A stretch of DNA of 64,000 nucleotides from NCBI GenBank assembly GCA_049513975.1, contig JBEKVM010000004.1, forward strand, positions 46,311 through 110,310. The letters run 5' to 3'. Below are positions 1 to 64,000 of this stretch, piece after piece. How positions within the stretch are numbered: position 1 is the stretch's first letter; every line of letters begins with the position of its first letter. The notes under the pieces are model-generated. The model saw nothing but the letters and a program-made list of their open reading frames with translations, was not told the DNA's origin and made no database searches. This DNA is from Verrucomicrobiota bacterium (GTDB taxonomy: Bacteria; Verrucomicrobiota; Verrucomicrobiia; Limisphaerales; Palsa-1400). Made by a program: the position numbers and the translations under genes.

Positions 1-160
1 CGCCCGCATTGGCATTGATCGCATTCATTTCAGGGGAACAAGCCCTCACTCACAAATAAAATAGATGACTCGGCAAACCAAGCAAGCTTCGGTGGTGGCC
101 GGGGCGGAGGGTGTGAGACAAAATTTTTCCTTGAATGCCAAGTCAGTGGAAAAGCTCGAC

Positions 161-192
161 CTCACCCCTGCCCTCTCCTCCAGGAGAGGGTG
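161..192. repeat. REP-like palindrome, CCCTCTCC...GGAGAGGG family
   Basis: Stem CCCTCTCCT (171-179) / AGGAGAGGG (182-190); related copies at 13466-13490 and about 43396-43440. Confidence 0.7.
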
Positions 193-364
193 AAACATCG
201 GCCGCGCCCGCGAAAGGCCAGCGCCGGGATTTGCCGGACGAGCATGCGCCCAGGCCGAGGCGGGCAGGCCAAGGCGGGCCGGTGCGGAATTCAACCGGTA
301 ACCGCCCGCGCCCGCATTGGCATTGATCGTATTCATGTTCCGGCCGGCGGCCGGCCATTGGGCA

Positions 365-2602
365 TCAGAATTGATAACTGAGCGTGCCGAAGAGGCCGCG
401 GCGCATGCCGTATTGAGCGGCATTGACGCCAACGCCCGTTGCGCTGCGCAACTGATAAATGTTGTCGGTCACGTTGACGATATCAAGGCGGACTTTCAAG
501 AACTGCTTGTGGGCGACTTTGAAAGTTTGTTCCGCGCCGAGGTTGATCTCGTAATAGTCCGGAACGGTTGCCCCGTTGGGAATGGGGCCGGCTCCGTCGG
601 CCGCGGGTTCGAGGCCGCCGCCGCTCTGCCGCAATCCACTGCCGGTGACGAGGTCCAGATAGGTCAGAGTGCTGGCTTCATGGGACTCTCTGAAACGATA
701 AGACACGCCGGCCGTGGCGGTATATCTCTGGTCGTGGTCCAGATAAATCCAATGGTTCTGGACATAGGCGAGATCGCCCGGAGAGAAGAGAAACTGGGCA
801 GAGTCCCAATTTTGACCCTGGGCGTAGGAGTAGGCGAGGTTGGCGTAAACGGAAAAGTCGTTGGTCTGGTAGGAGGTGGTCAGTTCCAGGCCATAGACGC
901 GGCCTTTTTCATAGTTGAAGGCGGAGAGAATGAGGGTCTGTCCAAAGAGTCCGTCATCCAGTTGTTGCTGGGCGGTCTTGTAGTAACCGTCCAGGCCCAC
1001 AGTCCATCCGGGAAGGATGGTTTGGTTGATGCCAACGTCGTAGTAGTTGGCGCGCTCGGCCTTGACGGGACTGTCGAGGGTGACCGCGGAGGCGCCGGAG
1101 GTGCCGGTGAACAAGCTCAAGGCGCCGGAGCTGACAGCCTCGACGGGCGGCGGGGTGAAGTAGCGCGAGTAACCGGCGTGGAGGGTGGTGCCGTCGAAGG
1201 GTTGGTAAACGAGGTTGACGCGCGGACTGAGTTGATTTTCGGCGTCAAAAGAAGAGGAGTAAACATCGAAGCGCGCGCCGTAATTGAGGGTGAGCGTGGA
1301 GGCGATTTTCCATTCGTCCTGCAAATACGCGCCCATAAACAAGCCGTAGAGGGGATAGTTGTCCGAGATGTTTCTCAGGGGGGTGGCTGCAGGATTGCCG
1401 GCGGCCATGTTGAAGACGGTGGTGGAGGTGTTGTTTTGATCGCCTGTGGCCAGAAACGACCCGCCCGTCCGAAGGGTATGGGAATTGCCCCATTGATAAC
1501 TGGAGTCGGCTTGCAAGCCGGCGGAGTAGAGGGTGCGATGCACTTGGCTGGCCTCGCCGTTGAGAAAGAGGTCGCCGATCGGGTCGGGCGTGAAATGCTG
1601 TTCGCTTTCGCGGCCAAAAGCGGAGACTTGAAAATCCAAATCACCGGCGGATTTTTGATAAGTGAGGACCGTGTAATAATTCTCTTCGTTTTGATTTTCG
1701 TTGTCGTTGGCCGAATTGAAAGAGCCGGTGTATCCCGGAACATTGGCCGGAGTCATGGCGGAAGACCAGGCAGCGCCCCCCGGAGCCGTGCCCGAGGCAA
1801 CGCCGGGGGTGTTGGGCACCTGGAAGTCGCTGTAGGACGCGCTGCCCATCATGGTGAGGCGGCTGGAGGGGTCAATGACGTAAGACCCGTAGAGGAAGGT
1901 CTTGAACTGCTCGGTTTCATCATGAATCGCCGTGGAAGCGGAGGTGGGATTTTCCACGCCCAAATCATTGTGGTCGTAGCTGCCGTCCACGAAATAATTG
2001 AATTTGCCCGCCGAGCCGCCGTATTCAAAACTGGGGCGGAAGGTGTCGTAACTGCCGCCATAGAGGGAGATTTCGCCGCCGGGATTGAGGGCGCCATTCT
2101 TGGATTGAATATCCACCACGCCCGCGGTGCGGAAGCCGTATTGGGCGGGGAGCGAGCCGGTGATGAGTTTGATGCTCTGGATGAAGCGCGGGTCCAGTTC
2201 CAGGCCAAAGCCGGCGATGCCTTCGGGCAGGAGCACGCCGTCAATGCGGTATTGCAGGTTGGCGTGCTCGCCGCGCACATGCAAATCCCCGTTTTCCGCC
2301 GAATCCTGCGCCACGCCGGGAAAGCGGGTGATGACTTGATTGACCGGCGCGTTGGCCCCCTGGGCAATGGCCTGGATTTGCACGTCGTCCTTTAGAGAAA
2401 CGGTGGCCCCCAGACTGGGCATGATCTGAGTGGCGATGGCCTGATTCAAATGCCCCACCACGGTGGTCGTCCCGAGGGCGGTGACGTTGGTTGCGCCGGC
2501 GGCGGCGGCCGGCGGATTGTTGGTCTGACCCCAGGCTCCCGGGCCGGCCACCGCCGCCAGCCCAATAGCTGTCAATTGCAAATAACGATAAACTGAATTC
2601 AT
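365..2602 (-). CDS. TonB-dependent receptor
   Basis: Signal peptide; plug-like segment GVAQDS..GDLHVRGEHANLQYRIDGV; QDEWK and LSPRVNL barrel motifs; ends in terminal aromatic residue (LSYQF). ATG 2602 preferred over TTG 2611. Confidence 0.92.
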   Translation of the reverse strand: MNSVYRYLQLTAIGLAAVAGPGAWGQTNNPPAAAAGATNVTALGTTTVVGHLNQAIATQIMPSLGATVSLKDDVQIQAIAQGANAPVNQVITRFPGVAQDSAENGDLHVRGEHANLQYRIDGVLLPEGIAGFGLELDPRFIQSIKLITGSLPAQYGFRTAGVVDIQSKNGALNPGGEISLYGGSYDTFRPSFEYGGSAGKFNYFVDGSYDHNDLGVENPTSASTAIHDETEQFKTFLYGSYVIDPSSRLTMMGSASYSDFQVPNTPGVASGTAPGGAAWSSAMTPANVPGYTGSFNSANDNENQNEENYYTVLTYQKSAGDLDFQVSAFGRESEQHFTPDPIGDLFLNGEASQVHRTLYSAGLQADSSYQWGNSHTLRTGGSFLATGDQNNTSTTVFNMAAGNPAATPLRNISDNYPLYGLFMGAYLQDEWKIASTLTLNYGARFDVYSSSFDAENQLSPRVNLVYQPFDGTTLHAGYSRYFTPPPVEAVSSGALSLFTGTSGASAVTLDSPVKAERANYYDVGINQTILPGWTVGLDGYYKTAQQQLDDGLFGQTLILSAFNYEKGRVYGLELTTSYQTNDFSVYANLAYSYAQGQNWDSAQFLFSPGDLAYVQNHWIYLDHDQRYTATAGVSYRFRESHEASTLTYLDLVTGSGLRQSGGGLEPAADGAGPIPNGATVPDYYEINLGAEQTFKVAHKQFLKVRLDIVNVTDNIYQLRSATGVGVNAAQYGMRRGLFGTLSYQF

Positions 2603-2725
2603 AAATTTCAAACAAAATGGTTAAAGTTTTTGGGATTTCCCGCCCGAGTCCCTGTCAAGCAGGGTCTGCGCCAATGGCAGAGCACCGCGAGCAGGACCCA
2701 CTAATAATTGAAACCGGCGAACGAA

Positions 2726-3058
2726 CTAACTGGGGAGGGAGAGGAGAGAGGGAGGACCGCGGACCGGGAGCAAGCGGACATCGGTGGAAACAAAAGCGGC
2801 CTCGCGCCGGGACTGGATGAAAAGGGCGAGCGGTTGGGGCCGGACCACGGGAAGCGCCGGCTCCGGGCAGTGAACCTGGCCGTGGGCGAACAGGGTGACG
2901 GCGCATTGGTGGCCTGGCTCCGACGCGTCGGAATGGAACAGGAGATGCAGGCCGGGGAGAACGACCATGGCCTGAAGGAGGAGGAAGACAGCGAGCCACA
3001 AGGCCGCGTGGCCCCGCCTCGCCTTCCGTGAAAAGACCCATGAAAGCGCCTGCTTCAC
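2726..3058 (-). CDS. DUF2946/CruR-like leader protein ending in RGPP
   Basis: Hydrophobic segment, His/Cys motif (HLLFH..GHQCAVTLFAHGQVHC), C-terminal RGPP, directly upstream of the TonB receptor on the same strand; start codon uncertain (GTG 3058). Confidence 0.7.
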   Translation of the reverse strand: MKQALSWVFSRKARRGHAALWLAVFLLLQAMVVLPGLHLLFHSDASEPGHQCAVTLFAHGQVHCPEPALPVVRPQPLALFIQSRREAAFVSTDVRLLPVRGPPSLLSLPS

Positions 3059-3161
3059 GGAGGTGATAATACGTATGAAAAACTTTGATGCAAGAATATT
3101 TTCAACGGGCCATATTCCAGAGGTTGACCAATGCTGAATTCGGTTGTTTAATGGCCGTGTT

Positions 3162-3722
3162 GTGAGCACAAACCATATCCACTATTCGGAAGAAAAACTC
3201 CAGCAGGTGATCCTGTATTTTCTGGAGCGCATCAACAATGTGCATCTGGGACGGACCAAGCTGATGAAATTGCTCTATTTCGTGGATTTTGACCACCAGG
3301 AAGCATACGGGCATTCTGTCACCGGGGCGACCTATCGCAAATTGCCGCACGGACCTTACCCGGACAGAATCGAGAAGCTTATCAAGAAAATGGAAACGGC
3401 GCGCTTGGTGCGGGAGGTGAAGGTGGAGCACAAAGGCTTTACCCAAACCCGCCTTCTCACCCTCGGCGCCAAGTTCAATCCCGCGAAATTCTCCGGGGCG
3501 GAACTCCAGACCCTGGAACGTGTAGCCGCCGCCTGGGCGGACGCGACCGCAGCGCAAATCGAAGCCGCCACCCACCGCGAAGCGCCTTGGGCCGGCACCG
3601 CGGACGGCAAGACGATTGATTATGAAATGGCTGAATACCGCCGGGCCATCGGGTTTGAACCGCTGGACGACTCCCTCGCGCGCTCCCGCAAATTCGCGGA
3701 TTACGTTGCCGCTCTGGCCTAA
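3162..3722 (+). CDS. Panacea (DUF4065/SocA-like) antitoxin
   Basis: KLQQVILYF, TKLMKLLYFVDF, YRKLPHGPYP and THREAPW motifs; GTG 3162 or TTG 3144 start. Confidence 0.85.
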   Translation: MSTNHIHYSEEKLQQVILYFLERINNVHLGRTKLMKLLYFVDFDHQEAYGHSVTGATYRKLPHGPYPDRIEKLIKKMETARLVREVKVEHKGFTQTRLLTLGAKFNPAKFSGAELQTLERVAAAWADATAAQIEAATHREAPWAGTADGKTIDYEMAEYRRAIGFEPLDDSLARSRKFADYVAALA

Positions 3723-3730
3723 AACCCGGC

Positions 3731-4117
3731 ATGGGATCTTTCACCGTCATCCGCACCCCGGCGTTTGACCTGCTGGCCGGAGACTATGCGCGCGACCATT
3801 CCAAGCTGGAAGCGGATCTGGCCTGGTTGACGGGGCGATTGGCTCAAGCACCCGAGCAAATGGGTGATCATGTGCCGGAGCTTGGCCGGCTGGCCCTCCC
3901 CATTTTCAAAACCCGCTGTAAAGATTCCTGCCACCGAATCGGCGCCTCTGGCGCCTGGCGGATTTACTACGCGTTGAACAAACCGGCCGAAAAAGTGTTT
4001 TTGTTGTTTCTCCACCACAAAAAGGAATACGAAAACCCGGGCGCCAAGTTCCTCCTGCAAAAAATGGAACGCGCATTCATCTCGGCGGCGAAACCCAGGC
4101 CGAAACACGGGGCATAG
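3731..4117 (+). CDS. RelE/ParE-fold toxin (putative)
   Basis: 128 aa; IFKTRC..GASGAWRIYY..VFLLFLHHKKE resembles the RelE/HigB K.R...G.SGG.R.IY motif; starts 8 bp after the antitoxin. Confidence 0.65.
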   Translation: MGSFTVIRTPAFDLLAGDYARDHSKLEADLAWLTGRLAQAPEQMGDHVPELGRLALPIFKTRCKDSCHRIGASGAWRIYYALNKPAEKVFLLFLHHKKEYENPGAKFLLQKMERAFISAAKPRPKHGA

Positions 4118-4362
4118 GCATTCGCCTCATGTGGCCATGGTCCGGCAGAAGCGCTGAGGACAGCCGCCAGCCTGAGGGTCGGCGAAGGAAAGTGAGTTGG
4201 TCACGAAGGAGTTGACGATAGTGGCTGGTTGACGAGAACGCTCACCTGCTTTTGGCAATTCTTCGCCTTAAATAGCACAGGGTTTTCGGATAAATCGTCA
4301 CCCATTTTCACTTTTTCATTCCCTGTTCTCCCAGGACTGTGCCATAATGTCCCGCGATAAAA

Positions 4363-5589
4363 ATGGCGTCGAAATCGAGTTTTCTGGACAAGGTGCTGGG
4401 CCGCATCGGGCGGCTCGATAAGGAAGGGCTGCAAACGGTCGTGCAACGGCTGGCGCGGGAGCGCCATTTCCTGGAGACGCTGTTCAATGCCATCGAGGAC
4501 GGCGTGCTGGTGCTCGATGAGCAGGGGCGCGTCATTTATTTCAACCACGCCGTGACGCAACTGCTCAATTGGCGGCCCGAGGAGGTGGAGGGCCGGCCGA
4601 TCACCGAATTTCTGCCAGAAGTGGATTGGAAAAGCATCACGGCCCGGACGGCGGAAGGGGGGCCGCGGGTGGCCCGGCACGAGTTTGAGGTGAGCTATCC
4701 GCGCCCGAAGTTTCTGCGGCTTTACGCGGCGCCGCTGGACGGGGAAGCGCGCGGCGGATCGGGCACGGCGCTGATTTTGCACGACGCCACCGAGGCGCGG
4801 CAAAAGACGTTTGAAGCCATTGAAAGCGAACGGATTCATTCGCTGACGCTGCTGGCGGCGAGCGTGGCCCACGAAATCGGCAATCCGCTCAACGCCCTGC
4901 ACATTCATCTGCAATTGATGAGCCGCGAAGTCAAAAAGCTGCGGCCTGCCGCCGGCGCGGCCCCGGCGCGCGGCCTGTCCCGCGCCAGCGTGACGGCGGA
5001 GGGGGACGCCGCCGAGGCGGCGGAGAAGATCGAGCATTATCTGGACGTGGCCAAAGGGGAGATCACGCGGCTGGATTACATCGTCACGCAGTTTCTCCAA
5101 GCCATCCGCCCGTCGGCGCCCAGATTATCGGACGCATCGCTCAACGAGGTGGTGCGGGAGACGCTGGAGTTGCTGCGGCCGGAACTGGAAAATCGCCGGC
5201 TGAATGTGAAGGAGAAGCCGGCCCGCCGGCTGGCGCCCGCGCCGCTGGATGCCAGCCAGATCAAACAAGCGCTGGTCAACCTGATGAAAAATGCCATGCA
5301 GGCCATGGCCCCCGGCGGCACGCTGACGGTGGAAACGGGGCAGAACACGGAAGAGGTGTGGGTGAGCGTGGCCGACACCGGGGGAGGCATTGCGCCGGAT
5401 CAAGTCAATCTGATCTTTGAGCCGTTTTACACGACCAAGAAAAAGGGAACGGGGCTGGGCTTGATGATCGTGCAGCGCATCGTGCGGCAGCACGGGGGGC
5501 ATATCGAACTGGAGAGCCGGGTCGGCCAGGGGACGACTTTCCGCATCTGGCTGCCGCGGCGGGAGAAGCAGCAAAAGCTGCTGCGATGA
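4363..5589 (+). CDS. Cytoplasmic PAS-domain sensor histidine kinase
   Basis: PAS (FNAIEDGVLVLD), H-box VAHEIGNPL, N-box NLMKNA, DTGGGI, FYTTK and GTGLGL; no clear TM segment. Confidence 0.93.
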   Translation: MASKSSFLDKVLGRIGRLDKEGLQTVVQRLARERHFLETLFNAIEDGVLVLDEQGRVIYFNHAVTQLLNWRPEEVEGRPITEFLPEVDWKSITARTAEGGPRVARHEFEVSYPRPKFLRLYAAPLDGEARGGSGTALILHDATEARQKTFEAIESERIHSLTLLAASVAHEIGNPLNALHIHLQLMSREVKKLRPAAGAAPARGLSRASVTAEGDAAEAAEKIEHYLDVAKGEITRLDYIVTQFLQAIRPSAPRLSDASLNEVVRETLELLRPELENRRLNVKEKPARRLAPAPLDASQIKQALVNLMKNAMQAMAPGGTLTVETGQNTEEVWVSVADTGGGIAPDQVNLIFEPFYTTKKKGTGLGLMIVQRIVRQHGGHIELESRVGQGTTFRIWLPRREKQQKLLR

Positions 5590-5643
5590 GATTATACGCT
5601 TGAAAGAATTGGACACCGAAAAGAAAACCGAACAGAGTCACGG

Positions 5644-5661
5644 CTCGACGGAGTCTCGCCC
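5644..5661. repeat. REP-like unit, CTCGACGGAGTCTCGCCC family
   Basis: Copies at 5644-5661 (+), 18952-18969 (-), 31492-31509 (-), 31831-31848 (+), partial at about 23702-23715. Confidence 0.75.
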
Positions 5662-5667
5662 CACCGA

Positions 5668-7059
5668 ATGGGAGCACCCTTGAACACTGAAATTGAAAGC
5701 AAACCGCGGCTGCTGATCGTGGACGACGAGAAGCCGACCCGGGAGGGCCTGCGGGCGGCGCTGGAGGGCCATTACGAGGTGTGGGCGGCGGAGGACGCCA
5801 AAGGGGCCATGACGCTGCTGGAGGAGGAAAACTTCCAGGTGTTGCTGACGGATTTTCGCCTGCCGCAGGAGGACGGGATGAAGTTGATCCTGCGGGCCAA
5901 ATCGCTGGACCGGCCGCCGGTTTGCATTTTGATGACGGCTTATGGGTCGGAGGAATTGGCCGTCCAAGCCATGAAAGAGGGTGCGGACGACTACATCGCC
6001 AAGGGGCGGTTGCAGATAGACGAGCTGGAAATGCGCATCGGGCGCGCCTTGCGGCAGCAAAAACTGGAAGTGGAAAACGCGGCGCTGCGCCAGCAACTCA
6101 GCAGCAAGTTCGGCCTGGAAAACATCGTGGCCGAGTCGCCCGCGATGAAAGAGGCGGTGGAGATGGTGCGGCAAGTCGCCCCCACGCGGGCCAGCGTGCT
6201 GCTCCTGGGGGAAAGCGGCACGGGCAAGGAACTGGTGGCCCGGGCCATCCATCAACTCAGCCCGCGGGCCGCCCACCCGATGGTGAGCGTGCATTGCGCG
6301 GCGCTGTCGCCCACGCTATTGGAAAGCGAGCTGTTCGGGCACGAGAAAGGGGCGTTCACCGGGGCGCACGAGAAGCGGATCGGGCGCTTCGAGCAGGCGC
6401 AGGGGGGAACGTTGTTTTTGGATGAGATCGGGGAGATTGACGCATCGGTGCAGGTCAAGCTGCTGCGCTTTCTGGGGGAACGCACCTTCGAGCGGGTCGG
6501 CTCCAACAAGACGTTGAGCGCGGACGTGCGGCTGATCGCCGCCACCAACAAGAACCTGGAGGAGGAAGTCAAGACTGGAAAATTCCGGGAGGACCTCTAT
6601 TTCCGGCTGCGGGTGGTGGAGATCACGCTGCCGCCGTTGCGCCAGCGGGCGGAAGACATCCCGCTGCTGGCCAAGACGTTTTTGCGGGAATTCGCCGCGG
6701 AGAACAGTAAAAAAGTGAACGATTTCACCCCGGATGCCCTCGAAGCCCTGATGAACCATGCCTGGCCCGGCAATGTGCGCGAATTGCGCACCGCCGTCGA
6801 ACACGCCGTGGTCCTGACGCGCGGGGAGCGGATCAGCCTGCGCGATTTGCCCGCGCCGTTGCGGGCGGGCGGCGCGGCGGCCGGACCGGCCCGCTGGCTG
6901 GCCCAACCGGACCTGACGGTGGCGGAAGCGGAGAAACAATTGATCGCCCGCGCCCTCAAGGATGGCGGCGGCAACCGCACGGTGGCCGCCCAAAAACTGG
7001 GGATGAGCCGGCGCACGCTGCACCGCAAACTCCACTTTTACCATTTGGAGGGATTTTGA
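5668..7059 (+). CDS. Sigma-54-dependent response regulator (NtrC/AtoC family)
   Basis: Receiver domain, GESGTGKE, GAFTGA, LFLDEIG, WPGNVREL, C-terminal Fis-type HTH. Confidence 0.96.
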   Translation: MGAPLNTEIESKPRLLIVDDEKPTREGLRAALEGHYEVWAAEDAKGAMTLLEEENFQVLLTDFRLPQEDGMKLILRAKSLDRPPVCILMTAYGSEELAVQAMKEGADDYIAKGRLQIDELEMRIGRALRQQKLEVENAALRQQLSSKFGLENIVAESPAMKEAVEMVRQVAPTRASVLLLGESGTGKELVARAIHQLSPRAAHPMVSVHCAALSPTLLESELFGHEKGAFTGAHEKRIGRFEQAQGGTLFLDEIGEIDASVQVKLLRFLGERTFERVGSNKTLSADVRLIAATNKNLEEEVKTGKFREDLYFRLRVVEITLPPLRQRAEDIPLLAKTFLREFAAENSKKVNDFTPDALEALMNHAWPGNVRELRTAVEHAVVLTRGERISLRDLPAPLRAGGAAAGPARWLAQPDLTVAEAEKQLIARALKDGGGNRTVAAQKLGMSRRTLHRKLHFYHLEGF

Positions 7060-7127
7060 GAGACATGGCCGCGGCGGTTTGGGACCGCCGGCGCTTGAGC
7101 CGCCAGCCACCCCGGAAGGATATTTAA

Positions 7128-8981
7128 ATGCCAAAACCAGTTTATGAGCGCGTCCAGGGATTTATAAAGTCCATCGAGACAGGACTGGGAGCCGCCCTTC
7201 TTTTGCGGGCCAGTGTGGCGCTGGGTTTCTGCGCGCTGGCGATGTTCTTCAATTTCACGCGGTTTGAAGGTTTTTCCACGCAGGAAGCGATGGAGTCGGC
7301 GCATCTGGCGCGGCAGATGGCGGAGGGCAAAGGTTATACGACCGATTCGATCCGCCCGTTTTGCCTGCACCTGCTGCAACAAGGCGACCCGGCCAAGGCG
7401 CAACAGGTGCTGAACCATGCGGTGCCGGATTTGAGCAATCCGCCCGGTTACCCGTGCCTGCTGGCCGGGCTGATGAAGATTCTGCCCTTCCATTTTAGCC
7501 CGGATCGGAACCAGCCTTGGTTTTACCAGCCGGAATTATGGATCCAGCGCGTCAATGAGCTGCTCTTTTTTGGGGCGGTCCTCATCCTGTTTCAAGTGGC
7601 CCGGCGGCTGTTTGACCCGGCGGTGGCCTGGCTGTCGGCCATCATTTTCGCCGGCACGGAGCTGTTTTGGAGATTCAGCGCATCCGGGTTGTCCACCATC
7701 TGGCTGGTTGTGATTTTCCTGAGTTTGGTCTGGAGTCTGGTTTTGCTGGAAGAACGCGAGCGCCGCCCGGTTCCACCCCGGCTGGGCGGTTCGCTGGCCC
7801 TGGCCGCGGGCGCCGGCGCGCTGGTGGGCCTGGGCGGATTAAGCCGGTATTCGTTTGCCTGGATGATCATTCCGGTCCTGGTTTTTCTGCGCCTGTTTTT
7901 CTCGCGCGCCCGCGGCAAATTGGTTTTCTGCGCCGCGGCCGCATTCCTGGGGGTCCTGGCGCCCTGGATCGGGCGCAACCTGGCGCTGAGCCAAACCTGC
8001 TTCGGCACGGACGGCTACGCGCTGGTGGAAACGACGCCGCGGCTTCCGGACGACATCCTGGAGCGCTCGTTTCATCCCGCCGCCGCGCTGAGCCATGTCA
8101 CGCCGCGGGAGGTGTTGGACAAATTCTTCCTCAATGAGGGGGAAATTCTGACAAACGACCTGCCGCGGCTCGGCGGCAATTGGGTATCCGCATTTTTTCT
8201 GTGCGGCCTGCTGCTGCCGTTTCGCAGCCCGGCGCTGCGACGTTTCCGGCTGTTTCTGCTCTGGTCCCTGGCCTTGATGGCGGTGGTCCAGGCCGCCTGC
8301 CAGACCCATCTCAGCGCCGATTCGCCGGGGATCAATTCGGAGAACCTGCTGGTGGTGCTGGCGCCGCTGGTATTTATCTTTGGCGCCGGGGTCTTTTTTA
8401 CGCTGCTGGATCACTTGGTCCCACCGGATGATCCGCAGAGCCGCCGGGCCGGGACGGGACTTTTTGTGCTGGTCATGTGTGCGCCCATGCTGTTGACTCT
8501 GCTGGGGCCGGTCAAACTGACGAGGATCACGCCGTATGCGCCCTGGCATATTGAGCGGCTGGCCGGGATGATGGGGCGGGATGAGTTGATGATGAGCGAT
8601 ATTCCATGGGCGGTGGCGTGGTATGGGGCGCGTCCGTGCGCCTGGCTGACGCTGGGAGTGGGAGGGGGGGGGGGGAGCGCAACTAATGTGGACGAGTCGG
8701 AAACGTATCAAGAAATGGACAAACTCAAGCCGGTGCGGGCGGTATATCTGACGCAGCGGACGAGCGACCGGCGGTTTCTGTCGCAAATGATTGCAAATGA
8801 GCAGGATAGGAATGGTGATTGGAGTTATTTTTATCTGGACAGCCTGCCGGGCTGGGGGCACGGAGAGGTTCCCACCGGTTTTCCGCTGAAGAAAGCGTTA
8901 TTAGACTGCGTACCGGACCAAATGTTCATTAGTGACCGAAATCGCTGGCAGACAACGCCGCAGAGCACCCCGAAAAGATAA
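7128..8981 (+). CDS. GT-C fold membrane glycosyltransferase (ArnT/PMT, GT39-like)
   Basis: Many TM segments, PPGYP motif, ARRLFD..VAWLSA pattern; contains a G12 tract at 8664-8675. Confidence 0.7.
   Translation: MPKPVYERVQGFIKSIETGLGAALLLRASVALGFCALAMFFNFTRFEGFSTQEAMESAHLARQMAEGKGYTTDSIRPFCLHLLQQGDPAKAQQVLNHAVPDLSNPPGYPCLLAGLMKILPFHFSPDRNQPWFYQPELWIQRVNELLFFGAVLILFQVARRLFDPAVAWLSAIIFAGTELFWRFSASGLSTIWLVVIFLSLVWSLVLLEERERRPVPPRLGGSLALAAGAGALVGLGGLSRYSFAWMIIPVLVFLRLFFSRARGKLVFCAAAAFLGVLAPWIGRNLALSQTCFGTDGYALVETTPRLPDDILERSFHPAAALSHVTPREVLDKFFLNEGEILTNDLPRLGGNWVSAFFLCGLLLPFRSPALRRFRLFLLWSLALMAVVQAACQTHLSADSPGINSENLLVVLAPLVFIFGAGVFFTLLDHLVPPDDPQSRRAGTGLFVLVMCAPMLLTLLGPVKLTRITPYAPWHIERLAGMMGRDELMMSDIPWAVAWYGARPCAWLTLGVGGGGGSATNVDESETYQEMDKLKPVRAVYLTQRTSDRRFLSQMIANEQDRNGDWSYFYLDSLPGWGHGEVPTGFPLKKALLDCVPDQMFISDRNRWQTTPQSTPKR
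8664..8675 (+). repeat. Poly-G (12) homopolymer inside the glycosyltransferase CDS
   Basis: Counted directly: GGA followed by 12 G, encoding GGGGG. Confidence 0.9.
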
Positions 8982-9104
8982 AAGTTTCAAAAATTATTCA
9001 ATTTTTCCTTTGACAATAATGGCCGGTACTCATAGAACAGCATAAATGGACGAAGCACGGTGAGACGCGCTTTGTGCATTGAGGGTAGCACAACAAATTA
9101 TTTT

Positions 9105-10436
9105 ATGAAAAAATTCTTCGCTTCGGTTGGTTTAGCCGCGCTTGGCGCGTCAACATTGCAGGCCCAATATGCCCCCGGCATCACGCCTGACCAAACAGCC
9201 AACCCGCGGGGCTGGTCGGTGGCCGCGGCGTTGCGCGGTTTTTATGACGACAACTACCTGACGCTGCCCAACGGGCTGGCGCGCTCCAGCTATGGCACGG
9301 AGGTGAGTCCATCGGCCACGTTCAACCACACTGTCAACAACACCACGATCACCCTCAGTTACGTATATGACTGGCGCTACTATGAAACGACCAGCACCTC
9401 GCAGTCGTCGCACCAATTCAACGGCGACGTAAAGCAGAACTTCTCCGAGCGCTTCAGCATGCGGGCCAGCGACTCCTTCGTCATCGCCCAGGAGCCGACG
9501 GTGATTGACACGGCGATCATTTCTTCCCCGTTGTACACCGAGGGGAACAATGTGCATAATACCGGCACGCTCTCTGCCACCGCCGGATTGACCCCCAAGC
9601 TGGATTTGCAGGCGAGCTACGCCAACAACCTTTACGCCTATGAGCAGACGTTCGGCGACGTTTACAATCCCAATCCGGCGGTAAATCCCCTGACGCCCAG
9701 CCGTTCGGCCATATTGGACCGGATGGAGCAACTGGCCACGCTGAATCTGAACTGGAAAATCCTGAGCGAACTGACCGGGGTTTTAGGCTATTCTTACGGG
9801 CATGTGGGTTACACCAGCCCGGAACCGATTATTTTCGCCGGGGCGCCACCCCAGACCTTTGGCAATCCGGCCAATGTATTAAGCAAGATCCGCGACAACG
9901 ATTCGCATTTCTTTTTTGTCGGGGCAGACGAGGCCTTTACGTCGCAATTGAACGGTTCCATCCGGGTGGGGGGCGAATATCTGGATTATTACAACGTGCA
10001 TTCGTCCGACACGTCGCCCTACGTGGACGCCAGCCTGACGTGGACGTACATGAAGGAATCTTACCTGCAGAGCGGGGTCATGCACCAACACAGCGCGACG
10101 GACGTGACGGGCGGAATCCCGCCCACCACGGGACCCAACGCGGGAAAGCCGGTCTTGGACGCGGAGACGACGGCGGCTTACCTGTCGGTGAACCAAAAGA
10201 TAGCCGGGGGATTCACCGGCGGCCTGCTGGGCCAGTTCCAGCACTCGGCGTTCAACGGAGGCACGGTGAACTCGGAATCGGAAGACTTCTTCATCGTGGG
10301 CATGAACTTTGCGTACCGTTTCACCCCGTATTTCGGAGCTGAAGCCGGATACAACTGGAACAAACTGGTGTCGGATGTTTCCGGCCGCGATTATACGCGC
10401 AACATGGTTTACCTCGGAGTCCGGGCCACATATTGA
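9105..10436 (+). CDS. Outer-membrane beta-barrel protein of polysaccharide-export loci (BBP2/EpsL-like)
   Basis: Signal peptide MKKFFASVGLAALGASTLQA; alternating beta-strand pattern; C-terminal YLGVRATY; lies just before wzc/wza. Confidence 0.72.
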   Translation: MKKFFASVGLAALGASTLQAQYAPGITPDQTANPRGWSVAAALRGFYDDNYLTLPNGLARSSYGTEVSPSATFNHTVNNTTITLSYVYDWRYYETTSTSQSSHQFNGDVKQNFSERFSMRASDSFVIAQEPTVIDTAIISSPLYTEGNNVHNTGTLSATAGLTPKLDLQASYANNLYAYEQTFGDVYNPNPAVNPLTPSRSAILDRMEQLATLNLNWKILSELTGVLGYSYGHVGYTSPEPIIFAGAPPQTFGNPANVLSKIRDNDSHFFFVGADEAFTSQLNGSIRVGGEYLDYYNVHSSDTSPYVDASLTWTYMKESYLQSGVMHQHSATDVTGGIPPTTGPNAGKPVLDAETTAAYLSVNQKIAGGFTGGLLGQFQHSAFNGGTVNSESEDFFIVGMNFAYRFTPYFGAEAGYNWNKLVSDVSGRDYTRNMVYLGVRATY

Positions 10437-10458
10437 ACATAAATTCGCGCTTTAGGTC

Positions 10459-10505
10459 AGAAAGCTAGAACGTAGCGAATGAGTACGCTCTAGCTTTCTT
10501 TTTTT
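10459..10505 (+). terminator. Intrinsic terminator-like hairpin immediately before wzc
   Basis: AGAAAGCTAGA (10459-10469) pairs with TCTAGCTTTCT (10489-10499), inner CGTA/TACG pairing, followed by a T run. Confidence 0.65.
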
Positions 10506-10508
10506 ATT

Positions 10509-12689
10509 ATGGATACCGCAGCAACAACAGACAGCCCGGTGGCGAGCCTCCATTTTTTGGACTACTGGCGGGTGATCCGGATGCGCAAGAGCCTGATTCT
10601 GACGGTTTTCCTGCTGTGCGTGATCACCAGTTCGATTCTGACCTATTGCCTGCCCAAGCAGTATTCCAGCACCGTCCGAATTGAGGTGCAGAAAGACGCG
10701 CCGGAGGTGAACATAATAGGGAACCAGGCCGGCCTGCAGAGCTGGGATCCTTACTACCTGACCACCCAGTTTCGCATCATCACCTCGTGGGGAATTCTGG
10801 ACACGGTGATCAGCAACCTGAATCTGCGGCATGTCTTTGCCGAGCAGGATCAGGCGGGGGAGGCGGACTGGACTCCGGACCAGGCTTACGGCTATTTGTA
10901 TAAGAGAGTCGGGGTTGACCAGACGCGCGGCACCAGCTTGATTGAAATTGCGGTCAGGAATTCCGACCCCAAATGGGCGGCGGACATCGCCAACAAAATT
11001 GCCGAGGTCTATAAGGAATACCGCAAGGCATCGTGGCTGGGCGACCGCAACCGGGGCATCGAAGGCCTGAGAGGGTCATTGATCACCAATCAGGCAGCGC
11101 TGCTCGTCAAGCAAACCAATTTGGACAACCTGCGCTCCAACTTGAACGTGACGGAGATGGAAAACAATCCCAACGCCCAGGCCTCCATTATTGTCGAAAC
11201 CATGCGGGCCCTGGAAAACCGCCGCATTGACGCGAGGTGGGATTACCAGGACCACTCCGACACCCAGAGCAATCTGTTGATCCTGCAGACCAACGGGCTT
11301 CTGCGTGAGGCGCTGGGGACGGCGATGTATCGCAACTTGGATCCCGAATTGGCCATCAAAGCCTCGGATCTCTCCCGCGCCAAGAATCAATTCACGGAGG
11401 CGCAGAACATGGGCTACGGCCCCGAACATCGCATGTATGTCACGGCGCTCAGGGATTTGGAGCAGGCCAGCAATGCCTATGAGGAAAAGATCAAAGGAAT
11501 CATGGTCGGTCTCGCCTCCCTGGTCAACCATGACCGGGGGCTGCTGGAATTGATCGAGAATGAAGAAAACCGCACGAAGGCGGATGCCATCCAGGAAGCC
11601 ATTTCCAACCGCGACTACGTCTCGGCCAAGCGCGATCTGGAAAACACCCAGCGGGTGGTGGATGATTTACACCGGCTCTTGATTGAACAAGAGGCGGAAG
11701 CCAAACAGCCGACCGAACGCTCCGTCGTCGTGCATGACCCGGCCCGGATGAACAAAAGCCCCGTCAGCCCCAAACCGTTCATCATCATACCGGTCGGAAT
11801 CGTCATGGGTCTGGTGGTCGGGCTGGGCATGGCCTTCTTCGTCGAATACCTGGATACCAGTGTCAAGACCATTGATGATGTGGAGCGTTCGCTGCAAGCG
11901 CCGGTGCTGGGAGTCATTCCCCAGAACGTGGGCAATGTGCTGGACGACGGGCCGGAAAGCCCGCACGCGGAGGCCTACCGGGTCTTGCGCACCAATCTTT
12001 TGTTCGGGCGCAAGAATGAAGACTGGACCACGATAACGGTGCTGAGCGGCGGGGCCGGGGAAGGCAAAACCACCACCCTGTTCAACCTGGCCACCGTCTT
12101 TGCCCAGAACGGCCAGCGCATTTTGATTGTGGATTCGGACTTGCGCCGCCCGAGCATTCACCGGATGCTGCGCGCCAGCAACACCACCGGGCTGACCGAT
12201 TTGCTCCTCAACAAACAGATCACCCTCGAACAAGTGATCCAGAAGACCAAGCTGCCCACCCTGGATTTTCTGCCCAGCGGCAAGCTGCCCAGCAGTTCCA
12301 TGAGCATTTTGGGTTCCGTGCAGATGAAAGAAATTGTCCGCGACCTCAAGCGCCGTTACGACTTTATCTTCTTCGATTCCCCACCGCTGCTGGGCGTGAG
12401 CGATGCCTCCATCCTGGCGAGCGAAATGGACATGGTGCTGCAAGTCATCCAGTACCGGCGTTACCCGCAGCCCATGACGTTGCGGGCCAAGCAGATGATC
12501 CAAAAAGTGGGCGGCAACCTTTTGGGCCTGGTGCTCAACAACATCAACATGAGCCAGGATGAGAATTATTACTATTACAGCGGTTACTACGAGTACGAAT
12601 ACCGGTCTTCCAGAAACGAGCCGACCGTGGTGCAACTCAGCGACGCCGCGGCCAAAGCGGCCAAAATAGACATCAAACAGAAGTATTGA
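10509..12689 (+). CDS. wzc: Polysaccharide co-polymerase / BY-kinase (Wzc/GumC-CapB)
   Basis: Two TMs flanking a coiled-coil periplasmic region, AEAYRVLRTNL, Walker A GAGEGKTT, DSDLRRP, DSPP, C-terminal Tyr cluster NYYYYSGYYEYEY. Confidence 0.95.
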   Translation: MDTAATTDSPVASLHFLDYWRVIRMRKSLILTVFLLCVITSSILTYCLPKQYSSTVRIEVQKDAPEVNIIGNQAGLQSWDPYYLTTQFRIITSWGILDTVISNLNLRHVFAEQDQAGEADWTPDQAYGYLYKRVGVDQTRGTSLIEIAVRNSDPKWAADIANKIAEVYKEYRKASWLGDRNRGIEGLRGSLITNQAALLVKQTNLDNLRSNLNVTEMENNPNAQASIIVETMRALENRRIDARWDYQDHSDTQSNLLILQTNGLLREALGTAMYRNLDPELAIKASDLSRAKNQFTEAQNMGYGPEHRMYVTALRDLEQASNAYEEKIKGIMVGLASLVNHDRGLLELIENEENRTKADAIQEAISNRDYVSAKRDLENTQRVVDDLHRLLIEQEAEAKQPTERSVVVHDPARMNKSPVSPKPFIIIPVGIVMGLVVGLGMAFFVEYLDTSVKTIDDVERSLQAPVLGVIPQNVGNVLDDGPESPHAEAYRVLRTNLLFGRKNEDWTTITVLSGGAGEGKTTTLFNLATVFAQNGQRILIVDSDLRRPSIHRMLRASNTTGLTDLLLNKQITLEQVIQKTKLPTLDFLPSGKLPSSSMSILGSVQMKEIVRDLKRRYDFIFFDSPPLLGVSDASILASEMDMVLQVIQYRRYPQPMTLRAKQMIQKVGGNLLGLVLNNINMSQDENYYYYSGYYEYEYRSSRNEPTVVQLSDAAAKAAKIDIKQKY

Positions 12690-12734
12690 GAACCGTGCTG
12701 AGAACCGTCTTCCATGTGACGCAAGTGTATCTGT

Positions 12735-13406
12735 ATGAGATTGTTACAACGTAGTGTCCGACCTTGCAAGGGGCTGGCTGCATGGGCTGCCATCGCCCTG
12801 GCCGTGACGGGTTGTGTGCCAACCACGCCACAACCCAAGGATGGCAATGCCGGGACGAATGCGATGGCCCAACCGCCAGATCCGACCAAGACCAAGATGA
12901 TTCCACTCCAACTGGGTGATAGCATCCAGGTGGAATTGACCGGCACCCCGACGCAAATCCTGCCCAAGAGCATGGTTCTTTCGGGAGATGGCAACATCAC
13001 CCTGGAAGATCTGCCGGCTCCCATCGCGGCGCTTGGGAAAACGCCCAACGAACTGCAGGACATCATTCGGAGCAATTACGTGCCGCGCATCTACAAAAGC
13101 GTGACGGTGACCGTCACCGTCGGCACGCGCTATTTTACGGTGAGCGGCGACATTAATTCGAATACCCAATCAAAGCAGACATATACCGGTTACACCACCG
13201 TCCTGGCCGCCATCGGCGCCGCGGGCGGTTTCACCGATTTTGCGGCCAGATACCGGGTGATATTGACGCGGCAAGACGGAACGATTTACAAAGTGGACTG
13301 CAACAAAGCCTTGAAGGATCCGAAACTGGACCTGGAGGTTTTGCCGGGCGACAAAATCTTCGTGGATAAGCGGACACTGTGGGACGTGATGAGCGGGAAG
13401 AGATAG
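12735..13406 (+). CDS. wza: Polysaccharide export lipoprotein (Wza/Poly_export + SLBB)
   Basis: Lipobox AVTGC, LGDSIQV, DGNITL, AAGGFTDFA, LPGDKIFV. Confidence 0.88.
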   Translation: MRLLQRSVRPCKGLAAWAAIALAVTGCVPTTPQPKDGNAGTNAMAQPPDPTKTKMIPLQLGDSIQVELTGTPTQILPKSMVLSGDGNITLEDLPAPIAALGKTPNELQDIIRSNYVPRIYKSVTVTVTVGTRYFTVSGDINSNTQSKQTYTGYTTVLAAIGAAGGFTDFAARYRVILTRQDGTIYKVDCNKALKDPKLDLEVLPGDKIFVDKRTLWDVMSGKR

Positions 13407-13451
13407 AGCATTTTCATGAAAACTGCAGCCTCACGGAAGCCGACCGAACGG

Positions 13452-13492
13452 CCTCCTCTCCCCGGCCCTCTCCTCCAGAGGAGGAGAGGGAG
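13452..13492. repeat. REP-like palindrome, CCCTCTCC family
   Basis: CCCTCTCCTCC-AGA-GGAGGAGAGGG perfect 11-bp stem. Confidence 0.75.
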
Positions 13493-13576
13493 GAGCTTCC
13501 TTTTGGCTGCATCATTTTTTAATCCGCTCTAGCCGGACGCCGCTGCCACGCCATCAACGCCGCGCCGCCGGTTGCC

Positions 13577-13963
13577 ATGGTTCAACTTCAAATTCTGTCG
13601 GGGAAAAAAGCGGGCGGACAATTCACCGCCTCGCGCCTGCCCATGCAGATCGGCCGCGCGGCCGGGTCGGACCTGTGCCTGGAGGAGCCGGGAGTCTGGC
13701 CCCGGCACTTCCAGATCACGCGCCAGGGGCGGGATTTGGTTTGCCGGGCCGAACCCAATGCCCTGCTCTCCGTTAACGGCGTCCAAGTTGACCAGGCCGT
13801 CTTGCGCAACGGCGATGTCATTTCCATTGGCGCCCTGAAGATTCAATTTGCCTTGTCACCGGTCCGTCAATCCAGCCCGCGTGCGCGCGAATGGCTGACT
13901 TGGGCCGGGTTGGCGCTGCTCTGCCTCGGCCAGGCCGTCCTCATCTACCGCCTCATGCGGTGA
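13577..13963 (+). CDS. FHA-domain membrane protein
   Basis: [30 protein letters not shown] pattern plus C-terminal TM; canonical S in SxxH replaced by W. Confidence 0.8.
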
Positions 13964-13972
13964 CGTCCCGGT

Positions 13973-15568
13973 TCAATGGCGGAAATGGCGGGTGCCGGTG
14001 AAGGCCATCGCCATGTTCCGCTCGTCGGCGGCAGCGATCACTTCCGCATCCCGCATGGAGCCGCCGGGCTGAATGGCGGCGGTGGCGCCGGCTTCGGCCG
14101 CGGCCACCAAGCCGTCCGCAAAGGGGAAAAAGGCGTCGCTGCAAACCGCGCTGCCCGCCAGGGAAAGGCCGGCCTCCTTGGCCTTCCACACCGCCAGGCG
14201 GCTGGCATCCACCCGGCTCATCTGCCCGGCGCCGATGCCCAGGGTCCGGTCCGGCCCGGCAAAGACAATGGCGTTGGATTTGACATGCTTGGCCACCCGC
14301 CAGCCAAACTGCATCGCCCGCCGCTCGGCGTCCGAGGGCTGCCGCCGCGTCACGACTTTGAATTCTTCGCCCGCCGCCCCCGGGCGGTCGCATTCCTGCG
14401 CCAGCACGGAATCGCCGGCCACGCCGCGCAATTCCCAGGCGCGGGCCGCCGCCGGCCATTGCAGCACCCGGAGCAAACGCAGGTTTTTCTTCTTCCGCAA
14501 CAGGTCCAGCGCCTCGGGGGCGAAATCCGGGGCGAGAATGACTTCGCTGAAAATCTCCGAGATGGCGCCAGCGCAGGGCAAATCCAGCGTCTGGTTGACG
14601 GCGATGATGCCGCCGAAGGGGGCGTGCCGGTCGGTGGCAAAGGCCTTCTCCCAGGCCTCGCGCAAGGTGGTCCCCTGCCCTGCCCCGCAGGGATTGGTGT
14701 GCTTGAGGATGACCAGAGCCGGCCCCTCCCCGGCGAATTCCTCCGCCAGCCGCGCCGCCGCCGTCAAGTCAAGTATATTATTGTAGGAGAGCTCCTTGCC
14801 GTGCAATTGCCGGAAATATTCCGCGAACCGGCCGTAGAGGACGGCGCGCTGGTGTGGGTTTTCCCCGTAACGCAACGCCTGCGCCTGCGGCAGGTCCAAT
14901 TGGAGCCGCGCCGGCCACGAGGGGTCCGGCGGCGGGGCCGCGACGCCCAAGGCCCCGGCCGGCTCCGCCGCGGGCACGCCAAAGGTCCGGGCCAGGAACG
15001 CCGCGATCTGCCCGTCGTAGGCGGAGGTGCGGGCAAAGGCGCGCACGGCCAGGCGGCGGCGCAACTCCGGGGTGGTGTTGCCGGTGGCGGTGATTTGCGC
15101 GGCGACCTCGGCGTAATCGGATGGGTCCATCACCACCGTGACACTTTCGTGGTTCTTGGACGCGCTGCGCAACATGGAAGGTCCGCCGATGTCAATGTTT
15201 TCAATCGCCTCGGCCAGGGTCACGTTGGGACGCGCCACGGTTTGCTCGAAGGGATAAAGGTTCACCACCACCAGGTCAATCGGTTTGATGTCGTGCTTGC
15301 GCGCGGCGGCTTCATGGCCCGGATGGCCCCGCAGGAAGAGCAGGCCGCCGTGGATGCGCGGATGGAGGGTTTTGACGCGGCCATCCATCATTTCGGGAAA
15401 TTCCGTGTAGGCGCTCAGGTCGCTGACCATGATGCCGTGCTCGCGCAGGGCCTTGGCGGTGCCGCCGGTGGAAATCAGTTCGATGTCCGCGGCGGCGAGC
15501 GCCTGGGCGAAGGGGATCAGCCCGGTTTTGTCGAACACGGAAAGGAGCGCGCGTTGAATCTTTGCCAT
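13973..15568 (-). CDS. purH: Bifunctional AICAR transformylase/IMP cyclohydrolase
   Basis: [64 protein letters not shown]. Confidence 0.98.
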
Positions 15569-15774
15569 AAACGCGGCTCACTTTTGCACAAGCTGCCGCG
15601 GAGTCAACTGATTTGCGATGAAATCAGCACGGCCTCATGGGTGGGTCAGCAAAGGCAGGGCGGGCATTCCGCTGACCGCCGTCGGGCCTTCGCAGAGAAA
15701 TCCACGCCGCACTACCGTCGTACGGCGGGCAGAGGACTGCCCGCCCTACCACCCATCACCGACGCATTTTGAAA

Positions 15775-17064
15775 TCAGGCGCGGCGGCGCAGGGCGGCCA
15801 CGTAGGCGCCGTCCACACCATCGGCAAAGGGCAGCAATTGCCGCTGGCTTTCCAGCGTGAATTCACCGTGTTCGGCGAGAAATTCCCGCGTCACGCTTTC
15901 GTTTTCCTCCGGTTCCAGGCTGCATGTGCTGTAAACCAGCCGGCCCCCCGGCTTGAGCTGGGCGGCGGCCTGCCGCAGCAGCGCCCCCTGCTCCCGGCGC
16001 AACCGGGCCAGTTCTTCCGCCCGGATTCTCCAGCGCAGATCCACCCGCCGCCGCAACACGCCGCTGTTGGAGCAGGGCACATCCACCAGAATCCGGTCGA
16101 ACGGAGCCGCCGCCGCCGGGCCGCCCGCCGCGGTTTCCACGCAAGCCACCCCCAGGCGCGCGCAATTCTCCAGGAGGCGCCGCAACCGTTGCGGCTGGGG
16201 GTCCTGCGCCAGGATGTGGCCGCGATTGTCCATGCGCTGGGCCAGGAAGGTGGTTTTGCCGCCGGGCGCGGCGCAAAGATCCAGGATGTTCTCGCCCGGC
16301 TGCGGGTTCAACTCGGCCACGGCCAGAAGCGTGCTGGGATCCTGCACATAAAAAAAGCCCCGCTGAAAATCATCCCACTCCGCCAGGCTGGGATGCGATT
16401 GCAATTCGAACACCAGGTTTTCTCCGGTCCAATCCCACTGCCGGGCAGCGAACCCGATGCCTTGAGTCTTCCAGCGCGCGGTGAGCGTGGCGGCATCGGT
16501 CTTCAAAAGATTCAGCCGCGCGAAGGTTGGAGGCGGCGCATTGTTCCACTCCAGCAATTGGGCGGTTTTCTCCGGTCTCCAGCGCGCCTGCCAGCGTTCC
16601 ACCAGCCAGTCCGGATGCGAATAACCGACGGCCGGGTCCTGTTTTTTCAGGGCCAGCAGTTGGGCGGCGAGGGCCGCCTGCTCGCGCAAACAGCCGCGCA
16701 AGACGGCGTTCAAAAAACCCGCTTTCGCGCCGCAACCCATGCGCTTGGCCACCTCCACCGTCTCATGCACCGCCGCGTGGGCCGGGATGCGTTGCAGCCA
16801 AAAGATCTGATAAAGCCCCAGCCGCAACCAGACTTGCACGCCGCCCGTCTGCGGCCGTCCGTTGGTTTTGCGCGCGATGAGCCAGTCCAGCGCCCGCTCC
16901 CACCGCACGATGCCATAAACCAGTTCCTGGCAGAGCGCCCGGTCCAGCCGCGAGAGGGCGGCGCCGGCCAGTTCCTGTTCCAGGAGCGTTTCCACATAGT
17001 CCGGGCTGATCGGACGGCGGCGCAAAACACGGGCGGCAATTTGTCTTGGACTTTCTGGCGTCAC
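15775..17064 (-). CDS. rsmB: 16S rRNA m5C967 methyltransferase (NusB-like + SAM domain)
   Basis: LRLGLYQ..IPAHAAVHETV, YVQDPS, DLCAAPGGKT, DVPCSNSG, YSTCS. Confidence 0.95.
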   Translation of the reverse strand: MTPESPRQIAARVLRRRPISPDYVETLLEQELAGAALSRLDRALCQELVYGIVRWERALDWLIARKTNGRPQTGGVQVWLRLGLYQIFWLQRIPAHAAVHETVEVAKRMGCGAKAGFLNAVLRGCLREQAALAAQLLALKKQDPAVGYSHPDWLVERWQARWRPEKTAQLLEWNNAPPPTFARLNLLKTDAATLTARWKTQGIGFAARQWDWTGENLVFELQSHPSLAEWDDFQRGFFYVQDPSTLLAVAELNPQPGENILDLCAAPGGKTTFLAQRMDNRGHILAQDPQPQRLRRLLENCARLGVACVETAAGGPAAAAPFDRILVDVPCSNSGVLRRRVDLRWRIRAEELARLRREQGALLRQAAAQLKPGGRLVYSTCSLEPEENESVTREFLAEHGEFTLESQRQLLPFADGVDGAYVAALRRRA

Positions 17065-17106
17065 AACCTAATAATGAGGCAGGTTTATGGACTGTTGGAA
17101 TTAGCA

Positions 17107-18957
17107 ATGAAAGAAGAATTTGAAAAACTGGTCGCCGCCGGAAAGCTCAGCCGCCAGCACGTCGAACCCCTCCTCCTCCTCACCGAGGGCGGATTTTGTT
17201 ATCATCGCAGTTGGGGATTTGGCAAAATCACCGCCACGGACTGGGTATTTGCCCGGCTGGCCATTGATTTCCAATCCAAAGCCGGCCACACCATGGACAT
17301 GGCCTTCGCCGCCGAAACCCTCAAACCGATCGGCAAGGAGCATATCTACGCCCGCAAGGCTTCGGACATGGGCGTGCTGCGCGAAATGGCGGCGTTGAAT
17401 CATGTGGACTTGATCAAGCTGGTGCTGCGCAGCTTCGGCGACCGGGCCACCGCGGACCAAATCCAGCAAGTCCTCGTCCCCGATGTCATCAAGGACGACT
17501 GGAAGAAATGGTGGGAAGCCGCCCGGCGCGAACTCAAGAAGGACGGCCATTTCCAGGTGCCGCTTAAAAAGACCGAGCCGGTCATATACCAGGTCAAGGA
17601 AGTCTCCCTGCAAAGCCGCCTGCTGGCCGAATTCCACGCGGCCAAAGGGTTGAAAGCCCGCCTCAATGTCGCCCATGACGTGCTCCGCAATCTTTCCGAT
17701 ATGGACGACCGGGCGGCGGCGGCCAAGGAAGTCATTCTCGGTTTGAACGCCGAAATTGCCACGCATCAGCGCACCCAGCCTGCCGTCGCCCTGGAAGCCA
17801 TTTTCATCCGCGATGAACTCCGCGGCGCGGTCGAGCTGCCGCCCGGCGAAGGAGAAATCACCGCCCTGGCCATCTGGGTGCAGGAATCGGCCCGCATCGG
17901 CCCGCTGCTGGAACTCATCCCGGCGGGCAAGCACCGGCACGCCCTGGAATCGTTCAAGAAATCGTTGACTGAAAAATGGCCGGACGCCCTGCTGGGCGCC
18001 CTGAACCATGTTTCGGCCAAGCTGGCCGGGGAAGTGGCCCACGCCTTGATTGACGGCGGCAAATGGGAGCAGTTCAAGGAACTGCTGGCCCGGCTCATCA
18101 GCCAGCACCAAGCCGGCAGCCAGCTTCTCCTCTGGCTGGCCAAGGACGCCAAAGAACACTCCGATTCCTTCGCCGACATCCTCGGCCCGGAAGTCTTTCG
18201 CGCCATGCTCACCGCCATGGAGCGCGACCAGTTCAACGAAAAGCGCTCCAACAAACTGCGCGATTATATTCTGGACGATCCCACCCTGCTGGTCGAACTG
18301 ATCGGCTCGGCCGACCTGGAGGTCATCAAGGATCTGACCCGCGCGCTCCAGCTCTCCCCTTGCTTCGACGACATGGACAAGCGTTCCCTCCTGGCCCGCA
18401 TTGTCAAGAGCTACCCGGCCGTGCAAACCATGATTTCCGGCGAGCAATCCAAATCGGAAAAGGCCGAATCCGCCTTGGTGGTTTCCTGGGAAAGCCTGGA
18501 GCGGCGCAAGAACGAGTACGCCGAACTGGTGCAAAAGGCCATACCGGCCAACTCCAAGGAAATTGCCATCGCCCGCAGCTACGGGGACTTGCGCGAAAAC
18601 CACGAATTCAAGGCGGCCAAGGAAATGCAAAAAATCCTCATGCGCCGCAAGGGCGAACTGGAGAACCAAATTGTCCGCGCCCGCGGGAGCGACTTCGCCA
18701 ACCCCCGCACCGACGTCGTCAGCATTGGCGACGTCGTCGCCGTGACGGATCTGGAGCACAACCACGCCGAGCATTTCACCATCCTGGGCGCGTGGGACTC
18801 CGATCCGGACAAAGGCGTTATCAGCTACCTCACCGCCGTGGGCCAGGCCCTGCTCAACACCAAGCCCGGCCAGGAGGTGGAAGTCCCCGCGCAAGGCGGC
18901 AAAAAGCGCTACCGCGTAGATTCCATCACTGCTTTTAAACCCGCTGCGGCAGGGTGA
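17107..18957 (+). CDS. greA: GreA/GreB transcription elongation factor, long PVC-type form with about 450-aa N-terminal extension
   Basis: C-terminal IAIARSYGDLRENHEFKAAKE and TILGAWDSDPDKGVISYL; true start ATG 17107 (the upstream part of the tracked ORF is antisense to rsmB). Confidence 0.9.
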   Translation: MKEEFEKLVAAGKLSRQHVEPLLLLTEGGFCYHRSWGFGKITATDWVFARLAIDFQSKAGHTMDMAFAAETLKPIGKEHIYARKASDMGVLREMAALNHVDLIKLVLRSFGDRATADQIQQVLVPDVIKDDWKKWWEAARRELKKDGHFQVPLKKTEPVIYQVKEVSLQSRLLAEFHAAKGLKARLNVAHDVLRNLSDMDDRAAAAKEVILGLNAEIATHQRTQPAVALEAIFIRDELRGAVELPPGEGEITALAIWVQESARIGPLLELIPAGKHRHALESFKKSLTEKWPDALLGALNHVSAKLAGEVAHALIDGGKWEQFKELLARLISQHQAGSQLLLWLAKDAKEHSDSFADILGPEVFRAMLTAMERDQFNEKRSNKLRDYILDDPTLLVELIGSADLEVIKDLTRALQLSPCFDDMDKRSLLARIVKSYPAVQTMISGEQSKSEKAESALVVSWESLERRKNEYAELVQKAIPANSKEIAIARSYGDLRENHEFKAAKEMQKILMRRKGELENQIVRARGSDFANPRTDVVSIGDVVAVTDLEHNHAEHFTILGAWDSDPDKGVISYLTAVGQALLNTKPGQEVEVPAQGGKKRYRVDSITAFKPAAAG

Positions 18958-19041
18958 GACTCCGTCGAGCTTAAACTTGGTTTTCTTTCTCTGTTCTCCG
19001 TGCCCTCCGTGTTCTCCTGTTGAAAAACCCCAAACCAGCCC

Positions 19042-19069
19042 TTGACAAAACTGGATTAAATGCTAATTT
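19042..19069 (+). promoter_or_regulatory. Sigma-70 promoter
   Basis: TTGACA, 16-bp spacer, TGc-TAATTT (extended -10). Confidence 0.65.
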
Positions 19070-19094
19070 TGCATAGTTATGAGGGCGGTTGAGA

Positions 19095-19150
19095 TGGAGT
19101 GCGGGAGTTTGCTCCAGCTTGCGCAAAGCGGCGGCAAGCCGCCGCACTCC
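19095..19150. repeat. REP-like inverted pair, GGAGTGCGG/CCGCACTCC family
   Basis: TGGAGTGCGG...CCGCACTCCA; further copies at about 19382-19512, 33670-33770 and 34860-34958. Confidence 0.8.
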
Positions 19151-19590
19151 AAAAAGTCAGCGGTTCTATTCCGCACTGACCGCTGTGGCGGGCGTTCCAC
19201 CGCTCAAAACCGCCCTTTCCCACCGTGACCCATCAAACCAAATCAAACCAAATCAAAGTGTTTTTTATGTGTCCGGCTTGTGAAAAGCGTCAAAGTTTCC
19301 CCCCAAAGTTTTGGGCGTTCGAGAGGTTAAGGTTGTAAGACAGAATTTTCCAAATTGGGCGAAAAAACCTGTGTCCAGGCCAAAGCGGGACTGGCGTCCC
19401 GCACTCCACGACGCTTCGCGTTCAGGGCGCGCGGCCGATGTGCCGACAGGTCATGGAGTGCGGGCGCGACAGCGCCGCTTTCGCAAAGCGGCGGCAAGCG
19501 GCCGCGCTCCAAAAAATCGCCGCAGTAGCCGTGCCAGCAACCTTGCCAAGCCGGGCCGGAACGGTAGAATCCCGCAGTCCTGTTAATCCT

Positions 19591-22212
19591 ATGAAAAAAT
19601 TGCCCGCTCTGTTCGCCTTGTTTTGTTTCGCCGCCAGCGCCGTGGCGGCGGACGATTGGTTCGCCCCGCACGGCGGGCCGCCGGAGGCCCATCCCGCCAC
19701 CCGCCAATACGCGCCGGACCGAAACGCCGGCTTTGTCCACATGAGCCTGGACCTCACGCCGGACTTCAAACAACGCACCATCGCCGGCACGGTGACGTTC
19801 ACCTTTAATCCCATCGCCAAGCCGCTGGCGGACATGGAATTGAACGCCGCCGACATGACCATCCTTTCGGTGGATTCCAGCGAGAAGATTCAGGCCTGGC
19901 AGATGACCGCGGACCGCCTGCTCATTACTTTTGCCAGCGCGGTTCCGGCCGGCCGGGAAGCCCGCCTCTCCATCCATTACAGCGCGCAGCCGGAAAAGGG
20001 CCTTTACTTTCGCACCCCGGAAATGGGCTACAAACCGGGCGACGAACATCTTTTCACCCAAGGCGAGGCCATTGACAACCGCTATTGGTATCCCAGCCCC
20101 GACGCGCCCAACGAGAAATTCACCACCGAAATCACCTGCCACGTTCCCGAGGGCATGATCGTCCTCTCCAATGGCCGGCTGGTTTCCAGGGAAAAGGACG
20201 CCGCCGGGCTGACGGCCTTTCATTGGTCGCAGGAAAAGCCCCACGCCAACTACCTCGTTTCCCTGGTCGCCGGTTATTTCCAAAGCGTGGAAGACAAGCA
20301 TAACGAAACGCCCCTGGCCCTTTATGTTCCGCCCTCCGACATCGCGGAGGCCGGCAATTCCTTTCGCGACACCAAGGACATCATGGACTTTTATGAGCGC
20401 GACACCGGCCTCCCGTTTCCCTGGGTGAAATACTACCAGGTGATGGTGCAGGATTTCATGGAGGGCGGCATGGAAAACACCAGCCTGACCACCCTGACCG
20501 AAACCTCCCTGTTCACCGCCGCGACGGAAAATCTGCGCAGCAGCCAGGGATTGGTGGCCCACGAAATGGCGCACCAGTGGTTCGGGGATCTGGTCACCTG
20601 CAAGGATTGGAGCCACATCTGGCTCAACGAGGGCTTTGCCACCTATTACGCGCTGCTCTACGACGGGCACAAAAACGGCGCTGACTCCATGCTCTACGGG
20701 TTTTACACCACCGCCCGGCGCATCTTCAGCGTCAGCAACGACACGGGCTTCATCGTCAACCGCACCTTTGATCATCCCGACGACATCTTCGGCATTCTCC
20801 CCTATCAGAAAGGGAGCTTTGTCCTGCGGATGTTGCGGGCGCAACTGGGCGAGGACCTCTACCGCCGGTGCATCAAGACCTACTTGGAGCGCCACCAGTA
20901 CGGCAACGTCGTGACCGGGGATTTGTCCGCCGTGATCGAGGAGCTATCCGGCCGGTCCTACGATCAGTTCTTTGATCAATGGGTCTATCACGCCCATTAT
21001 CCGGAATTGGCCGCCGTTTACTCCTGGGATGAAAATGCCAAACTGGCCAAAATCTCGCTCCGGCAAAAACAGGCGCTGAGCGAGGACGTTTTGCTTTTCA
21101 ACTTCCCTTTGACCGTGGCGTTCAACGGCAAATCGGGCCGGGTGGAAAAAACCATCACGGTGAAGGAGGCGTCGGAAGACTTTTACTTTTCCCTGCCCGA
21201 GGCCCCCGCGGGGGTGCGGCTGGACCCGCGGCTGGAAGTGCTGGCTAAAATTAGTATTGACATTCCCGCCCCCATGCTGGAGGCCCAGCTCGCCGACAAG
21301 GACGACGTGGCCGGCCGCCTCCTGGCCGTGGCCGCGCTCAGAGACAAAAAGGACCACGCCAGCGCGGCCAAATTGAAAAACACGCTCAACCACGATGCCT
21401 TTTATGGCGTCCGCGTCGAAGCCGCCGACGCCCTGGCCTCCATCCACTCCGACGAAAGCCTCGAGGCCCTCCTCGCCTCCCTGGAGCAAAGCGACGCCCG
21501 GGTGCGCAACGCCGTCATCGCCGCCCTGGCCGCCTTTTACAACCCCGCCGCCTGCCAGGCGGAAATGAAGTCCCTCGCCACCGAAAAAAATCCGGCCATT
21601 CAGGCGCAGGACATCAAGGGACTGGCCAATTACGCCAAACCCGAAGTGCGCGATCTCCTCCTGCCCCTCCTCCAATCCCATTCCTACCGCAACAGCCTGG
21701 CCGATGCCGCCATCGCCGCCATGCGCGTGCAGGACGACATTTCGTATCTGGTCCCGGTCCGCCAGGCCTTGGAACAGCGCCGCGGCGATTTCACCAGCCG
21801 CGGTTTTGCCAGCGGCCTGGACACGGTGGCCTTCCTGGCCCGCAATGAGGAAAAGAAGGACGACGCGCGCCAATTTCTGTCCGGCTTCGTCAACGATAAA
21901 AACAGCGTGATCCGGCAGGGCGCGATCCGGGCCTTGGGCACCCTGGAAGACCCGCGGGCCATGCCCGTCCTGCAAACCTTTGCCGATGCCGGCAAGGAAA
22001 CACCCGAGCGGCAAGCCGCCGCCGCCGCCATGCAGGCCCTTCGCGCCGCGCGCCGCCCCGCCGACAATTTGAAGGAATTGCGCGACACCGTTCTGGACTT
22101 GCAAAAGGAAATCCGCCAATTGCGCCAGGACCTGGACACCCTGCAAAACAAACTCCAGGCCAAACCCGCCCCGCGCTCCTCCGCCAAACCCGCCCCCACC
22201 GCCAGGCCTTGA
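19591..22212 (+). CDS. pepN: M1 family aminopeptidase with C-terminal HEAT repeats
   Basis: Signal peptide, GGMEN, HEMAHQWFG..NEGFA zinc motif, YQKG, HEAT-like repeats (VRVEAADAL, VRNAVIAAL, IRQGAIRAL). Confidence 0.92.
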   Translation: MKKLPALFALFCFAASAVAADDWFAPHGGPPEAHPATRQYAPDRNAGFVHMSLDLTPDFKQRTIAGTVTFTFNPIAKPLADMELNAADMTILSVDSSEKIQAWQMTADRLLITFASAVPAGREARLSIHYSAQPEKGLYFRTPEMGYKPGDEHLFTQGEAIDNRYWYPSPDAPNEKFTTEITCHVPEGMIVLSNGRLVSREKDAAGLTAFHWSQEKPHANYLVSLVAGYFQSVEDKHNETPLALYVPPSDIAEAGNSFRDTKDIMDFYERDTGLPFPWVKYYQVMVQDFMEGGMENTSLTTLTETSLFTAATENLRSSQGLVAHEMAHQWFGDLVTCKDWSHIWLNEGFATYYALLYDGHKNGADSMLYGFYTTARRIFSVSNDTGFIVNRTFDHPDDIFGILPYQKGSFVLRMLRAQLGEDLYRRCIKTYLERHQYGNVVTGDLSAVIEELSGRSYDQFFDQWVYHAHYPELAAVYSWDENAKLAKISLRQKQALSEDVLLFNFPLTVAFNGKSGRVEKTITVKEASEDFYFSLPEAPAGVRLDPRLEVLAKISIDIPAPMLEAQLADKDDVAGRLLAVAALRDKKDHASAAKLKNTLNHDAFYGVRVEAADALASIHSDESLEALLASLEQSDARVRNAVIAALAAFYNPAACQAEMKSLATEKNPAIQAQDIKGLANYAKPEVRDLLLPLLQSHSYRNSLADAAIAAMRVQDDISYLVPVRQALEQRRGDFTSRGFASGLDTVAFLARNEEKKDDARQFLSGFVNDKNSVIRQGAIRALGTLEDPRAMPVLQTFADAGKETPERQAAAAAMQALRAARRPADNLKELRDTVLDLQKEIRQLRQDLDTLQNKLQAKPAPRSSAKPAPTARP

Positions 22213-22237
22213 CGCAGGTTCACAAATATGCTAACTT
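22209..22237 (+). promoter_or_regulatory. Sigma-70 promoter of the toxin-antitoxin pair (probably leaderless transcript)
   Basis: TTGACG, 17-bp spacer, TGc-TAACTT; the ATG is 8 nt downstream. Confidence 0.6.
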
Positions 22238-22244
22238 CCCGGTA

Positions 22245-22598
22245 ATGCGCGAAATTCAATTCTACCGCAACGACAGTGGCAATTGCCCGGTGGAAGAATT
22301 TCTCGATAGTCTTGGCCCGAAGCAGGCGCAGAAAGTGGCCTGGGTGCTTAAATTGGTGAAAGAATTGCCGCTGGTGCCGAGGCCATATTTGAAGAAACTT
22401 GAGGGAGGGGACGAGCTTTGGGAAGTTCGTGCGGATTTTGGCGGCGATGCGTTCCGTCTCCTGGGCTTTTGGGACGCGGGAAATCTGATCATTTTGACCA
22501 ACGGATTTGCGAAGAAGACACAGAAAACACCCATCCGGGAAATCGAACTCGCCGCACTACGGCGGCGCGATTACCTGAACAGAAAGGCCAGACGATGA
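22245..22598 (+). CDS. Type II toxin, RelE/HigB (Gp49/DUF891-like)
   Basis: IQFYR..G.CPVEEFLDSL, LWEVR, ILTNGFAKKTQKTP..EI..A motif; toxin-first order. Confidence 0.88.
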   Translation: MREIQFYRNDSGNCPVEEFLDSLGPKQAQKVAWVLKLVKELPLVPRPYLKKLEGGDELWEVRADFGGDAFRLLGFWDAGNLIILTNGFAKKTQKTPIREIELAALRRRDYLNRKARR

Positions 22599-22879
22599 AA
22601 GACGACCTCGACAAATATATCAGCCGCCGCAAACGCGCCGACAAGAAATTCTCGGAAAATTTTGAGAGTGGCTACCAGGAATTCAAAGTGGGCGTTCTCC
22701 TGCGCCAGGCTCGCGAGCAGGCAGGCATTACCCAGGAAGCCCTCGCGCAACGCACCAAGACGAGAAAGTCCGCCATCTCGCGCCTGGAGAATCACGCTCA
22801 AGACGTGCGCCTCTCCACCATCGAGCGCGTCGCGCACGCCCTGGGCAAGAACCTCGTCATCCAATTGGTGAATGCATGA
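22595..22879 (+). CDS. XRE-family HTH antitoxin (HigA-like)
   Basis: LRQAREQAGITQEALA..SAISRLEN..RLSTIERVA; ATGA overlap with the toxin. Confidence 0.9.
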   Translation: MKDDLDKYISRRKRADKKFSENFESGYQEFKVGVLLRQAREQAGITQEALAQRTKTRKSAISRLENHAQDVRLSTIERVAHALGKNLVIQLVNA

Positions 22880-23138
22880 TGGCCGTTGCAGAACCTCCAA
22901 TTCAAACGCCGCAAGGCGTAACTTTTCCACTCACAGCGTGATCTTGCGCAACATTATGGCCAAAGCGAAATCCTCAGCCTCCCCGCCGAAAGGCTGCCGG
23001 CTCTACCCCATATCGGAAAGAGGGGATAGGCATTTCGAAATTGATGACGAGGAAATTCCTGTTTCAATTGATACATACAAGATGTTGGTTGAAGTTGTGT
23101 CGCTTGCCAAACTCATGCGCTCATGGTTAATTTGAGGC

Positions 23139-23345
23139 ATGACCGCACAAACCGTCATCAAGCAATTCAAAGCGCTGCCCCCCAAGCAACGGGCGGAGGT
23201 CGCCAAATATGTCGTCGAGTCGGACGATTCGTGGATTCCCGAATCGTTCAAGCGCGGCATGGCCGACGCGGCAGCGGAACGCTTCGCCGACATGGAGGAC
23301 GTTCTGAATGATGCGCCACCGCCGTCACGCCGGCGGGCGAAATGA
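23139..23345 (+). CDS. Small putative antitoxin
   Basis: 68 aa, acidic C-terminal half, ATGA-coupled to a RelE-like gene; TTGCCA-N18-TAATTT promoter just upstream. Confidence 0.6.
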   Translation: MTAQTVIKQFKALPPKQRAEVAKYVVESDDSWIPESFKRGMADAAAERFADMEDVLNDAPPPSRRRAK

Positions 23346-23617
23346 GCCATCGCTTTAAGCCGACGGAGAACTTTTGGGAAGCTTTTTACGACCTGACTTC
23401 CAGCCAAAAAGAATCAGCGCGGCGCGCTTGGAAGATTTTCAAGCAAAATCCGTTTGACCCGCGCCTCCGTCCCCATAAGATTCACCGGCTTTCCGCGCAT
23501 TACGACCGGACGATCTATGCGGTGGATCTTGAAGGCGATTTGCGTGCCGTGTTTTATGTCGAACGGGATTGCGTTGTGACGGTGGACATTGGCACGCACG
23601 ATATATACAGGGGCTGA
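23342..23617 (+). CDS. RelE/YafQ-like mRNA interferase toxin
   Basis: F..NPFDPRLRPHKI, DLRAVF, DIGTHDIY terminal motif. Confidence 0.8.
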   Translation: MSHRFKPTENFWEAFYDLTSSQKESARRAWKIFKQNPFDPRLRPHKIHRLSAHYDRTIYAVDLEGDLRAVFYVERDCVVTVDIGTHDIYRG

Positions 23618-23635
23618 ATTGGGATGATACCCAGG

Positions 23636-23692
23636 GCGTCGCTCGCGGACTCGCTCTGCCCTGGGCTTCAATATTTCGCCCCGTTGGGGCTG
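23636..23692. repeat. REP-like element, CCCAGGGC/GCCCTGGGC-GCCCCGTTGGGGC family
   Basis: Two adjacent hairpins after the toxin-antitoxin cluster. Confidence 0.55.
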
Positions 23693-23833
23693 TTAAAGCG
23701 TGAGTCTCGCCCCACCAATAATGATTTTGTCCGGTAACGCCAGGCCGCCAGCCGTCGGCGACCTGAATTATTACCGGAAACCATTGCACTATGACGGGGT
23801 TTCTGTCACACAAGCCGGGCAGGCCCTTCGAGA

Positions 23834-24844
23834 ATGAAATACGACGAACTGGCATTTGTGAATCAGCAACTGGCGACGATGCTGCGCGAGGGCCTGCCGC
23901 TGGAGGGCAGCTTGCGCCAGTTGTGCGCCACCATGCAGCGCGGCCGGCTGCGCGCGGAATTGCAGTTGCTGGAAACCGATTTGGCCGGCGGCGCGCCGCT
24001 GGACCAGGCGGTGGCGCGGCGCAAGCTGCCGGAATTTTACGGGCTGATGCTGCAAATCGGGGCGCACGGCCACGATCTGCCCGGCCTGCTCACGTTGCTG
24101 GCCGATTATTATCAAAACGCCAACCTGGTTTGGACGCGGCTCAAAGGGTTGATGGTTTATCCGGCGATTGTGCTGACGCTCTCGGCGGGCTTTTCGGTCT
24201 GGATCGCGGTGCTTTTTGGGAAAATCTCCTCCATGCTGGCGATGGATGGCAGGATGACCCTGGGATTGCTGGTGGGCGGCAGGACTCCGTTGCAGCCGCC
24301 CTCCCCCGCCGCCCCGTACTTGTGGGCGCCCGCGGCGCTGCTGGCCGTCCTGGCCCTTCCGGCCCTGGCGGTGGCCGTGCTGCCCGGATTGCGGCGCGAA
24401 TTGCAATGGCGCCTGCCCGCCTTCCGCGAAGCCAGCCTCGCCCGGCTGGCTTCGACCATGGCCATACTGCTCAAGGCCGGCTGCTCCTTGAGCGAGGCGC
24501 TGGGCATGCTCGAAAAAATGGAATCCGGCACGCGCGCCGGCGCGGAACTGGGCCGGTGGCAGGCGCGCTGCGCGGAGGGCCGCGGGAAATTCACGGAGGT
24601 GGCGGCGGGGGGCAAAATTTTTCCGCCGATGTTTGTCTGGCTGGTGGCGGGGGCGGGGGAGAATCTGGCGGCGGGATTTGAACGGGCGGCCCAGGTCTAT
24701 CACGCGCGGGCGGCCTATCGCTCCAATGTCCTGCTGTATGCGGCGCTGCCGGCCTCGCTCCTGTTTTTGGGGCTGGTCATCCTGGCGCAAATGTATCCGC
24801 TGGCGCAGATGATCTATCAATTGCCGCGGATTCTGGGCCGATGA
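23834..24844 (+). CDS. Type II secretion/T4P platform protein (GspF/PilC family), copy 1
   Basis: QLATMLREGLPL, LKGLMVYP, LKAGCSLSEAL, FPPMFVWLVAGAGENL repeats of the T2SSF domain. Confidence 0.85.
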   Translation: MKYDELAFVNQQLATMLREGLPLEGSLRQLCATMQRGRLRAELQLLETDLAGGAPLDQAVARRKLPEFYGLMLQIGAHGHDLPGLLTLLADYYQNANLVWTRLKGLMVYPAIVLTLSAGFSVWIAVLFGKISSMLAMDGRMTLGLLVGGRTPLQPPSPAAPYLWAPAALLAVLALPALAVAVLPGLRRELQWRLPAFREASLARLASTMAILLKAGCSLSEALGMLEKMESGTRAGAELGRWQARCAEGRGKFTEVAAGGKIFPPMFVWLVAGAGENLAAGFERAAQVYHARAAYRSNVLLYAALPASLLFLGLVILAQMYPLAQMIYQLPRILGR

Positions 24845-26043
24845 GCTTCGTCAAACTATTTCCAACGCTGGCGGCGGGCGCCCCGGCCGCCGGCCCGGCG
24901 CTGCAAATCATGCACGGCTGGCTGCTGCCCGTCCTCATCCCCGTCGGCGCGGTGGCGGCGGCCATCTATTACATCAACAGCCGTCCGCTGCGGCGGCAGG
25001 AAGGGGCGCGGTTTCTGCTCGATTTGATTGAGTCCGCCTTGCAGCAGGGCCAGTCCATCGAGCATCACATCATTTCCCTGGCCAACTGCCGGGACGCCTC
25101 GCCCGGGGTGCGATTTCATTTGCTGGCCGCCTATCTGGAGAAGGGCCACGGCCTGATTGACGCGCTGGAAAAAGTGCCGGAATTGCTGCCGGCCCAGGTG
25201 CTGGCCATGCTCAAGGTCGGGGGGAACCTGGGCGACTTCTCCCGCGTCCTGCCGGCCTGCCGCCTGCTTTTGCAGGACGGCACCTCGCAAACCCGCGCCC
25301 TCATCAATTACCAAGTCGCCTTCGGCCTGGTCCTCAATCCGATGATGATCTGCCTGCTGCCGATAATGTTCACCCATATTTTTCCCGTCTTCAACGACCT
25401 CGCCTACTGGAATAAAATCGAGCCGGGCGGCGTTTATGACACGCTTTCGGCCTGGTTTCCATTTTTATTGCTGGCGCAGATGGCGCTCTTGCTGGCCTGT
25501 TATGGCAGCGCGGTGTTGTTGTTCGGCGGAACGCGCTTCGTTTCGTGGCTGCAAGCCGGCGTGCGCCCGCTGCGAGACTGGAGCGACTGGTTTTTCCTGC
25601 GCGTGCCCTGGCGGCGCAAACGGCTGCAACGGGATTTCTCCGCCATGCTGGGATTGTTGCTGGACGCCGGCGTGCCGGAGGAAAAGGCCTTGAGTCTGGC
25701 GGCGTACAGCACGGCCAACGGCGTTTTTATGCGGCGCGCGGAAAAGGCGGCGGAAAAGTTGCGCCAGGGTGTGAAGTTGACCGAGGCGGTGCAACTGCTG
25801 GACGACACGGGTGAATTTCGCTGGCGGCTTCTCAACGGCGCTCACGGGACGCGCGGCTTTTTTTCCGCCTTGCAGGGATGGCAGGCCTCCCTTGACGCCA
25901 AAGCGTTTCAACTGGAACAAGCCGCCGCGCAGGCCCTCAGCACGAGCCTGGTTTTGCTCAACGCCGGCACCGTCGCGCTGGTCGCGGCGGGGGTTTTTCA
26001 ATTTATCAGCCACTTGAGCAACACCCCTTTCCGCTTCAAATGA
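24841..26043 (+). CDS. GspF/PilC family protein, copy 2
   Basis: LPAQVLAMLKVG..GDF, FSAMLGLLLDAGVPEEKAL, LRQGVKLTEA; ATGA overlap. Confidence 0.8.
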   Translation: MSFVKLFPTLAAGAPAAGPALQIMHGWLLPVLIPVGAVAAAIYYINSRPLRRQEGARFLLDLIESALQQGQSIEHHIISLANCRDASPGVRFHLLAAYLEKGHGLIDALEKVPELLPAQVLAMLKVGGNLGDFSRVLPACRLLLQDGTSQTRALINYQVAFGLVLNPMMICLLPIMFTHIFPVFNDLAYWNKIEPGGVYDTLSAWFPFLLLAQMALLLACYGSAVLLFGGTRFVSWLQAGVRPLRDWSDWFFLRVPWRRKRLQRDFSAMLGLLLDAGVPEEKALSLAAYSTANGVFMRRAEKAAEKLRQGVKLTEAVQLLDDTGEFRWRLLNGAHGTRGFFSALQGWQASLDAKAFQLEQAAAQALSTSLVLLNAGTVALVAAGVFQFISHLSNTPFRFK

Positions 26044-26510
26044 CGCGCGTGCTGCCAACGCCAGGACTGCCCGCGCCCGTGTCCGTGGACCAGGTGCGGT
26101 TGATTCGCCGTTCGACGCGATGCTTTGTCTATGGCATGATGGGAGCCGTCCCTCTTTTTGGCCTGGGGATGGCCTGCCTGACGCTGCGGTTGCGGCGGGA
26201 GTTGGCGGAGGAAACGGGCGAGCCGGTGTGTCTGACCGGAGCGCGCCGGTGTGCCATCGCGGCTTTCGCCCTGGCGTTCGTGCTCCTGTGCTGCCACCAA
26301 ACCGGCCTGGTGCTGGCCTTGGGAATCCTGCTCCCCGCGCTGCAAGGATACGGGTTGGTCCGGCAATACCAGCAGGCCGAGCCGCGGCTGTGGAATCCGG
26401 CGCGCCATTTGGTGTATTGGGGCGCGGGCCTGGCTTATGCCGGCCTGGTCCTGTCGTCCCTCGTGATTATGCTGAACCTGGAGGCCGCCCTCCGCCAGAT
26501 CGGAAGCTGA
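26040..26510 (+). CDS. Hypothetical membrane protein
   Basis: 156 aa with several TMs; ATGA-coupled to the upstream gene. Confidence 0.65.
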   Translation: MTRVLPTPGLPAPVSVDQVRLIRRSTRCFVYGMMGAVPLFGLGMACLTLRLRRELAEETGEPVCLTGARRCAIAAFALAFVLLCCHQTGLVLALGILLPALQGYGLVRQYQQAEPRLWNPARHLVYWGAGLAYAGLVLSSLVIMLNLEAALRQIGS

Positions 26511-26513
26511 GGC

Positions 26514-28055
26514 ATGAATTTCCTGCCCATCGTCCATTTGGAAATGCGCAGCGCGGCGCGCCGGCCGACGACCTATTACACGCGCTGCCTCATCGCGCTG
26601 CTGGCGATTTCCGCCGGGCTGGGATTTGTCTTCGCCGGTTTCAACCGGGTGATGAGCACCTCCTCGGCGGGGCAGGCGGTCTTTGCCCTGCTGGCGGGCG
26701 GCGGCTATGTTTTGCTGGCCGCGCAGGCCATATTGTTGACATGCGACTGTGTCAGCCTGGAAAAGCGCGAAGGCACCCTCGGGCTCCTGTTTCTGACCGA
26801 CCTGAACGGGTTTGACATTGTGGCGGGGAAACTGGCGGCGCAGGTCAGCCGCTCCCTGCATGGCCTGCTGGCGGCGTTCCCGGCCTTCGGGTTTTGCATC
26901 ATCCTGGGCGGGGTCGGGCTGGGAGATTTCGCGAAGGTGGCGCTGGGCTTGACGAACACTTTGTTTTATTTCGCCGCGCTGGGGATTTTGATTTCCGCGT
27001 GCGTCTGGCGGGAACGGGCCGCGACCGCCTGGGGCGGGCTGGCTTTGCTCGTCCCCGGCGCCCTTCTGCCCATTCTGTGTGTGATGTGCAACTCGCCGGC
27101 CGGCCTGGCGCTGATTCCGGCAGGAGCCATGCTGGCGGCGCTGAGCCCGGTGGCGGGCCTGGCTTCGCCGCCGGATTTCACCGGGTCGTTGCTGGTATCG
27201 CACGCGCTGGGCTGGCTGTATATCGGCGCGGCCAGTTGTCTGGTGCCGCGTTGCTGGACGCGCGCTGCGAACGCCGCGCCGGCGCGTCCGTCCACCCTGG
27301 CACGTCAAATAAAATCCCCGCCCCAGGACCTGCCGTCCTGGGCGCTGCAACCGGCCAAGCCTCTTTTGACCCTGGCATTAATGGTGATGATCTGCGCTGT
27401 CATTCTGGCCGGCGCCCTGCTCGGCCCCCCGTGGATGAAGGCGCCGGCCGCGCCGGTCACGATCCTGCTGTTGCACAGCGTCTTGAAATATCAAGCGGCG
27501 GCGCAAGCCGGCCGCATGCTGGCGGGCAAGCGGCGGAGCGGCGAACTGGAATTGCTGCTGACCACGCCGTACGATGAAGACGAAATTTTGCGCGGCTGTC
27601 TGCTCGAGTTGAAGCGGAGCCTGTTCTGGCCGGTGCTGTTTGCCCTGGGCGTTGATTTGGGGCTCCTGATCCTTGGCTGCTTGCGGGCGGGGTTCGGCCT
27701 CGACCTGGGGTGGGAAGCCGCCGTGGTGGTGGAGGTGGTTTGGTTGTTGGTTAATCTCTACAGCCTCACCTGGGTCGGGCTTTTCCTGGGTCTGAGGCTG
27801 GCCACTCCGGCCAAGGCCGCCAGCCAGGCGATATTTTATGTGGTGCTGCTGCCGTGGGTTTTGCTGATTTGCTCCGTCGCGCTGGCGACCCCGCTGGTTT
27901 GGCGGCATCGCTTCGGCCAGGAACCGGGTGTCCCCTTCGCCGGGATTTTTGTGTTCGCCCTGGTATTTTGCAACTCATTCTTCCCAGGCTGGGCCATCAA
28001 CGAACTGCGCGACCGGTTCCGCTTCCTGGCCGCACAAGCCTGGACGCGATCATGA
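26514..28055 (+). CDS. ABC-2 type permease-like membrane protein
   Basis: MNFLPIVHLEMRSAARR, SLEKREGTLGLLFLTDL..IVAGKL, RRSGELELLLTTP motifs typical of ABC-2 permeases. Confidence 0.82.
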   Translation: MNFLPIVHLEMRSAARRPTTYYTRCLIALLAISAGLGFVFAGFNRVMSTSSAGQAVFALLAGGGYVLLAAQAILLTCDCVSLEKREGTLGLLFLTDLNGFDIVAGKLAAQVSRSLHGLLAAFPAFGFCIILGGVGLGDFAKVALGLTNTLFYFAALGILISACVWRERAATAWGGLALLVPGALLPILCVMCNSPAGLALIPAGAMLAALSPVAGLASPPDFTGSLLVSHALGWLYIGAASCLVPRCWTRAANAAPARPSTLARQIKSPPQDLPSWALQPAKPLLTLALMVMICAVILAGALLGPPWMKAPAAPVTILLLHSVLKYQAAAQAGRMLAGKRRSGELELLLTTPYDEDEILRGCLLELKRSLFWPVLFALGVDLGLLILGCLRAGFGLDLGWEAAVVVEVVWLLVNLYSLTWVGLFLGLRLATPAKAASQAIFYVVLLPWVLLICSVALATPLVWRHRFGQEPGVPFAGIFVFALVFCNSFFPGWAINELRDRFRFLAAQAWTRS

Positions 28056-28507
28056 ACCACCCCGCCGGCGCCGTCATGGATCATCTCATCTTTGGCCCTT
28101 CGCCCATTCACGGCACGGGCGGTTTTGCCAAGCGCGGCCTGCCCCGGAGCACGCGCGTGGCGGAATACCTCGGCGAGAAAATCAGCAAGGCGGAATCGCT
28201 CCGCCGCTGCGAAGCGGGCAACTGGTTCATCTTCGCGCTGGACGATGAATTTGATTTGGACGGCAATACCGAAGGAAATCCGGCGCGCTGGCTCAATCAC
28301 AGTTGCGCGCCCAATTGCGAGGCGGAATGGAGCGGCGGGCGTCTCTGGATCACCGCCCGGCGCGACATCGCGGCGGGGGAGGAAATCACCTTCAACTACG
28401 GCTACGCCCTGGAGGAGTATCGGGAGCATCCGTGCCGCTGCGGCGCGCCGGGATGCGCGGGTTACATCCTGGCGGAGGAGTTTTTCGATCATGTCAAGAA
28501 GAAGTGA
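28052..28507 (+). CDS. SET-domain lysine methyltransferase with post-SET cysteines
   Basis: SPIHGTGGFA, ARWLNHSCAPNCE, GEEITFNYG, CRCGAPGCAG; ATG 28052 overlaps the permease stop. Confidence 0.93.
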   Translation: MNHPAGAVMDHLIFGPSPIHGTGGFAKRGLPRSTRVAEYLGEKISKAESLRRCEAGNWFIFALDDEFDLDGNTEGNPARWLNHSCAPNCEAEWSGGRLWITARRDIAAGEEITFNYGYALEEYREHPCRCGAPGCAGYILAEEFFDHVKKK

Positions 28508-30938
28508 GGAGGAAGGGAGGCGCGGGCCGGGCCGGGTGCGCGGCGAAAAACTTTCGGATTTCACCGGCCGGGTCCGGGGCGGCCAGTTCCGCCGGAGACT
28601 GGTCGTACCAATCGCGCGGCAGATGGCTGGCGTAGGGTTCCTGGAGAAAACGCGCGCAGAGCAGCGCGATCACGCCGCAATCCGTTTCGCCGCGGATCAG
28701 CCGGCCCGCCGCCTGCACGACGCGCGTCATGCCCGGTTGCAGGTAGGCATACTCAAACCCCGCCTGCTCGGTTTCTTCAAAATAGCGGCGCAACAATTCG
28801 CGCTCGAAGGAGACTTGCGGCAGCGCGGGCGAGACAATGAAAACGGCGGAAAGGAGTTCGCCCGGATAATCCACCCCTTCGGCATACATCCCGCCCAGAA
28901 CGGCCAGGAGCAGGATCCCCTCCGGCGGCGGCGCGGCCAGTTCCTGGAAAATGCGGCGGCGCTCCGCTTCGGAAAAGTTGGCGCGCTGCGCCAGCACCCG
29001 GGCGCGCGTGGCCGGCAAGCGCGCGGCCACTTTTTCCAGGAATTGATAGCTGGGAAAAAGCACCAGGGCGTTGCCGGGCTGGGCGCCGGACATCTCCGCA
29101 ATCAGCCGGGCAATCGGGGCAAAATTCTGCTCCCGGTGGGCGAAGGCGGTGCGCACCTGCGGCAAAATCAGGATCTTCCGGTTTTCCCGCGGGAACGGCG
29201 GAGGCAGCGAAATGGCGCGCGTCCGCTCCGCCTCCAAACCGAGGGTGCGGCGGATGACCTCCACGGGAGAAAGCGTCGCGGAGAGGAGGGTGGTGGAGGC
29301 GGCGGCGCGAAAGACCGGAGCGAGCGGGCGCGCCGGATCCAGACACACCAGGGCCAGGCGCACCCCGGCCGGGCGCTGTTCCACCACACAGGTGAAGCCG
29401 GGGCCGAAGAGGTTCAACACGGTGATAAAGCGCTGCCAGACGAAGTGAATGTCAACAATCGGATCGTCCGGCAGGGCCAGCCGGGCCTCGCGCTTCCAGG
29501 AAAGGTAACGGACGAAGTTGGGCTCCCAAACCTGCCACAGCGCGCGCAAGGCTTCGGCGGGCGGATCCGTTTCCGCCATCGGGCCGGGGCTGGCGGCGGC
29601 GGCGGTTTCGGCCAGCAGGGCGATGAGTTGGCCGAGGGTTCGGGAAAGGGTGTCGAACAATTCGCCGCTGTGCAGCAGGAGGCTGTCCTGCACCGCGCGG
29701 AACGATTCCTCCAAAAGTTCCGGCGAGAAGATCTGGCGGGCGCGGTCGGGCAAATTGTGGGCTTCGTCCACCAGCAGCACCGGCTCGTCCTCCGGCTCCA
29801 GGCGGCGCAAGGCGACCCCCGGCTCGAAGACGTAATTGTAATCCGCCACGATGGCGTCGGCGCGGCCCGCCAGTTCGAGCTGAACCTCGAAGGGACAGAC
29901 CCGCTCCTTTTTCGCCTCCGCAAAAACGGCGTCGGGGTCAAAATGGAAATGGCCGCGGCGGAGGCAGTCCAGGATTTTCGACCGCTCCATTTTTTCCGCA
30001 TAATCCCTGGCGTAGGGGCAAAAATCTTCGTGACAGAGCACGCGGTCGTTGGCGCACATTTTTTCCTTGGCCCGGATCTGCAAACTGCGGAAGGCGCCGT
30101 CCGGGTTCATGGCGCGGAGGGCGGAAACGGCCATGGTTTGCTGCAAGGTCTTGGAAGTCAGAAAGAACACCTGGCGCCCGGCGGCCAGTCCGTGGGCCAG
30201 GGCCGGGTGCAGGCTGGCGGCGGTTTTGCCCGATCCGGTGGGGGCTTCCGCGATGAGGTTTTCGCCCGCCGCCAACGCCCGCCGCACCGCCTCCATCATG
30301 ATTTTCTGGCCGGGCCGGGGCGCGGCGTGGGGAAAGGGCAGGCTGGCGGCGGCGGCCGCTTTTTGGCGGCGCATTTCCACCTCCGCCTGGCCGATGGCCA
30401 GGAGTTGCCGCAACCGCCGCTCCAGGCCGCGCTCCTCCTCCTCCTGGTCATAGGCGGCGGGAATGACCGATTCCTCCCCGCTGGCGAGGTCCACGTAAAT
30501 GAGCCGGCCCTGCACGGGGGAATTGCCAAGCCGGCGCCACAGATCGCAGTAAAGAAGAAGTTGGCGTTGGTGGCGGGCGAAGGCCGCGCCGCCCCGCCGT
30601 GTTTCCTGGCCCGGCAGAAAGGTGGATTTGAACTCCTCGATCAGCCACGCGCCGGAGGGTTGCCGCACGCAGCCATCCAGGCGGCCGGTAATCACCGCCG
30701 TCCAACCGTCAATCGGGACGCTGGCCTGCAGAGGGACCTCGCTGCGGTAGGCCGGTTGGGCCGCGCGGCGCTCCTCCAAAACGCGGCGGTGCAATTCCGC
30801 GCCCAGGCCGAGACGATGCCAGCCTTCGCCGCGCTCGAAGCCGATCCGGCCAAAGCCCTCCTCCCCGGCCAGTTCGCGCACGGAAACTTCCAGTGTTTTG
30901 CTTGCTTCGTCGAATTTCAAACGGCTACAGTTTAGCAA
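28494..30938 (-). CDS. DinG/XPD (Rad3) Fe-S helicase with N-terminal PD-(D/E)XK nuclease-like domain
   Basis: GRLDG..LIEEFKS; EAPTGSGKT; Cys residues in KMCANDRVLCHEDFCPY and VCPFE; LLVDEAHNL; SATLSP; QAAGRLIR. Confidence 0.9.
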   Translation of the reverse strand: MLNCSRLKFDEASKTLEVSVRELAGEEGFGRIGFERGEGWHRLGLGAELHRRVLEERRAAQPAYRSEVPLQASVPIDGWTAVITGRLDGCVRQPSGAWLIEEFKSTFLPGQETRRGGAAFARHQRQLLLYCDLWRRLGNSPVQGRLIYVDLASGEESVIPAAYDQEEEERGLERRLRQLLAIGQAEVEMRRQKAAAAASLPFPHAAPRPGQKIMMEAVRRALAAGENLIAEAPTGSGKTAASLHPALAHGLAAGRQVFFLTSKTLQQTMAVSALRAMNPDGAFRSLQIRAKEKMCANDRVLCHEDFCPYARDYAEKMERSKILDCLRRGHFHFDPDAVFAEAKKERVCPFEVQLELAGRADAIVADYNYVFEPGVALRRLEPEDEPVLLVDEAHNLPDRARQIFSPELLEESFRAVQDSLLLHSGELFDTLSRTLGQLIALLAETAAAASPGPMAETDPPAEALRALWQVWEPNFVRYLSWKREARLALPDDPIVDIHFVWQRFITVLNLFGPGFTCVVEQRPAGVRLALVCLDPARPLAPVFRAAASTTLLSATLSPVEVIRRTLGLEAERTRAISLPPPFPRENRKILILPQVRTAFAHREQNFAPIARLIAEMSGAQPGNALVLFPSYQFLEKVAARLPATRARVLAQRANFSEAERRRIFQELAAPPPEGILLLAVLGGMYAEGVDYPGELLSAVFIVSPALPQVSFERELLRRYFEETEQAGFEYAYLQPGMTRVVQAAGRLIRGETDCGVIALLCARFLQEPYASHLPRDWYDQSPAELAAPDPAGEIRKFFAAHPARPAPPFLLTSS

Positions 30939-30982
30939 AGCGGACGCCGCAAAAGAATTACTTTGCGCGCCGGAATTTTTTT

Positions 30983-31411
30983 ATGGCCGAATCGGTCTTT
31001 CGACACACGCACCGCGTGGTCTATGCGGAATGCACGGTGGGCAACCACGTTTATTACGCGCGCTACCTCGACATGCTGGAAGCGGCGCGCGGGGAATTCA
31101 TGCGCCAGCTCGGCTGCTCCGCGCGGCAATGGCAGGAGGCCGGCATCGCCTTTCCGGTCATCGGCGTGGAGATCGCCTACAAAGGGCCGGCGCGCTACGA
31201 CGACCTGCTCACCATCGAACTGTGGGTCACGGAAATGGGCGGCATCAGGATCAACGTCGGCTTCCGCATCCGCAACGCCAGCGGCGGATTGCTGGCCGAG
31301 GGCGTGACGCGCCACATCTGCGCGACGACGGATGAAAAGCCAAAACGCCTGCCCAAGGAGCTGATCGAAGCGCTGCGGCCGTTTTTGGGGCAAGCCGGTG
31401 TTGAAGCTTGA
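30983..31411 (+). CDS. Acyl-CoA thioesterase (YbgC/4HBT hotdog fold)
   Basis: RVVYAECTVGNHVYYARYLDMLEAARGE, YKGPARYDD. Confidence 0.88.
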   Translation: MAESVFRHTHRVVYAECTVGNHVYYARYLDMLEAARGEFMRQLGCSARQWQEAGIAFPVIGVEIAYKGPARYDDLLTIELWVTEMGGIRINVGFRIRNASGGLLAEGVTRHICATTDEKPKRLPKELIEALRPFLGQAGVEA

Positions 31412-31559
31412 TTCCATGAATTCATGGAAAGCTGCAATCTCAAAACAATCGCGCAGTTAACCTTTCCGTTCTGGGCGAGCACGCAGCGGCAGGGCGAGAC
31501 TGCGTCGAGACCTAACTCGATTTAATGTATCGGGCACATGACCCGACTCCACATTTTTC

Positions 31560-31588
31560 TTGACATATGAGGAGACTGAATTTATTCT
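31560..31588 (+). promoter_or_regulatory. Sigma-70 promoter with the -10 box inside a palindrome
   Basis: TTGACA, 17-bp spacer, TATTCT. Confidence 0.6.
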
Positions 31589-31625
31589 GCCCGCATTGCG
31601 GCTTTCAATGCGGGCAGAATAAATT
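31579..31625. repeat. Perfect 20-bp inverted repeat
   Basis: AATTTATTCTGCCCGCATTG / CAATGCGGGCAGAATAAATT with a 7-nt loop. Confidence 0.92.
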
Positions 31626-31689
31626 GTAGACCATTCAGATTAAAGCATTTTCAATATATTCACATTCGAGCATCTTCAATACAATTGCA

Positions 31690-31764
31690 GCCATGACGCC
31701 TTGCCATGACGCCTTGCCATGACGCCTTGCCATGACGCCTTGCCATGACGCCTTGCCATGACGC
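31690..31764. repeat. Tandem repeat (GCCATGACGCCTT) x5.8
   Basis: Five perfect 13-bp units plus a 10-bp partial unit, no spacers. Confidence 0.95.
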
Positions 31765-31945
31765 GATGAACTGGTTTGGCTTGTGTGGCCACAGTTTTGT
31801 TTAAACCGCCCTGGGGGAATACAGTCACGCCTCGACGGAGTCTCGCCCTTATAGTCCCTCCAAAGTTATTCATCGGCGGCTGTGGGGAGCCAACGGAACC
31901 ACTCCCCGCAGCCGATGGTGAATAACTTTGCGCCGCCAAAAAAAA

Positions 31946-33500
31946 TTGCCGTGAACAACTCAACTTTCACCCGCAGTATCCAGGTGAACACGCCTGGCCT
32001 GGAAGACGAATATCTCACCCTCAACGCGCGACGTTTTTCGGCAGAGTTTCGCTCCAGGCCAGGTGCCTTGATGCAAAGGAATTCTCAGAGCCCTTCGCCT
32101 GCCGGTCAAGCCGGCAGAGACGAACCATCTATAAGGCGTTCCATCCTTCAAGGCCCGCGTGTTCAACCTAACCAACCCATTAAACTAGGAATCAAAACAA
32201 GACTGCAACAAACTTCGCGGCCACCCTTGGCCTGGATTGGGCCCACAAAAAACACGATCTCTGGATTCAGCCCGCCGGCGGCGGCAAGCCCGAACACCGG
32301 GTGATCGAACAAACCGCCGCCGCCCTCCAGGAGTGGGTCGCGCAAATGCGCGCGCGTTTTCCCCAGGGGCGGATCGCCATCGCCATCGAAACCTCCCGCG
32401 GCGCGGTCATTTCCGCCCTGGCGGCTTACGATTTCATCGTCCTTTTCCCCGTCAACCCGGCCATGCTCTGCAGCTATCGAGAGGCCTTTTGCGTGAGCGG
32501 CGCCAAGGATGACCGGACCGAGGCCATGCTCCTGGAAGAGTATCTGCGCCTGCATTGGGCTAAACTTCGGCCTCTGGAACCGGACACCGAGCTGACGCGC
32601 AAACTGGGGGGACTGGTGGAAAACCGCCGAGGACTGGTGGATGAGCGCTCCCGTCTGGTCAATCAATTGCACAGCCTGGTAAAAACCTACTTTCCGCTGG
32701 TGGAAGCGCTCTTTGATGAGCTGACCACGCCACTGGCCGCGCACTTCCTGCTCCAGTGGCCCGATCTGGCCTCTGTCCAAAAAGCCGGACCGGCCTCCTT
32801 AAGGAAGTTCTTTTACGGCCACCATTGCCGCAGTGACAAAATCATGGAGGAACGTCTCCAAACCATCGCCCAAGCCCGGCCCTTGACCCAGGATGCGGCT
32901 CTGATCGAGCCGGCCGTGCTCAAAGCTCAGGCGCTGGCCGGGATGCTCCAAGTCCTGCACCAATCCATCGAGCAGATGGAAACTCTGATCGAGCAAACCA
33001 CCGACGCCCATCCCGACGCGGCCCTCTTCCGCAGCTTTCCGGCCGCCGGTCCTGCCCTGGCTCCGCGGCTGTTGGTGGCCTTTGGGACCAAGCGGGATCG
33101 TTTTGCCAGCGCCCAGGAAGTGCAGCAGTTCTATGGAATCGCACCGGTCAAGAAGCAAAGCGGCCAAAGCAAGGTCATTTCCATGCGCCACCGTTGCCCG
33201 AAATCTGGACGCCAAACTTTTCACGAAAACGCCGGCCACGCCGTCCGCCAGGAGGGCTGGGCCAAAAATGTTATGAGCAGCAGAGAGAACGAAAAAAAGG
33301 CCATCACGCCTCCGTGCGCGCGGTGGCCTTCAAACTGATGCGCATCTATTTCCGCTGCTGGAAAGACAGGAAATGCTATGACGCCGGCCTCTACGAAAAA
33401 GCCTTGGAAAAACACGGCAGCCCGCTCTCGGACCTGATGAAAAAGGCGGCGCTGGCGAAAGGCAAATAATTTTCAAAAAATATGTTGCCGGAACAACTCA
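31946..33500 (+). mobile_element. IS110-family element (boundaries approximate)
   Basis: Transposase preceded by about 240 bp of non-coding DNA; TTGCCG(T)GAACAACTCA occurs at both 31946-31962 and 33485-33500. Confidence 0.7.
32187..33469 (+). pseudogene. IS110 transposase (DEDD recombinase), probably inactivated
   Basis: GLDWAHKKHD, IAIETS, AKDDRTEA, GIAPVKKQSG; expected start reads AGG (32187) after an in-frame TAA; frameshift at A5 33264-33268 continues into ..RAVAFKLMRIYFRCWKD. Confidence 0.85.
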
Positions 33501-33583
33501 GAACTCTACCGTCACTGATTCGTTGCGGGAAGGAGCATTTTTCCATCACTCCACCACTCCATCACTCCGTTTCTCCGCCGCCC

Positions 33584-33775
33584 CGCGGGTCCCAGGCGTC
33601 GCGCAGGGCGTCGCCGGCGAAATTGAGGACGAGCCGGGTCAAAGGGGCGACCGTGGCTGTTGCAGGGGCAAAGCGGAACTGGCGTTCCGCACTCCAAGAC
33701 GCTTCGCGTTCAGGGTGCGCGTCCGAGTTGCCGACAGGTCTTGGAGTGCGGGCGCGAGAGCGCCGCTTTTCCGCT
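33584..33775. repeat. Direct repeat A: oppC 3'-end copy plus GGAGTGCGG REP
   Basis: About 190-bp unit repeated at 34774-34960; first 58 bp match the oppC tail. Confidence 0.85.
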
Positions 33776-33824
33776 CGCGCCCTACCAACCAGGACTAGGG
33801 CGAAACAGACTTATCGAGGATGGA

Positions 33825-34586
33825 TCAGGGAAAAACCAGGCGGATGGAGAGGGAGGCCGGAACGTGGCCGGCGGGCCAGTTGGTGGTTGGGTCGGCGTGA
33901 CTCAGCCAATTCGTGCGGAAACTGGCGCTGGATACTTGTTCAACACTGCCGTCACCGAGCAAAATACTTCCAGCGCCCGCAGTGTTTCCGGCTGAATGCA
34001 TCTTCGATGACCATGAGACGGGCTTGAATAATGAATTGGTCTGGATTGCCACGTCGTTCCCCTTTCCGCTTTCAGGTGAGAAACCGTAATAGCGGTAAGC
34101 CTCCCCGCCGTTGCCTAAATTGCGATCACCACCTTGGATTGACTGAGGATAGTTGTCGTTAGCGCTCACCCCCACAAAGTAAGAGAGGTGAGTGTTATCC
34201 TTGAAATCCGTGGTGAAGTTTGTTGCTGGCTCCCGTTCATCGGCCGGGCACACAACCAGTCTCGGAGATTGGCCCAACTCGTTGCTCACGATCGCGAAGT
34301 TGGTCCAGCAGATGGCACCCTGATCAGCATTGGTGAGAAAATCTCCCCATCCGCCTTTGGCCGCCGTCTGCTCGGCGGGGTTGCGACCGCCGTGATCCGC
34401 AGCCCAGACGCGATAACCCACGCCGATTACCTTGAGAACGTTACCGCAACTGATGCGGCTGCGTTGCTTCGTGTGCTGGAACCTCGGCAAAATCATTGAA
34501 GCCAGCACCACTGCTACGACCACAATCACGACGACCAATTCAATGCGAGTGAATGCGGACATATCGCGCATCGCTTTTTGTTTCAT
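33825..34586 (-). CDS. Prepilin-type N-terminal cleavage/methylation protein (pilin/pseudopilin-like)
   Basis: A|FTRIELVVVIVVVAVV with Glu at +5, CGNVLKVIGVG..WAADH, C-terminal GSILLGDGSV. Confidence 0.88.
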   Translation of the reverse strand: MKQKAMRDMSAFTRIELVVVIVVVAVVLASMILPRFQHTKQRSRISCGNVLKVIGVGYRVWAADHGGRNPAEQTAAKGGWGDFLTNADQGAICWTNFAIVSNELGQSPRLVVCPADEREPATNFTTDFKDNTHLSYFVGVSANDNYPQSIQGGDRNLGNGGEAYRYYGFSPESGKGNDVAIQTNSLFKPVSWSSKMHSAGNTAGAGSILLGDGSVEQVSSASFRTNWLSHADPTTNWPAGHVPASLSIRLVFP

Positions 34587-34672
34587 ACTGCCTCCAGGAG
34601 AAAGTCAAACACATTTCGCGGCGGAAAGCAATGGCAGAATGGAATTCTTTGAAAGGAACAGGAAGGAAATGG

Positions 34673-34740
34673 CCGCGAAGAGGCGCAAAAGGCGCAAAAA
34701 TGAATTCCGGTTTTGTGACTTTTGCGCTTTTTCGCGGCTA
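34673..34740. repeat. REP-like inverted pair, GCGCAAAAGGCGCAAAA family
   Basis: CCGCGAAGAGGCGCAAAAGGCGCAAAA ... TTTTGTGACTTTTGCGCTTTTTCGCGG. Confidence 0.65.
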
Positions 34741-34760
34741 TTCGGTTTTCTCCGTTTCCC

Positions 34761-34960
34761 TCAATCCTCCGTGCGCGGGTCCCAGGCGTCGGGCAGGGCG
34801 TCGCCGGCGAAATTGAGGGCGAGCAGGGTCAATGGGGCGACCATGGCTGCTGCAGGGGCAAAGCGGAACTGGCGTTCCGCACTCCAAGACGCTTCGCGTT
34901 GAGGGGCGCGGAGGAGGTGCCGACGGGTCTTGGAGTGCGGGCGCGAAAGGGCCGCTTTCC
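34761..34960. repeat. Direct repeat B: oppC 3'-end copy (71 bp incl. stop) plus REP
   Basis: 34761-34831 matches 35078-35148 at 68/71 positions. Confidence 0.9.
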
Positions 34961-35077
34961 CGCTCAAATAACAAATACGCAATGGCAAATTCCCGATTCC
35001 CGCCCTGGAGTACTACCTCACGGGTTTTCAGAATTGAAAATTGGCGATTGAAAATCGGTCATTGGTAATTGACTGCC

Positions 35078-36067
35078 TCAATCCTCCGAGCGCGGGTCCC
35101 AGGCGTCGCGCAGGGCGTCGCCGACGAAATTGAGGGCGAGCAGGGTCAGGGCCAGCATCGCGCCGGGAAAAACAATGAGCCACCAGTAAATGCGGATGGA
35201 GTTGATCTGCTCGCTGCCGCTGGCAATGAGGGAACCCAAACTGGCCTGGGGCGGCTGGATGCCCAGCCCCAGCCAGCTCAGAAAGGATTCGTATAATATG
35301 ATGGAAGGAATGGTCATTGTCAAATATACGATTATCACGCCATAGACGTTGGGCAGGATGTGGCGGCGTAGAATCCGCCAGTGTCCCGCCCCCAGGACGC
35401 GGCTGGCGTCCACAAAGGCGCGGTGGCGCAGGGACAGGACCTGGCCGCGGACGATGCGGGCCATGGGCAGCCAGGAGACCGCGCCCAGGCCGCCAAACAG
35501 GGCGGTGAATTGCAGCCATTGCACCGCGCCGTCGGAAAGGCGCTCCGGCCCGTTCTGCCATTTTCCCAGCAGGGCGTTGAGGGTGGTGATGAGGACAATG
35601 ACAAATATGATTGACGGCATGGAGTAGAGCACATCCACGCAACGCATCATCACCGCGTCCCAGCGTCCGCCGCAGTAGCCGGCGACGGCGCCCCACAAAA
35701 CGCCGATGATCAGGCTGACCGCCGTTCCCACCAGCCCGACCAGCAGGGAAAGGCGCGCGCCGCCGCAAACCCGGCTCAACAAATCGCGCCCGTGAACGTC
35801 GGTCCCCAACCAGTATTGCCCGCCGGGCGGCTGGAATTGAGCGTCGGAAACGGCGTTGGGGGCGTGGGTCATGGCTGGCGGCAGATGCGGCGCGAGGCCG
35901 GGCCGGCTGAAGAGCGGCCACACCAGAATCAACGCCACGATCAAGGCCAGAAGAAAAGTGGAGGCCATCGCCACCCGGTTGCGCCGAAAACGCCGCCAGG
36001 CCCGCTGATTGGGGCTGAGGGGCATGGCCGGTGGCGCCGCGGTGGCGGATGGGGAATTGCTATTCAT
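35078..36067 (-). CDS. oppC: Oligopeptide ABC transporter permease OppC
   Basis: AWRRFRRNR, LGTDVHGRDLLSR, ARIVRGQVL, RHILPN, ESFLSWLGLG, LNFVGDALRDAWDP. Confidence 0.95.
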   Translation of the reverse strand: MNSNSPSATAAPPAMPLSPNQRAWRRFRRNRVAMASTFLLALIVALILVWPLFSRPGLAPHLPPAMTHAPNAVSDAQFQPPGGQYWLGTDVHGRDLLSRVCGGARLSLLVGLVGTAVSLIIGVLWGAVAGYCGGRWDAVMMRCVDVLYSMPSIIFVIVLITTLNALLGKWQNGPERLSDGAVQWLQFTALFGGLGAVSWLPMARIVRGQVLSLRHRAFVDASRVLGAGHWRILRRHILPNVYGVIIVYLTMTIPSIILYESFLSWLGLGIQPPQASLGSLIASGSEQINSIRIYWWLIVFPGAMLALTLLALNFVGDALRDAWDPRSED

Positions 36068-36974
36068 ATTTCACGCGCGGGTCCAGCGCGCTATAAGCGA
36101 AATCCACGGCCAGATTCAAGACGAGCAAGAGCACGGCATAAAGCAGCACCAGGCCGACGACCATGGTGTAATCGCGATCCAGCGAGCTGTTGACCATGAA
36201 CACGCCGATGCCCGGTATTTGGAAAAGATTTTCCACGACGAATGAACCGGTGAGCAAGTCGGCCAGCATCGGCCCGGAATAGGAGAGGACCGGGAGGACG
36301 GCGATGGGGAAGGCGTGTTTAACGAGGACGGCGATTTCGCCCAGGCCCTTGGCGCGGGCGGTGGTGATGAATTGGGCCTGGAGGGTGTCAAGCATCCCTT
36401 CGCGCATGAGGCGGGCGATGCGGCCGGAAAAATAGAGTCCGAGGGTGAGGGTGGGGAGGATGGCGTGCCAAGGCGACCCCCAAAGGGCGACGGGGAACCA
36501 GCGGAGTTTGATGGCGAAGAACATGATGAGGATGGGGCCGATGACCAGGCCGGGCACGCAAATCACCAGCAAGGCCGCCAGACTGCCGGCGTAATCCTGC
36601 CAGCGGCCCCGGCGCGCCGCGGTGAAAAAACCCAGCGGAATCCCCGTGCCGAGCGCGAAGCAAAACGCCGCCGCGCCCAGCGTCAGCGAAACCGGCAAAC
36701 CCTGCCCGATGATGTCGCTGACGGAATGATTCCGGTACTTGAGGGACGGCCCGAAATCGCCGTGGAGAATGCCGCCGAGGTAGCGGAGGTATTGTTGCCA
36801 GAGCGGGTCGTCGAGGTGGTATTTGGCACGCAGGTTGCGTTCAATTTCCGGCGAGGCCGGTTTGCGGTCGCGATCAAACGGCCCGCCCGGCACGGCGCGG
36901 ACCAGGGCGAAAGCGAGGAAGCTGATGACGAGCAGCAATGGAATCAGAAAGACAATTCGCTTAACGAAATACAT
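36060..36974 (-). CDS. oppB: Oligopeptide ABC transporter permease OppB
   Basis: PGGPF, YHLDDP, GDFGPSLKY, FITTARAKGL, ENLFQIPGIG, VDFAYSALDPRVKY. Confidence 0.95.
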   Translation of the reverse strand: MYFVKRIVFLIPLLLVISFLAFALVRAVPGGPFDRDRKPASPEIERNLRAKYHLDDPLWQQYLRYLGGILHGDFGPSLKYRNHSVSDIIGQGLPVSLTLGAAAFCFALGTGIPLGFFTAARRGRWQDYAGSLAALLVICVPGLVIGPILIMFFAIKLRWFPVALWGSPWHAILPTLTLGLYFSGRIARLMREGMLDTLQAQFITTARAKGLGEIAVLVKHAFPIAVLPVLSYSGPMLADLLTGSFVVENLFQIPGIGVFMVNSSLDRDYTMVVGLVLLYAVLLLVLNLAVDFAYSALDPRVKYE

Positions 36975-36979
36975 GTTTC

Positions 36980-37009
36980 GATTAAGATTAGGATTAAGAT
37001 TAAGATTAG
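36980..37009. repeat. Hexamer tandem repeat GATTA(A/G) x5
   Basis: Ends 6 bp upstream of the oppB start codon. Confidence 0.85.
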
Positions 37010-37075
37010 GAGAAGGAACCGGGAACGGCTATCCCAAAAGTGACGTGCGCCTGACGGTCCCAGACCTGCGGAAAA

Positions 37076-38278
37076 TCAGGTGCGGAAGAGGACGTCTTCG
37101 CGTTTGAAGAGGGCCACGGCCACGGCCACGGCCACGGCGGCGTAGAGGCACATGGAAAGGAAAACCACGGCCATGAAGTTCCAATGAAACAGGCCCGACA
37201 TAATTTCGCGTCCGGCCAGACTGACGTTCAACACCGGCACCAGCGCCAGCCGATAATTGAGTTCCACGCCCGGCAGGGCGGCCACCGCCGCCGGGATGAT
37301 GGTGACGATGAGCAAGGGTTGGAGATAGGAGTTGGCCTCCTTGGCGCTGCGGGAATACAAGCCGATGGCCAGCATGGCGCCGGAAAAGAAAATCGCCAGC
37401 GGCAGCATCATCACCATGACGGCGAGCAGGGCGGAGGGATCAATGGTCAGCGGCAACGCATTGCCTTTGGCGGCATCGCCTATCACCTTTTTGAGCAATA
37501 CGAGGGCCGCGCCGTTGGAAACCAAGGAGAGGCAGGCGGTGGCCAGCGACACGGTCAGCACCACCAGTCCCTTCCCCAAAACCAAGTGGGTGCGCGCCAC
37601 CGGGCTGCACAAAAGGGTTTCCATGGTGCCCCGCTCTTTTTCGCCGGCGGTCAAATCAATGGAGGGATAAATGGCGCCGGTCATGCACATGACAATGACC
37701 AGGTAGGGAAGAATCATGCCGATGAGGTTGCCGCTGACTTTGGTGGGCGAGGCGACGTTGGTCTTGCGGATTTCAAAAGGCGTGAGCAGTTTCTCCGGCA
37801 ACTGGTGTTCGGCCAGCCGCTCGCCGACAATGCGGTCGCGCCTGGACCGGAAGAACTGCTCCAGCGACTGCCAGGCGATCATGGATTTGAATTCTCCTTC
37901 ATAGGTGTAAATCGTGACGGCCGTGGCCTCGCCCGCCTGGACGGCGGCATCAAAGTTTGCGGGAAGGCCGATGGCGGCATTGATTTTTTTGTCGGAGATG
38001 AGGTTGGTGAAATCCGGGCTGGGGGGCACGAAGGAGAAGGCGTTGTTGGTGCGCAAGGCGGCCATGGTGGCGGGTGAATCCGCGCCGCCCAGCACCATCA
38101 CCTTGGGGATTTCCTTCTGCATTTTCCCTCCCAGTTTGACGGCAGCCAGGGCCAGGCCGGTCATGAGCAGGGGCATCACGACCACGGGCACGACGATCAT
38201 GGAAATAATGGTGCGGCGGTCACGCAGCAAATCGCGCAGTTCCTTGCGATAGACCAGGGCGATATTGCGGCGGCTCAC
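37076..38278 (-). CDS. natB: ABC-2 permease, NatB-like
   Basis: YRKELRDLLRDRRT, SIDLTAGEKERGTMETLL, RSAKEANSY; GTG 38278 overlaps the natA stop. Confidence 0.87.
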   Translation of the reverse strand: MSRRNIALVYRKELRDLLRDRRTIISMIVVPVVVMPLLMTGLALAAVKLGGKMQKEIPKVMVLGGADSPATMAALRTNNAFSFVPPSPDFTNLISDKKINAAIGLPANFDAAVQAGEATAVTIYTYEGEFKSMIAWQSLEQFFRSRRDRIVGERLAEHQLPEKLLTPFEIRKTNVASPTKVSGNLIGMILPYLVIVMCMTGAIYPSIDLTAGEKERGTMETLLCSPVARTHLVLGKGLVVLTVSLATACLSLVSNGAALVLLKKVIGDAAKGNALPLTIDPSALLAVMVMMLPLAIFFSGAMLAIGLYSRSAKEANSYLQPLLIVTIIPAAVAALPGVELNYRLALVPVLNVSLAGREIMSGLFHWNFMAVVFLSMCLYAAVAVAVAVALFKREDVLFRT

Positions 38279-39012
38279 GGCGTTTCCTCCACCACGCGGA
38301 CGAAAATGTCCTCCAGGTCCTGACAGGCAAAGCGCTCGCGCAACTGCCCCAGGCTGCCTTCCGCCATAATGCGCCCGCGGTGAATGATGGCGATGGTATC
38401 GCAAAGTTTCTCCATCTCGCTCATGACATGGGTGGAGAAAATGACCGTCTTGCCGCGGGCGCGACAATCGCGGATGAAAGCCACCACGGCACGGGCGGCC
38501 AGCACGTCCAGCCCGTGGGTTGGCTCGTCGAAAATCATGACGGGCGGGTCGTGGATGAGGGTGCGGGCGATGGAAACCTTTTGTTTCATGCCTGAGGAAA
38601 GTTTGTCGCAGCGGCCGTCGCGGAAATCGTTCATGTCCAGCGCGGTGAAAAGAGCATCGAGGCGCGGGCGCAAAACGTCATCGCCCAGCCCGTGCAGGCG
38701 GCCAAAGTATTCCACCAACTCGCGGGCGGTGAGGCGTCCGTAGAGAGCGGTGCCGGTGGAGAGGAAACCGATGTGGGCGCGGACTTTCTCGGGCTGAGTG
38801 ACCAATTCGTAGCCGCCGACGGTGGCGGCGCCGGAAGTGGGCTGAAGGATGGTGGCCAGCAGGCGCAGGCAGGTGGTCTTGCCCGCGCCATTGCCGCCGA
38901 GCAGCCCAAAAATCCGGCCCGGCTGGCAACGAAAGCTCACCTGGTCCACGGCGCGGATTTCGCCGCGTTTTTTGTCGCGGAAAATCTTGGTCAGTTGCCG
39001 GGCTTCGATCAT
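38275..39012 (-). CDS. natA: ABC ATP-binding protein, NatA-like
   Basis: GGNGAGKTT, LSSGMKQKV, IFDEPT, IFSTH. Confidence 0.9.
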   Translation of the reverse strand: MIEARQLTKIFRDKKRGEIRAVDQVSFRCQPGRIFGLLGGNGAGKTTCLRLLATILQPTSGAATVGGYELVTQPEKVRAHIGFLSTGTALYGRLTARELVEYFGRLHGLGDDVLRPRLDALFTALDMNDFRDGRCDKLSSGMKQKVSIARTLIHDPPVMIFDEPTHGLDVLAARAVVAFIRDCRARGKTVIFSTHVMSEMEKLCDTIAIIHRGRIMAEGSLGQLRERFACQDLEDIFVRVVEETP

Positions 39013-39692
39013 GGGGTCGTCTCGAAACGATAACCGATGTCGCGGATGGTCTGAATAAAAATCGGATGATGCGGGTCCGCTTCGAGCTTGGCGCGCAAGG
39101 TGGTGACGCAGCGGTCCACGCTGCGGTCGGTGACCACCACCTCCTGGCCCCAGACGGCGTCGAGAATGCCGGCACGGGTGAGGGCGCGGCCGGCGCGCCT
39201 GAGGAAGAATTCCAGCAGCCGGAATTCCTTGGCGGTGAGGACGATCTCCGCGCCGTCGCGAAATAATTTGTGGGCGGCGACATCGAGGCGGAAGGGGCCG
39301 AAGTCATAATCGGCGGAGGCGGCGTCCTGGCGGCGGAGGAAGGCTTTGACGCGGGCGATCAGCTCGCGAATGCTGAACGGCTTGGTCACATAATCATCCG
39401 CGCCCAGTTCCAGGCCGCGCACAATGTCCTCCTCCTGTCCCTTGGCGGTGAGCATGATGATGGGCATGTCCAACTGGCGGGCGCGGGCGGCGCGGCAAAT
39501 CTCATAGCCGTTGACCCTGGGCAGCATGAGGTCCAGCAGGACCAAATCGGGCGGGTCGGCCAGGAGGGTGTCCAGGCCTTTTTGGCCGTTGTTGGCGAGG
39601 CGGACGAGGTAGCCTTGCGTTTCAAAATTGTCCTTCAACCCGCGCAACAGGGCGGGGTCGTCTTCAATAATCAAAATGGTTTGGGGATTCAT
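39009..39692 (-). CDS. OmpR-family response regulator
   Basis: ILIIEDD, LLDLMLP, GADDYVTKPF, RSVDRCVTTLRAKLE, TIRDIGYRF. Confidence 0.95.
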   Translation of the reverse strand: MNPQTILIIEDDPALLRGLKDNFETQGYLVRLANNGQKGLDTLLADPPDLVLLDLMLPRVNGYEICRAARARQLDMPIIMLTAKGQEEDIVRGLELGADDYVTKPFSIRELIARVKAFLRRQDAASADYDFGPFRLDVAAHKLFRDGAEIVLTAKEFRLLEFFLRRAGRALTRAGILDAVWGQEVVVTDRSVDRCVTTLRAKLEADPHHPIFIQTIRDIGYRFETTP

Positions 39693-39727
39693 TTTCGTAT
39701 CTGGTCAGCCGCGGAGGGAGGCCTGGC

Positions 39728-39837
39728 GGAGTGCGCCCGTCCCCGGGCGCAGAAACCCCCGTGCTTGTCCAGCGCCCGGCAAATCCCGACCTGGCCGGGT
39801 TTTTGAGTAATGCTGCGCCCGAGGACGGGCGCACTCC
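39728..39837. repeat. REP-like inverted pair, GGAGTGCGCCCGTCC family
   Basis: 25-bp arms 39728-39752 and 39813-39837; another arm at 48953-48977. Confidence 0.8.
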
Positions 39838-39853
39838 GATATTGACCCGTTGC

Positions 39854-41833
39854 TCATTTTCCAGTCTCCGGTAAATCGCGGGACCCTGCCGCGGGAAGAG
39901 TGATGGTGAAGGTGCTCCCCTGGCCGGGCCGGCTCTCCACCCGCACGCCGCCGTGGTGGGCGGTGACGATGAATTGCACAATGCTCAGGCCCAGGCCGCA
40001 GCCCGAACCGGTGCGGGAAAGATGCGGATCCACCTGGTAAAAGCGTTTGAAAATACGGCGGGTTTCGCCCTCCGGCAGGCCGATGCCGTTGTCCCGGACG
40101 GCGAAAGCGACGCCGCCGTCGCGCGCTTCGGCTGTCAAGACGATTTGTTTTTCCTCGCCGGAATACTTCCAGGCGTTGTCCAGGAGATTGAGCAGGGCGG
40201 TGACCAGGGCGCCGGCATCGGCCAGGACGGGCGGCAGCTCCGGGGGGGCGGCGACGGTGAAGCGGCAGCCTGGGGTGCTGAAGCGTTCGCGGACGGCGGC
40301 GGCGGCGCTGTCAACAATCTGGCGGGCCGGCACGGGCTGGAAGTCGAAGGAGTATTTGTCGCGCTCGATGCGGGAGAAGGCGAGGAAATTATCAATGAGA
40401 TGGCTGAGGCGGAGATTTTCGCGGGCGATGAGCTGGAGATATTCGCGGGCGGTTTTTTCCTCCAGCGCCGGGGCGTTCAGCAAGGTGTCCACGAGCAGGC
40501 GCATGGAGGAAAGCGGGGTTTTCAACTCATGGGTGACATTGGCCACCAGGTCGTTCTTCAACTGGGCCACCGCCATTTGACGGCGCAGCAAACCGGCGGC
40601 GAGCAAACCCAGCGCGATGATCCCGGCCACCGCCAGGACGCCTGTCCAGAGAAGGGTGGCGATGCCCGCGTCCGCCGCCAGGTCCATCTTCCCCTTGTCC
40701 TTCCAGGAAAAGGCGATCTTCCAGTCCGGCATGGTGGGGCCGATGGGGATGGAAAGAAAGGAATCAGCCGTTTCGCCCGGGGCCAACACCATCCCGTTGA
40801 TGCCATCTCCCAAAATTTTATACACGATCGCTTGCTCCAGGTCGCGCAACCTTTTGATATGGATCAGCAAAATCACCTGCCCTTGCGCGGCGGGAAATTG
40901 CCAAACACCCGGCAGCACAGTGGGCCGCCAACCCGCTTGGGGCGGAAAGGCCGGATTGGATTCGAGATAACGCGCGGCGAGGTCTTCGGCGGCGAGGGTT
41001 GGGAACTTGGTTTCCCCCGGAAAGAACTGCTCCAGCCGGTGCATGAGAAAACGCCGCTGGGCCGAAGGCATTTCGCAATGAACATAATCGTTCAGTTGCG
41101 CTTGCATCTGTTTGAAAAGAAGTTTGGCGCGGGAAGGATCCGCGCCAAGCAATAATTCGAGCGCCATCAGTTGGGCGTTGGGCGCAATGAGCCGGCCCTG
41201 GTCGTCGGTCGCGGCCTGAAATTTTTGCCGCGCGAGGGCATTGGTCAACACGTCGAGAGCCGCGTTGGTTTGTTGTGCCTGCATGAGACATCGCCCCTTG
41301 GCCTGAAAAGCGCGCGCCGCCAGGATTTCGTTGGTCGTTGTGTCTGCCAGACTGCCGAAGGCGGCGGCGGCGGCGGCAGGGTCTCCCGCCTCGAGACGTT
41401 GCGCTTCCACCCAGGAAGGGGCCAGCGATTCAGGCGGAGGAGCGACGGCGACTTTGGGGTATTGAACCATGCCAGTAGAATCGAAACAAACCACGGAATC
41501 GAAACCAAGCGTCGCATGGGCCAAATCGGCCACCTGCTTGGAGAAGAAAGCGGCAGGCGCAACATGCGAATCATGCGTGTAATCGTAGCCCAATTCATGT
41601 TTCCTGGACTGCCAGAATTCATCCAAGGACTCCGCTAGGTTGGTGATTTGTCCCCGGTAAGCATCAACAAGCTTTTGCCGGATGGCCAGCCGTTCGTTTT
41701 GCACCGCTTTGTTCATGAACCAGAGCAGGCAAACCGACGGGACGAGCACCACCAGCAACAGCAGCAGCGTCAACCCGCCGCGGCCGGGCCGGTTGACGCT
41801 GAGCGTGAATCTTCTCAGGAAACTTTTCTTCAC
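39854..41833 (-). CDS. Membrane sensor histidine kinase with large periplasmic domain
   Basis: TM, periplasmic region, TM, then VTHELKTPL, NLLDNAWKY, DNGIG, GLGLS. Confidence 0.93.
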   Translation of the reverse strand: MKKSFLRRFTLSVNRPGRGGLTLLLLLVVLVPSVCLLWFMNKAVQNERLAIRQKLVDAYRGQITNLAESLDEFWQSRKHELGYDYTHDSHVAPAAFFSKQVADLAHATLGFDSVVCFDSTGMVQYPKVAVAPPPESLAPSWVEAQRLEAGDPAAAAAAFGSLADTTTNEILAARAFQAKGRCLMQAQQTNAALDVLTNALARQKFQAATDDQGRLIAPNAQLMALELLLGADPSRAKLLFKQMQAQLNDYVHCEMPSAQRRFLMHRLEQFFPGETKFPTLAAEDLAARYLESNPAFPPQAGWRPTVLPGVWQFPAAQGQVILLIHIKRLRDLEQAIVYKILGDGINGMVLAPGETADSFLSIPIGPTMPDWKIAFSWKDKGKMDLAADAGIATLLWTGVLAVAGIIALGLLAAGLLRRQMAVAQLKNDLVANVTHELKTPLSSMRLLVDTLLNAPALEEKTAREYLQLIARENLRLSHLIDNFLAFSRIERDKYSFDFQPVPARQIVDSAAAAVRERFSTPGCRFTVAAPPELPPVLADAGALVTALLNLLDNAWKYSGEEKQIVLTAEARDGGVAFAVRDNGIGLPEGETRRIFKRFYQVDPHLSRTGSGCGLGLSIVQFIVTAHHGGVRVESRPGQGSTFTITLPAAGSRDLPETGK

Positions 41834-43278
41834 TTCACTTTAAAGGAATCCACAATCGCATCGAGCTTGGGACGAAAGGCCTCAAAGTCCTTTGCCGGGA
41901 TCAAAAATTGGAAGGCCGCGGCATGGCTGCCGATGATGGCAGTGACTCCGTAGCCAATTTGGGGTTTCTCGCCGTCCATGTAATCCGCCATCACGCTCAT
42001 GGCCGGTTGTCCTGCCACGGTCCGCTCCTGCCAGCCATCGGCGCGGACTTGGAAGTTTTTATACGTCTTGGCGGCGTCGGCGACCTCTTTTTCGACCAGG
42101 GCGCGGACGGAGTTGGTGGCGGATTTAGGCTCGATGACATCCAGGCTGTTCCAGTCCAGCAGGCAGGTTCCGGTTAATTCGGGGTCCAGCAGCGAGACGG
42201 TCGTCTTCGCCTTTTCCTGCGCCGTCGCACCCATCAGCCAGCCCGCCGGGGCCGTCATGGAGAAGCCCGCCGGATCAACATAATTGACAGCATCGGCGGG
42301 ATTGCGCCGGCGCGTGCCGGTCAATTCCATGATCACGCCGCCCGCCTCGATTTTGACGATGTCGCGCGTCGGGTTGGTGGCAATCCAGAAGACCTGCCCG
42401 ATGTGGAGATCCATTCTGTAGCACGGAAAGGTTCCCGCCGGAACGGTGACCGTTTCCGTCCCGGTCACTTCCAACGGCAGCGGCACAATGGACCCGCCGC
42501 CGAGGCTGGAGAAAACACTGACGGTGGACTTGTAGCCTTGCGCCAGGGGCAAACGCCGGAACAAATGGTATCCCTCTTCATTGTCATAGACCGGGCCGTC
42601 CAAAGGGATCTTGCTGACATCGTCCTTGCCGGCCAGTTTCACCTCCGCATGATCGGGCGAATAAACGGCGTCGGCGTCGCCCAGCAAGGAGTGTTTCCAA
42701 CGGCTGTGCAGCGGCTTCATGGTGCTGGCGTCCACTTCGACGTGGCTGCTTTGCCCGACCATAAGAAAGCCGGTCCGCCAGATTTTTTGGCCGTTCATCT
42801 CCCCCGCATCCGCCGTCCAGGTGCCGAAGCCGATTTTGAGGCCGCCGGCCAGCTTGATGTCGAACCGCTCCTCCTCCCCATCGGCCCACGGGGCGGGGAG
42901 CAGATCGTTGTTGCGCGCCAGGTAATCGCGCGCCAGGGCGACGAGTTCCTTTTGATCGGGATAATCCTTGATCACCGCCTCAAAGGAGGCGGTCGCGGCG
43001 GAATAGCTTCGTTTTTTGTACTGACAGACGCCCAAACGGTACTGCGCCTGCGCCGCCAGCGCCTGGCTGGTCTTGGCCTGCTCGATGACCTGCTGATAAA
43101 GAGCCATCGCGCCGTCGAGGTCGCCTTTGGTCTCCTCCGAATAAATGGCCTTTTCCAGGGTTTCGGAGGGCGAGTCGGCCCGCGCCAATGGCGCGGAGCT
43201 GGTTAGAATTGCAAATGAAAGCAGGGACAAAATTGCTTTTGCCCGGCCCGACAGAGAATAATTTATTTTCATGGGCAA
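41830..43278 (-). CDS. Exported TPR + DUF3108-like + C-terminal domain protein
   Basis: Signal peptide; LEKAIYSEETKGDLDGA and AQAQYRLG..Y TPR; LPLAQGY..VTGTETVTVPAGTFPCY motif. Confidence 0.72.
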   Translation of the reverse strand: MPMKINYSLSGRAKAILSLLSFAILTSSAPLARADSPSETLEKAIYSEETKGDLDGAMALYQQVIEQAKTSQALAAQAQYRLGVCQYKKRSYSAATASFEAVIKDYPDQKELVALARDYLARNNDLLPAPWADGEEERFDIKLAGGLKIGFGTWTADAGEMNGQKIWRTGFLMVGQSSHVEVDASTMKPLHSRWKHSLLGDADAVYSPDHAEVKLAGKDDVSKIPLDGPVYDNEEGYHLFRRLPLAQGYKSTVSVFSSLGGGSIVPLPLEVTGTETVTVPAGTFPCYRMDLHIGQVFWIATNPTRDIVKIEAGGVIMELTGTRRRNPADAVNYVDPAGFSMTAPAGWLMGATAQEKAKTTVSLLDPELTGTCLLDWNSLDVIEPKSATNSVRALVEKEVADAAKTYKNFQVRADGWQERTVAGQPAMSVMADYMDGEKPQIGYGVTAIIGSHAAAFQFLIPAKDFEAFRPKLDAIVDSFKVK

Positions 43279-43294
43279 TAATCTAACCCGCGAT

Positions 43295-43311
43295 TGTTAC
43301 TCAATTATTAC
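43295..43311. promoter_or_regulatory. Putative OmpR-type direct-repeat operator
   Basis: TGTTAC-N5-TATTAC (11-bp period) upstream of the TPR-kinase-regulator operon. Confidence 0.5.
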
Positions 43312-43369
43312 CGCCCCATCCTTTTTTTGTCCATGTTGCGATGGGTTGGGGGTCGTGAAAGGCAGGGTG

Positions 43370-43535
43370 GGCAGTCCTCCCCATGAACCCAAGTGCCTCC
43401 TCTCCCCGTCCCTCTCCCCCGCCAAGCGGGGGAGAGGGTGTCCGCAGGACCGGAGAGGGGGTTCAGGGGATCAAGGCGCGAATCTTTTGGGGAATTCGCT
43501 GCCGCCACGGCGCGCAGCGGAGTGCGCGCCCTACC
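43370..43535. repeat. Mosaic of REP/MITE-like units
   Basis: CCATGAACCC, CCCTCTCCCCC..GGGGGAGAGGG, GGTTCAGGGG and GGAGTGCGCGCCCTACC pieces. Confidence 0.6.
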
Positions 43536-43564
43536 AGCCAAGGCCGGGACGTTGCCTTGGGCTT

Positions 43565-44674
43565 TCACTGCGCAGTGTCCCGTTGCAGGGCCAGCGGGAT
43601 GCGCGCGCCGCCCTGGGTGAAGGTCCCGTCGAGCTTGCCGTCCTTGAGTTCCCCGTCATAGCTGGCGGCAATTCCGTTCCATTCCAAATGCGCTTTGGGC
43701 GCGTCAAATTTCACGCTGCTGGAGGGAACGTGGCCCCCGCCCTGGTCCGGGCTATCCAGCGTTGCGGTGTAAGTTGCGTCCGGCTTTTTCGCGATATTGA
43801 AGACGATGCGCAGTTTGACGGTTTGAATGGCCAGGGTTCCCCGCCAATGACCTTGCAACTCGGCCGGGCTGGCATAGGAGTAATCGGCTTCCGACTCCGG
43901 GGCCGGGGCCGCTTCCGGTTTGGGGCGTTCCAGCTTGAGCGGAAAAGTTTGGCCGCCTTGCGTCCAAGTCCCGGCCAATTGGCTTTGATCGGCATTGAGA
44001 TCGCCCTGGAAGGCCCCGCCGATTTGGTTGAAATTCATTTTGACTGTGGGCGCGTTAAACGACGCCGACGAGGCCGCCAGCGCGGTGACTCCCTGGTCCA
44101 CGCTGTCCATCTCCGCGCGCCAGGCACCGTCGGCATTGGCGCCGATTCTGAATCTCAAGCGCAGGGACATTGGTCCGGCCTGCAAAGTTCCCTGCCAGGC
44201 TCCTTGCGCGCCTGAGCCGGCCTGGTAATCGCTTTCCGCCATCGGCTCGGCCATTTGGTAGGGCGTGTCGGTCCGTTCCAGCGTCAAGGGGACGTTGACG
44301 CCGCGTTGTTTCCAGTCCCCGGACATTTGCCTGCCCGCCGAGTCAACCTTGGCCTCGTAAGTCGCGCCCAGGGACGACAATTCCGCCCTCACCATCGGAT
44401 AATCATAAACGAATTTGCTCACCGGAATGCCGGCAAGGCGCTGGTCAATGCTGTCAAAAGCGGCATGATAGTCGCCGTGGGTTTTGGCAATTTTCAAGAC
44501 CCCCCGCAAGGAGGCTTGCTGGATCTGGAGGGTGCCCTGCCAGGCGCCTTCGATTTTGGGAGCGCGGGCGGCGCGGAGGGCGTGATAAATTTTGGGTGAC
44601 AAGGAGGCCAGCGCGGCCACGATGAGGATGATCGAGGCCACCAGGATGATTTTGTTCAGTTTGGCGGAGTTCAT
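43565..44674 (-). CDS. Membrane-anchored protein with three tandem ~95-aa beta domains
   Basis: N-terminal TM; three copies of G.W.GTL...LR..F.I....Y.A..DS.DQ.....G.W.Q.G...PL.L.R. Confidence 0.8.
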   Translation of the reverse strand: MNSAKLNKIILVASIILIVAALASLSPKIYHALRAARAPKIEGAWQGTLQIQQASLRGVLKIAKTHGDYHAAFDSIDQRLAGIPVSKFVYDYPMVRAELSSLGATYEAKVDSAGRQMSGDWKQRGVNVPLTLERTDTPYQMAEPMAESDYQAGSGAQGAWQGTLQAGPMSLRLRFRIGANADGAWRAEMDSVDQGVTALAASSASFNAPTVKMNFNQIGGAFQGDLNADQSQLAGTWTQGGQTFPLKLERPKPEAAPAPESEADYSYASPAELQGHWRGTLAIQTVKLRIVFNIAKKPDATYTATLDSPDQGGGHVPSSSVKFDAPKAHLEWNGIAASYDGELKDGKLDGTFTQGGARIPLALQRDTAQ

Positions 44675-44739
44675 GGATTGATTTTTGGAAGGCGCGAGGG
44701 ACGATTCCTCCGTTTTCCACGAACACATTGAACCACCTG

Positions 44740-44759
44740 TGTTACCGGATTGTTACCGG
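44740..44759. promoter_or_regulatory. Putative OmpR-type direct-repeat operator
   Basis: TGTTACCGG twice at an 11-bp period (44740, 44751), about 65 bp upstream of the 44674 start. Confidence 0.55.
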
Positions 44760-44788
44760 CTTGTCCGTTTATTGTGACCGTGGCGCTG

Positions 44789-46033
44789 TCAGGATTGGGC
44801 CAGGGAAAGAAACCAGGGCGTCGTCCCCAGCCCGCCCCAACTGGCGGGCTTGTGGTTGGCGAGGAAAACTTTGCGCAGCGTCTCGTCGTAGGGTGTCAGC
44901 GCGGTCCATAAGACGCCGGGACTCTCCTTCCAGCGCGGGTCAACCGCGCCGCCGTCCATTCGTTGAAAGGCCGCGCCCTCCACTTTTTGATTCCACATGA
45001 AATCGCGGTTGGTGGCGATGAGACGGGTCATGTCGTCCTGGTCAAACACCAGCCCGTGCTCGCGGGCGCTGACGATGGCTTCGACATCAACGCCATAGTA
45101 GCCGCCGTTGGGATGGACGCCCACCCAATGTTTGGGCGAGCCGTCGCTCTTGTAATCCCACGGGCCGGCCGGCTCCCAATAATTCCAAACGAAGTATTTG
45201 CCGTTGTCCCGGGTTTTCATGCGTGATTTCATCAGACGAAACCACTTTTCCGCGCGCGTTTTGTAAGCGGGCTTTCGCGTGACATCGTGCAGCGCCAGAA
45301 GCCAGAGGGCGACGGCGTTGGCCTTGTTGTCGGGATGAGAGAAGCCGGCGGCGGGATCCAGTCTTTTGGCGTAGCCGCCGGTCCATTGGCCGGAGGAGGC
45401 GTCCAGGCCAAAGGGCAAAACAATGGAAATAGCGCCGCCGTTGGCCGTGTCGCGCCAGGCGCCGCGCTGGTCCCATTTCAGGAAAACTTGTTCGGAAAGT
45501 TTGAGGTAACTTTCCGCCTTGGCCTGATACTTTGACTGGAGGGCGGGGTCTTTGAGAATTTGGCCGGCCATGCGCGTGACCGGGCGCAGGGCCATGGCCT
45601 CGCCCAGCATGCTGTCGGCGTTGAAAGAGTTGAGCTGGTCGGTGTCCGTGCCCGCCGCATCCCGTTTTGGCCAGCCGATGAAACCATCCGGTTCGGTCAG
45701 GCCGCGACGCACCCAGGAATCCGTCCAATCCACCAGCCGGTCCACCCATTCCGAATCGTGCGTGGCCAGCCAGCCGTAGTAAAAGCCGTTGAGGAAGGGG
45801 CTGATGAGCCAGCCGATTTCCTCGCCCAATTCCTTGTCGCAAGAGCGCGAGCGGGCGTCGTTGCGGATATATCTCTGCCATTGCTCCAGCCACGATTTAG
45901 CCAGGGCCGGTTCGATCCACGGCGGCGCGCCTTGGGCCAACGCCGCCCAGGCCTGGCCGCGGCCCAGAGCCGGCGCGGTGGCCAGGGCAAGGGCTGTGCC
46001 GGATAGGTCCTTGAGAAATCTGCGCCGGTTCAT
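44789..46033 (-). CDS. Tat-exported hypothetical protein (possible alpha/alpha-toroid carbohydrate enzyme)
   Basis: MNRRRFLK twin-arginine signal; Trp/Tyr-rich helical body; function not assignable. Confidence 0.7.
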   Translation of the reverse strand: MNRRRFLKDLSGTALALATAPALGRGQAWAALAQGAPPWIEPALAKSWLEQWQRYIRNDARSRSCDKELGEEIGWLISPFLNGFYYGWLATHDSEWVDRLVDWTDSWVRRGLTEPDGFIGWPKRDAAGTDTDQLNSFNADSMLGEAMALRPVTRMAGQILKDPALQSKYQAKAESYLKLSEQVFLKWDQRGAWRDTANGGAISIVLPFGLDASSGQWTGGYAKRLDPAAGFSHPDNKANAVALWLLALHDVTRKPAYKTRAEKWFRLMKSRMKTRDNGKYFVWNYWEPAGPWDYKSDGSPKHWVGVHPNGGYYGVDVEAIVSAREHGLVFDQDDMTRLIATNRDFMWNQKVEGAAFQRMDGGAVDPRWKESPGVLWTALTPYDETLRKVFLANHKPASWGGLGTTPWFLSLAQS

Positions 46034-46196
46034 GGCGTAATGTGGTGACAGCGACGCCCTGGCGCAAGAAAAAGACAAAAGCTACAGGACAAAAACCTTC
46101 AAAGGCAGGGGCGTCGCGCTACGACGCACGGACGGCGCAGCGCGCCGTCCCCACCCAGGGAAATGAAGAATTTTGTCCTGCCCCCAGCCCGAATCA

Positions 46197-46335
46197 TTAG
46201 CCCGCATATTTCACACTCAGATGGAAGGGCCAACACTGCGCCGCGTGAGGGCACGCGGCCTACCAACACCTCCGACGGCTCCTGTAGGCCGCGTGCCCTC
46301 ACGCGGCGTTTGGAGGTGTGAAATATGCGGGTTAG
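46197..46335. mobile_element. MITE-like element 1
   Basis: TTAG | CCCGCATATTTCACAC ... GTGTGAAATATGCGGG | TTAG: 16-bp perfect TIRs, 4-bp direct repeat, internal CCGCGTGAGGGCACGCGGCCTAC inverted pair. Confidence 0.8.
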
Positions 46336-46518
46336 CGATGTCCTTGCTGACTCACCCAACAGGCGGGCCAGTTTCGGACGAAAGATTCCGTCGGCGGGAC
46401 GCCGACGGCTGCGGTCGGGACGACCGCGCTCCCCGAAAAGCCGCCAATGATCGGGGCACCCAAGAGAAGCTATTTTCCGCGTTTGACTTGAGGGGCGGGG
46501 AAATTTAGACTAAAGGAA

Positions 46519-47568
46519 ATGTTGGCCGTTGAACCCAGTCCGGCTGCCGCTCCCGCAGCAGCCCCACCGCCCAAGCCGCCGCCGGTCTGGACTCAGATTG
46601 TCCACTCGGTGGAGCCGTTTTTGCAGGGCGTGGCCGCGCGGCTGGTGGCCCAAGCCGATGAGTTTGAACCGCAAATCGTCGCCTATGCCCAATATGCGCT
46701 GGCCGCGCAGGGAAAACAGTTGCGCCCGGTTCTGGTGGCGCTGAGCGGGGAGGCGGCCGGAGGTTTGACCGATTCCCATTTGACGGTGGCGGTGATAATC
46801 GAGATGGTTCATCTGGCCACCCTGGTGCATGACGATATTATTGATGAGGCGGATTTGCGACGGGGCCGGCCCAGTCTGGCGGCCAATTGGGGGACGGAAG
46901 TATCGGTGCTGTTGGGGGACTGCCTTTTTGCCCATGCCTTGAAGCTGGCCGCCAGTTTTCCCACACCGGAAATTTGCCGCGAGGTGGCTTCGGCGACCAA
47001 TACGGTTTGCGCCGGGGAAATTTTGCAAACGCGCAGCCGGGGGAATTTCGAGGTGGCCCGCAGCCAGTACTTCAAGATGCTGGCCATGAAAACGGCCGAG
47101 CTTTTTGCGTTGTCGTGCCAACTGGGCGGACTGCTGAGCAAGGCAACGGCGCCGCGCCGGGAAGCCTTGCGCCAATACGGCCTGGCCCTGGGCACAGCCT
47201 ACCAATTATACGATGACTGCCTGGATGTGCTCGGGTCCGAGGCGGCCGCCGGCAAGTCCCTCGGCGCCGATTTGGCCAAAGGCAAAATGACGCTGCCGGT
47301 GTTGATCGTGCGGGACCGGGCCACGCCGGCGGACCAGCAGCAATTGCGGGAATGGCTGCAAAACTGGGATCCAGCCCACCTGAGCGGCTTGGTGGCGCTC
47401 ATCGAAAAATACGATGCCTTCACCGAATCCCGGACCGTGATTCAGCACTATTTATCCGCCGCGCGACAGTCGCTGGTCGCCTTGCCCGTGTCGGAGGGGC
47501 GGGCCAAGCTGGCGGGATTGACGCATTTTTTGGCGGAACAAACCGCGGCCCTGGGGGTTGTGTATTAG
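46519..47568 (+). CDS. ispB: Polyprenyl (octa/heptaprenyl) diphosphate synthase
   Basis: GKQLRP, EMVHLATLVHDDIIDEADLRRG, MKTAELF, AYQLYDDCLD, DLAKGKMTLP. Confidence 0.9.
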   Translation: MLAVEPSPAAAPAAAPPPKPPPVWTQIVHSVEPFLQGVAARLVAQADEFEPQIVAYAQYALAAQGKQLRPVLVALSGEAAGGLTDSHLTVAVIIEMVHLATLVHDDIIDEADLRRGRPSLAANWGTEVSVLLGDCLFAHALKLAASFPTPEICREVASATNTVCAGEILQTRSRGNFEVARSQYFKMLAMKTAELFALSCQLGGLLSKATAPRREALRQYGLALGTAYQLYDDCLDVLGSEAAAGKSLGADLAKGKMTLPVLIVRDRATPADQQQLREWLQNWDPAHLSGLVALIEKYDAFTESRTVIQHYLSAARQSLVALPVSEGRAKLAGLTHFLAEQTAALGVVY

Positions 47569-47614
47569 AGCGATTTAAAGCGATTTAAAGCGATATCCCT
47601 GATCCATCCAATTA

Positions 47615-48262
47615 GTGCCTACGAAAGCAGAACTCGAAAAACCGATGCGCGCCCTCTCCATCCCAGAGCCGGACCCAACGCCCGCCGTCCAACCGGAGGA
47701 CGACTTGGCGCTGGTGCGGCGGGCCCAGCGGGACGACACCTCGGCCTACGACGAGCTGGTGCGGCGCTATCAGGAACGCATTTACGCGACGGTCTATCAC
47801 ATGACCTCCAACCACGAGGACGCCAACGACCTGGCCCAGGATGCGTTCATCAAGGGCTATCGCGCCCTCAAATCGTTCAAGGGGGATTCGAGCTTTTACA
47901 CGTGGCTCTATCGCATCGCCGTCAATAAGACCATCAACTTCCTCAAACAGCGCAAAAGCCGGGTGCAAATGAGCCTGAACGACATGGATTTCAACGCCGA
48001 GCACGACCCGGACCTGGTGGCGTTGGTCTCCCACAACACGCCGCGGCGGGACCTGAGCCTGGCGGAATTGCACGAAAAATTGAACGCGGCCATGTTAAAA
48101 CTGTCAGAACATCACAGAATGGCCGTAGTTTTGCACGACATCCAGGGCTTGTCGCACGAGGAAATCGGGGCGATCATGGATTGCAACGCGGGGACGGTTC
48201 GTTCCCGGTTGTTCTACGCCCGGCAGCAGCTACAGGCCTGGTTGGCCGATTATTTGCAATAA
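47615..48262 (+). CDS. ECF sigma factor (RpoE-like)
   Basis: DANDLAQDAFIKGY, FYTWLYRIAVN, GLSHEEIG..GTVRSRLFYAR; start GTG 47615 or ATG 47645. Confidence 0.95.
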   Translation: MPTKAELEKPMRALSIPEPDPTPAVQPEDDLALVRRAQRDDTSAYDELVRRYQERIYATVYHMTSNHEDANDLAQDAFIKGYRALKSFKGDSSFYTWLYRIAVNKTINFLKQRKSRVQMSLNDMDFNAEHDPDLVALVSHNTPRRDLSLAELHEKLNAAMLKLSEHHRMAVVLHDIQGLSHEEIGAIMDCNAGTVRSRLFYARQQLQAWLADYLQ

Positions 48263-48267
48263 AGAGC

Positions 48268-48723
48268 ATGGATCAGACATCTAAAGCGACGGTCAAGGTG
48301 GAAAGGATCATTGCGTTGAAACGCTATGAGCAGCCGCCGCCCGGTTATTTTCACCTGCTGCCGGCCCGCATCATCAACCGGATCGAATCTGGCGAAGGCC
48401 AATCCAGCTTTTGGGAAAAATGGTGGCCGGCCTTCAGCGTCCGGCCCGCCCTGGCTTATGCCCTGGGCCTGACCGTTTGCGGCGCCCTGACCGCGGGAAT
48501 TTATTTTTCGCCGAAGATGGATCAGACCGCCGGCGCCGACGACTCCTCGCCCGGCAACCGGTGGGCCGTCGTGTCGTCCAGTGCCGGCACCGGGGATGCT
48601 CCTTTGGGCGGGTCCCGGTGGCTCGGCAGCACCAATCCGGTCACGGCGCCCCGAAGCGGCGACACCCTTTTCCTGACGCCGGAAGCGCACGCCATCCCCG
48701 TTTCCCTCTTTCTGCAAAATTAG
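48268..48723 (+). CDS. Putative anti-sigma factor / single-TM partner
   Basis: Follows the ECF gene by 5 bp; LKRYEQPPPGYF N-terminus, one TM. Confidence 0.65.
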   Translation: MDQTSKATVKVERIIALKRYEQPPPGYFHLLPARIINRIESGEGQSSFWEKWWPAFSVRPALAYALGLTVCGALTAGIYFSPKMDQTAGADDSSPGNRWAVVSSSAGTGDAPLGGSRWLGSTNPVTAPRSGDTLFLTPEAHAIPVSLFLQN

Positions 48724-49079
48724 TCAACGCGGCGTGCGGAATGCAGCATTGCTCGCGGGGTGCAAGCATCCCTCCGCCAGCAGCATTAGCCAAGGCGGCG
48801 GCCCAGCCCTGCTCTCCCAGCCGTCCGTGATTTCCTTCCAGCCGGCAGGCCGCGCATCAGGGCCTTTGCCAAATTTGCACCCTCCCAACGCCCCCAAAAA
48901 ATCCCTCCGGCCTCTGGCGCCGCGCAATGGAATGAAGGGTGGCTGCTGAATGCTGCGCCCGGGGACGGGCGCACTCCGGATTTCCCCCCGAGGCTGCCGT
49001 TTTTGGAGTCAATTCTGACTGGATTTTAATGTGCGGTTCACCTCTCTTTAATGGTTCCAGCGTCCTATTGCTTGATGCT

Positions 49080-49763
49080 ATGCGTTGTCTAGTCATTGAA
49101 GATGAACGGAAGTTGGCGGATTTTGTGGCGCGCGGCCTGCGCGCGGAACGGTTCGCCGTGGACGTGGCATACGACGGCCCGGGCGGCTGGGAGATGGCCT
49201 CGCTGTATGACTACGATCTTATTATACTTGACCTGATGCTGCCCGGCCTGGGCGGGACGGAAATCCTGCGGCGGCTGCGCCGGGCGAAAAAGGAGGCGCC
49301 GGTGCTGATTTTGACGGCGCGCGACAGCACGGAGCAAAAGGTGGAAAACTTCGAGGCCGGGGCGGACGATTATCTGACCAAACCGTTCGCCTTCGCCGAG
49401 TTGCTGGTGCGGGCCAAGGCGCTGCTGCGCCGCGCCCCGGCCAGCCGGGGCAGCGTCCTGCGGGTGGGGGACCTGGAACTGGACCGGCTTTCCCAGCAGG
49501 TGAAACGGGCGGGGAAAAAGATTGAGCTGACCTCCAAGGAGTACGCCCTGCTGGAATACCTGGCCTCGCACGCCGGCCGGGTGCTCTCGCGCACCATGAT
49601 CATCGAGCACGTCTGGGACCAGAGTTTCGAGGGGCTGACCAATATTGTTGACGTATATGTGCGGCATCTGCGGGCCAAGGTGGACGACGCCCATCCGGGC
49701 AAACTGATCCACACGGTGCGCGGGGCCGGCTACTGCCTGAGCGACGAGGAGGGGGAGGCATGA
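49080..49763 (+). CDS. OmpR-family response regulator (CusR/CzcR-like)
   Basis: MRCLVIEDE, LDLMLP, GADDYLTKPF, NIVDVYVRHLRAKVD, TVRGAGY. Confidence 0.95.
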   Translation: MRCLVIEDERKLADFVARGLRAERFAVDVAYDGPGGWEMASLYDYDLIILDLMLPGLGGTEILRRLRRAKKEAPVLILTARDSTEQKVENFEAGADDYLTKPFAFAELLVRAKALLRRAPASRGSVLRVGDLELDRLSQQVKRAGKKIELTSKEYALLEYLASHAGRVLSRTMIIEHVWDQSFEGLTNIVDVYVRHLRAKVDDAHPGKLIHTVRGAGYCLSDEEGEA

Positions 49764-51163
49764 ATCCCCGGTCGCTCCGGTTCCGCCTGGTGGCCTGGTA
49801 TGCCGGCCTGCTCACCGCGGTTTTTCTCCTGTTCGGCCTGGCCATGTTCCAAGTGCTGCGTCAATACCTGGAACGCAGCCTGGCGGAGTCGCTGCGCCGG
49901 CGCTCGGAGCAGATTGGGGCGTCGCTGCTGGCCAACGTGGCGAAAACCGGGGAGCGCTATGTGGCGGATGAAATCAAGGCCCGTTATGCGCCGGAGAACT
50001 ACGACCGTTTCATCCGCATCTCCCGGGCCGACGGCAGCGTGCTCTACGCCTCCGGCCGGGCCGCCAGTTTTGATCCGGCGGGGCTGCCGGAGCCGCGCCC
50101 GGGCGCCGCCGCGCGCCAGGAGTCGTGCGCGGACGGAAACCGGCTTTTGATCATGGCGCAGACTTGCGCCGCGGCCACGGGCGGGAGTTATCTGGTGGAG
50201 AGCGGGGCGCCGCTGCAGCCGGTGGAAACGGTGCTGGCGCAATGGCGCAATTCGCTCCTGCTCGGTTTTCCCCTGGTGCTGCTGGTGGCGGTGGCGGGGG
50301 GCTATTTTCTGGTGGGCCGCGCCCTTGGGCCGGTGGTGGCCATCGCCCGCAGCGCCGAGCGGATCACCCTGCACAATCTGGACGAGCGCCTGCCGCTGAC
50401 GCACACCAGCGATGAACTGGAGCAATTATCCATCGCCCTGAACAATATGATTGACCGTCTGCGGGAGGCGTTTGATCAGAACCGCCGTTTTCTGGCCGAC
50501 GCCTCGCACGAACTGCGCACCCCGCTGGCGGCGTTGCGGGGTGAAATGGAAAGCGTGGTGGAGCAGGCCCGCGCGCTGCCGGAATGGCGCGACCGGGTGG
50601 GAAGCGCGCTGGAGGAGGTGGACCGTCTGGCCAAGATCGTGGACACCCTCTTCGCCATTTCCCGCCTGGACGCGGGCGAGGCCCAGCAGGTGTGGACGAA
50701 ATTCGACCTGGCCCGCCTGGCCTCCAGCACCGCCGAGCAAATGTCGCTCCTGGCCGAGGACAAGGGAGTGAAGGTCTCCTGCCAGGTGCCGGCGGAGGTC
50801 AAGGTGGAAGGGGACCGCGCCCGCATCAAGCAAGTGGTGGTCAATCTGCTGGACAACGCCATCAAATACACGCCGCGCGGCGGCGCCGTCTCCCTGCACG
50901 TCCAGGCCCGGGGCTGCAAGGCCATCCTGGAAGTGGTGGATACGGGCATTGGCATTCCGGCCGGCGCGCTGCCCCATGTTTTTGAGCGGTTCTTCCGCGT
51001 GGACAAGGCGCGCTCGCGCGAAGCGGGCGGGGCGGGGCTGGGGCTGGCCATTGTCAAATCTATTTGCGCCGCGCATGGCGGCAAGGTGGAGGTGGAAAGC
51101 GTGGAGGGGAAAGGGAGTTGGTTTCGCGTGGAACTGCCCCTCGCATCCACAGTCACCAAATAA
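49760..51163 (+). CDS. HAMP sensor histidine kinase (CusS/CzcS-like)
   Basis: Two TMs, HAMP, DASHELRTPL, NLLDNAIKY, DTGIGI, GLGLA. Confidence 0.95.
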   Translation: MNPRSLRFRLVAWYAGLLTAVFLLFGLAMFQVLRQYLERSLAESLRRRSEQIGASLLANVAKTGERYVADEIKARYAPENYDRFIRISRADGSVLYASGRAASFDPAGLPEPRPGAAARQESCADGNRLLIMAQTCAAATGGSYLVESGAPLQPVETVLAQWRNSLLLGFPLVLLVAVAGGYFLVGRALGPVVAIARSAERITLHNLDERLPLTHTSDELEQLSIALNNMIDRLREAFDQNRRFLADASHELRTPLAALRGEMESVVEQARALPEWRDRVGSALEEVDRLAKIVDTLFAISRLDAGEAQQVWTKFDLARLASSTAEQMSLLAEDKGVKVSCQVPAEVKVEGDRARIKQVVVNLLDNAIKYTPRGGAVSLHVQARGCKAILEVVDTGIGIPAGALPHVFERFFRVDKARSREAGGAGLGLAIVKSICAAHGGKVEVESVEGKGSWFRVELPLASTVTK

Positions 51164-51168
51164 ACGTT

Positions 51169-52359
51169 GTGGAAGCAGAAACCATCACTCCGCCCGAACC
51201 CCGGCCGTCCGGCGCTCCGCGCCGGCGGCCCGGCCTGATCTGGCCCCTCCTGGCGGTTGGGATTATTGTCAGCGGTCTTTGGCTTTATGCGCACAATCAC
51301 CATGGAGCCACCCCGGATCCATCGGACCTCCAGGCGCCGACGGTGGCGGTGGCAACGGTGGACCGCGAAGACCTTTACAATGAAGTGACCATCGCCGCCG
51401 AATTCCGTCCCTACATGGAGGTGGAATTGAACGCCAAGGTCTCCGGTTATGTGACCAACATGAACGTGGATTTTGGGGACAAGGTTAAAAAGGGGCAGCT
51501 TTTAGCTTCGCTGGAGGTTCCAGAATTACACGCCGAACTGGACGCGGCCAAGGCCGCGCAACAGCGGACCGAGGCCGAATATACCAATGCCCATCTGATC
51601 TATACCCGGCTGGACGGGGTCAACGTGGAACATTCCAATCTCGTCGCCCAGCAGGACATTGATACCGCCGAAGCCAAGGACAGGGCCACCGCCGCCGCGC
51701 TGGCCTCGGCCAAGGCGGACGTGGAGAAATATCAAACGCTGTTTGACTACACCCAAATCACCGCGCCGTTTGATGGAGTCGTTACCATGCGGTATGCGGA
51801 CCCCGGCGCGCTCATTCAGGCCGGCACCTCTTCGGACACCCAGGCCCGGCCGCTGGTGCGCCTGTCGGACAATTACCGGCTCCGGCTGGATTTTCCCGTC
51901 TCCGTGGACGACGTTAGATTCATTCACCTGGGGGACAAGGTGGCGGTGCGGGTGCAATCCTTGGGCAACAAGCTCTTCACGGGCGAAGTTTCGCGTTTCA
52001 CCAGCCGGGTCAATCACGACACCCGGACGATGATGACTGAACTCGAAGTGCCGAATCCCAACCTGGAATTGGTGCCGGGCATGTACGCCGCCGCCGCCTT
52101 CAAATTGGAACAGCGGCTCAACGCTCTATCCATTCCCATCCAAGCGGTGTCCCTCGGGGATACCGACACCGTCTATGTGGTCAACGGCGGCCATGAAATT
52201 GAGAAGCGCACCGTCACCCTCGGACTGGAAACGCCAACGCGCCGCGAAGTGACCTCCGGCCTCAAGGAGGGGGAACTGGTCATTATTGGCGGGGGCTTCT
52301 CCGTCCAATCCGGTGAAAAAGTGGAAACCAAACCTTGGCACGAGCCGGTGCTGCCATAA
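51169..52359 (+). CDS. RND efflux periplasmic adaptor (MFP)
   Basis: AKVSGYV..VDFGDKVKKGQLLA, ITAPFDGVV, LVPGMY; GTG 51169 start. Confidence 0.92.
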   Translation: MEAETITPPEPRPSGAPRRRPGLIWPLLAVGIIVSGLWLYAHNHHGATPDPSDLQAPTVAVATVDREDLYNEVTIAAEFRPYMEVELNAKVSGYVTNMNVDFGDKVKKGQLLASLEVPELHAELDAAKAAQQRTEAEYTNAHLIYTRLDGVNVEHSNLVAQQDIDTAEAKDRATAAALASAKADVEKYQTLFDYTQITAPFDGVVTMRYADPGALIQAGTSSDTQARPLVRLSDNYRLRLDFPVSVDDVRFIHLGDKVAVRVQSLGNKLFTGEVSRFTSRVNHDTRTMMTELEVPNPNLELVPGMYAAAAFKLEQRLNALSIPIQAVSLGDTDTVYVVNGGHEIEKRTVTLGLETPTRREVTSGLKEGELVIIGGGFSVQSGEKVETKPWHEPVLP

Positions 52360-52365
52360 GCGCCT

Positions 52366-55300
52366 ATGTCCCGATTCGCCATCCGCTATCCTTATTTCAT
52401 TGTCGTCCTCGGCCTGATCATTTGCGTGCTGGGCGTGACCAGCCTCACGCGCATGCCGGTGGATTTGTTTCCGCCCATCAATATCCCCGTGGTGGTGGTG
52501 GCCACGTTTTATTCGGGCATGCCGCCGGAGCAGATTGAAAACGACATCACCGGCCAGTTCGAACGGATGTTCACGCTGGCCTCCGGCATTGAGCACATGG
52601 AGTCGCGCTCGCTGCCCGGGGTCAGTCTCATCAAAGTTTATTTCCAGCCCGGCTCCAATCCGGATTCGGACGTGACGGGCATCAACAATCTGGCCATGGC
52701 CAGCCTGCGCTATCTGCCAGCCGGCACGCTGCCGCCCATCGTCCTGAAATTCGACGCCTCCAGTCTCCCCGTTTGCCTGGTCACCTTGAAAGGCGAGGGA
52801 CTGAGCGAGGCGCGACTGCGCGACCTGGGCCAGTTCACAGTGCGCAACCAGATGGCTGGCGTGGAGGGGGCCTCGCTGCCGCCGGTGTTCGGCGGACGTT
52901 ATCGCCAGATCATGGTTTACGTGGACCCGCTCAAGCTGGAGGCGCATCAGTTGAGCGTGATGGATGTCGTGCGCGCCGTGGACCAGGCCAATCTCATACT
53001 GCCTGCCGGCGACGTGAAAATCGGGCCTTACGACTACAACGTCTATGCCGACAGCCAGATCAACGCCATGAAAGACGTCAACCTGGTGCCTCTGAAAACG
53101 GAGGGGGACGCCTCCGTGCTGGTGGCCGATGTGGGCAAGGCCCAGGACGCCTCGCAAATTCAATTATGCAAAGTGCGCATCAACAGCCAGCCTTCGGTTT
53201 ATCTGCCGGTCTTGAAGCAGGGGGGCGAAGCCAACACGATTGAGGTGGTCAACGGGGTAAAAGACGTCGTTTCCAAACTGACGGACGTGCCCAAGCAACT
53301 GCGTCCGGAGGTGGTCTTCGATCAATCGGTGTTTGTCAAAGCGGCCATTGAAAACCTGGTCCATGAAGGCGCCATCGGTTTGGTTCTGACCGGGCTGATG
53401 ATTTTGATCTTTCTCGGCAGCATGCGCGCGACCGCCGCGGTTTTTCTTTCCATACCCCTGTCGGCGCTGGCCGCTTTCTTCGCGCTGGATCTGGGCAACA
53501 GCACCATCAACTCCATGGTTCTGGGCGGGCTGGCCCTGGCTTTTTCCCGTCTGATTGACAACTCGGTCGTCGTCCTGGAAAACATCTACCGCCACCTGGA
53601 ACTGGGCGAACCGCCCGTCGTGGCGGCGGAACGCGGCGGCAAGGAGGTCGCCCTCCCGGTGCTGGCGGCGACCCTGGCCACCGTGATTGTTTTCTTTCCG
53701 GTCACATTTCTTTTTGGCGTGAGCCGCTATCTGTTTGGCGCACTGGCGCTGGCGGTGATTCTGTCCCTCTTCGCCTCTTATTTCGTGGCCATGACGGTGG
53801 TGCCGCTGTTCTGCGCCAAGTTGATCAAAAGAAACGACGCCGACGAGGAACTGGGAGAGGAGCCGTGCGCGCCAGCGCCCAGGAAAAGCTGGAGCGGGCG
53901 ATTTAACGCCTGGTTCAACCACAAATTCCATAATATGCTTGACCGCTACGAGGGCGTGTTGAACATCACTTTGTTGCGCCCGCTGGCCACGGTCCTGGGA
54001 ATCACCGGCGTCTTTCTGCTCAGTCTGGCGCTCTATCCGCTGGTCGGCCAGGCTTACTTTCCGCGCACCGATCCCGGCCAGTTCGTCATCAATGTCAAGG
54101 CCCCCTCCGGCACGCGGCTGGAACTGACAGACCAACTGATCGGCCGGGTCGAGGAGGTGGTCCGCGCGGTGGTGCCGAAACGCGATCTTAAAGTCATCGT
54201 GTCCAACATTGGCATCACCCCCGGCTTTTCCGCCATTCTCACCCCCAACTCCGCCCCGCACACCGCGTTTGTCCAGGTCGGGTTAAATGACGGCCACCAG
54301 CTCAGCAGCTTTGCCTACATGAATTTGGTGCGGGCCAGGCTGCAAAAGGAGTTGCCGGAACTCAGCGCCTATTTCCAGACCGGCGGCATGGTGGATGCCA
54401 TTCTCAACCAGGGAATGCCCGCGCCGCTGGATATTCAGGTGAGCGGCATGGACATGCCGGGCGACCACGCCGTGGCCACAAAAATCGCCAGGCAGGTGCG
54501 CGCGCTGCCCGGCGTGAGCGACGTGCTGGTGCCCCAGGACGTGGATTATCCGGCGTTGAAAATTGATATTGACCGCGAGCGCGCCAGCGAACTGGGCCTT
54601 TCCGCCCAGGAAGTCGTGGACAGCCTTATCACCGCCCTGACCTCCAGCGGCATGATCGCGCCCAGCTATTGGATTGACCCCACCACCGGCAACAATTATC
54701 TGCTGACCGTCCAATACCCGGAGAACATCATCAAAAACCTGGCCGACCTTGGCTCGATGCCCTTGCGCTCGCCCCATCTCAAGGAGTCCACCCGGCTGGA
54801 CTCCGTCGTCCGCTTTTCGCACATTCTCAGCCCCACCGAGGTGGATCACTATCAAATCCAGCGCGCCGTGGATATTTATGTCGCCCCCTCGGGGGAGGAC
54901 TTGAGCCGGGTCTATGCCGGCGTGAAAAAAATTATTGACCAAACCAAGTTGCCGGAAAACATGAAAATTGACGTGCGCGGCTCGGTGCAGGCCATGCGCA
55001 GCTCGTTCACGAGTTTTGGGATGGGACTGATTCTGTCAACCCTGCTGGTGTATCTGATCCTGGTCGCGCAGTTTCAGTCCTTCGTTGATCCATTGCTCAT
55101 TCTGCTGGCGGTCCCGACCGGCCTGACCGGAGTGCTGCTCATCCTCTGGCTGGGCGGCGGGACGCTCAACGTCATGTCCCTCATGGGCGTGATTATGATG
55201 GTGGGCATCGTCGTTTCCAACAGCATCCTCATTGTTGAATTCACCCGGCGCTTGCGGGAGGAAGGCAAGACCGTGCGGGAGGCGGTTGCGCTGGCCTGCC

Positions 55301-55539
55301 GGGTGCGATTGCGACCCGTTTTGATGACCTCGCTGGCGACGTTAATCGGCCTCCTTCCCCTGGCGCTGAAACTGGGCACGGGCGGCGAAGCCTATGCGCC
55401 CCTGGCCCAGGCGATCATCGGGGGACTGGCAGTTTCGGTGGTGCTGACCGTATTCATCGTCCCGGCCGCCTACCTGATTATCTATGGAAAGCACGATGCC
55501 GCCCGTTCCACCGGACCCAAGGGAAATCCCGTTTCATGA
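52366..55539 (+). CDS. RND efflux permease (AcrB/CusA superfamily)
   Basis: 1057 aa; LFPPINIP, LIDNSVVVLENI, GIVVSNSILIV, RLRPVLMT. Confidence 0.96.
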   Translation: MSRFAIRYPYFIVVLGLIICVLGVTSLTRMPVDLFPPINIPVVVVATFYSGMPPEQIENDITGQFERMFTLASGIEHMESRSLPGVSLIKVYFQPGSNPDSDVTGINNLAMASLRYLPAGTLPPIVLKFDASSLPVCLVTLKGEGLSEARLRDLGQFTVRNQMAGVEGASLPPVFGGRYRQIMVYVDPLKLEAHQLSVMDVVRAVDQANLILPAGDVKIGPYDYNVYADSQINAMKDVNLVPLKTEGDASVLVADVGKAQDASQIQLCKVRINSQPSVYLPVLKQGGEANTIEVVNGVKDVVSKLTDVPKQLRPEVVFDQSVFVKAAIENLVHEGAIGLVLTGLMILIFLGSMRATAAVFLSIPLSALAAFFALDLGNSTINSMVLGGLALAFSRLIDNSVVVLENIYRHLELGEPPVVAAERGGKEVALPVLAATLATVIVFFPVTFLFGVSRYLFGALALAVILSLFASYFVAMTVVPLFCAKLIKRNDADEELGEEPCAPAPRKSWSGRFNAWFNHKFHNMLDRYEGVLNITLLRPLATVLGITGVFLLSLALYPLVGQAYFPRTDPGQFVINVKAPSGTRLELTDQLIGRVEEVVRAVVPKRDLKVIVSNIGITPGFSAILTPNSAPHTAFVQVGLNDGHQLSSFAYMNLVRARLQKELPELSAYFQTGGMVDAILNQGMPAPLDIQVSGMDMPGDHAVATKIARQVRALPGVSDVLVPQDVDYPALKIDIDRERASELGLSAQEVVDSLITALTSSGMIAPSYWIDPTTGNNYLLTVQYPENIIKNLADLGSMPLRSPHLKESTRLDSVVRFSHILSPTEVDHYQIQRAVDIYVAPSGEDLSRVYAGVKKIIDQTKLPENMKIDVRGSVQAMRSSFTSFGMGLILSTLLVYLILVAQFQSFVDPLLILLAVPTGLTGVLLILWLGGGTLNVMSLMGVIMMVGIVVSNSILIVEFTRRLREEGKTVREAVALACRVRLRPVLMTSLATLIGLLPLALKLGTGGEAYAPLAQAIIGGLAVSVVLTVFIVPAAYLIIYGKHDAARSTGPKGNPVS

Positions 55540-56825
55540 AAAACGCCGTTTGCCTAACTCTCTTGCTCTGCCTCGCCGGCTCTCTGTGCGCCGCCGAGGC
55601 TCCGCGGCGCCTGACATTGCGGGAAGCTGAAGATATTGCCCTGGCGCAACACCCCCGCATTTCCTTCGCCAACCTCATAGCACTTGCCGCCCAACAATCC
55701 ATCAAGGAATCGCGCGCGGCCTTTTTTCCAAATATTTATGCCAGCGCCACCGCCGTGGGTGTGGCCGATACCAACAATACCCGCATCGCCGCCGGTTACC
55801 TCAACAATCCCAATGTCTTCGAGCGCACGGCCGGAGGCCTCACCATCCAGCAGCTCATCACCGATTTTGGGCGGACGTCGGAATTGACCCGGACCGCCAA
55901 ATTGCGCTCGAAAGCGGAGGAGATGAACCGGGAGGCGACTCGCGAGGAGATCCTGCTCGAAGTCAACGCCGCCTATTTCTCCGCCTTGCAAGCGCAGGCG
56001 ATCCTGGCGGCGGCGCGTCAAACTACGAATGAGCGCACCGTGGTCCTGCGCCAAATCCAGGCCTATGCCACGAACAAGATGAAGTCGGAGCTGGATGTCA
56101 GCTTTGCCAGCGTGGATCTCGATCAGGCGCGCCTGCTCGTGGCCAAGGCGGACAACGATTTGGAATCCGCCTTTGCCCGTCTCTCCACCGTGCTCGGCGA
56201 GCGCCAGGCGGAAAGTTTTGATCTGGCGGAGGAGCCCATGCCCGAACTGGTGACCAACAGCGCCCCGGACCTGATCCTCGAAGCCCTGGCCGGCCGGCCG
56301 GACCTGGCCCGCGCCCGTTACCAGCGCGATGCCGCCAAGGAGTTCGCGCGCGCGGAGAACAAGTTGAGCTACCCCACGCTCAGCGCGATAGCCAGCGGCG
56401 GTCTGATGCCTCTGGGCGATTCGCGCCTCGGCGACAATTACGGGGCCGCCGGGGTGAACCTCAATTTCCCGCTTTTTACCGGAGGACTCTACCAAGCCCG
56501 CCAACGCGAGGCGGAATTGCAGGCGGCTGCGGCGGACCAGACCGTGCGGGACCAGGAAGACACCATCGCGCGCGACACGCAAATTTCCAAGCTCAACCTC
56601 GACTATTCCTTCGGGCGTCTGGCGCTGACGGCGAGCCTGGTTCAAAACGCCAACAAGGCGCTGGAGCTGGCGCAGGCGCGCTTCACCCTGGGCCTCAGTT
56701 CCATCGTGGAGTTGAGCCAGGCGGAGTTGAACCAAACCTCGGCGCAAATTGAGGAGGCCGGCGCGCGCTACGATTACCACATCCAGCGCGCCGCCCTGGA
56801 CTTCCAAATCGGCCGCCTGCGCTAA
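55536..56825 (+). CDS. TolC-family outer membrane factor
   Basis: Signal peptide, LTLREAEDIAL..P, NFPLFTGG, ARFTLGL..IVELSQA. Confidence 0.93.
   Translation: MKNAVCLTLLLCLAGSLCAAEAPRRLTLREAEDIALAQHPRISFANLIALAAQQSIKESRAAFFPNIYASATAVGVADTNNTRIAAGYLNNPNVFERTAGGLTIQQLITDFGRTSELTRTAKLRSKAEEMNREATREEILLEVNAAYFSALQAQAILAAARQTTNERTVVLRQIQAYATNKMKSELDVSFASVDLDQARLLVAKADNDLESAFARLSTVLGERQAESFDLAEEPMPELVTNSAPDLILEALAGRPDLARARYQRDAAKEFARAENKLSYPTLSAIASGGLMPLGDSRLGDNYGAAGVNLNFPLFTGGLYQARQREAELQAAAADQTVRDQEDTIARDTQISKLNLDYSFGRLALTASLVQNANKALELAQARFTLGLSSIVELSQAELNQTSAQIEEAGARYDYHIQRAALDFQIGRLR

Positions 56826-64000: not shown

Follow-up and report, generated by a model that had tools for sequence, protein, structure and literature searches.

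The 64,000-nt stretch of Verrucomicrobiota DNA analysed here (the window) carries on its minus strand a short gene that probably encodes a cis-acting ribosome-arresting peptide, belonging to a branch of the DUF2946 kind and controlling the downstream operon for a TonB-dependent receptor, a TonB-like protein, ExbB and two ExbD proteins. A small ORF with a transmembrane (TM) segment, a His/Cys cluster and an RGPP motif upstream of a TonB receptor had been described in the initial annotation, and all of these are present where it placed them (Table 1). The start position of this leader is common to its full-length homologues, many of which use ATG. A basic stretch (SRKARRGH) precedes the TM helix, from which an N-in/C-out topology is predicted by the positive-inside rule; the AF2 model has a helix over residues 2–33, with the top block-mean pLDDT (88–92) at residues 11–30, and pLDDT falls below 50 over residues 75–99. 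The His/Cys cluster of the initial annotation comprises HLLFH (residues 38–42), GHQC (49–52) and HGQVHC (59–64), although H63 and C64 are clade-specific and not conserved throughout the family. RGPP had been taken as C-terminal, whereas seven more residues, SLLSLPS, follow it.

Table 1. Features of the leader locus and its operon (positions in the window; genes on contig C4 are given by their positions on that contig)
Feature	Position	Strand	Basis
TTGCAT box, −35-like, leader promoter	3088..3093	−	conserved in related loci
−10-like TATTAT	3066..3071	−	read from sequence
Leader ORF, 110 aa (GTG at 3058, TAG at 2728..2726)	2726..3058	−	ORF reading and homologues
N-terminal TM helix, residues ~17–36	2951..3010	−	AF2 and conserved hydrophobic run
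Candidate metal-binding motif H38-x3-H42-x-D44...H50-x-C52-A-V-T55-L-F-x-H59	2882..2947	−	conservation
Spacer peptide, residues 60–99, variable in sequence, fixed in length, predicted disordered	2762..2881	−	homologue spacing and pLDDT
RGPP arrest motif, R100 G101 P102 P103 (codons cgc ggt cct ccc)	2750..2761	−	conservation
Seven-codon C/U-rich tail SLLSLPS and stop; midpoint of the C>G tract, putative rut site	2726..2749	−	
Long imperfect stem-loop within the leader–receptor spacer	2640..2720	−	RNAalifold, 6 relatives
A/U-rich unstructured stretch ahead of the receptor start, without Shine-Dalgarno sequence	2603..2639	−	sequence; conserved in close relatives
TonB-dependent receptor, 745 aa from ATG at 2602 (748 aa from TTG at 2611)	365..2602	−	Pfam
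Beginning of the TonB-like gene that comes next in the operon and extends past the window edge	1..28	−	
TonB-like, ExbB, two ExbD and coiled-coil genes on contig C4	45619-46359, 44963-45589, 44538-44966, 44107-44541, 43553-44107		read and translated

Of 41 related genomes, 38 contain a match to the leader at E ≤ 1, roughly 30 of them at E ≤ 1e-4. Neither Pfam nor NCBIfam assigns it to a family; an exhaustive profile search collects 2189 representative clusters at E ≤ 1e-3, all of them unannotated, and in a profile search with Pfam annotations the best 120 matches are likewise unannotated, with no DUF2946 label among them. One protein (P0166, 1126 aa, 13 short matches) was dropped as a repetitive, unrelated sequence. 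Across 149 sequences, H50 and C52 do not vary; H38, H42, D44, T55 and G60 are conserved in at least 90%, as is H59 in a 32-sequence alignment. In the latter alignment R-[AG]-PP is invariant (R100, P102 and P103 unchanging), and the wider form R-[AGDS]-PP is kept in 175 of 184 members (92 RAPP, 79 RGPP, 3 RDPP and 1 RSPP), followed by 2–7 residues before the stop codon. In long ORFs of the source genome RGPP and RAPP occur at only 0.39 and 0.32 times expectation. This depletion, together with the retention of the motif in homologues whose arrest-motif codons differ synonymously from locus to locus, indicates that the motif is not there by chance. RAPP and RGPP have both been shown experimentally to arrest translation. 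Of the RAPP-like motifs assayed in published work RGPP is the strongest, and small exported proteins encoded 5' of TonB receptors are enriched for it (PMC12992588); ribosome arrest at RGPP is very likely in the window leader as well. The distance from C52 to the arginine is 47 residues in 112 and 48 in 18 members, hence within one residue in 130 of the 132 scored.

A known arrest leader of comparable design is CruR (Bp2923) of Bordetella pertussis, a DUF2946 (PF11162) protein encoded upstream of the TonB-dependent transporter gene bfrG, for which the copper response, Rho dependence and arrest have all been shown (Roy et al., 2022; PMC9426467). It stalls when its two proline codons occupy the P- and A-sites (PMC12992588), and its function needs a spacing of 45 residues, give or take 1–2, between CxxC and RAPP (PMC9426467). 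The initial annotation had linked the leader to CruR and DUF2946 and had proposed an HMM search for the latter; the link holds remotely, whereas that search gave no match. PF11162 does not match the window leader at E ≤ 1, its gathering threshold is not reached, and among the 149 family members it matches 11 weakly (best E 0.037); in a six-frame search of the 41 related genomes it touches one family locus only, at E 0.6. Direct membership of DUF2946 at the HMM level is rejected, since the Pfam and NCBIfam scans of the leader return no family. On the other hand, hhalign aligns the family over 92 columns (probability 96.6%, E 6.9e-10) with a verrucomicrobial clade that stands at the DUF2946 threshold, in which 2 of 16 members bear a precomputed PF11162 annotation and the genomic copy lies exactly at the cut-off. 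This intermediate clade carries CAVC...RGPP upstream of a TonB receptor. CxxC is absent from the leader family, its equivalent being C52-A-V-T55 (T55 is threonine in at least 90% of the 149 sequences), which hhalign places on the C-A-V-C of the intermediate clade, suggesting a one-cysteine, histidine-rich branch of the CruR/CutF kind. Counted from the second-Cys position, the spacing from motif to arginine is 44–45 residues, in agreement with the 45 of CruR. The idea that His ligands replace CxxC was thus roughly right: the first cysteine is kept, the second has become threonine, and the near-invariant H38, H42, D44, H50 and H59 are added. By these alignments the leader is a divergent, unannotated and remote relative of the copper-sensing leaders CruR and CutF, joined to them through the intermediate clade.

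The likeness to CruR extends to the whole locus, as in both cases the small first gene of an operon encodes a protein that begins with an export or TM signal, has a Cys motif about 45 residues (by the second-Cys position) from a near-C-terminal R-A/G-P-P and is disordered in its C-terminal half, and a C-rich, G-poor leader region is followed by a long spacer and a TonB-dependent receptor gene. Unlike CruR, the window leader has no Pfam match, carries C-A-V-T for CxxC together with the extra H38, H42, D44, H50 and H59, ends 7 residues after RGPP instead of 3 after RAPP, is translated from an apparently leaderless mRNA, belongs to Verrucomicrobiota and not Proteobacteria, and has family contexts suggestive of zinc-type rather than copper transport.

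CbtB is a one-TM, His-rich protein and a predicted helper of cobalt transport. Its Pfam family (PF09489) gives weak matches in 11 of 149 relatives of the leader (best E 0.0013), and none in the window leader or in 10 further members; the CbtB match could not be localised. These matches, and a motif lying directly after the TM helix as would suit a metal site on the membrane surface, fit a functional small membrane protein that binds metal as a CbtB-like accessory subunit or chaperone of the transporter, with RGPP as a structural element or simple pause of no regulatory role. Such a protein is scarcely probable, as its C-terminal half would be disordered and variable, yet fixed in length and ending in an arrest motif avoided by the proteome, which is hard to explain, and as the gene always occupies the first position, ahead of a spacer that is long or structured.

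The leader is the first gene of its operon, with a conserved promoter directly upstream. Judged by eye, about 16 of 18 related loci have TTGCAT or a one-base variant ~30–36 nt 5' of the start codon of the leader. TATTAT lies 16 nt downstream of this box and 7 nt ahead of the GTG, and the related loci repeat the geometry with TAnnnT ending 7–9 nt 5' of the start and no Shine-Dalgarno sequence. With a −10-like box so near the GTG, the transcription start deduced from the promoter position would make the leader mRNA leaderless or nearly so. A generic promoter and terminator scan of 2400–3400 flagged neither a sigma-70 promoter nor a terminator in the spacer; TTGCAT escapes such a scan because it agrees with TTGACA at only 3 of 6 positions. 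The sole terminator-like match of that scan (3061..3037, minus strand) was disregarded because it overlaps the leader start.

Downstream, the operon runs from the receptor through a TonB-like protein, ExbB, ExbD and a second ExbD to a coiled-coil protein (identities by eye from the sequences). That the first of these is a TonB receptor, as the initial annotation had it, is borne out by Pfam matches to the barrel (TonB_dep_Rec_b-barrel, 1.3e-29) and Plug (4.8e-5) domains; its relatives start at the equivalent of the ATG at 2602. All 16 leaders of the clade to which the window leader belongs are followed by a TonB receptor, and the conservation of RGPP upstream of orthologous receptors, on which the earlier proposal had been made to depend, is accordingly found, both in the invariant motif of the 32-sequence alignment and in the 175 of 184 members mentioned above. 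A scan of the receptor for His/Cys/Met clusters found none, and it has no cysteine. Its substrate is not inferable from solved structures, since none of those searched is a relative by sequence.

Information on the metal comes from the sister leaders. Family leaders head three operon types, namely TonB receptors, ZnuABC-type importers (OMP–ZnuA/AztC–ABC) and CzcCBA-type exporters (NodT–CzcB–CusA/CzcA), in all of which the first downstream gene encodes an outer-membrane protein, be it the receptor, a NodT channel or a 480-aa OMP. A second leader copy in the source genome (contig C116) heads a Znu-type operon, and 8 sister leaders head RND efflux operons. In Caulobacter crescentus, CC2720 is similarly a DUF2946-type small gene directly 5' of such an operon, czrCBA, although it appears only in a regulon table (PMC4176598); the window leader differs in preceding a receptor and not an exporter. 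Metal dependence of the leader is rather likely, and the operon contexts of the family tentatively suggest zinc or a similar divalent metal, giving indirect support, by way of the ZnuA/AztC-type importers and CusA/CzcA-type exporters of the sister leaders, to the earlier proposal of a metal other than copper.

The same contexts bear on the possibility that the leader senses force and not metal, monitoring membrane insertion, secretion or envelope assembly in the manner of SecM, MifM, VemP or ApdA, with insertion of the TM helix freeing the stall. RAPP-type arrest peptides were first found as monitors of Sec and YidC (PMC10987492, PMC12992588), the TM helix of the leader is conserved, and an outer-membrane protein gene comes first in each operon type. 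The near-invariant residues, however, are His, Cys and Asp, typical metal ligands rather than generic insertion signals, and the operons encode metal transporters (ZnuA/AztC, CzcB, CusA/CzcA), not Sec or YidC components. Moreover, 66 residues separate the end of the helix from the stall site, so that its insertion should precede the stall. Force sensing is accordingly very improbable here.

How an arrested ribosome would act on the receptor gene depends on the spacer, put at about 120 nt in the initial annotation; it is 123 nt to the ATG used by relatives, or 114 nt to the TTG at 2611. An 80-nt stem-loop begins 6 nt past the leader stop, its consensus having 24 pairs, of which 4 show compensatory changes; the covariation term is close to zero. 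It encloses both of the hairpins noted earlier, which do exist (GGGTCCTGC, 2699..2691, with GCAGACCC, 2669..2662; CCCTG, 2664..2660, with CAGGG, 2654..2650) but are mutually exclusive because both use C2664–2662, and the spacer is no more stably folded than its shuffles (z −0.9 for the intergenic region, +1.1 for 201 nt). The receptor start region is unpaired in the consensus fold. A long-range helix of the minimum free energy (MFE) fold joins GGUUUCAA, close behind the leader stop, to UUGAAAUU, immediately 5' of the receptor AUG; it was rejected as a switch because it is absent in the relatives L028 and L071. Pairing between the C/U-rich tail and the receptor start was likewise rejected, the start region being A/U-rich and the tail unpaired in the MFE fold. 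An Rfam cmscan of window positions 1–6000 at E ≤ 1 recovered neither a riboswitch nor a leader RNA; its sole match, a sub-threshold whalefall-1 at 158–192, lies outside leader and spacer alike. Nor is there a U-tract terminator in the spacer, whether after the stem-loop or elsewhere. On the other hand, 78-nt windows over 2800..2711 have a C/G ratio of 2.3–2.5 and 29–30 YC dimers, the maximum of the transcript; in the MFE fold this C-rich stretch at the stall site stays single-stranded, and the family-wide maximum of C (0.47, with G at 0.23) falls at 0 to +29 nt relative to the Arg codon. Part of this C-richness is dictated by the peptide itself, through its Pro/Ser/Leu/Ala composition. Rho-dependent attenuation of the CruR type is favoured by the C-rich, G-poor tract at the stall site together with the absence of an intrinsic terminator and the existence of a rho gene in the source genome; Rho is put forward only tentatively as the output of the window locus.

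The sister loci are built differently. In 16 of 18 Znu- and Czc-type loci a GC-rich hairpin (mean z −3.4) starts 1–9 nt past the leader stop and has a U-rich stretch behind it. These hairpins were scored by folding each sequence against its shuffles, in place of RNAalifold, which gave no consensus for 19 of them because the stems lie in different registers. Within a RAPP sister clade, nearly identical leaders stand 5' of both importers and exporters, so that a single logic in which metal releases the stall cannot fit the whole family, and since the output element of these loci is another one (hairpin and U-tract abutting the stop), the output step is not simply transferable to the window locus. 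A stalled or terminating ribosome might remodel the spacer RNA without Rho, by melting as in CutF and SecM or by blocking a hairpin as in pyrBI, acting on translation initiation or intrinsic termination, perhaps with reversed polarity such that metal induces the stall. CutF of Rhodobacter capsulatus, a DUF2946 member upstream of cutO, does respond to copper by stalling and melts a stem-loop that shields the ribosome-binding site (PMC9973294; bioRxiv 10.1101/2025.02.05.636593), and is thus the kind of leader able to switch detoxification genes on, the polarity required by the Czc-type operons of the sister leaders. Remodelling would suit the post-stop hairpins, which only a ribosome reaching the stop can disrupt, and the window stem-loop with its position just past the stop and its compensatory pairs. 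It is nonetheless unlikely at the window locus, where no U-tract follows the stem-loop, the receptor start is A/U-rich and unpaired, the helix to the receptor AUG is lost in the two relatives, and the first stem lies ~38 nt downstream of the stall site, out of reach of the stalled ribosome; compared with CutF, there is neither a Shine-Dalgarno sequence nor a shielding stem at the receptor start, and the ligand motif differs.

Under Rho-dependent attenuation, transcription would start from the TTGCAT/TATTAT promoter to give a leaderless mRNA, and the N-terminal helix of the nascent leader would insert N-in/C-out, leaving the H38/H42/D44/H50/C52/H59 motif just outside the membrane. At RGPP, with P102 in the P-site and P103 in the A-site, peptide-bond formation would stall, the 47-residue spacer presumably setting the distance of the motif from the peptidyl-transferase center so that it lies approximately where the tunnel or translocon ends. 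The duration of the stall would depend on metal occupancy of the nascent motif. The ribosome stalled on the most C-rich, G-poor and unpaired tract would most likely cover a loading site of Rho, and with this site hidden RNA polymerase would read through the long spacer into the receptor gene. When metal suffices, the stall would be released and the ribosome would terminate, allowing Rho to load and transcription to stop in the spacer. Points that weigh against this explanation are the failure of PF11162 to match, the missing CxxC, the weakly supported spacer stem-loop, a receptor without a recognisable metal-binding cluster, the share of C-richness due to peptide composition, and the sister loci with their importers and exporters behind nearly identical leaders and their other output element.

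Work on metal-sensing arrest leaders has until now concerned two copper systems, CruR and CutF. The arrest peptides ApdA, ApdP and ApcA, and a 2025 catalogue of RAPP/RGPP small ORFs upstream of TonB- and copper-related genes (PMC10987492, PMC12992588), form a wider class with which the window leader shares a small TM or secreted protein, R-[AG]-P-P near the C-terminus and a co-oriented downstream gene. In that catalogue small RAPP/RGPP ORFs prove common 5' of TonB receptors and 'TonB-related' downstream genes are an enriched class across Gram-negative phyla; its main text makes no mention of zinc or efflux, the His/Cys family with its fixed 47-residue ruler is not described, and any verrucomicrobial members it has are left uncharacterised (PMC12992588). 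What is added here is a very large branch absent from Pfam, with one Cys, several His and one Asp as its putative ligands and the same ruler. It is conceivable, though doubtful, that the family constitutes a zinc-class (Zn/Co/Cd) nascent-chain sensor of Verrucomicrobiota, replacing or working alongside regulators of the Zur or CzcRS type, in which the same His/Cys leader on a leaderless mRNA is coupled to two RNA modules, a hairpin and U-tract abutting the stop or a long Rho-type spacer, for opposite switching of importers (TonB receptors, porin–ZnuABC) and exporters (CzcCBA). If the proposed reading is true, nascent-chain metal sensing reaches beyond copper, and the family would provide a natural test case in which one sensor peptide yields opposite polarities through different downstream RNA elements; its fixed 47-residue spacer makes the sensing geometry directly testable. 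Thousands of small Verrucomicrobiota genes now called 'hypothetical' would then gain an annotation and a predicted regulatory role.

The small ORF ahead of the TonB-dependent receptor in the window is a real gene. Its product reads VKQALSWVFSRKARRGH-AALWLAVFLLLQAMVVLPGL-HLLFHSDASEPGHQCAVTLFAHGQVHC...VRLLPVRGPPSLLSLPS, and the elements listed in the initial annotation (a basic N-terminus with a hydrophobic helix, HLLFH, GHQC, HGQVHC and RGPP) are all found in it, although RGPP, described there as C-terminal, is near the end rather than at it, seven residues following. A search of 5.8 billion proteins retrieved 37 full-length-aligned relatives, a six-frame search matched 38 of the 41 related genomes when E<=1 was allowed and about 30 at E<=1e-4, and a profile search run exhaustively against 1.84 billion representatives collected 2189 clusters at E<=1e-3, of which 741 reach E<=1e-10. 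Among the leader-family matches listed, none has a Pfam domain or a name beyond 'hypothetical protein'.

Features of the leader, its promoter and the downstream TonB genes (window positions unless residues are stated)
Feature	Position	Strand	Basis or remark
TTGCAT box	3093..3088	-	sequence read; 16 nt before TATTAT
TATTAT	3071..3066	-	ends 7 nt upstream of GTG
Leader ORF	GTG 3058 to TAG 2728..2726	-	110 codons; sequence read and translated
Basic N-terminus, then hydrophobic helix	leader N-terminal part	-	protein sequence
HLLFH	residues 38-42	-	leader protein sequence
GHQC	residues 49-52	-	leader protein sequence
HGQVHC	residues 59-64	-	leader protein sequence
RGPP	residues 100-103, nt 2761..2750	-	leader protein sequence
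Long imperfect stem-loop	2720..2640	-	4/24 pairs compensatory; covariation term near zero
Duplicated TonB-like start, two copies	1-28 and 309-336; 46-336 between	-	96% identity
TonB-like gene	ATG at 28	-	after receptor on genome contig
ExbB, two ExbD genes, coiled-coil protein	beyond TonB-like gene on genome contig	-	contig sequence

H38, H42, D44, H50, C52, A53, V54, L56, G60, R100, P102 and P103 are invariant in an alignment of 32 sequences; across 149 sequences, H50, C52 and P103 are still invariant, and H38, H42, D44, T55, G60, R100 and P102 are conserved in at least 90%. R-[AGDS]-PP is present in 175 of 184 members (92 RAPP and 79 RGPP), with 2-7 residues after it. Its codons differ synonymously among loci (cgc ggt cct ccc, cgc gcg ccg ccg or cgg gca cca cca), so selection acts on the peptide. 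RGPP and RAPP occur in the long ORFs of this genome at 0.39 and 0.32 of expectation, respectively, consistent with a report that both motifs are avoided across proteomes (PMC12992588). The most telling feature of the family is the stretch from Cys to Arg, which is variable in sequence and predicted to be disordered (pLDDT <50 over residues 75-99) and serves as a ruler of fixed length, being 47 residues in 112 and 48 in 18 of the 132 members scored. In some relatives from Opitutia and Chthoniobacteraceae (loci L062, L065, L067 and L052; proteins P0136, P0165 and P0181), another residue takes the place of the arrest-motif Arg, giving CGPP, QAPP or HAPP, with the His/Cys motif and the spacing retained; these variants may be weakened or differently tuned candidate arrest sites. 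The family is otherwise almost exclusive to Verrucomicrobiota, and is also carried by binchicken assemblies titled 'uncultured Bifidobacteriaceae' (L036, L042, L043, L048 and L056), in which the leaders adjoin TonB receptors and NodT/Czc genes, that is, Gram-negative cell-envelope genes. The taxonomic assignment of these MAG records appears to be mistaken.

CruR (Bp2923) has four defining features: CxxC, a RAPP at the C-terminus, a 45-residue interval separating the two, and an export signal at the N-terminus. Its nascent chain senses copper, upon which the stall at RAPP is relieved and Rho terminates transcription ahead of the receptor gene bfrG (PMC9426467). Toeprinting later showed the arrested ribosome to have the two proline codons in its P and A sites (PMC12992588). 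The initial annotation likened the leader to this DUF2946 protein, a likeness upheld only indirectly: the Pfam model PF11162 does not match the leader of the window and weakly matches only 11 of 149 relatives, but a profile-profile comparison ties the two together. The tie runs through L021, a verrucomicrobial ORF found exactly at the PF11162 cut-off in a scan of related genomes, which reads ...RHRQLHADD-GHGHGH-DADGT-CAVC-LLIAGG...(48 aa)...RGPP, likewise lies upstream of a TonB receptor, and has a precomputed PF11162 label on 2 of its 16 close relatives. The L021 clade matches the leader family with 96.6% probability (E 6.9e-10) over 92 columns, the spacer being free of gaps, and LHxxxHxD is paired with HRQLHAD, C52-A-V-T55 with C-A-V-C, and RGPP with RGPP. 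Counted from position 55, the spacer of the leader family is 44-45 residues, as compared with 45 in CruR. Among the formal traits of DUF2946, the HMM score and CxxC are lacking in the leader family, and the other sequence and gene-order traits are present. On account of the profile match and the aligned motifs and spacer, the family is best described as a divergent branch of the DUF2946 kind, in which threonine stands in place of the second cysteine, and several histidines and one aspartate have been fixed. The proposal that His ligands take the place of CxxC is roughly right, except that the first cysteine is kept.

With P102 in the P-site, C52 would be 50 residues and the end of the TM helix 66 residues from the peptidyl-transferase centre. 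The helix would already be inserted at the stall, and the His/Cys motif would just be leaving the tunnel or translocon, a position at which folding, or the binding of a ligand, could pull on, or relax, the nascent chain. Such a geometry would account for the constant length of the spacer.

The gene after the leader encodes a TonB-dependent receptor with Pfam Plug and barrel domains. Close relatives place its start at ATG 2602 rather than TTG 2611, so that the spacer is 123 nt. The receptor has no cysteine and no His cluster in a sequence scan, and no relative among solved structures. Since the receptor and the TonB-like, ExbB and ExbD genes lie on one strand, they probably constitute a complete TonB uptake system with the small ORF at its head. 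At least 28 nt of the TonB-like gene start (ATGAATGCGATCAATGCCAATGCGGGCG...) are repeated 308 nt upstream, directly past the receptor stop, where the copy opens a frame of 97 codons (MNTINANAGAGGYRLNS...) and diverges afterwards; between the copies is a REP-like palindrome (~158-192) with a sub-threshold match to Rfam whalefall-1 (18.9 bits). A partial duplication, or an insertion, appears to have taken place between the receptor gene and tonB.

TTGCAT or a one-base variant, 16-18 nt, TAnnnT, 7-9 nt and a start codon, with no Shine-Dalgarno sequence, follow one another in about 16 of 18 related loci inspected by eye, the flanks being otherwise dissimilar. This recurring arrangement implies that the leader mRNA is leaderless, and supports the predicted position of the small ORF as the first cistron. 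The TTGCAT site is not flagged by a generic sigma-70 scan because only three positions match TTGACA. Divergent from this promoter, at 3144-4117 on the + strand, lie a SocA/Panacea-domain protein gene (Pfam 6.4e-17) and, 8 nt further on, an ORF of 128 aa with no Pfam match; they are likely to be a toxin-antitoxin pair.

Three types of gene follow the leader across 41 genome loci, 11 metagenome loci and 20 loci from relatives, as identified by Pfam and NCBIfam scans. At about 28 loci it is a TonB receptor; at 12, an unannotated outer-membrane protein of ~480 aa, after which come a ZnuA/AztC-type binding protein, an ABC ATPase and an ABC-3 permease; and at 8, a NodT-type outer-membrane channel that precedes a CzcB/NccB-type adaptor and a CusA/CzcA-type heavy-metal RND pump. 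In the leader tree, the leader of the window falls in a clade of 16 with a receptor downstream in every member, which bears out the expectation that RGPP-type leaders are conserved ahead of receptors, and all three contexts are mixed in a sister RAPP clade of 24. A second family member is encoded in the same genome (contig C116, 99-509, + strand; ...HHRLHRH...HPCAVTML...TRGPPFRLG*), followed by a terminator-like hairpin, GGCCGGC...GCCGGCC TGTTTTTCT, 13 nt past its stop, and by an outer-membrane protein, a ZnuA-like binding protein and an ABC-3 permease, identified by eye, to about 3900. The ~480-aa protein has a signal peptide and an N-terminal coiled-coil (QLRQMQE...), and its family matches neither Pfam nor NCBIfam; as it always has the leader on one side and a ZnuA/AztC-type ABC importer on the other (L034, L038, L040, L044, L049, L053, L056, L057, L060, L063 and C116), it is a candidate zinc-specific porin. 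The set of His, Cys and Asp ligands together with the Znu- and Czc-type neighbours makes zinc, or a divalent metal related to it, a better candidate ligand than copper.

There are two distinct downstream designs across the family. At 16 of 18 Znu- and Czc-type loci, a GC-rich hairpin of 6-10 bp starts 1-9 nt past the leader stop, with a U-rich stretch after it (mean z-score -3.4 vs shuffles). The stems vary in sequence and keep their pairing, such as CCGGUCAGC/GCUGAUCGG, UCCGGCC/GGGCUGGA and GCUGCGACUC/GAGUUGCGGU. A ribosome at the leader stop codon would cover the 5' arm, and one stalled some 30 nt upstream at RAPP would leave that arm free. The locus of the window and the rest of its clade have spacers of 90-200 nt that contain a long imperfect stem-loop. 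The stem-loop in the window is not more stable than shuffled sequence and has no U-tract after it, and the receptor start is in an A/U-rich unpaired stretch. The C/G ratio exceeds 1.5 across most of the leader, peaks at 2.3-2.5 over 2800..2711 (29-30 YC dimers per 78 nt), with the RGPP codons and the CUCUCCUCUCCCUCCCC tail at the centre, and falls below 1 in the spacer and receptor gene; the skew is partly forced by the Pro-, Ser- and Leu-rich peptide. Across the family, C likewise peaks at 0 to +29 nt from the Arg codon, the tract at the stall site is unpaired in the MFE fold, and rho is present in this genome. Because this C-rich, G-poor composition matches the 'C>G bubble' mapped as the rut region in cruR (PMC9426467), Rho-dependent attenuation is favoured as the output at this locus, where a ribosome stalled at RGPP would mask the candidate rut site.

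Arrest leaders with RAPP or RGPP ahead of TonB receptors entered the literature in 2022 (PMC9426467) and were catalogued in 2025 (PMC12992588). What appears to be new is a very large branch outside Pfam with a changed ligand motif, its retention of the ruler, its Znu and Czc contexts, the two predicted output designs and the predicted leaderless arrangement; stalling, metal response and Rho output of the leader are inferred. Two near-identical leaders of the sister RAPP clade stand in tandem, 4.8 kb apart, on one contig (JAKALA010000038.1), where L060 heads an OMP-ZnuA-ABC importer operon and L059 a NodT-CzcB-CzcA exporter operon. One leader for both import and export would be less paradoxical than it seems, since opposite outputs are known within DUF2946: copper releases CruR, which turns an importer off, and stalls CutF, which turns a detoxifying enzyme on. 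A DUF2946 gene is also found upstream of czrCBA in Caulobacter (PMC4176598). The L059 and L060 loci are a natural pair for asking how one peptide might control both import and export.

What the first reader, a model, noticed from the sequence alone, without database searches (positions are those of the whole stretch)
31871..32186. Candidate IS110 bridge-RNA region and an internal copy of the element's right end
Known: IS110 elements encode a bridge RNA in the non-coding end that specifies target and donor. Seen: about 240-310 nt upstream of the transposase with stems (CCTGGCCTGGA/TCCAGGCCAGG; CTGCCGG/CCGGCAG; 31871-31917 hairpin). The motif AATAA.TTT..A-run..TTGCCG(T)GAACAACTCA occurs both here (to 31962) and after the transposase (to 33500). 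This suggests either a preserved right-end/left-end junction (tandem insertion or circle re-integration) or a donor-guide segment. REP neighbours raise the possibility of REP targeting, as for IS621.
Basis: partly seen in the sequence, partly recalled or inferred. Interest (0 to 1): 0.55.

Follow-up and report, generated by a model that had tools for sequence, protein, structure and literature searches.

The report
Decayed IS110 element with bridge RNA
The flagged stretch is the guide-RNA ("bridge RNA") end of an IS110-type jumping gene that landed in a short repeated sequence of an uncultured peat Verrucomicrobium; it works like the known IS621 system and this copy is already decaying, so it is a solid but ordinary find.

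Summary
Relatives fix the ends. The element runs from 31850 to 33505, between two copies of a CT core (31848-49 and 33506-07). Joining the flanks restores an intact REP-like repeat that has more than 50 copies in this genome.

The 337-nt left end folds as a 5' hairpin (31861-31930) followed by two stem-loops with internal loops. Across 8 relatives, 93% of cells pair and 29 of 63 pairs show compensatory changes.

The loop sequences follow the published bridge-RNA rule. In 11 of 12 relatives the right target guide matches its own flank 7/7. Non-cognate pairs reach 7/7 in 1.2% of cases. The right donor guide covaries with the left-end sequence across clades.

The "internal copy of the right end" is real (z = 8.4). 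It is a roughly 50-nt paralogous segment shared by related elements. It is neither a junction specific to this copy nor the donor guide, which lies at 32084-94 and 32129-35.

This copy is decaying. Its start codon ATG has become AGG, a catalytic Asp has become Glu, this assembly carries a 1-nt deletion, and its guides have 3 mismatches to its own site. It is a new member of a known kind.

The parts
31813..31847 (+). REP-like repeat unit. Its last 7-9 nt form the left half of the insertion target.
   Evidence: At least 13 copies were found by DNA search and 52 anchored copies by genome census. Uninterrupted copies continue exactly as the window's right flank does.
31848..31849 (+). Left copy of the CT core dinucleotide.
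   Evidence: In 5 G003 copies and in L019, L020, L059 and others, the flanks diverge immediately to the left of this CT.
31850..33505 (+). Body of the IS110-group insertion sequence. It is 1656 bp, or 1658 bp with one core.
   Evidence: Ends were defined by multi-copy relatives and full-length homologs.
31850..31855 (+). -10 half (TATAGT) of the split promoter that forms only in the circular junction.
   Evidence: Read directly from the sequence. It lies 17 nt after the -35 box once the right end, core and left end are joined. The arrangement is conserved in L019, L020 and L059. No sigma-70 site was found on the + strand of the integrated left end.
31861..31930 (+). 5' stem-loop of the bridge RNA. 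The 12-bp basal arms are sequence-invariant and the inner stem is variable.
   Evidence: dG -46.4 kcal/mol, z = -7.8. Helices 1-2 have 23 pairs, 7 of them with compensatory changes. The hairpin is present in about 20 of 32 order-level homologs.
31906..31962 (+). Segment of the left end that is paralogous to the transposase 3' end and right end (33451-33500).
   Evidence: Collinear alignments in the window, G003, L090, L093, L095 and L096, z = 5-8.
31985..32165 (+). Guide-bearing core of the bridge RNA. An outer helix (31985-91 with 32159-65) encloses the target-binding and donor-binding stem-loops.
   Evidence: RNAalifold consensus and pair counts; column-to-coordinate map.
32012..32021 (+). 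Left target guide, on the 5' side of the first internal loop.
   Evidence: 8 of 9 identical to the top strand of the left flank plus core. Relatives score 9, 9, 9, 8, 8, 8 and 7 of 9.
32038..32048 (+). Right target guide (32038-44), followed by 4 nt complementary to the last bases of the right end (handshake-like).
   Evidence: 5 of 7 match the reverse complement of core plus right flank here. 11 of 12 relatives match 7/7.
32084..32094 (+). Left donor guide, on the 5' side of the second internal loop.
   Evidence: 9 of 11 identical to the last 11 nt of the right end including the core.
32099..32117 (+).
   Evidence: Its sequence varies among relatives.
32129..32136 (+). Right donor guide. It is the reverse complement of the core plus the first 5 nt of the left end, plus 1 nt of the left flank.
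   Evidence: Exact 7-8 nt match. It covaries with the left-end sequence across four clades.
32187..33469 (+). IS110-family transposase gene, decayed. The start codon position reads AGG (32187-89). Codon 32520-22 is Glu where relatives have Asp. There is a 1-nt deletion in the A-run 33264-68. The stop codon is at 33467-69.
   Evidence: Pfam PF01548 and PF02371. Frameshift. L088, the same locus in another sample, has A6 and an open 428-codon frame. Relatives have ATG at the start position. The catalytic motif ends in Asp-Ala in the 26 homologs where it was found.
33485..33490 (+). -35 half of the split junction promoter, in the 36-nt right end.
   Evidence: Read directly from the sequence. It is conserved as a near-consensus -35 box in relatives.
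33506..33507 (+). Right copy of the CT core.
   Evidence: Right ends of 6 G003 copies and of L019, L020, L059 and L090-L096 end here and then diverge.
33508..33516 (+). Right half of the target, continuing the REP-like unit.
   Evidence: Matches the continuation of uninterrupted REP copies.

Best explanation
Window 31850-33505 is one copy of an IS110-group insertion sequence. It inserted by RNA-guided recombination at a CT core inside a REP-like repeat.

The 337-nt left end encodes a bridge RNA with three parts: a long 5' stem-loop, a target-binding stem-loop and a donor-binding stem-loop. The internal loop of the target-binding stem-loop carries the left and right target guides. The internal loop of the donor-binding stem-loop carries guides for the element's own right and left ends.

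When the element circularises, the right end supplies a -35 box and the left end a -10 box with a 17-nt spacer. Transcription would then start at the foot of the 5' hairpin.

Shown here:
- the ends and the reconstructed target;
- the conserved structure;
- guide/flank and guide/end covariation in relatives.

Inferred from the IS621 model:
- transcription from the junction promoter;
- binding of the RNA by the recombinase;
- strand exchange at the core.

This copy is a fossil or near-fossil. The start codon is lost, the fourth DEDD residue is changed, one assembly carries a frameshift, and the guides have 3 mismatches to the occupied site.

The right-end-like motif in the left end is one half of an old internal duplication. 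The transposase 3' end plus right end is paralogous to the hairpin 3' arm plus linker. The duplication is shared by the whole 81-86% clade and its role is unknown.
For: Ends:
- Five left and six right junctions of a multi-copy relative in G003 diverge exactly outside the core and the conserved end sequences.
- Full-length homologs L019, L020 and L059 agree.

Target:
- The joined flanks equal uninterrupted REP copies.

Protein:
- PF01548 and PF02371.
- NF033542 "IS110 family RNA-guided transposase", 120.5 bits.
- IS621 in the PDB, E = 6e-6.

Structure:
- 63 pairs, 93.3% of cells paired against 37-45% in slid controls.
- 29 compensatory pairs against 6-11 in slid controls, and 0 of 500 shuffles as high.

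Guides:
- Right target guide: 11 of 12 cognate pairs match 7/7; 1.2% of non-cognate pairs do.
- Left target guide: 8 of 15 cognate pairs score at least 8/9; 1.8% of non-cognate pairs do.
- Right donor guide: covaries with four different left-end sequences.

The pairing rule was taken from PMC11208160.

Decay.

Paralogy.
Against:
- The window's own guides fit its site worse than those of any relative with both flanks: 8/9 and 5/7.
- The left donor guide matches only 9/11, and matches poorly next to the core in all relatives.
- Three relatives need a 1-2 nt register shift or bulge in the left target guide (L020, L059, L061).
- No Rfam family matched.
- An outer helix enclosing both loops is not recalled for IS621 (from memory; not checked in the papers read here).
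Confidence: 0.9

Rival explanations
1. The 31861-31930 hairpin is a host REP or MITE-like repeat lying outside the element. The real left end would lie near 31963, so the 17-mer and 16-mer would be a direct repeat flanking a roughly 1.54-kb element.
For: The hairpin recurs elsewhere in the genome (C87, C9, C13). The near-identical 16/17-mers bracket a length typical of IS110 elements.
Against: - All four hairpin copies in G000 belong to IS110 left ends or their remnants.
- In G003 the flanks of five copies diverge to the left of the hairpin, not after it.
- The right donor guide pairs with the sequence to the left of the hairpin and covaries with it.
- The right-end copy stops 5 nt before the real crossover.
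Confidence: 0.02
2. The right-end-like motif at 31920-31962 is a junction retained from a tandem insertion or circle re-integration in this particular copy.
For: High similarity within this copy, score 33, z = 8.4.
Against: - The same collinear segment is found in related elements at other sites and in other genomes (G003, L090, L093, L095, L096).
- No copy of the left-end start follows it.
- The left-end segment of one element matches the right ends of other elements about as well as its own.
Confidence: 0.04
3. The right-end-like motif is an extra donor guide, or another RNA or DNA site that recognises the right end. Examples would be a second recombinase or host-factor binding site, or part of a structural switch with the 12-nt copy of the hairpin arm at the transposase stop codon.
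For: - The segment is conserved in the 81-86% clade.
- The 12-mer at the stop codon is kept in clades whose proteins are only 33% identical (L002, L086).
- That 12-mer is complementary to the 5' arm of the left-end hairpin. Together they form an 11-12 bp inverted repeat that brackets the junction promoter and the crossover.
Against: - No within-element covariation between the left-end and right-end copies.
- RNAalifold finds no conserved structure in the linker.
- The right-end copy is absent in several clades that keep the hairpin (L060-L068).
Confidence: 0.25
4. The conserved structure is only an mRNA leader or translational control element of the transposase, not a guide RNA.
For: It lies directly upstream of the gene. 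The outer helix ends about 20 nt before the start codon position.
Against: The loop sequences track the flanking target DNA and the element's ends across many relatives. A leader has no reason to do this.
Confidence: 0.02

Closest known systems
IS621 of E. coli (IS110 group) and its bridge RNA (Durrant et al. 2024, PMC11208160; structures 8wt6-8wt9)
   Same: - DEDD plus Ser recombinase.
- Long left end that encodes an RNA with a 5' stem-loop, then a target loop, then a donor loop.
[quoted passage not shown]
- CT core included in each pairing.
- Promoter split across the circle junction.
- Insertion into REP sequences.
   Different: - The protein is only distantly related (E = 6e-6 over the C-terminal domain).
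- The 5' stem-loop is about 70 nt, with sequence-invariant 12-bp arms.
- A 7-bp outer helix encloses both guide loops.
- A roughly 50-nt paralog of the right end lies between the hairpin and the loops.
- The host is an uncultured Verrucomicrobium.
ISPpu10 of Pseudomonas putida (bioRxiv 10.64898/2026.03.19.712850)
   Same: An IS110 element whose insertions all fall in one conserved REP-type intergenic repeat. The guided target lies next to a GC-rich palindrome.
   Different: The role of the target stem-loop was not tested here. In the window the REP arm directly 5' of the target has its partner about 340 bp away (31488-31509). The sequences are unrelated.
IS1111 group / seekRNA elements
   Same: Same recombinase family. 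Sub-terminal inverted repeats of 7-17 bp are their hallmark, and this clade has an 11-12 bp inverted repeat between the right end and the left end.
   Different: Here the guide RNA is in the left end and the right end is only 36 nt, which is the IS110-group layout. The repeats sit asymmetrically: 12 nt from the core on the left and about 31-42 nt from it on the right.

Membership tests
IS110 family insertion sequence (IS110 group) | N-terminal DEDD (RuvC-like) domain and C-terminal Tnp domain with a catalytic Ser. | tested here: met
   PF01548 (E = 2.6e-23) and PF02371 (E = 2.1e-12). The Gln-Ser-Gly motif is present.
IS110 family insertion sequence (IS110 group) | Intact catalytic tetrad and a translatable gene, meaning an active copy. 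| tested here: not met
   The fourth acidic residue is Glu, where the 26 homologs in which the motif was found have Asp. ATG has become AGG at the start position. There is a 1-nt deletion in this assembly but not in L088. The element belongs to the family by descent, but this copy is probably inactive.
IS110 family insertion sequence (IS110 group) | No terminal inverted repeats or long target duplication; a 2-nt core is present at both junctions. | tested here: met
   CT at 31848-49 and 33506-07. Flanks of many copies diverge right outside these positions.
IS110 family insertion sequence (IS110 group) | Long non-coding left end and short right end. | tested here: met
   The left end is 337 nt (31850-32186). 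The right end is 36 nt (33470-33505).
Bridge RNA | [quoted passage not shown] | tested here: met
   93% of cells paired, 29 of 63 pairs compensatory, slid controls far lower.
Bridge RNA | The first loop pairs with the target. The 5' side equals the top strand of the left target plus core. The 3' side equals the reverse complement of the core plus the right target. | tested here: met
   In relatives, 11 of 12 right guides match 7/7 and 8 of 15 left guides score at least 8/9, against under 2% for non-cognate pairs. This copy scores 8/9 and 5/7.
Bridge RNA | The second loop pairs with the element's own right end and left end around the core. | tested here: met
   The right donor guide is exact over 7-8 nt and covaries across four clades. 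The left donor guide matches 9/11.
Bridge RNA | The RNA is made, binds the recombinase and directs recombination. | not testable with these tools
No wet-lab data are available.
Bridge RNA | A promoter is reconstituted at the circle junction. | tested here: inconclusive
   By sequence, joining the ends gives a 4/6 -35 box, a 17-nt spacer and a 5/6 -10 box, and this is conserved in relatives. No circle or transcript was observed.
IS1111 group | Guide RNA in a long right end; short left end. | tested here: not met
   The right end is 36 nt and the structured RNA is in the left end.

The most novel reading that the evidence does not exclude
The 12-nt copy of the hairpin's 3' arm at the transposase stop codon may work together with the hairpin's 5' arm just inside the left end as a functional pair of sub-terminal inverted repeats. 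In the circular intermediate, which recent preprints report can be single-stranded, the 5' arm could pair either with the right-end copy, enclosing the crossover site and junction promoter, or with its own 3' arm. That would be a structural switch controlling donor recognition or bridge-RNA expression, and it would link the IS110 and IS1111 end architectures.
Probability: 0.12. Interest if true: 0.55.

Novelty: new member of a known kind. Interest (0 to 1): 0.3.

Why it matters
- It shows the bridge-RNA mechanism in an IS110 clade found in 40 of the 400 other genomes sampled from this order. On an earlier scan note, not checked here, the host is an uncultured peat Verrucomicrobium.
- About 15 natural guide/target pairs illustrate the pairing rule without any experiment.
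- It gives exact element boundaries and a REP-type target for annotating this genome.
- It documents how such an element decays.
- The intact 81-86% relatives are candidate compact programmable recombinases. They have an unusually long 5' hairpin and a helix that encloses both guide loops.
- The mechanism itself has been known since 2024.

Tried and rejected
- Rfam scan of 30500-35000 at E <= 1 gave only chance miRNA hits.
- A single-protein pattern scan of genome contigs found only a 40% relative in Serratia oryzae.
- The interior of the G003 element is not in that assembly, so its target loop could not be read.
A metagenome scan replaced it.
It was rewritten to read everything from files. 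One search used faulty patterns and its numbers should be ignored.
- No covariance model was built, because the 330-position model would exceed the calibration limit. RNAalifold and pair counting were used instead.
- An internal sigma-70 promoter using the left-end copy of the -35 box was considered and rejected. No -10 box lies at a usable distance, and the scan found none on the + strand.
- The left-end linker as a second left donor guide was considered and rejected, because it shows no within-element covariation.

Full report
**What is in the window**

The frame 32184-33338 and a second frame ending at 33469 together encode an IS110-family transposase. Pfam finds DEDD_Tnp_IS110 and Transposase_20. 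NCBIfam's "IS110 family RNA-guided transposase" scores 120.5 bits. IS621 in the PDB matches at E = 6e-6. The element is single-copy in its genome. An earlier scan note (e1-5242857), not checked here, describes the organism as an uncultured peat Verrucomicrobium.

The 31871-31917 hairpin is the inner part of a 70-nt hairpin at 31861-31930, with dG -46.4 kcal/mol and z = -7.8.

**Ends**

A search of the same taxonomic family found two full-length homologs, L019 and L020, at about 67-68% DNA identity. It also found a genome, G003, in which many contigs stop inside the two ends of a close relative.

- Five left junctions and six right junctions from G003 share sequence up to a fixed point and are unrelated beyond it.
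- L019, L020, L059 and nine metagenome relatives give the same boundaries.
- In window coordinates: CT core at 31848-49, element body 31850-33505, CT core at 33506-07.
- The hairpin therefore lies inside the element, 12 nt from its left end.
- The four hairpin copies in this genome all belong to IS110 left ends or their remnants.

**Target**

The left flank is the 3' part of a REP-like repeat. Joining the left flank, one CT and the right flank reproduces the uninterrupted repeat as seen on other contigs. A census finds 52 anchored copies. Two main variants differ at the base right after the core, with 15 copies each.

**Structure of the left end**

Eight left ends were aligned; their proteins are 40-64% identical to the window's. 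RNAalifold gives a 5' hairpin, an outer 7-bp helix, and inside it two stem-loops with large internal loops.

- 93.3% of cells are standard pairs, against 37-45% when partners are slid by 1-3 columns.
- 29 of 63 pairs show changes on both sides, against 6-11 in slid controls.
- No shuffle out of 500 reaches these values.
- G-U wobbles in the outer helix point to an RNA-level structure.

**Guides**

The published rule comes from PMC11208160 (read). [quoted passage not shown] The 3' side is the reverse complement of the core plus the right half-site.

Right target guide:
- 11 of 12 relatives with a known right flank match 7/7.
- 1.2% of non-cognate pairs match 7/7.

Left target guide:
- 8 of 15 relatives score at least 8/9 in a fixed register, against 1.8% of non-cognate pairs.
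- Three more fit after a 1-2 nt shift or bulge.

Right donor guide:
- In the window it lies at 32129-35 and is an exact reverse complement of the core plus the first 5 nt of the left end.
- Across more distant clades it changes together with the left-end sequence, in four different pairs.
- It often extends 1-3 nt into the left flank.
- The right target guide is likewise followed by bases complementary to the end of the right end. Both extensions fit the handshake guides described for IS621 (abstract of PMC13626964).

Left donor guide:
- It lies at 32084-94 and matches the right end 9/11.

**Junction promoter**

Joining the right end to the left end places a -35 box (33485-90) 17 nt before a -10 box (31850-55). 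Relatives keep this layout, with a better -35 box. The integrated left end has no + strand sigma-70 match. A start 5-9 nt after the -10 box would fall at the foot of the 5' hairpin. This step is inferred, not observed.

**State of this copy**

- Relatives at 81-86% identity start with ATG where the window has AGG (32187-89).
- The 26 homologs in which the motif was found have Asp at the fourth DEDD position. The window and L088 have Glu (32520-22).
- The window has A5 at 33264-68, which breaks the frame. L088 is the same locus from another peat sample at 99.4% identity; it has A6 and an open 428-codon frame. The frameshift is therefore a strain variant or a homopolymer assembly error.
- The window's guides fit its own site less well than in any relative: 8/9 and 5/7.
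- A perfectly matching, unoccupied REP copy exists on G000:C129.

**The right-end-like motif**

The similarity is significant in the window (score 33, z = 8.4). In the window, G003, L090, L093, L095 and L096 the alignment is collinear over roughly 50 nt. Element positions 57-113 align with the last five or so codons of the transposase, its stop codon, an A-run, the -35 box and the next 7-10 nt. The alignment ends 7 nt before the core.

- In 61-64% relatives only a 12-14-mer survives at the stop codon. It equals the 3' arm of the hairpin.
- The 12-mer is also present in the 33% relatives L002 and L086.
- It is absent in L060-L068.
- Left-end segments match the right ends of other elements about as well as their own.

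I read this as an old partial duplication fixed in the clade. It is not a junction from a recent tandem insertion and it is not a guide. The right-end 12-mer and the hairpin's 5' arm form an 11-12 bp inverted repeat around the crossover. Its role is open.

**Verdict**

This is a correct call of an IS110 bridge-RNA region, now with exact ends, target, guides and covariation support. The element is a new, decayed member of a known kind.

Noticed in passing
G000:C9:20457-20847 (L003, about 1481-1871): An orphan 391-bp IS110 left end. It is 95% identical to the left end of the C87 element and covers its whole predicted bridge-RNA region, but no transposase gene follows. It may be a stand-alone guide RNA gene or a truncated element.
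   Followed up: partly
G000:C87:about 10090-11680, minus strand (L002): A second IS110 element in the same genome. Its protein is 33% identical to the window's, yet it carries the same 5' hairpin arms and the same 12-mer at its stop codon. Its right donor guide matches its own, different left end. A 79-bp stub of this left end lies on C13:30535-30613.
   Followed up: partly
window 31488-31509, minus strand: An inverted copy of the same REP-like unit lies 340 bp upstream. It carries an unoccupied G-variant target that fits the element's right target guide better than the occupied site does.
   Followed up: partly
G000:C129, about 7050 (L009, about 1553-1575): An unoccupied REP copy that matches both target guides of the window element perfectly (9 nt and 7 nt).
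   Followed up: partly
window 31694-31765: A 13-nt tandem array of about 6 units just left of the REP. The window and L088 differ at 31705, 31718 and 31731, exactly one repeat period apart. The units therefore vary between strains.
   Followed up: no
G003 contigs (L046-L053, L021, L031, L040): A multi-copy relative breaks the assembly at both of its ends, and its interior is missing from the genome bin. It inserts into a different palindromic repeat; arms containing CTTCGTT motifs are seen on both sides.
   Followed up: partly
L019:3080-3175 and L019:4459-4544: The G005 homolog has a tandem duplication around its stop codon, giving two copies of the 12-mer about 25 nt apart. A second hairpin copy lies about 3 kb downstream, which suggests a neighbouring element.
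   Followed up: no
L078 (G077:C126): A relative with an in-frame stop codon in its transposase. Its target guides specify nearly the same REP-type site as the one the window element occupies; its right guide matches the window's right flank 7/7.
   Followed up: no

Follow-up and report, generated by a model that had tools for sequence, protein, structure and literature searches.

Tandem chromosomal duplications in the his region of Salmonella, reportedly described by Shyamala, Schneider and Ames in 1990, are said to have their join points at REP sequences. Tandem duplications of this kind usually collapse fast. Partial copies of a gene end can also be left by integrative elements, which enter the 3' ends of genes and supply a replacement end, giving rise to att duplication and to tandem arrays at the ends of tRNA, tmRNA and protein-coding genes. 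In Neisseria, the pilE and pilS loci are responsible for pilin antigenic variation.

Mobile systems associated with REPs have also been described. These include the REPIN/RAYT systems (Bertels and Rainey 2011, PMC3116915; PMC3337134), RAYT being the REP-associated tyrosine transposase, and the IS110-family elements, which target REPs and use bridge/seek RNA (PMC1525189, PMC11208160, PMC11187229). One of the latter, ISPpu9, forms modular circles (PMC12288879).

The locus considered here lies in a stretch of 64,000 nucleotides (referred to as the window) from an uncultured peat Verrucomicrobium, whose oppC locus is rearrangement-prone. The oppC gene (35078..36067, minus strand) is an intact oligopeptide ABC permease gene (Pfam BPD_transp_1 and OppC_N; NCBIfam Opp4C/OppC) with orthologues of 93, 90 and 83% identity in genomes of the same genus; the gene ends at 35078, and its final 71 bp (35078-35148) are named tail1. 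The original prediction, made from the letters of the window, held that this end recurs twice, and both copies were recovered as pseudo-copies of the oppC 3' end on the minus strand. Tail2 (34761..34831) is identical at 68 of 71 positions and includes the stop codon; a repeat search aligned 34759-34831 with 35076-35148 at 96% over 73 nt, and BLAST against the 6-Mb genome returned it at 95.8% of 71 (E 8e-27). Tail3 (33584..33641) is identical at 55 of 58 positions (BLAST 94.8% of 58, E 9e-20), and a small deletion alters its stop-codon-proximal part. Serial copying of the oppC end, which had likewise been proposed, is reinforced by a fourth tail-REP-pilin unit outside the window (C4:13666-13866), 65 kb distant, which adjoins gap and is 92% identical to unit 2 (BLAST). 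The homology of its tail (tail4) to oppC stops within 1-2 nt of the stop codon. Tail-plus-REP units are not scattered genome-wide, since BLAST finds the tail in these clustered copies only. The oppC-end copies look like the leftovers of one accidental joint and not like the footprint of a new integration system.

Each tail is directly joined to the same REP pair, and the two units in the window bracket a pilin-like gene, as originally described. Tails 2 and 3 run straight into a palindromic REP doublet of ~135 bp with CCGCACTCCAAGAC / GTCTTGGAGTGCGG arms (REP2, 34832..34965, and REP3, 33642..33776), and the two tail+REP units are 91.7% identical over 193 nt, identity between units being uniform at 91.7-92.7% (BLAST). 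REP2 is a REPIN-like hairpin (predicted fold -35.5 kcal/mol, z -2.5) and comes from the interior of a repeat 250 nt or longer, truncated on both sides; its family is represented in the genome by 42 BLAST hits (E<=1e-8) and by 37 matches to the core, and the partner of the tail is a genuine REP doublet. REP3 is of the same type and has a left breakpoint identical to that of REP2, whilst its right side continues into the 3' flank of the pilin-like gene. Units 2, 3 and 4 have one and the same breakpoint, GGGTCA joined to A(T/A)GGGGCGACC, and their tails all carry a G within GCCGGCGAAATT where the functional oppC of four genomes has A or T. Because one breakpoint and one derived substitution are common to all three, the pseudo-tails are of single origin.

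The tail-REP joint cuts oppC 71 bp before its end and cuts the repeat ~22 nt into its consensus, ~33 nt clear of the first REP hairpin, and so does not coincide with the end of a REP or of an element. In 20 other copies the REP-bearing repeat goes on to the left by another ~22 nt (consensus GGGTGTGAGACAAAATTCTTCAAAT) and to the right by over 60 nt. Microhomology at the joint amounts to CA/TCA only. On its other side, REP2 is joined to a spacer (34966..35077) that belongs to a small repeat family of ~11 copies (11 BLAST hits). This second joint truncates both partners, with the right part of the REP element and ~22 nt of the left end of the spacer lost, the latter being evident from the family alignment and from the complete spacer copy of the relative G004. 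A joint inside a repeat, together with a joint that truncates both of its partners, argues for illegitimate or deletion joints and not for insertion ends.

The explanation that we favour on balance is an illegitimate tandem-duplication joint, which was amplified by homologous recombination and later remodelled, and it is somewhat more probable than its opposite that a single illegitimate joint is ancestral to all the extra oppC ends, which would be non-functional fragments. The common breakpoint, the truncated partners, the single origin, the confinement to this lineage, the native character of the 63-kb block and the simple IS110 insertion are direct observations; an origin by tandem duplication and the sequence in which the events took place are inferred. 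The joint would link a point 71 bp before the oppC end to the interior of the REP-bearing repeat downstream of the neighbouring pilin-like gene, and head-to-tail duplication of oppC tail, downstream flank, pilin-like gene and REP would create the novel tail-REP junction. The unit would then be multiplied by homologous recombination, whether through unequal crossing-over or because unit circles looped out and were re-inserted, yielding at least three identical REP-tail joints without the need for a dedicated integrase. Subsequently, a deletion would have joined REP2 to the truncated spacer and removed the proximal pilin copy, which would be why unit 2 has none; a palindromic repeat may have settled upstream of the pilin copy in the middle, ~430 bp would have been lost from the distal one, native housekeeping genes in a block of 63 kb would have come between units 3 and 4, and a neighbouring REP, from a different family, would have received an IS110 insertion.

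As in the Salmonella his duplications, a REP-bearing intergenic repeat would be one join partner, with the unit then becoming a substrate for homologous recombination. In contrast, the other partner here is coding (71 bp before the oppC end), the microhomology is 2-3 nt, and the copies are old (~8% diverged) and heavily remodelled. If the tandem-duplication reading is right, the locus is a well-preserved natural case of an illegitimate joint beside a REP that seeded a small duplicated array, the array having become a landing zone for rearrangement, including the relocation of 63 kb, in repeat-rich Verrucomicrobia. It also carries a caution, namely that gene-end copies and palindromes can mimic att sites.

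The original prediction had taken the gene-end duplication as a signature of integration. In the corresponding model, circles whose attP consists of REP and oppC-tail-like sequence would serially enter the oppC 3' end by means of a recombinase acting in trans or since lost, and each event would restore oppC and push the older tail outward. We regard this as unlikely, although a good part of what it expects is seen, as in known 3'-end integrative elements: oppC is intact, the copying is real, and the partial 3'-end copies are found at increasing distances from the gene and differ in terminus allele (that of tail4 is G004-like, that of tail3 like the G001 terminus). Comparison of empty and filled loci, as had been suggested, shows that two relatives have empty sites, the order being rsmD-gap-oppC in G002 and gap-pilin-spacer-oppC in G004, both without tail copies; the arrangement is thus not one fixed in all relatives. 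Tail4 adjoins gap, the ancestral neighbour of oppC in both of these genomes, its homology ends at the stop codon, and the G marker common to the tails could be derived from attP.

What weighs against serial integration is the nature of the joints, the cargo and the enzymes at hand. The tail-REP joint is internal to a repeat and the REP2-spacer joint is a deletion scar; the cargo consists of the same pilin gene twice, itself a resident paralogue, together with a truncated repeat of 112 nt and a native collinear block of 63 kb. The joint pattern had 0 matches in 185,579 species genomes, and among 31 genomes of the family the extra tails occur only in the one studied here (0 of the 30 others duplicate the tail), so that the tail duplication is restricted to this lineage. 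The statement that no integrase is present holds in that no Phage_integrase (PF00589) match, and hence no tyrosine recombinase, was found in the ~70 kb of C4:13-82 kb, but a recombinase gene does adjoin the units, that of the IS110-family element discussed below, for which there is another explanation. Duplication of the gene end stands, whilst the att-type, RAYT and IS110 mechanisms put forward for it are unsupported.

For RAYT, a transposase of this kind would have moved the doublet and transduced 71 bp of oppC flank. The suggested genome search did uncover a RAYT-like ORF (HUH motif NHYHF, YVHQNP), but on another contig (C9), where inverted REPs of the GGAGTGCGG-hairpin-GCTTTCC type, that of the doublet, stand on either side of it. 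The doublet itself resembles a REPIN in having two inverted REP hairpins and in being multi-copy (~40 copies in the family), and REP doublets are found in several different composite repeats of this genome. Unlike a REPIN, it is embedded in these larger repeats and the tail is joined to it at a point that is not a REP cleavage-type boundary; the tail is carried by the clustered copies only, units 3 and 4 were co-duplicated with ~1 kb of pilin gene, and the stop-codon side of the unit is without a second bounding REP. Capture by RAYT is accordingly given a low probability, below that of serial integration. When the flanks of all REP doublets were searched for other gene-tail-plus-REP units, they turned out to be other intergenic repeats, with no gene ends among them. 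A related reading, which we consider improbable, has oppC tail, flank, cargo and REP as a circle-forming cassette, with RAYT or another host enzyme as recombinase in trans and the REP-tail joint as attachment site. It would make the locus an integrase-less, REP-based gene-end integration platform by which even large chromosomal segments are taken up, and only if this minority reading proves true would a new mechanism be involved.

The IS110-family element (31848..33508, plus strand) lies 75 bp from tail3. In the capture reading it would have mobilised tail-REP-pilin modules in the way that ISPpu9 mobilises its ssr9 module; elements of the IS110 family target REPs and are able to give rise to circles of several kinds (PMC12288879, PMC1525189). 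The element matches its family in having DEDD and Transposase_20 domains (Pfam DEDD_Tnp_IS110 and Transposase_20; NCBIfam transpos_IS110), no long terminal repeats and a sequence-specific target with a short core. Its transposase is frameshifted in this assembly and intact (389 aa) in the 99%-identical metagenome contig L022. Alignment with relatives set the ends at 31848 and 33508, with a CT core at both, and the flanks, when joined without the element, restore a common REPg end, of which there are 37 uninterrupted target-like sites in the genome. Neither end has a further copy in the genome, near the units or elsewhere, and the homologous site at the opposite edge of the 63-kb block is empty. 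IS110 is thus a simple clean insertion at a CT core into a REP family other than that of the doublet, single-copy and, unlike ISPpu9, without module boundaries around the tail-REP units. Capture by IS110 is largely refuted on these grounds, and we hold it to be extremely improbable.

Between the two units in the window, the pilin-like gene (33825..34586, minus strand; 253 aa) has a prepilin-type N-terminus, SAFTRIELVVVIVVV, that resembles the prepilin methylation motif, with weak profile matches (N_methyl E 0.15; ComGC/GspG N-termini E 0.002-0.005). Units 3 and 4 contain the same gene and flanks at ~90% identity, ~1 kb being co-duplicated, which points to copying and not to different cargo; the copy in unit 4 has an internal deletion of ~430 bp. 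In G004 an IS interrupts the orthologue, and paralogues form tandem arrays on contigs C63 and C59. Metagenome contigs of 99% identity from other assemblies show the same arrangement at both loci, and an assembly artefact was rejected on this basis. In these strains, 25 substitutions cluster at 33891-34075, the 3' part of the pilin-like gene (background ~0.5%), and some of the strain allele is closer to copy 4.

Two pilin copies bracketed by direct repeats of ~200 bp, with a mosaic-looking 3' region that varies between strains, recall pilE/pilS, and the tail-REP repeats were proposed as homology arms for swapping or conversion of pilin, allowing surface variation. In contrast to the Neisseria loci, an array of promoterless cassettes truncated at the 5' end is lacking here: only two copies exist, and one has an internal deletion. 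Neither a conserved recombination signal nor a G4-type, recombination-initiating motif was seen, the C63 and C59 paralogues have no tail-REP brackets (BLAST), and the pilin assignment itself is a weak N-terminal match; a recombinable cassette is therefore hard to credit. The strain contigs also differ in their tails, with changes that turn tail3 towards tail4 and tail2 towards tail1, a pattern compatible with gene conversion among copies.

The 63-kb block between units 3 and 4, whose genes include mutM, asd and purH, is native: it is single-copy, has a GC content of 0.615 versus 0.600, and is collinear with a block located elsewhere in G004, the closest relative. A foreign origin was rejected for these reasons. 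A search for an empty donor site led to xerC, with which contig C70 breaks off, and the assembly studied here lacks the methyltransferase and EVE genes by which the block is bordered in G004. The order around the block is direct repeat, inverted M-x-REPg, block, inverted M-x-REPg, direct repeat.

This layout is among the points that speak against the tandem-duplication joint that we favour, since simple unequal crossing-over does not predict it; inversion or template-switching models for it are guesses. The content is head-to-tail in that units 3 and 4 share tail, REP, pilin and upstream sequence, but unit 2 is without pilin, the flanks of the tails differ and the 63 kb interrupt the array. 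Plain tandem duplication of a locus like that of G004 would predict a spacer beside every tail, which is not the case, and the absent spacers require either duplication before spacer insertion (with G004 secondarily collapsed, or with an independent spacer insertion) or extra deletions. A random deletion would end tail4 homology at the stop codon only by an unusual coincidence, and the copies have diverged by ~8% despite the fast collapse usual for tandem duplications. No intermediate arrangement was found in the genomes compared.

An Rfam scan of 31000-35300 gave chance miRNA-like matches on the palindrome only, and a promoter and terminator scan gave no signal above shuffles. This palindromic small repeat (34662..34744, arms 34668-34699 and 34711-34742) belongs to a separate family of ~15 copies, with BLAST matches on many contigs. 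Between it and tail2, beyond the stop codon, a short flank (34745..34760) contains ctccgtttc and probably survives from the earlier sequence downstream of oppC, as tail3 has the same flank when aligned in gene orientation. On the stop-codon side, tails 2 and 3 lead into an M-like flank and tail4 into unrelated sequence. The right edge of the relocated block, which is also the IS110 target, is the REPg region (31491..31849), where inverted arms (31491-31522 and 31818-31849) surround a 13-bp tandem array. The M motif (CCATCACTCCACCACTCC..., 33540..33578) has 63 copies genome-wide, and those at 33540-33578 and C4:14328-14391 are inverted copies, one at each edge of the 63-kb block.

The recurrence of the oppC 3′ end fused to REP sequence, as described in the original prediction, was confirmed by sequence comparison and whole-genome BLAST. 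The intact oppC (35078-36067, minus strand, with oppB next) ends in a 71-bp tail (tail1, 35078-35148), and pseudo-copies of this tail are located at 34761-34831 (tail2, 68/71 identical) and 33584-33641 (tail3, 55/58 identical). These are fused to REP2 (34832-34965) and REP3 (33642-33776) respectively, and the two tail-REP units share 91.7% identity over 193 nt, with BLAST E-values of 1e-19 to 1e-27 for the repeat matches against the whole genome (6.05 Mb in 233 contigs). The tail is not dispersed through the genome: BLAST of the whole genome found only three occurrences besides oppC. The third, tail4, is outside the window, which covers C4:46311-110310, and is situated at C4:13666-13732, next to gap, fused to REP at 13735-13866. 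A 253-aa pilin-like gene (33825-34586, minus strand) and a palindromic small repeat (34662-34744) separate REP3 from tail2, and the same pilin-like gene, carrying an internal deletion of ~430 bp, follows unit 4. Both loci also occur at 99% identity in three metagenome contigs of other assemblies, which match them end to end and span the block-to-array junctions on both sides; the arrangement is therefore not an assembly artefact.

In units 2, 3 and 4 the switch from oppC to repeat occurs at the identical nucleotide, GGGTCA|A(T/A)GGGGCGACC, where oppC and the repeat share only CA/TCA and the repeat lacks its first ~22 nt. All three pseudo-tails also carry a G in GCCGGCGAAATT, equivalent to a Val-to-Ala substitution, at a position that is A in the functional oppC of this genome and of the same-genus genomes G004 (the closest relative) and G001, and T in that of G002. 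One joint and one common derived change show that the pseudo-tails had a single origin and were then copied. On its far side, REP2 ends before the usual right part of the repeat and is joined to a 112-nt copy of the intergenic ‘spacer’ repeat (34966-35077) whose left end is ~22 nt shorter than in the rest of its family, while in G004 the orthologous spacer is full-length; this joint is a deletion scar. The spacer follows tail1 and also the G004 oppC. Tails 2 and 3 are both followed by a short flank, gaaacggag in gene orientation, which at tail3 leads into a short intergenic repeat, the M motif (33540-33578), and resembles the native G001 oppC terminus, whilst homology in tail4 ends at the stop codon with a G004-like terminus.

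The genome contains about 40 relatives of the ~135-nt REP segment, with 42 BLAST hits at E<=1e-8 and 37 matches to its 16-nt core, and the predicted fold of the segment is a long hairpin of two inverted REP units. A RAYT-like ORF with HUH-type NHYHF and YVHQNP motifs, on another contig outside the window (C9:69650-70290), has inverted REPs on both sides that match the GGAGTGCGG-hairpin-GCTTTCC type of the segment, which is therefore a genuine REP doublet; the ORF is a candidate for the cognate transposase of this REP family. Alignment of 20 other copies revealed that the repeat containing the doublet is longer, by ~22 nt at the left (GGGTGTGAGACAAAATTCTTCAAAT) and by >60 nt at the right. Intergenic repeats in this genome are modular mosaics. 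A ~250-nt AT-rich one (C139:14210-14473, C160:11000-11263, C217:4706-4969, C1:13447-13560 and C122:1239-1354) ends in the REP doublet in three copies, and two copies have the M motif in that position instead.

The nearest genomes are MAGs of Verrucomicrobiota, obtained from SPRUCE peat and from Danish soils, and the same-genus OppC orthologues are 93% (G004), 90% (G001) and 83% (G002) identical. The gene order is rsmD-gap-(200 bp)-oppC in G002 and rsmD-gap-M-short REP-pilin-spacer-oppC in G004, where the oppC locus has no tail copy and the orthologous pilin-like gene (G004:C18, L013 about 9313-10757) is split by an unrelated IS, with a AAGTTTATTCA duplication on the flanks. In G001 (G001:C117, L014 7300-8800) two tRNA genes and a Ser/Thr kinase-like gene directly follow oppC. 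These arrangements show that gap|oppC is the ancestral neighbourhood and that the oppC 3′ flank is a rearrangement hot spot. The G001 synteny break falls exactly at the oppC stop codon. With the 71-bp tail as query, extra high-identity copies were found only in the genome under study among 31 family genomes, and the joint pattern had no match among 185,579 species genomes.

In the genome under study gap and oppC are about 67 kb apart, and between them, from unit 4 to tail3, lies a 63-kb block (C4:14470-77800; window 1-31490 plus upstream) encoding mutM, asd, purH, a cysteine desulfurase-like protein, ExbD-like proteins, a helicase and a thioesterase, whose gene ends at 31411. The block is single-copy, has a GC content of 0.615 vs 0.600 for the genome, and the G004 orthologues of its helicase (320.6 kb), purH (336.8 kb) and mutM (386.4 kb) genes keep their spacing and order on another contig, between xerC/vapBC and a methyltransferase/EVE/trpF cluster. 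It is therefore a native segment that has been relocated rather than a mobile element. A domain search found no Phage_integrase domain in C4:13-82 kb.

A REP-bracketed 13-bp tandem array (31491-31849) and an IS110-family element follow the block. Alignment with related elements places the IS110 ends at 31848 and 33508, each beside a CT, and the joined flanks, GGAGTCTCGCC-CT-ACCG, form an ordinary end of the REPg repeat family, of which 37 are uninterrupted. Insertion in REPs is usual for IS110 elements (PMC1525189, PMC11208160), and this one resembles them; nothing indicates modular circles of the kind reported for ISPpu9 (PMC12288879). Neither end has a second copy in the genome, and the transposase, frameshifted in this assembly, has an intact counterpart in a metagenome contig of 99% identity. 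The element's left end carries a conserved ~85-nt hairpin (31859-31943) that is also seen at many contig ends of the relatives G012, G002 and G008, so the family is widespread among them.

The original prediction had seen an att-like signature of repeated gene-end integration and proposed REP/RAYT or IS110 capture, or a recombinable pilin cassette. For integrative elements, RAYT-mobilised units and IS110 cargo alike, defining features were tested for and not found, so the locus is not demonstrably a member of any of these classes. A joint that cuts both gene and repeat, is common to all copies and has minimal homology resembles a head-to-tail duplication junction. The comparisons document the joints, the single origin, the lineage restriction and the nature of the block. 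The most likely reading is a tandem duplication that began beside a REP repeat and was later remodelled, in which the tandem origin and the sequence of later steps are inferred. The ancestral order, in gene orientation, would have been oppC body, tail, flank, pilin and REP; duplication of the segment from tail to REP would have created the novel REP|tail junction, and further copies could have arisen via recombination between units, whose uniform identity (91.7-92.7% by BLAST) fits a copying burst. Later events would comprise the REP2|spacer deletion, palindrome insertion, deletion in the distal pilin copy, block relocation and IS110 insertion.

Serial integration at the oppC gene end has a low probability, but it too would give the layered flanks seen here, with older-looking termini further out. 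An M motif followed by a REPg arm within 200 nt occurs at one of 63 M sites, the left block edge, and an inverted version of this pair appears at the right edge once IS110 is removed, with direct tail-REP-pilin copies outside these inverted M-x-REPg modules at both edges; this layout, with the layered termini, keeps an integration-type reading alive. The locus thereby adds one more case, in an uncultured organism, to an event type that is already known.

In a strain contig, tail3 becomes tail4-like and tail2 becomes tail1-like, changes compatible with gene conversion. The 13-bp array (GCCATGACGCCTT, 31677-31777) differs in copy number between the genome and the 99% strain contig, and of 117 differences counted along 12 kb, 39 fall in its 250-nt bin. 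Within the pilin-like gene, 25 substitutions between two 99%-identical strains are clustered in the 3′ part (33891-34075), where the strain allele is partly closer to distal copy 4, suggesting gene conversion or diversifying selection.
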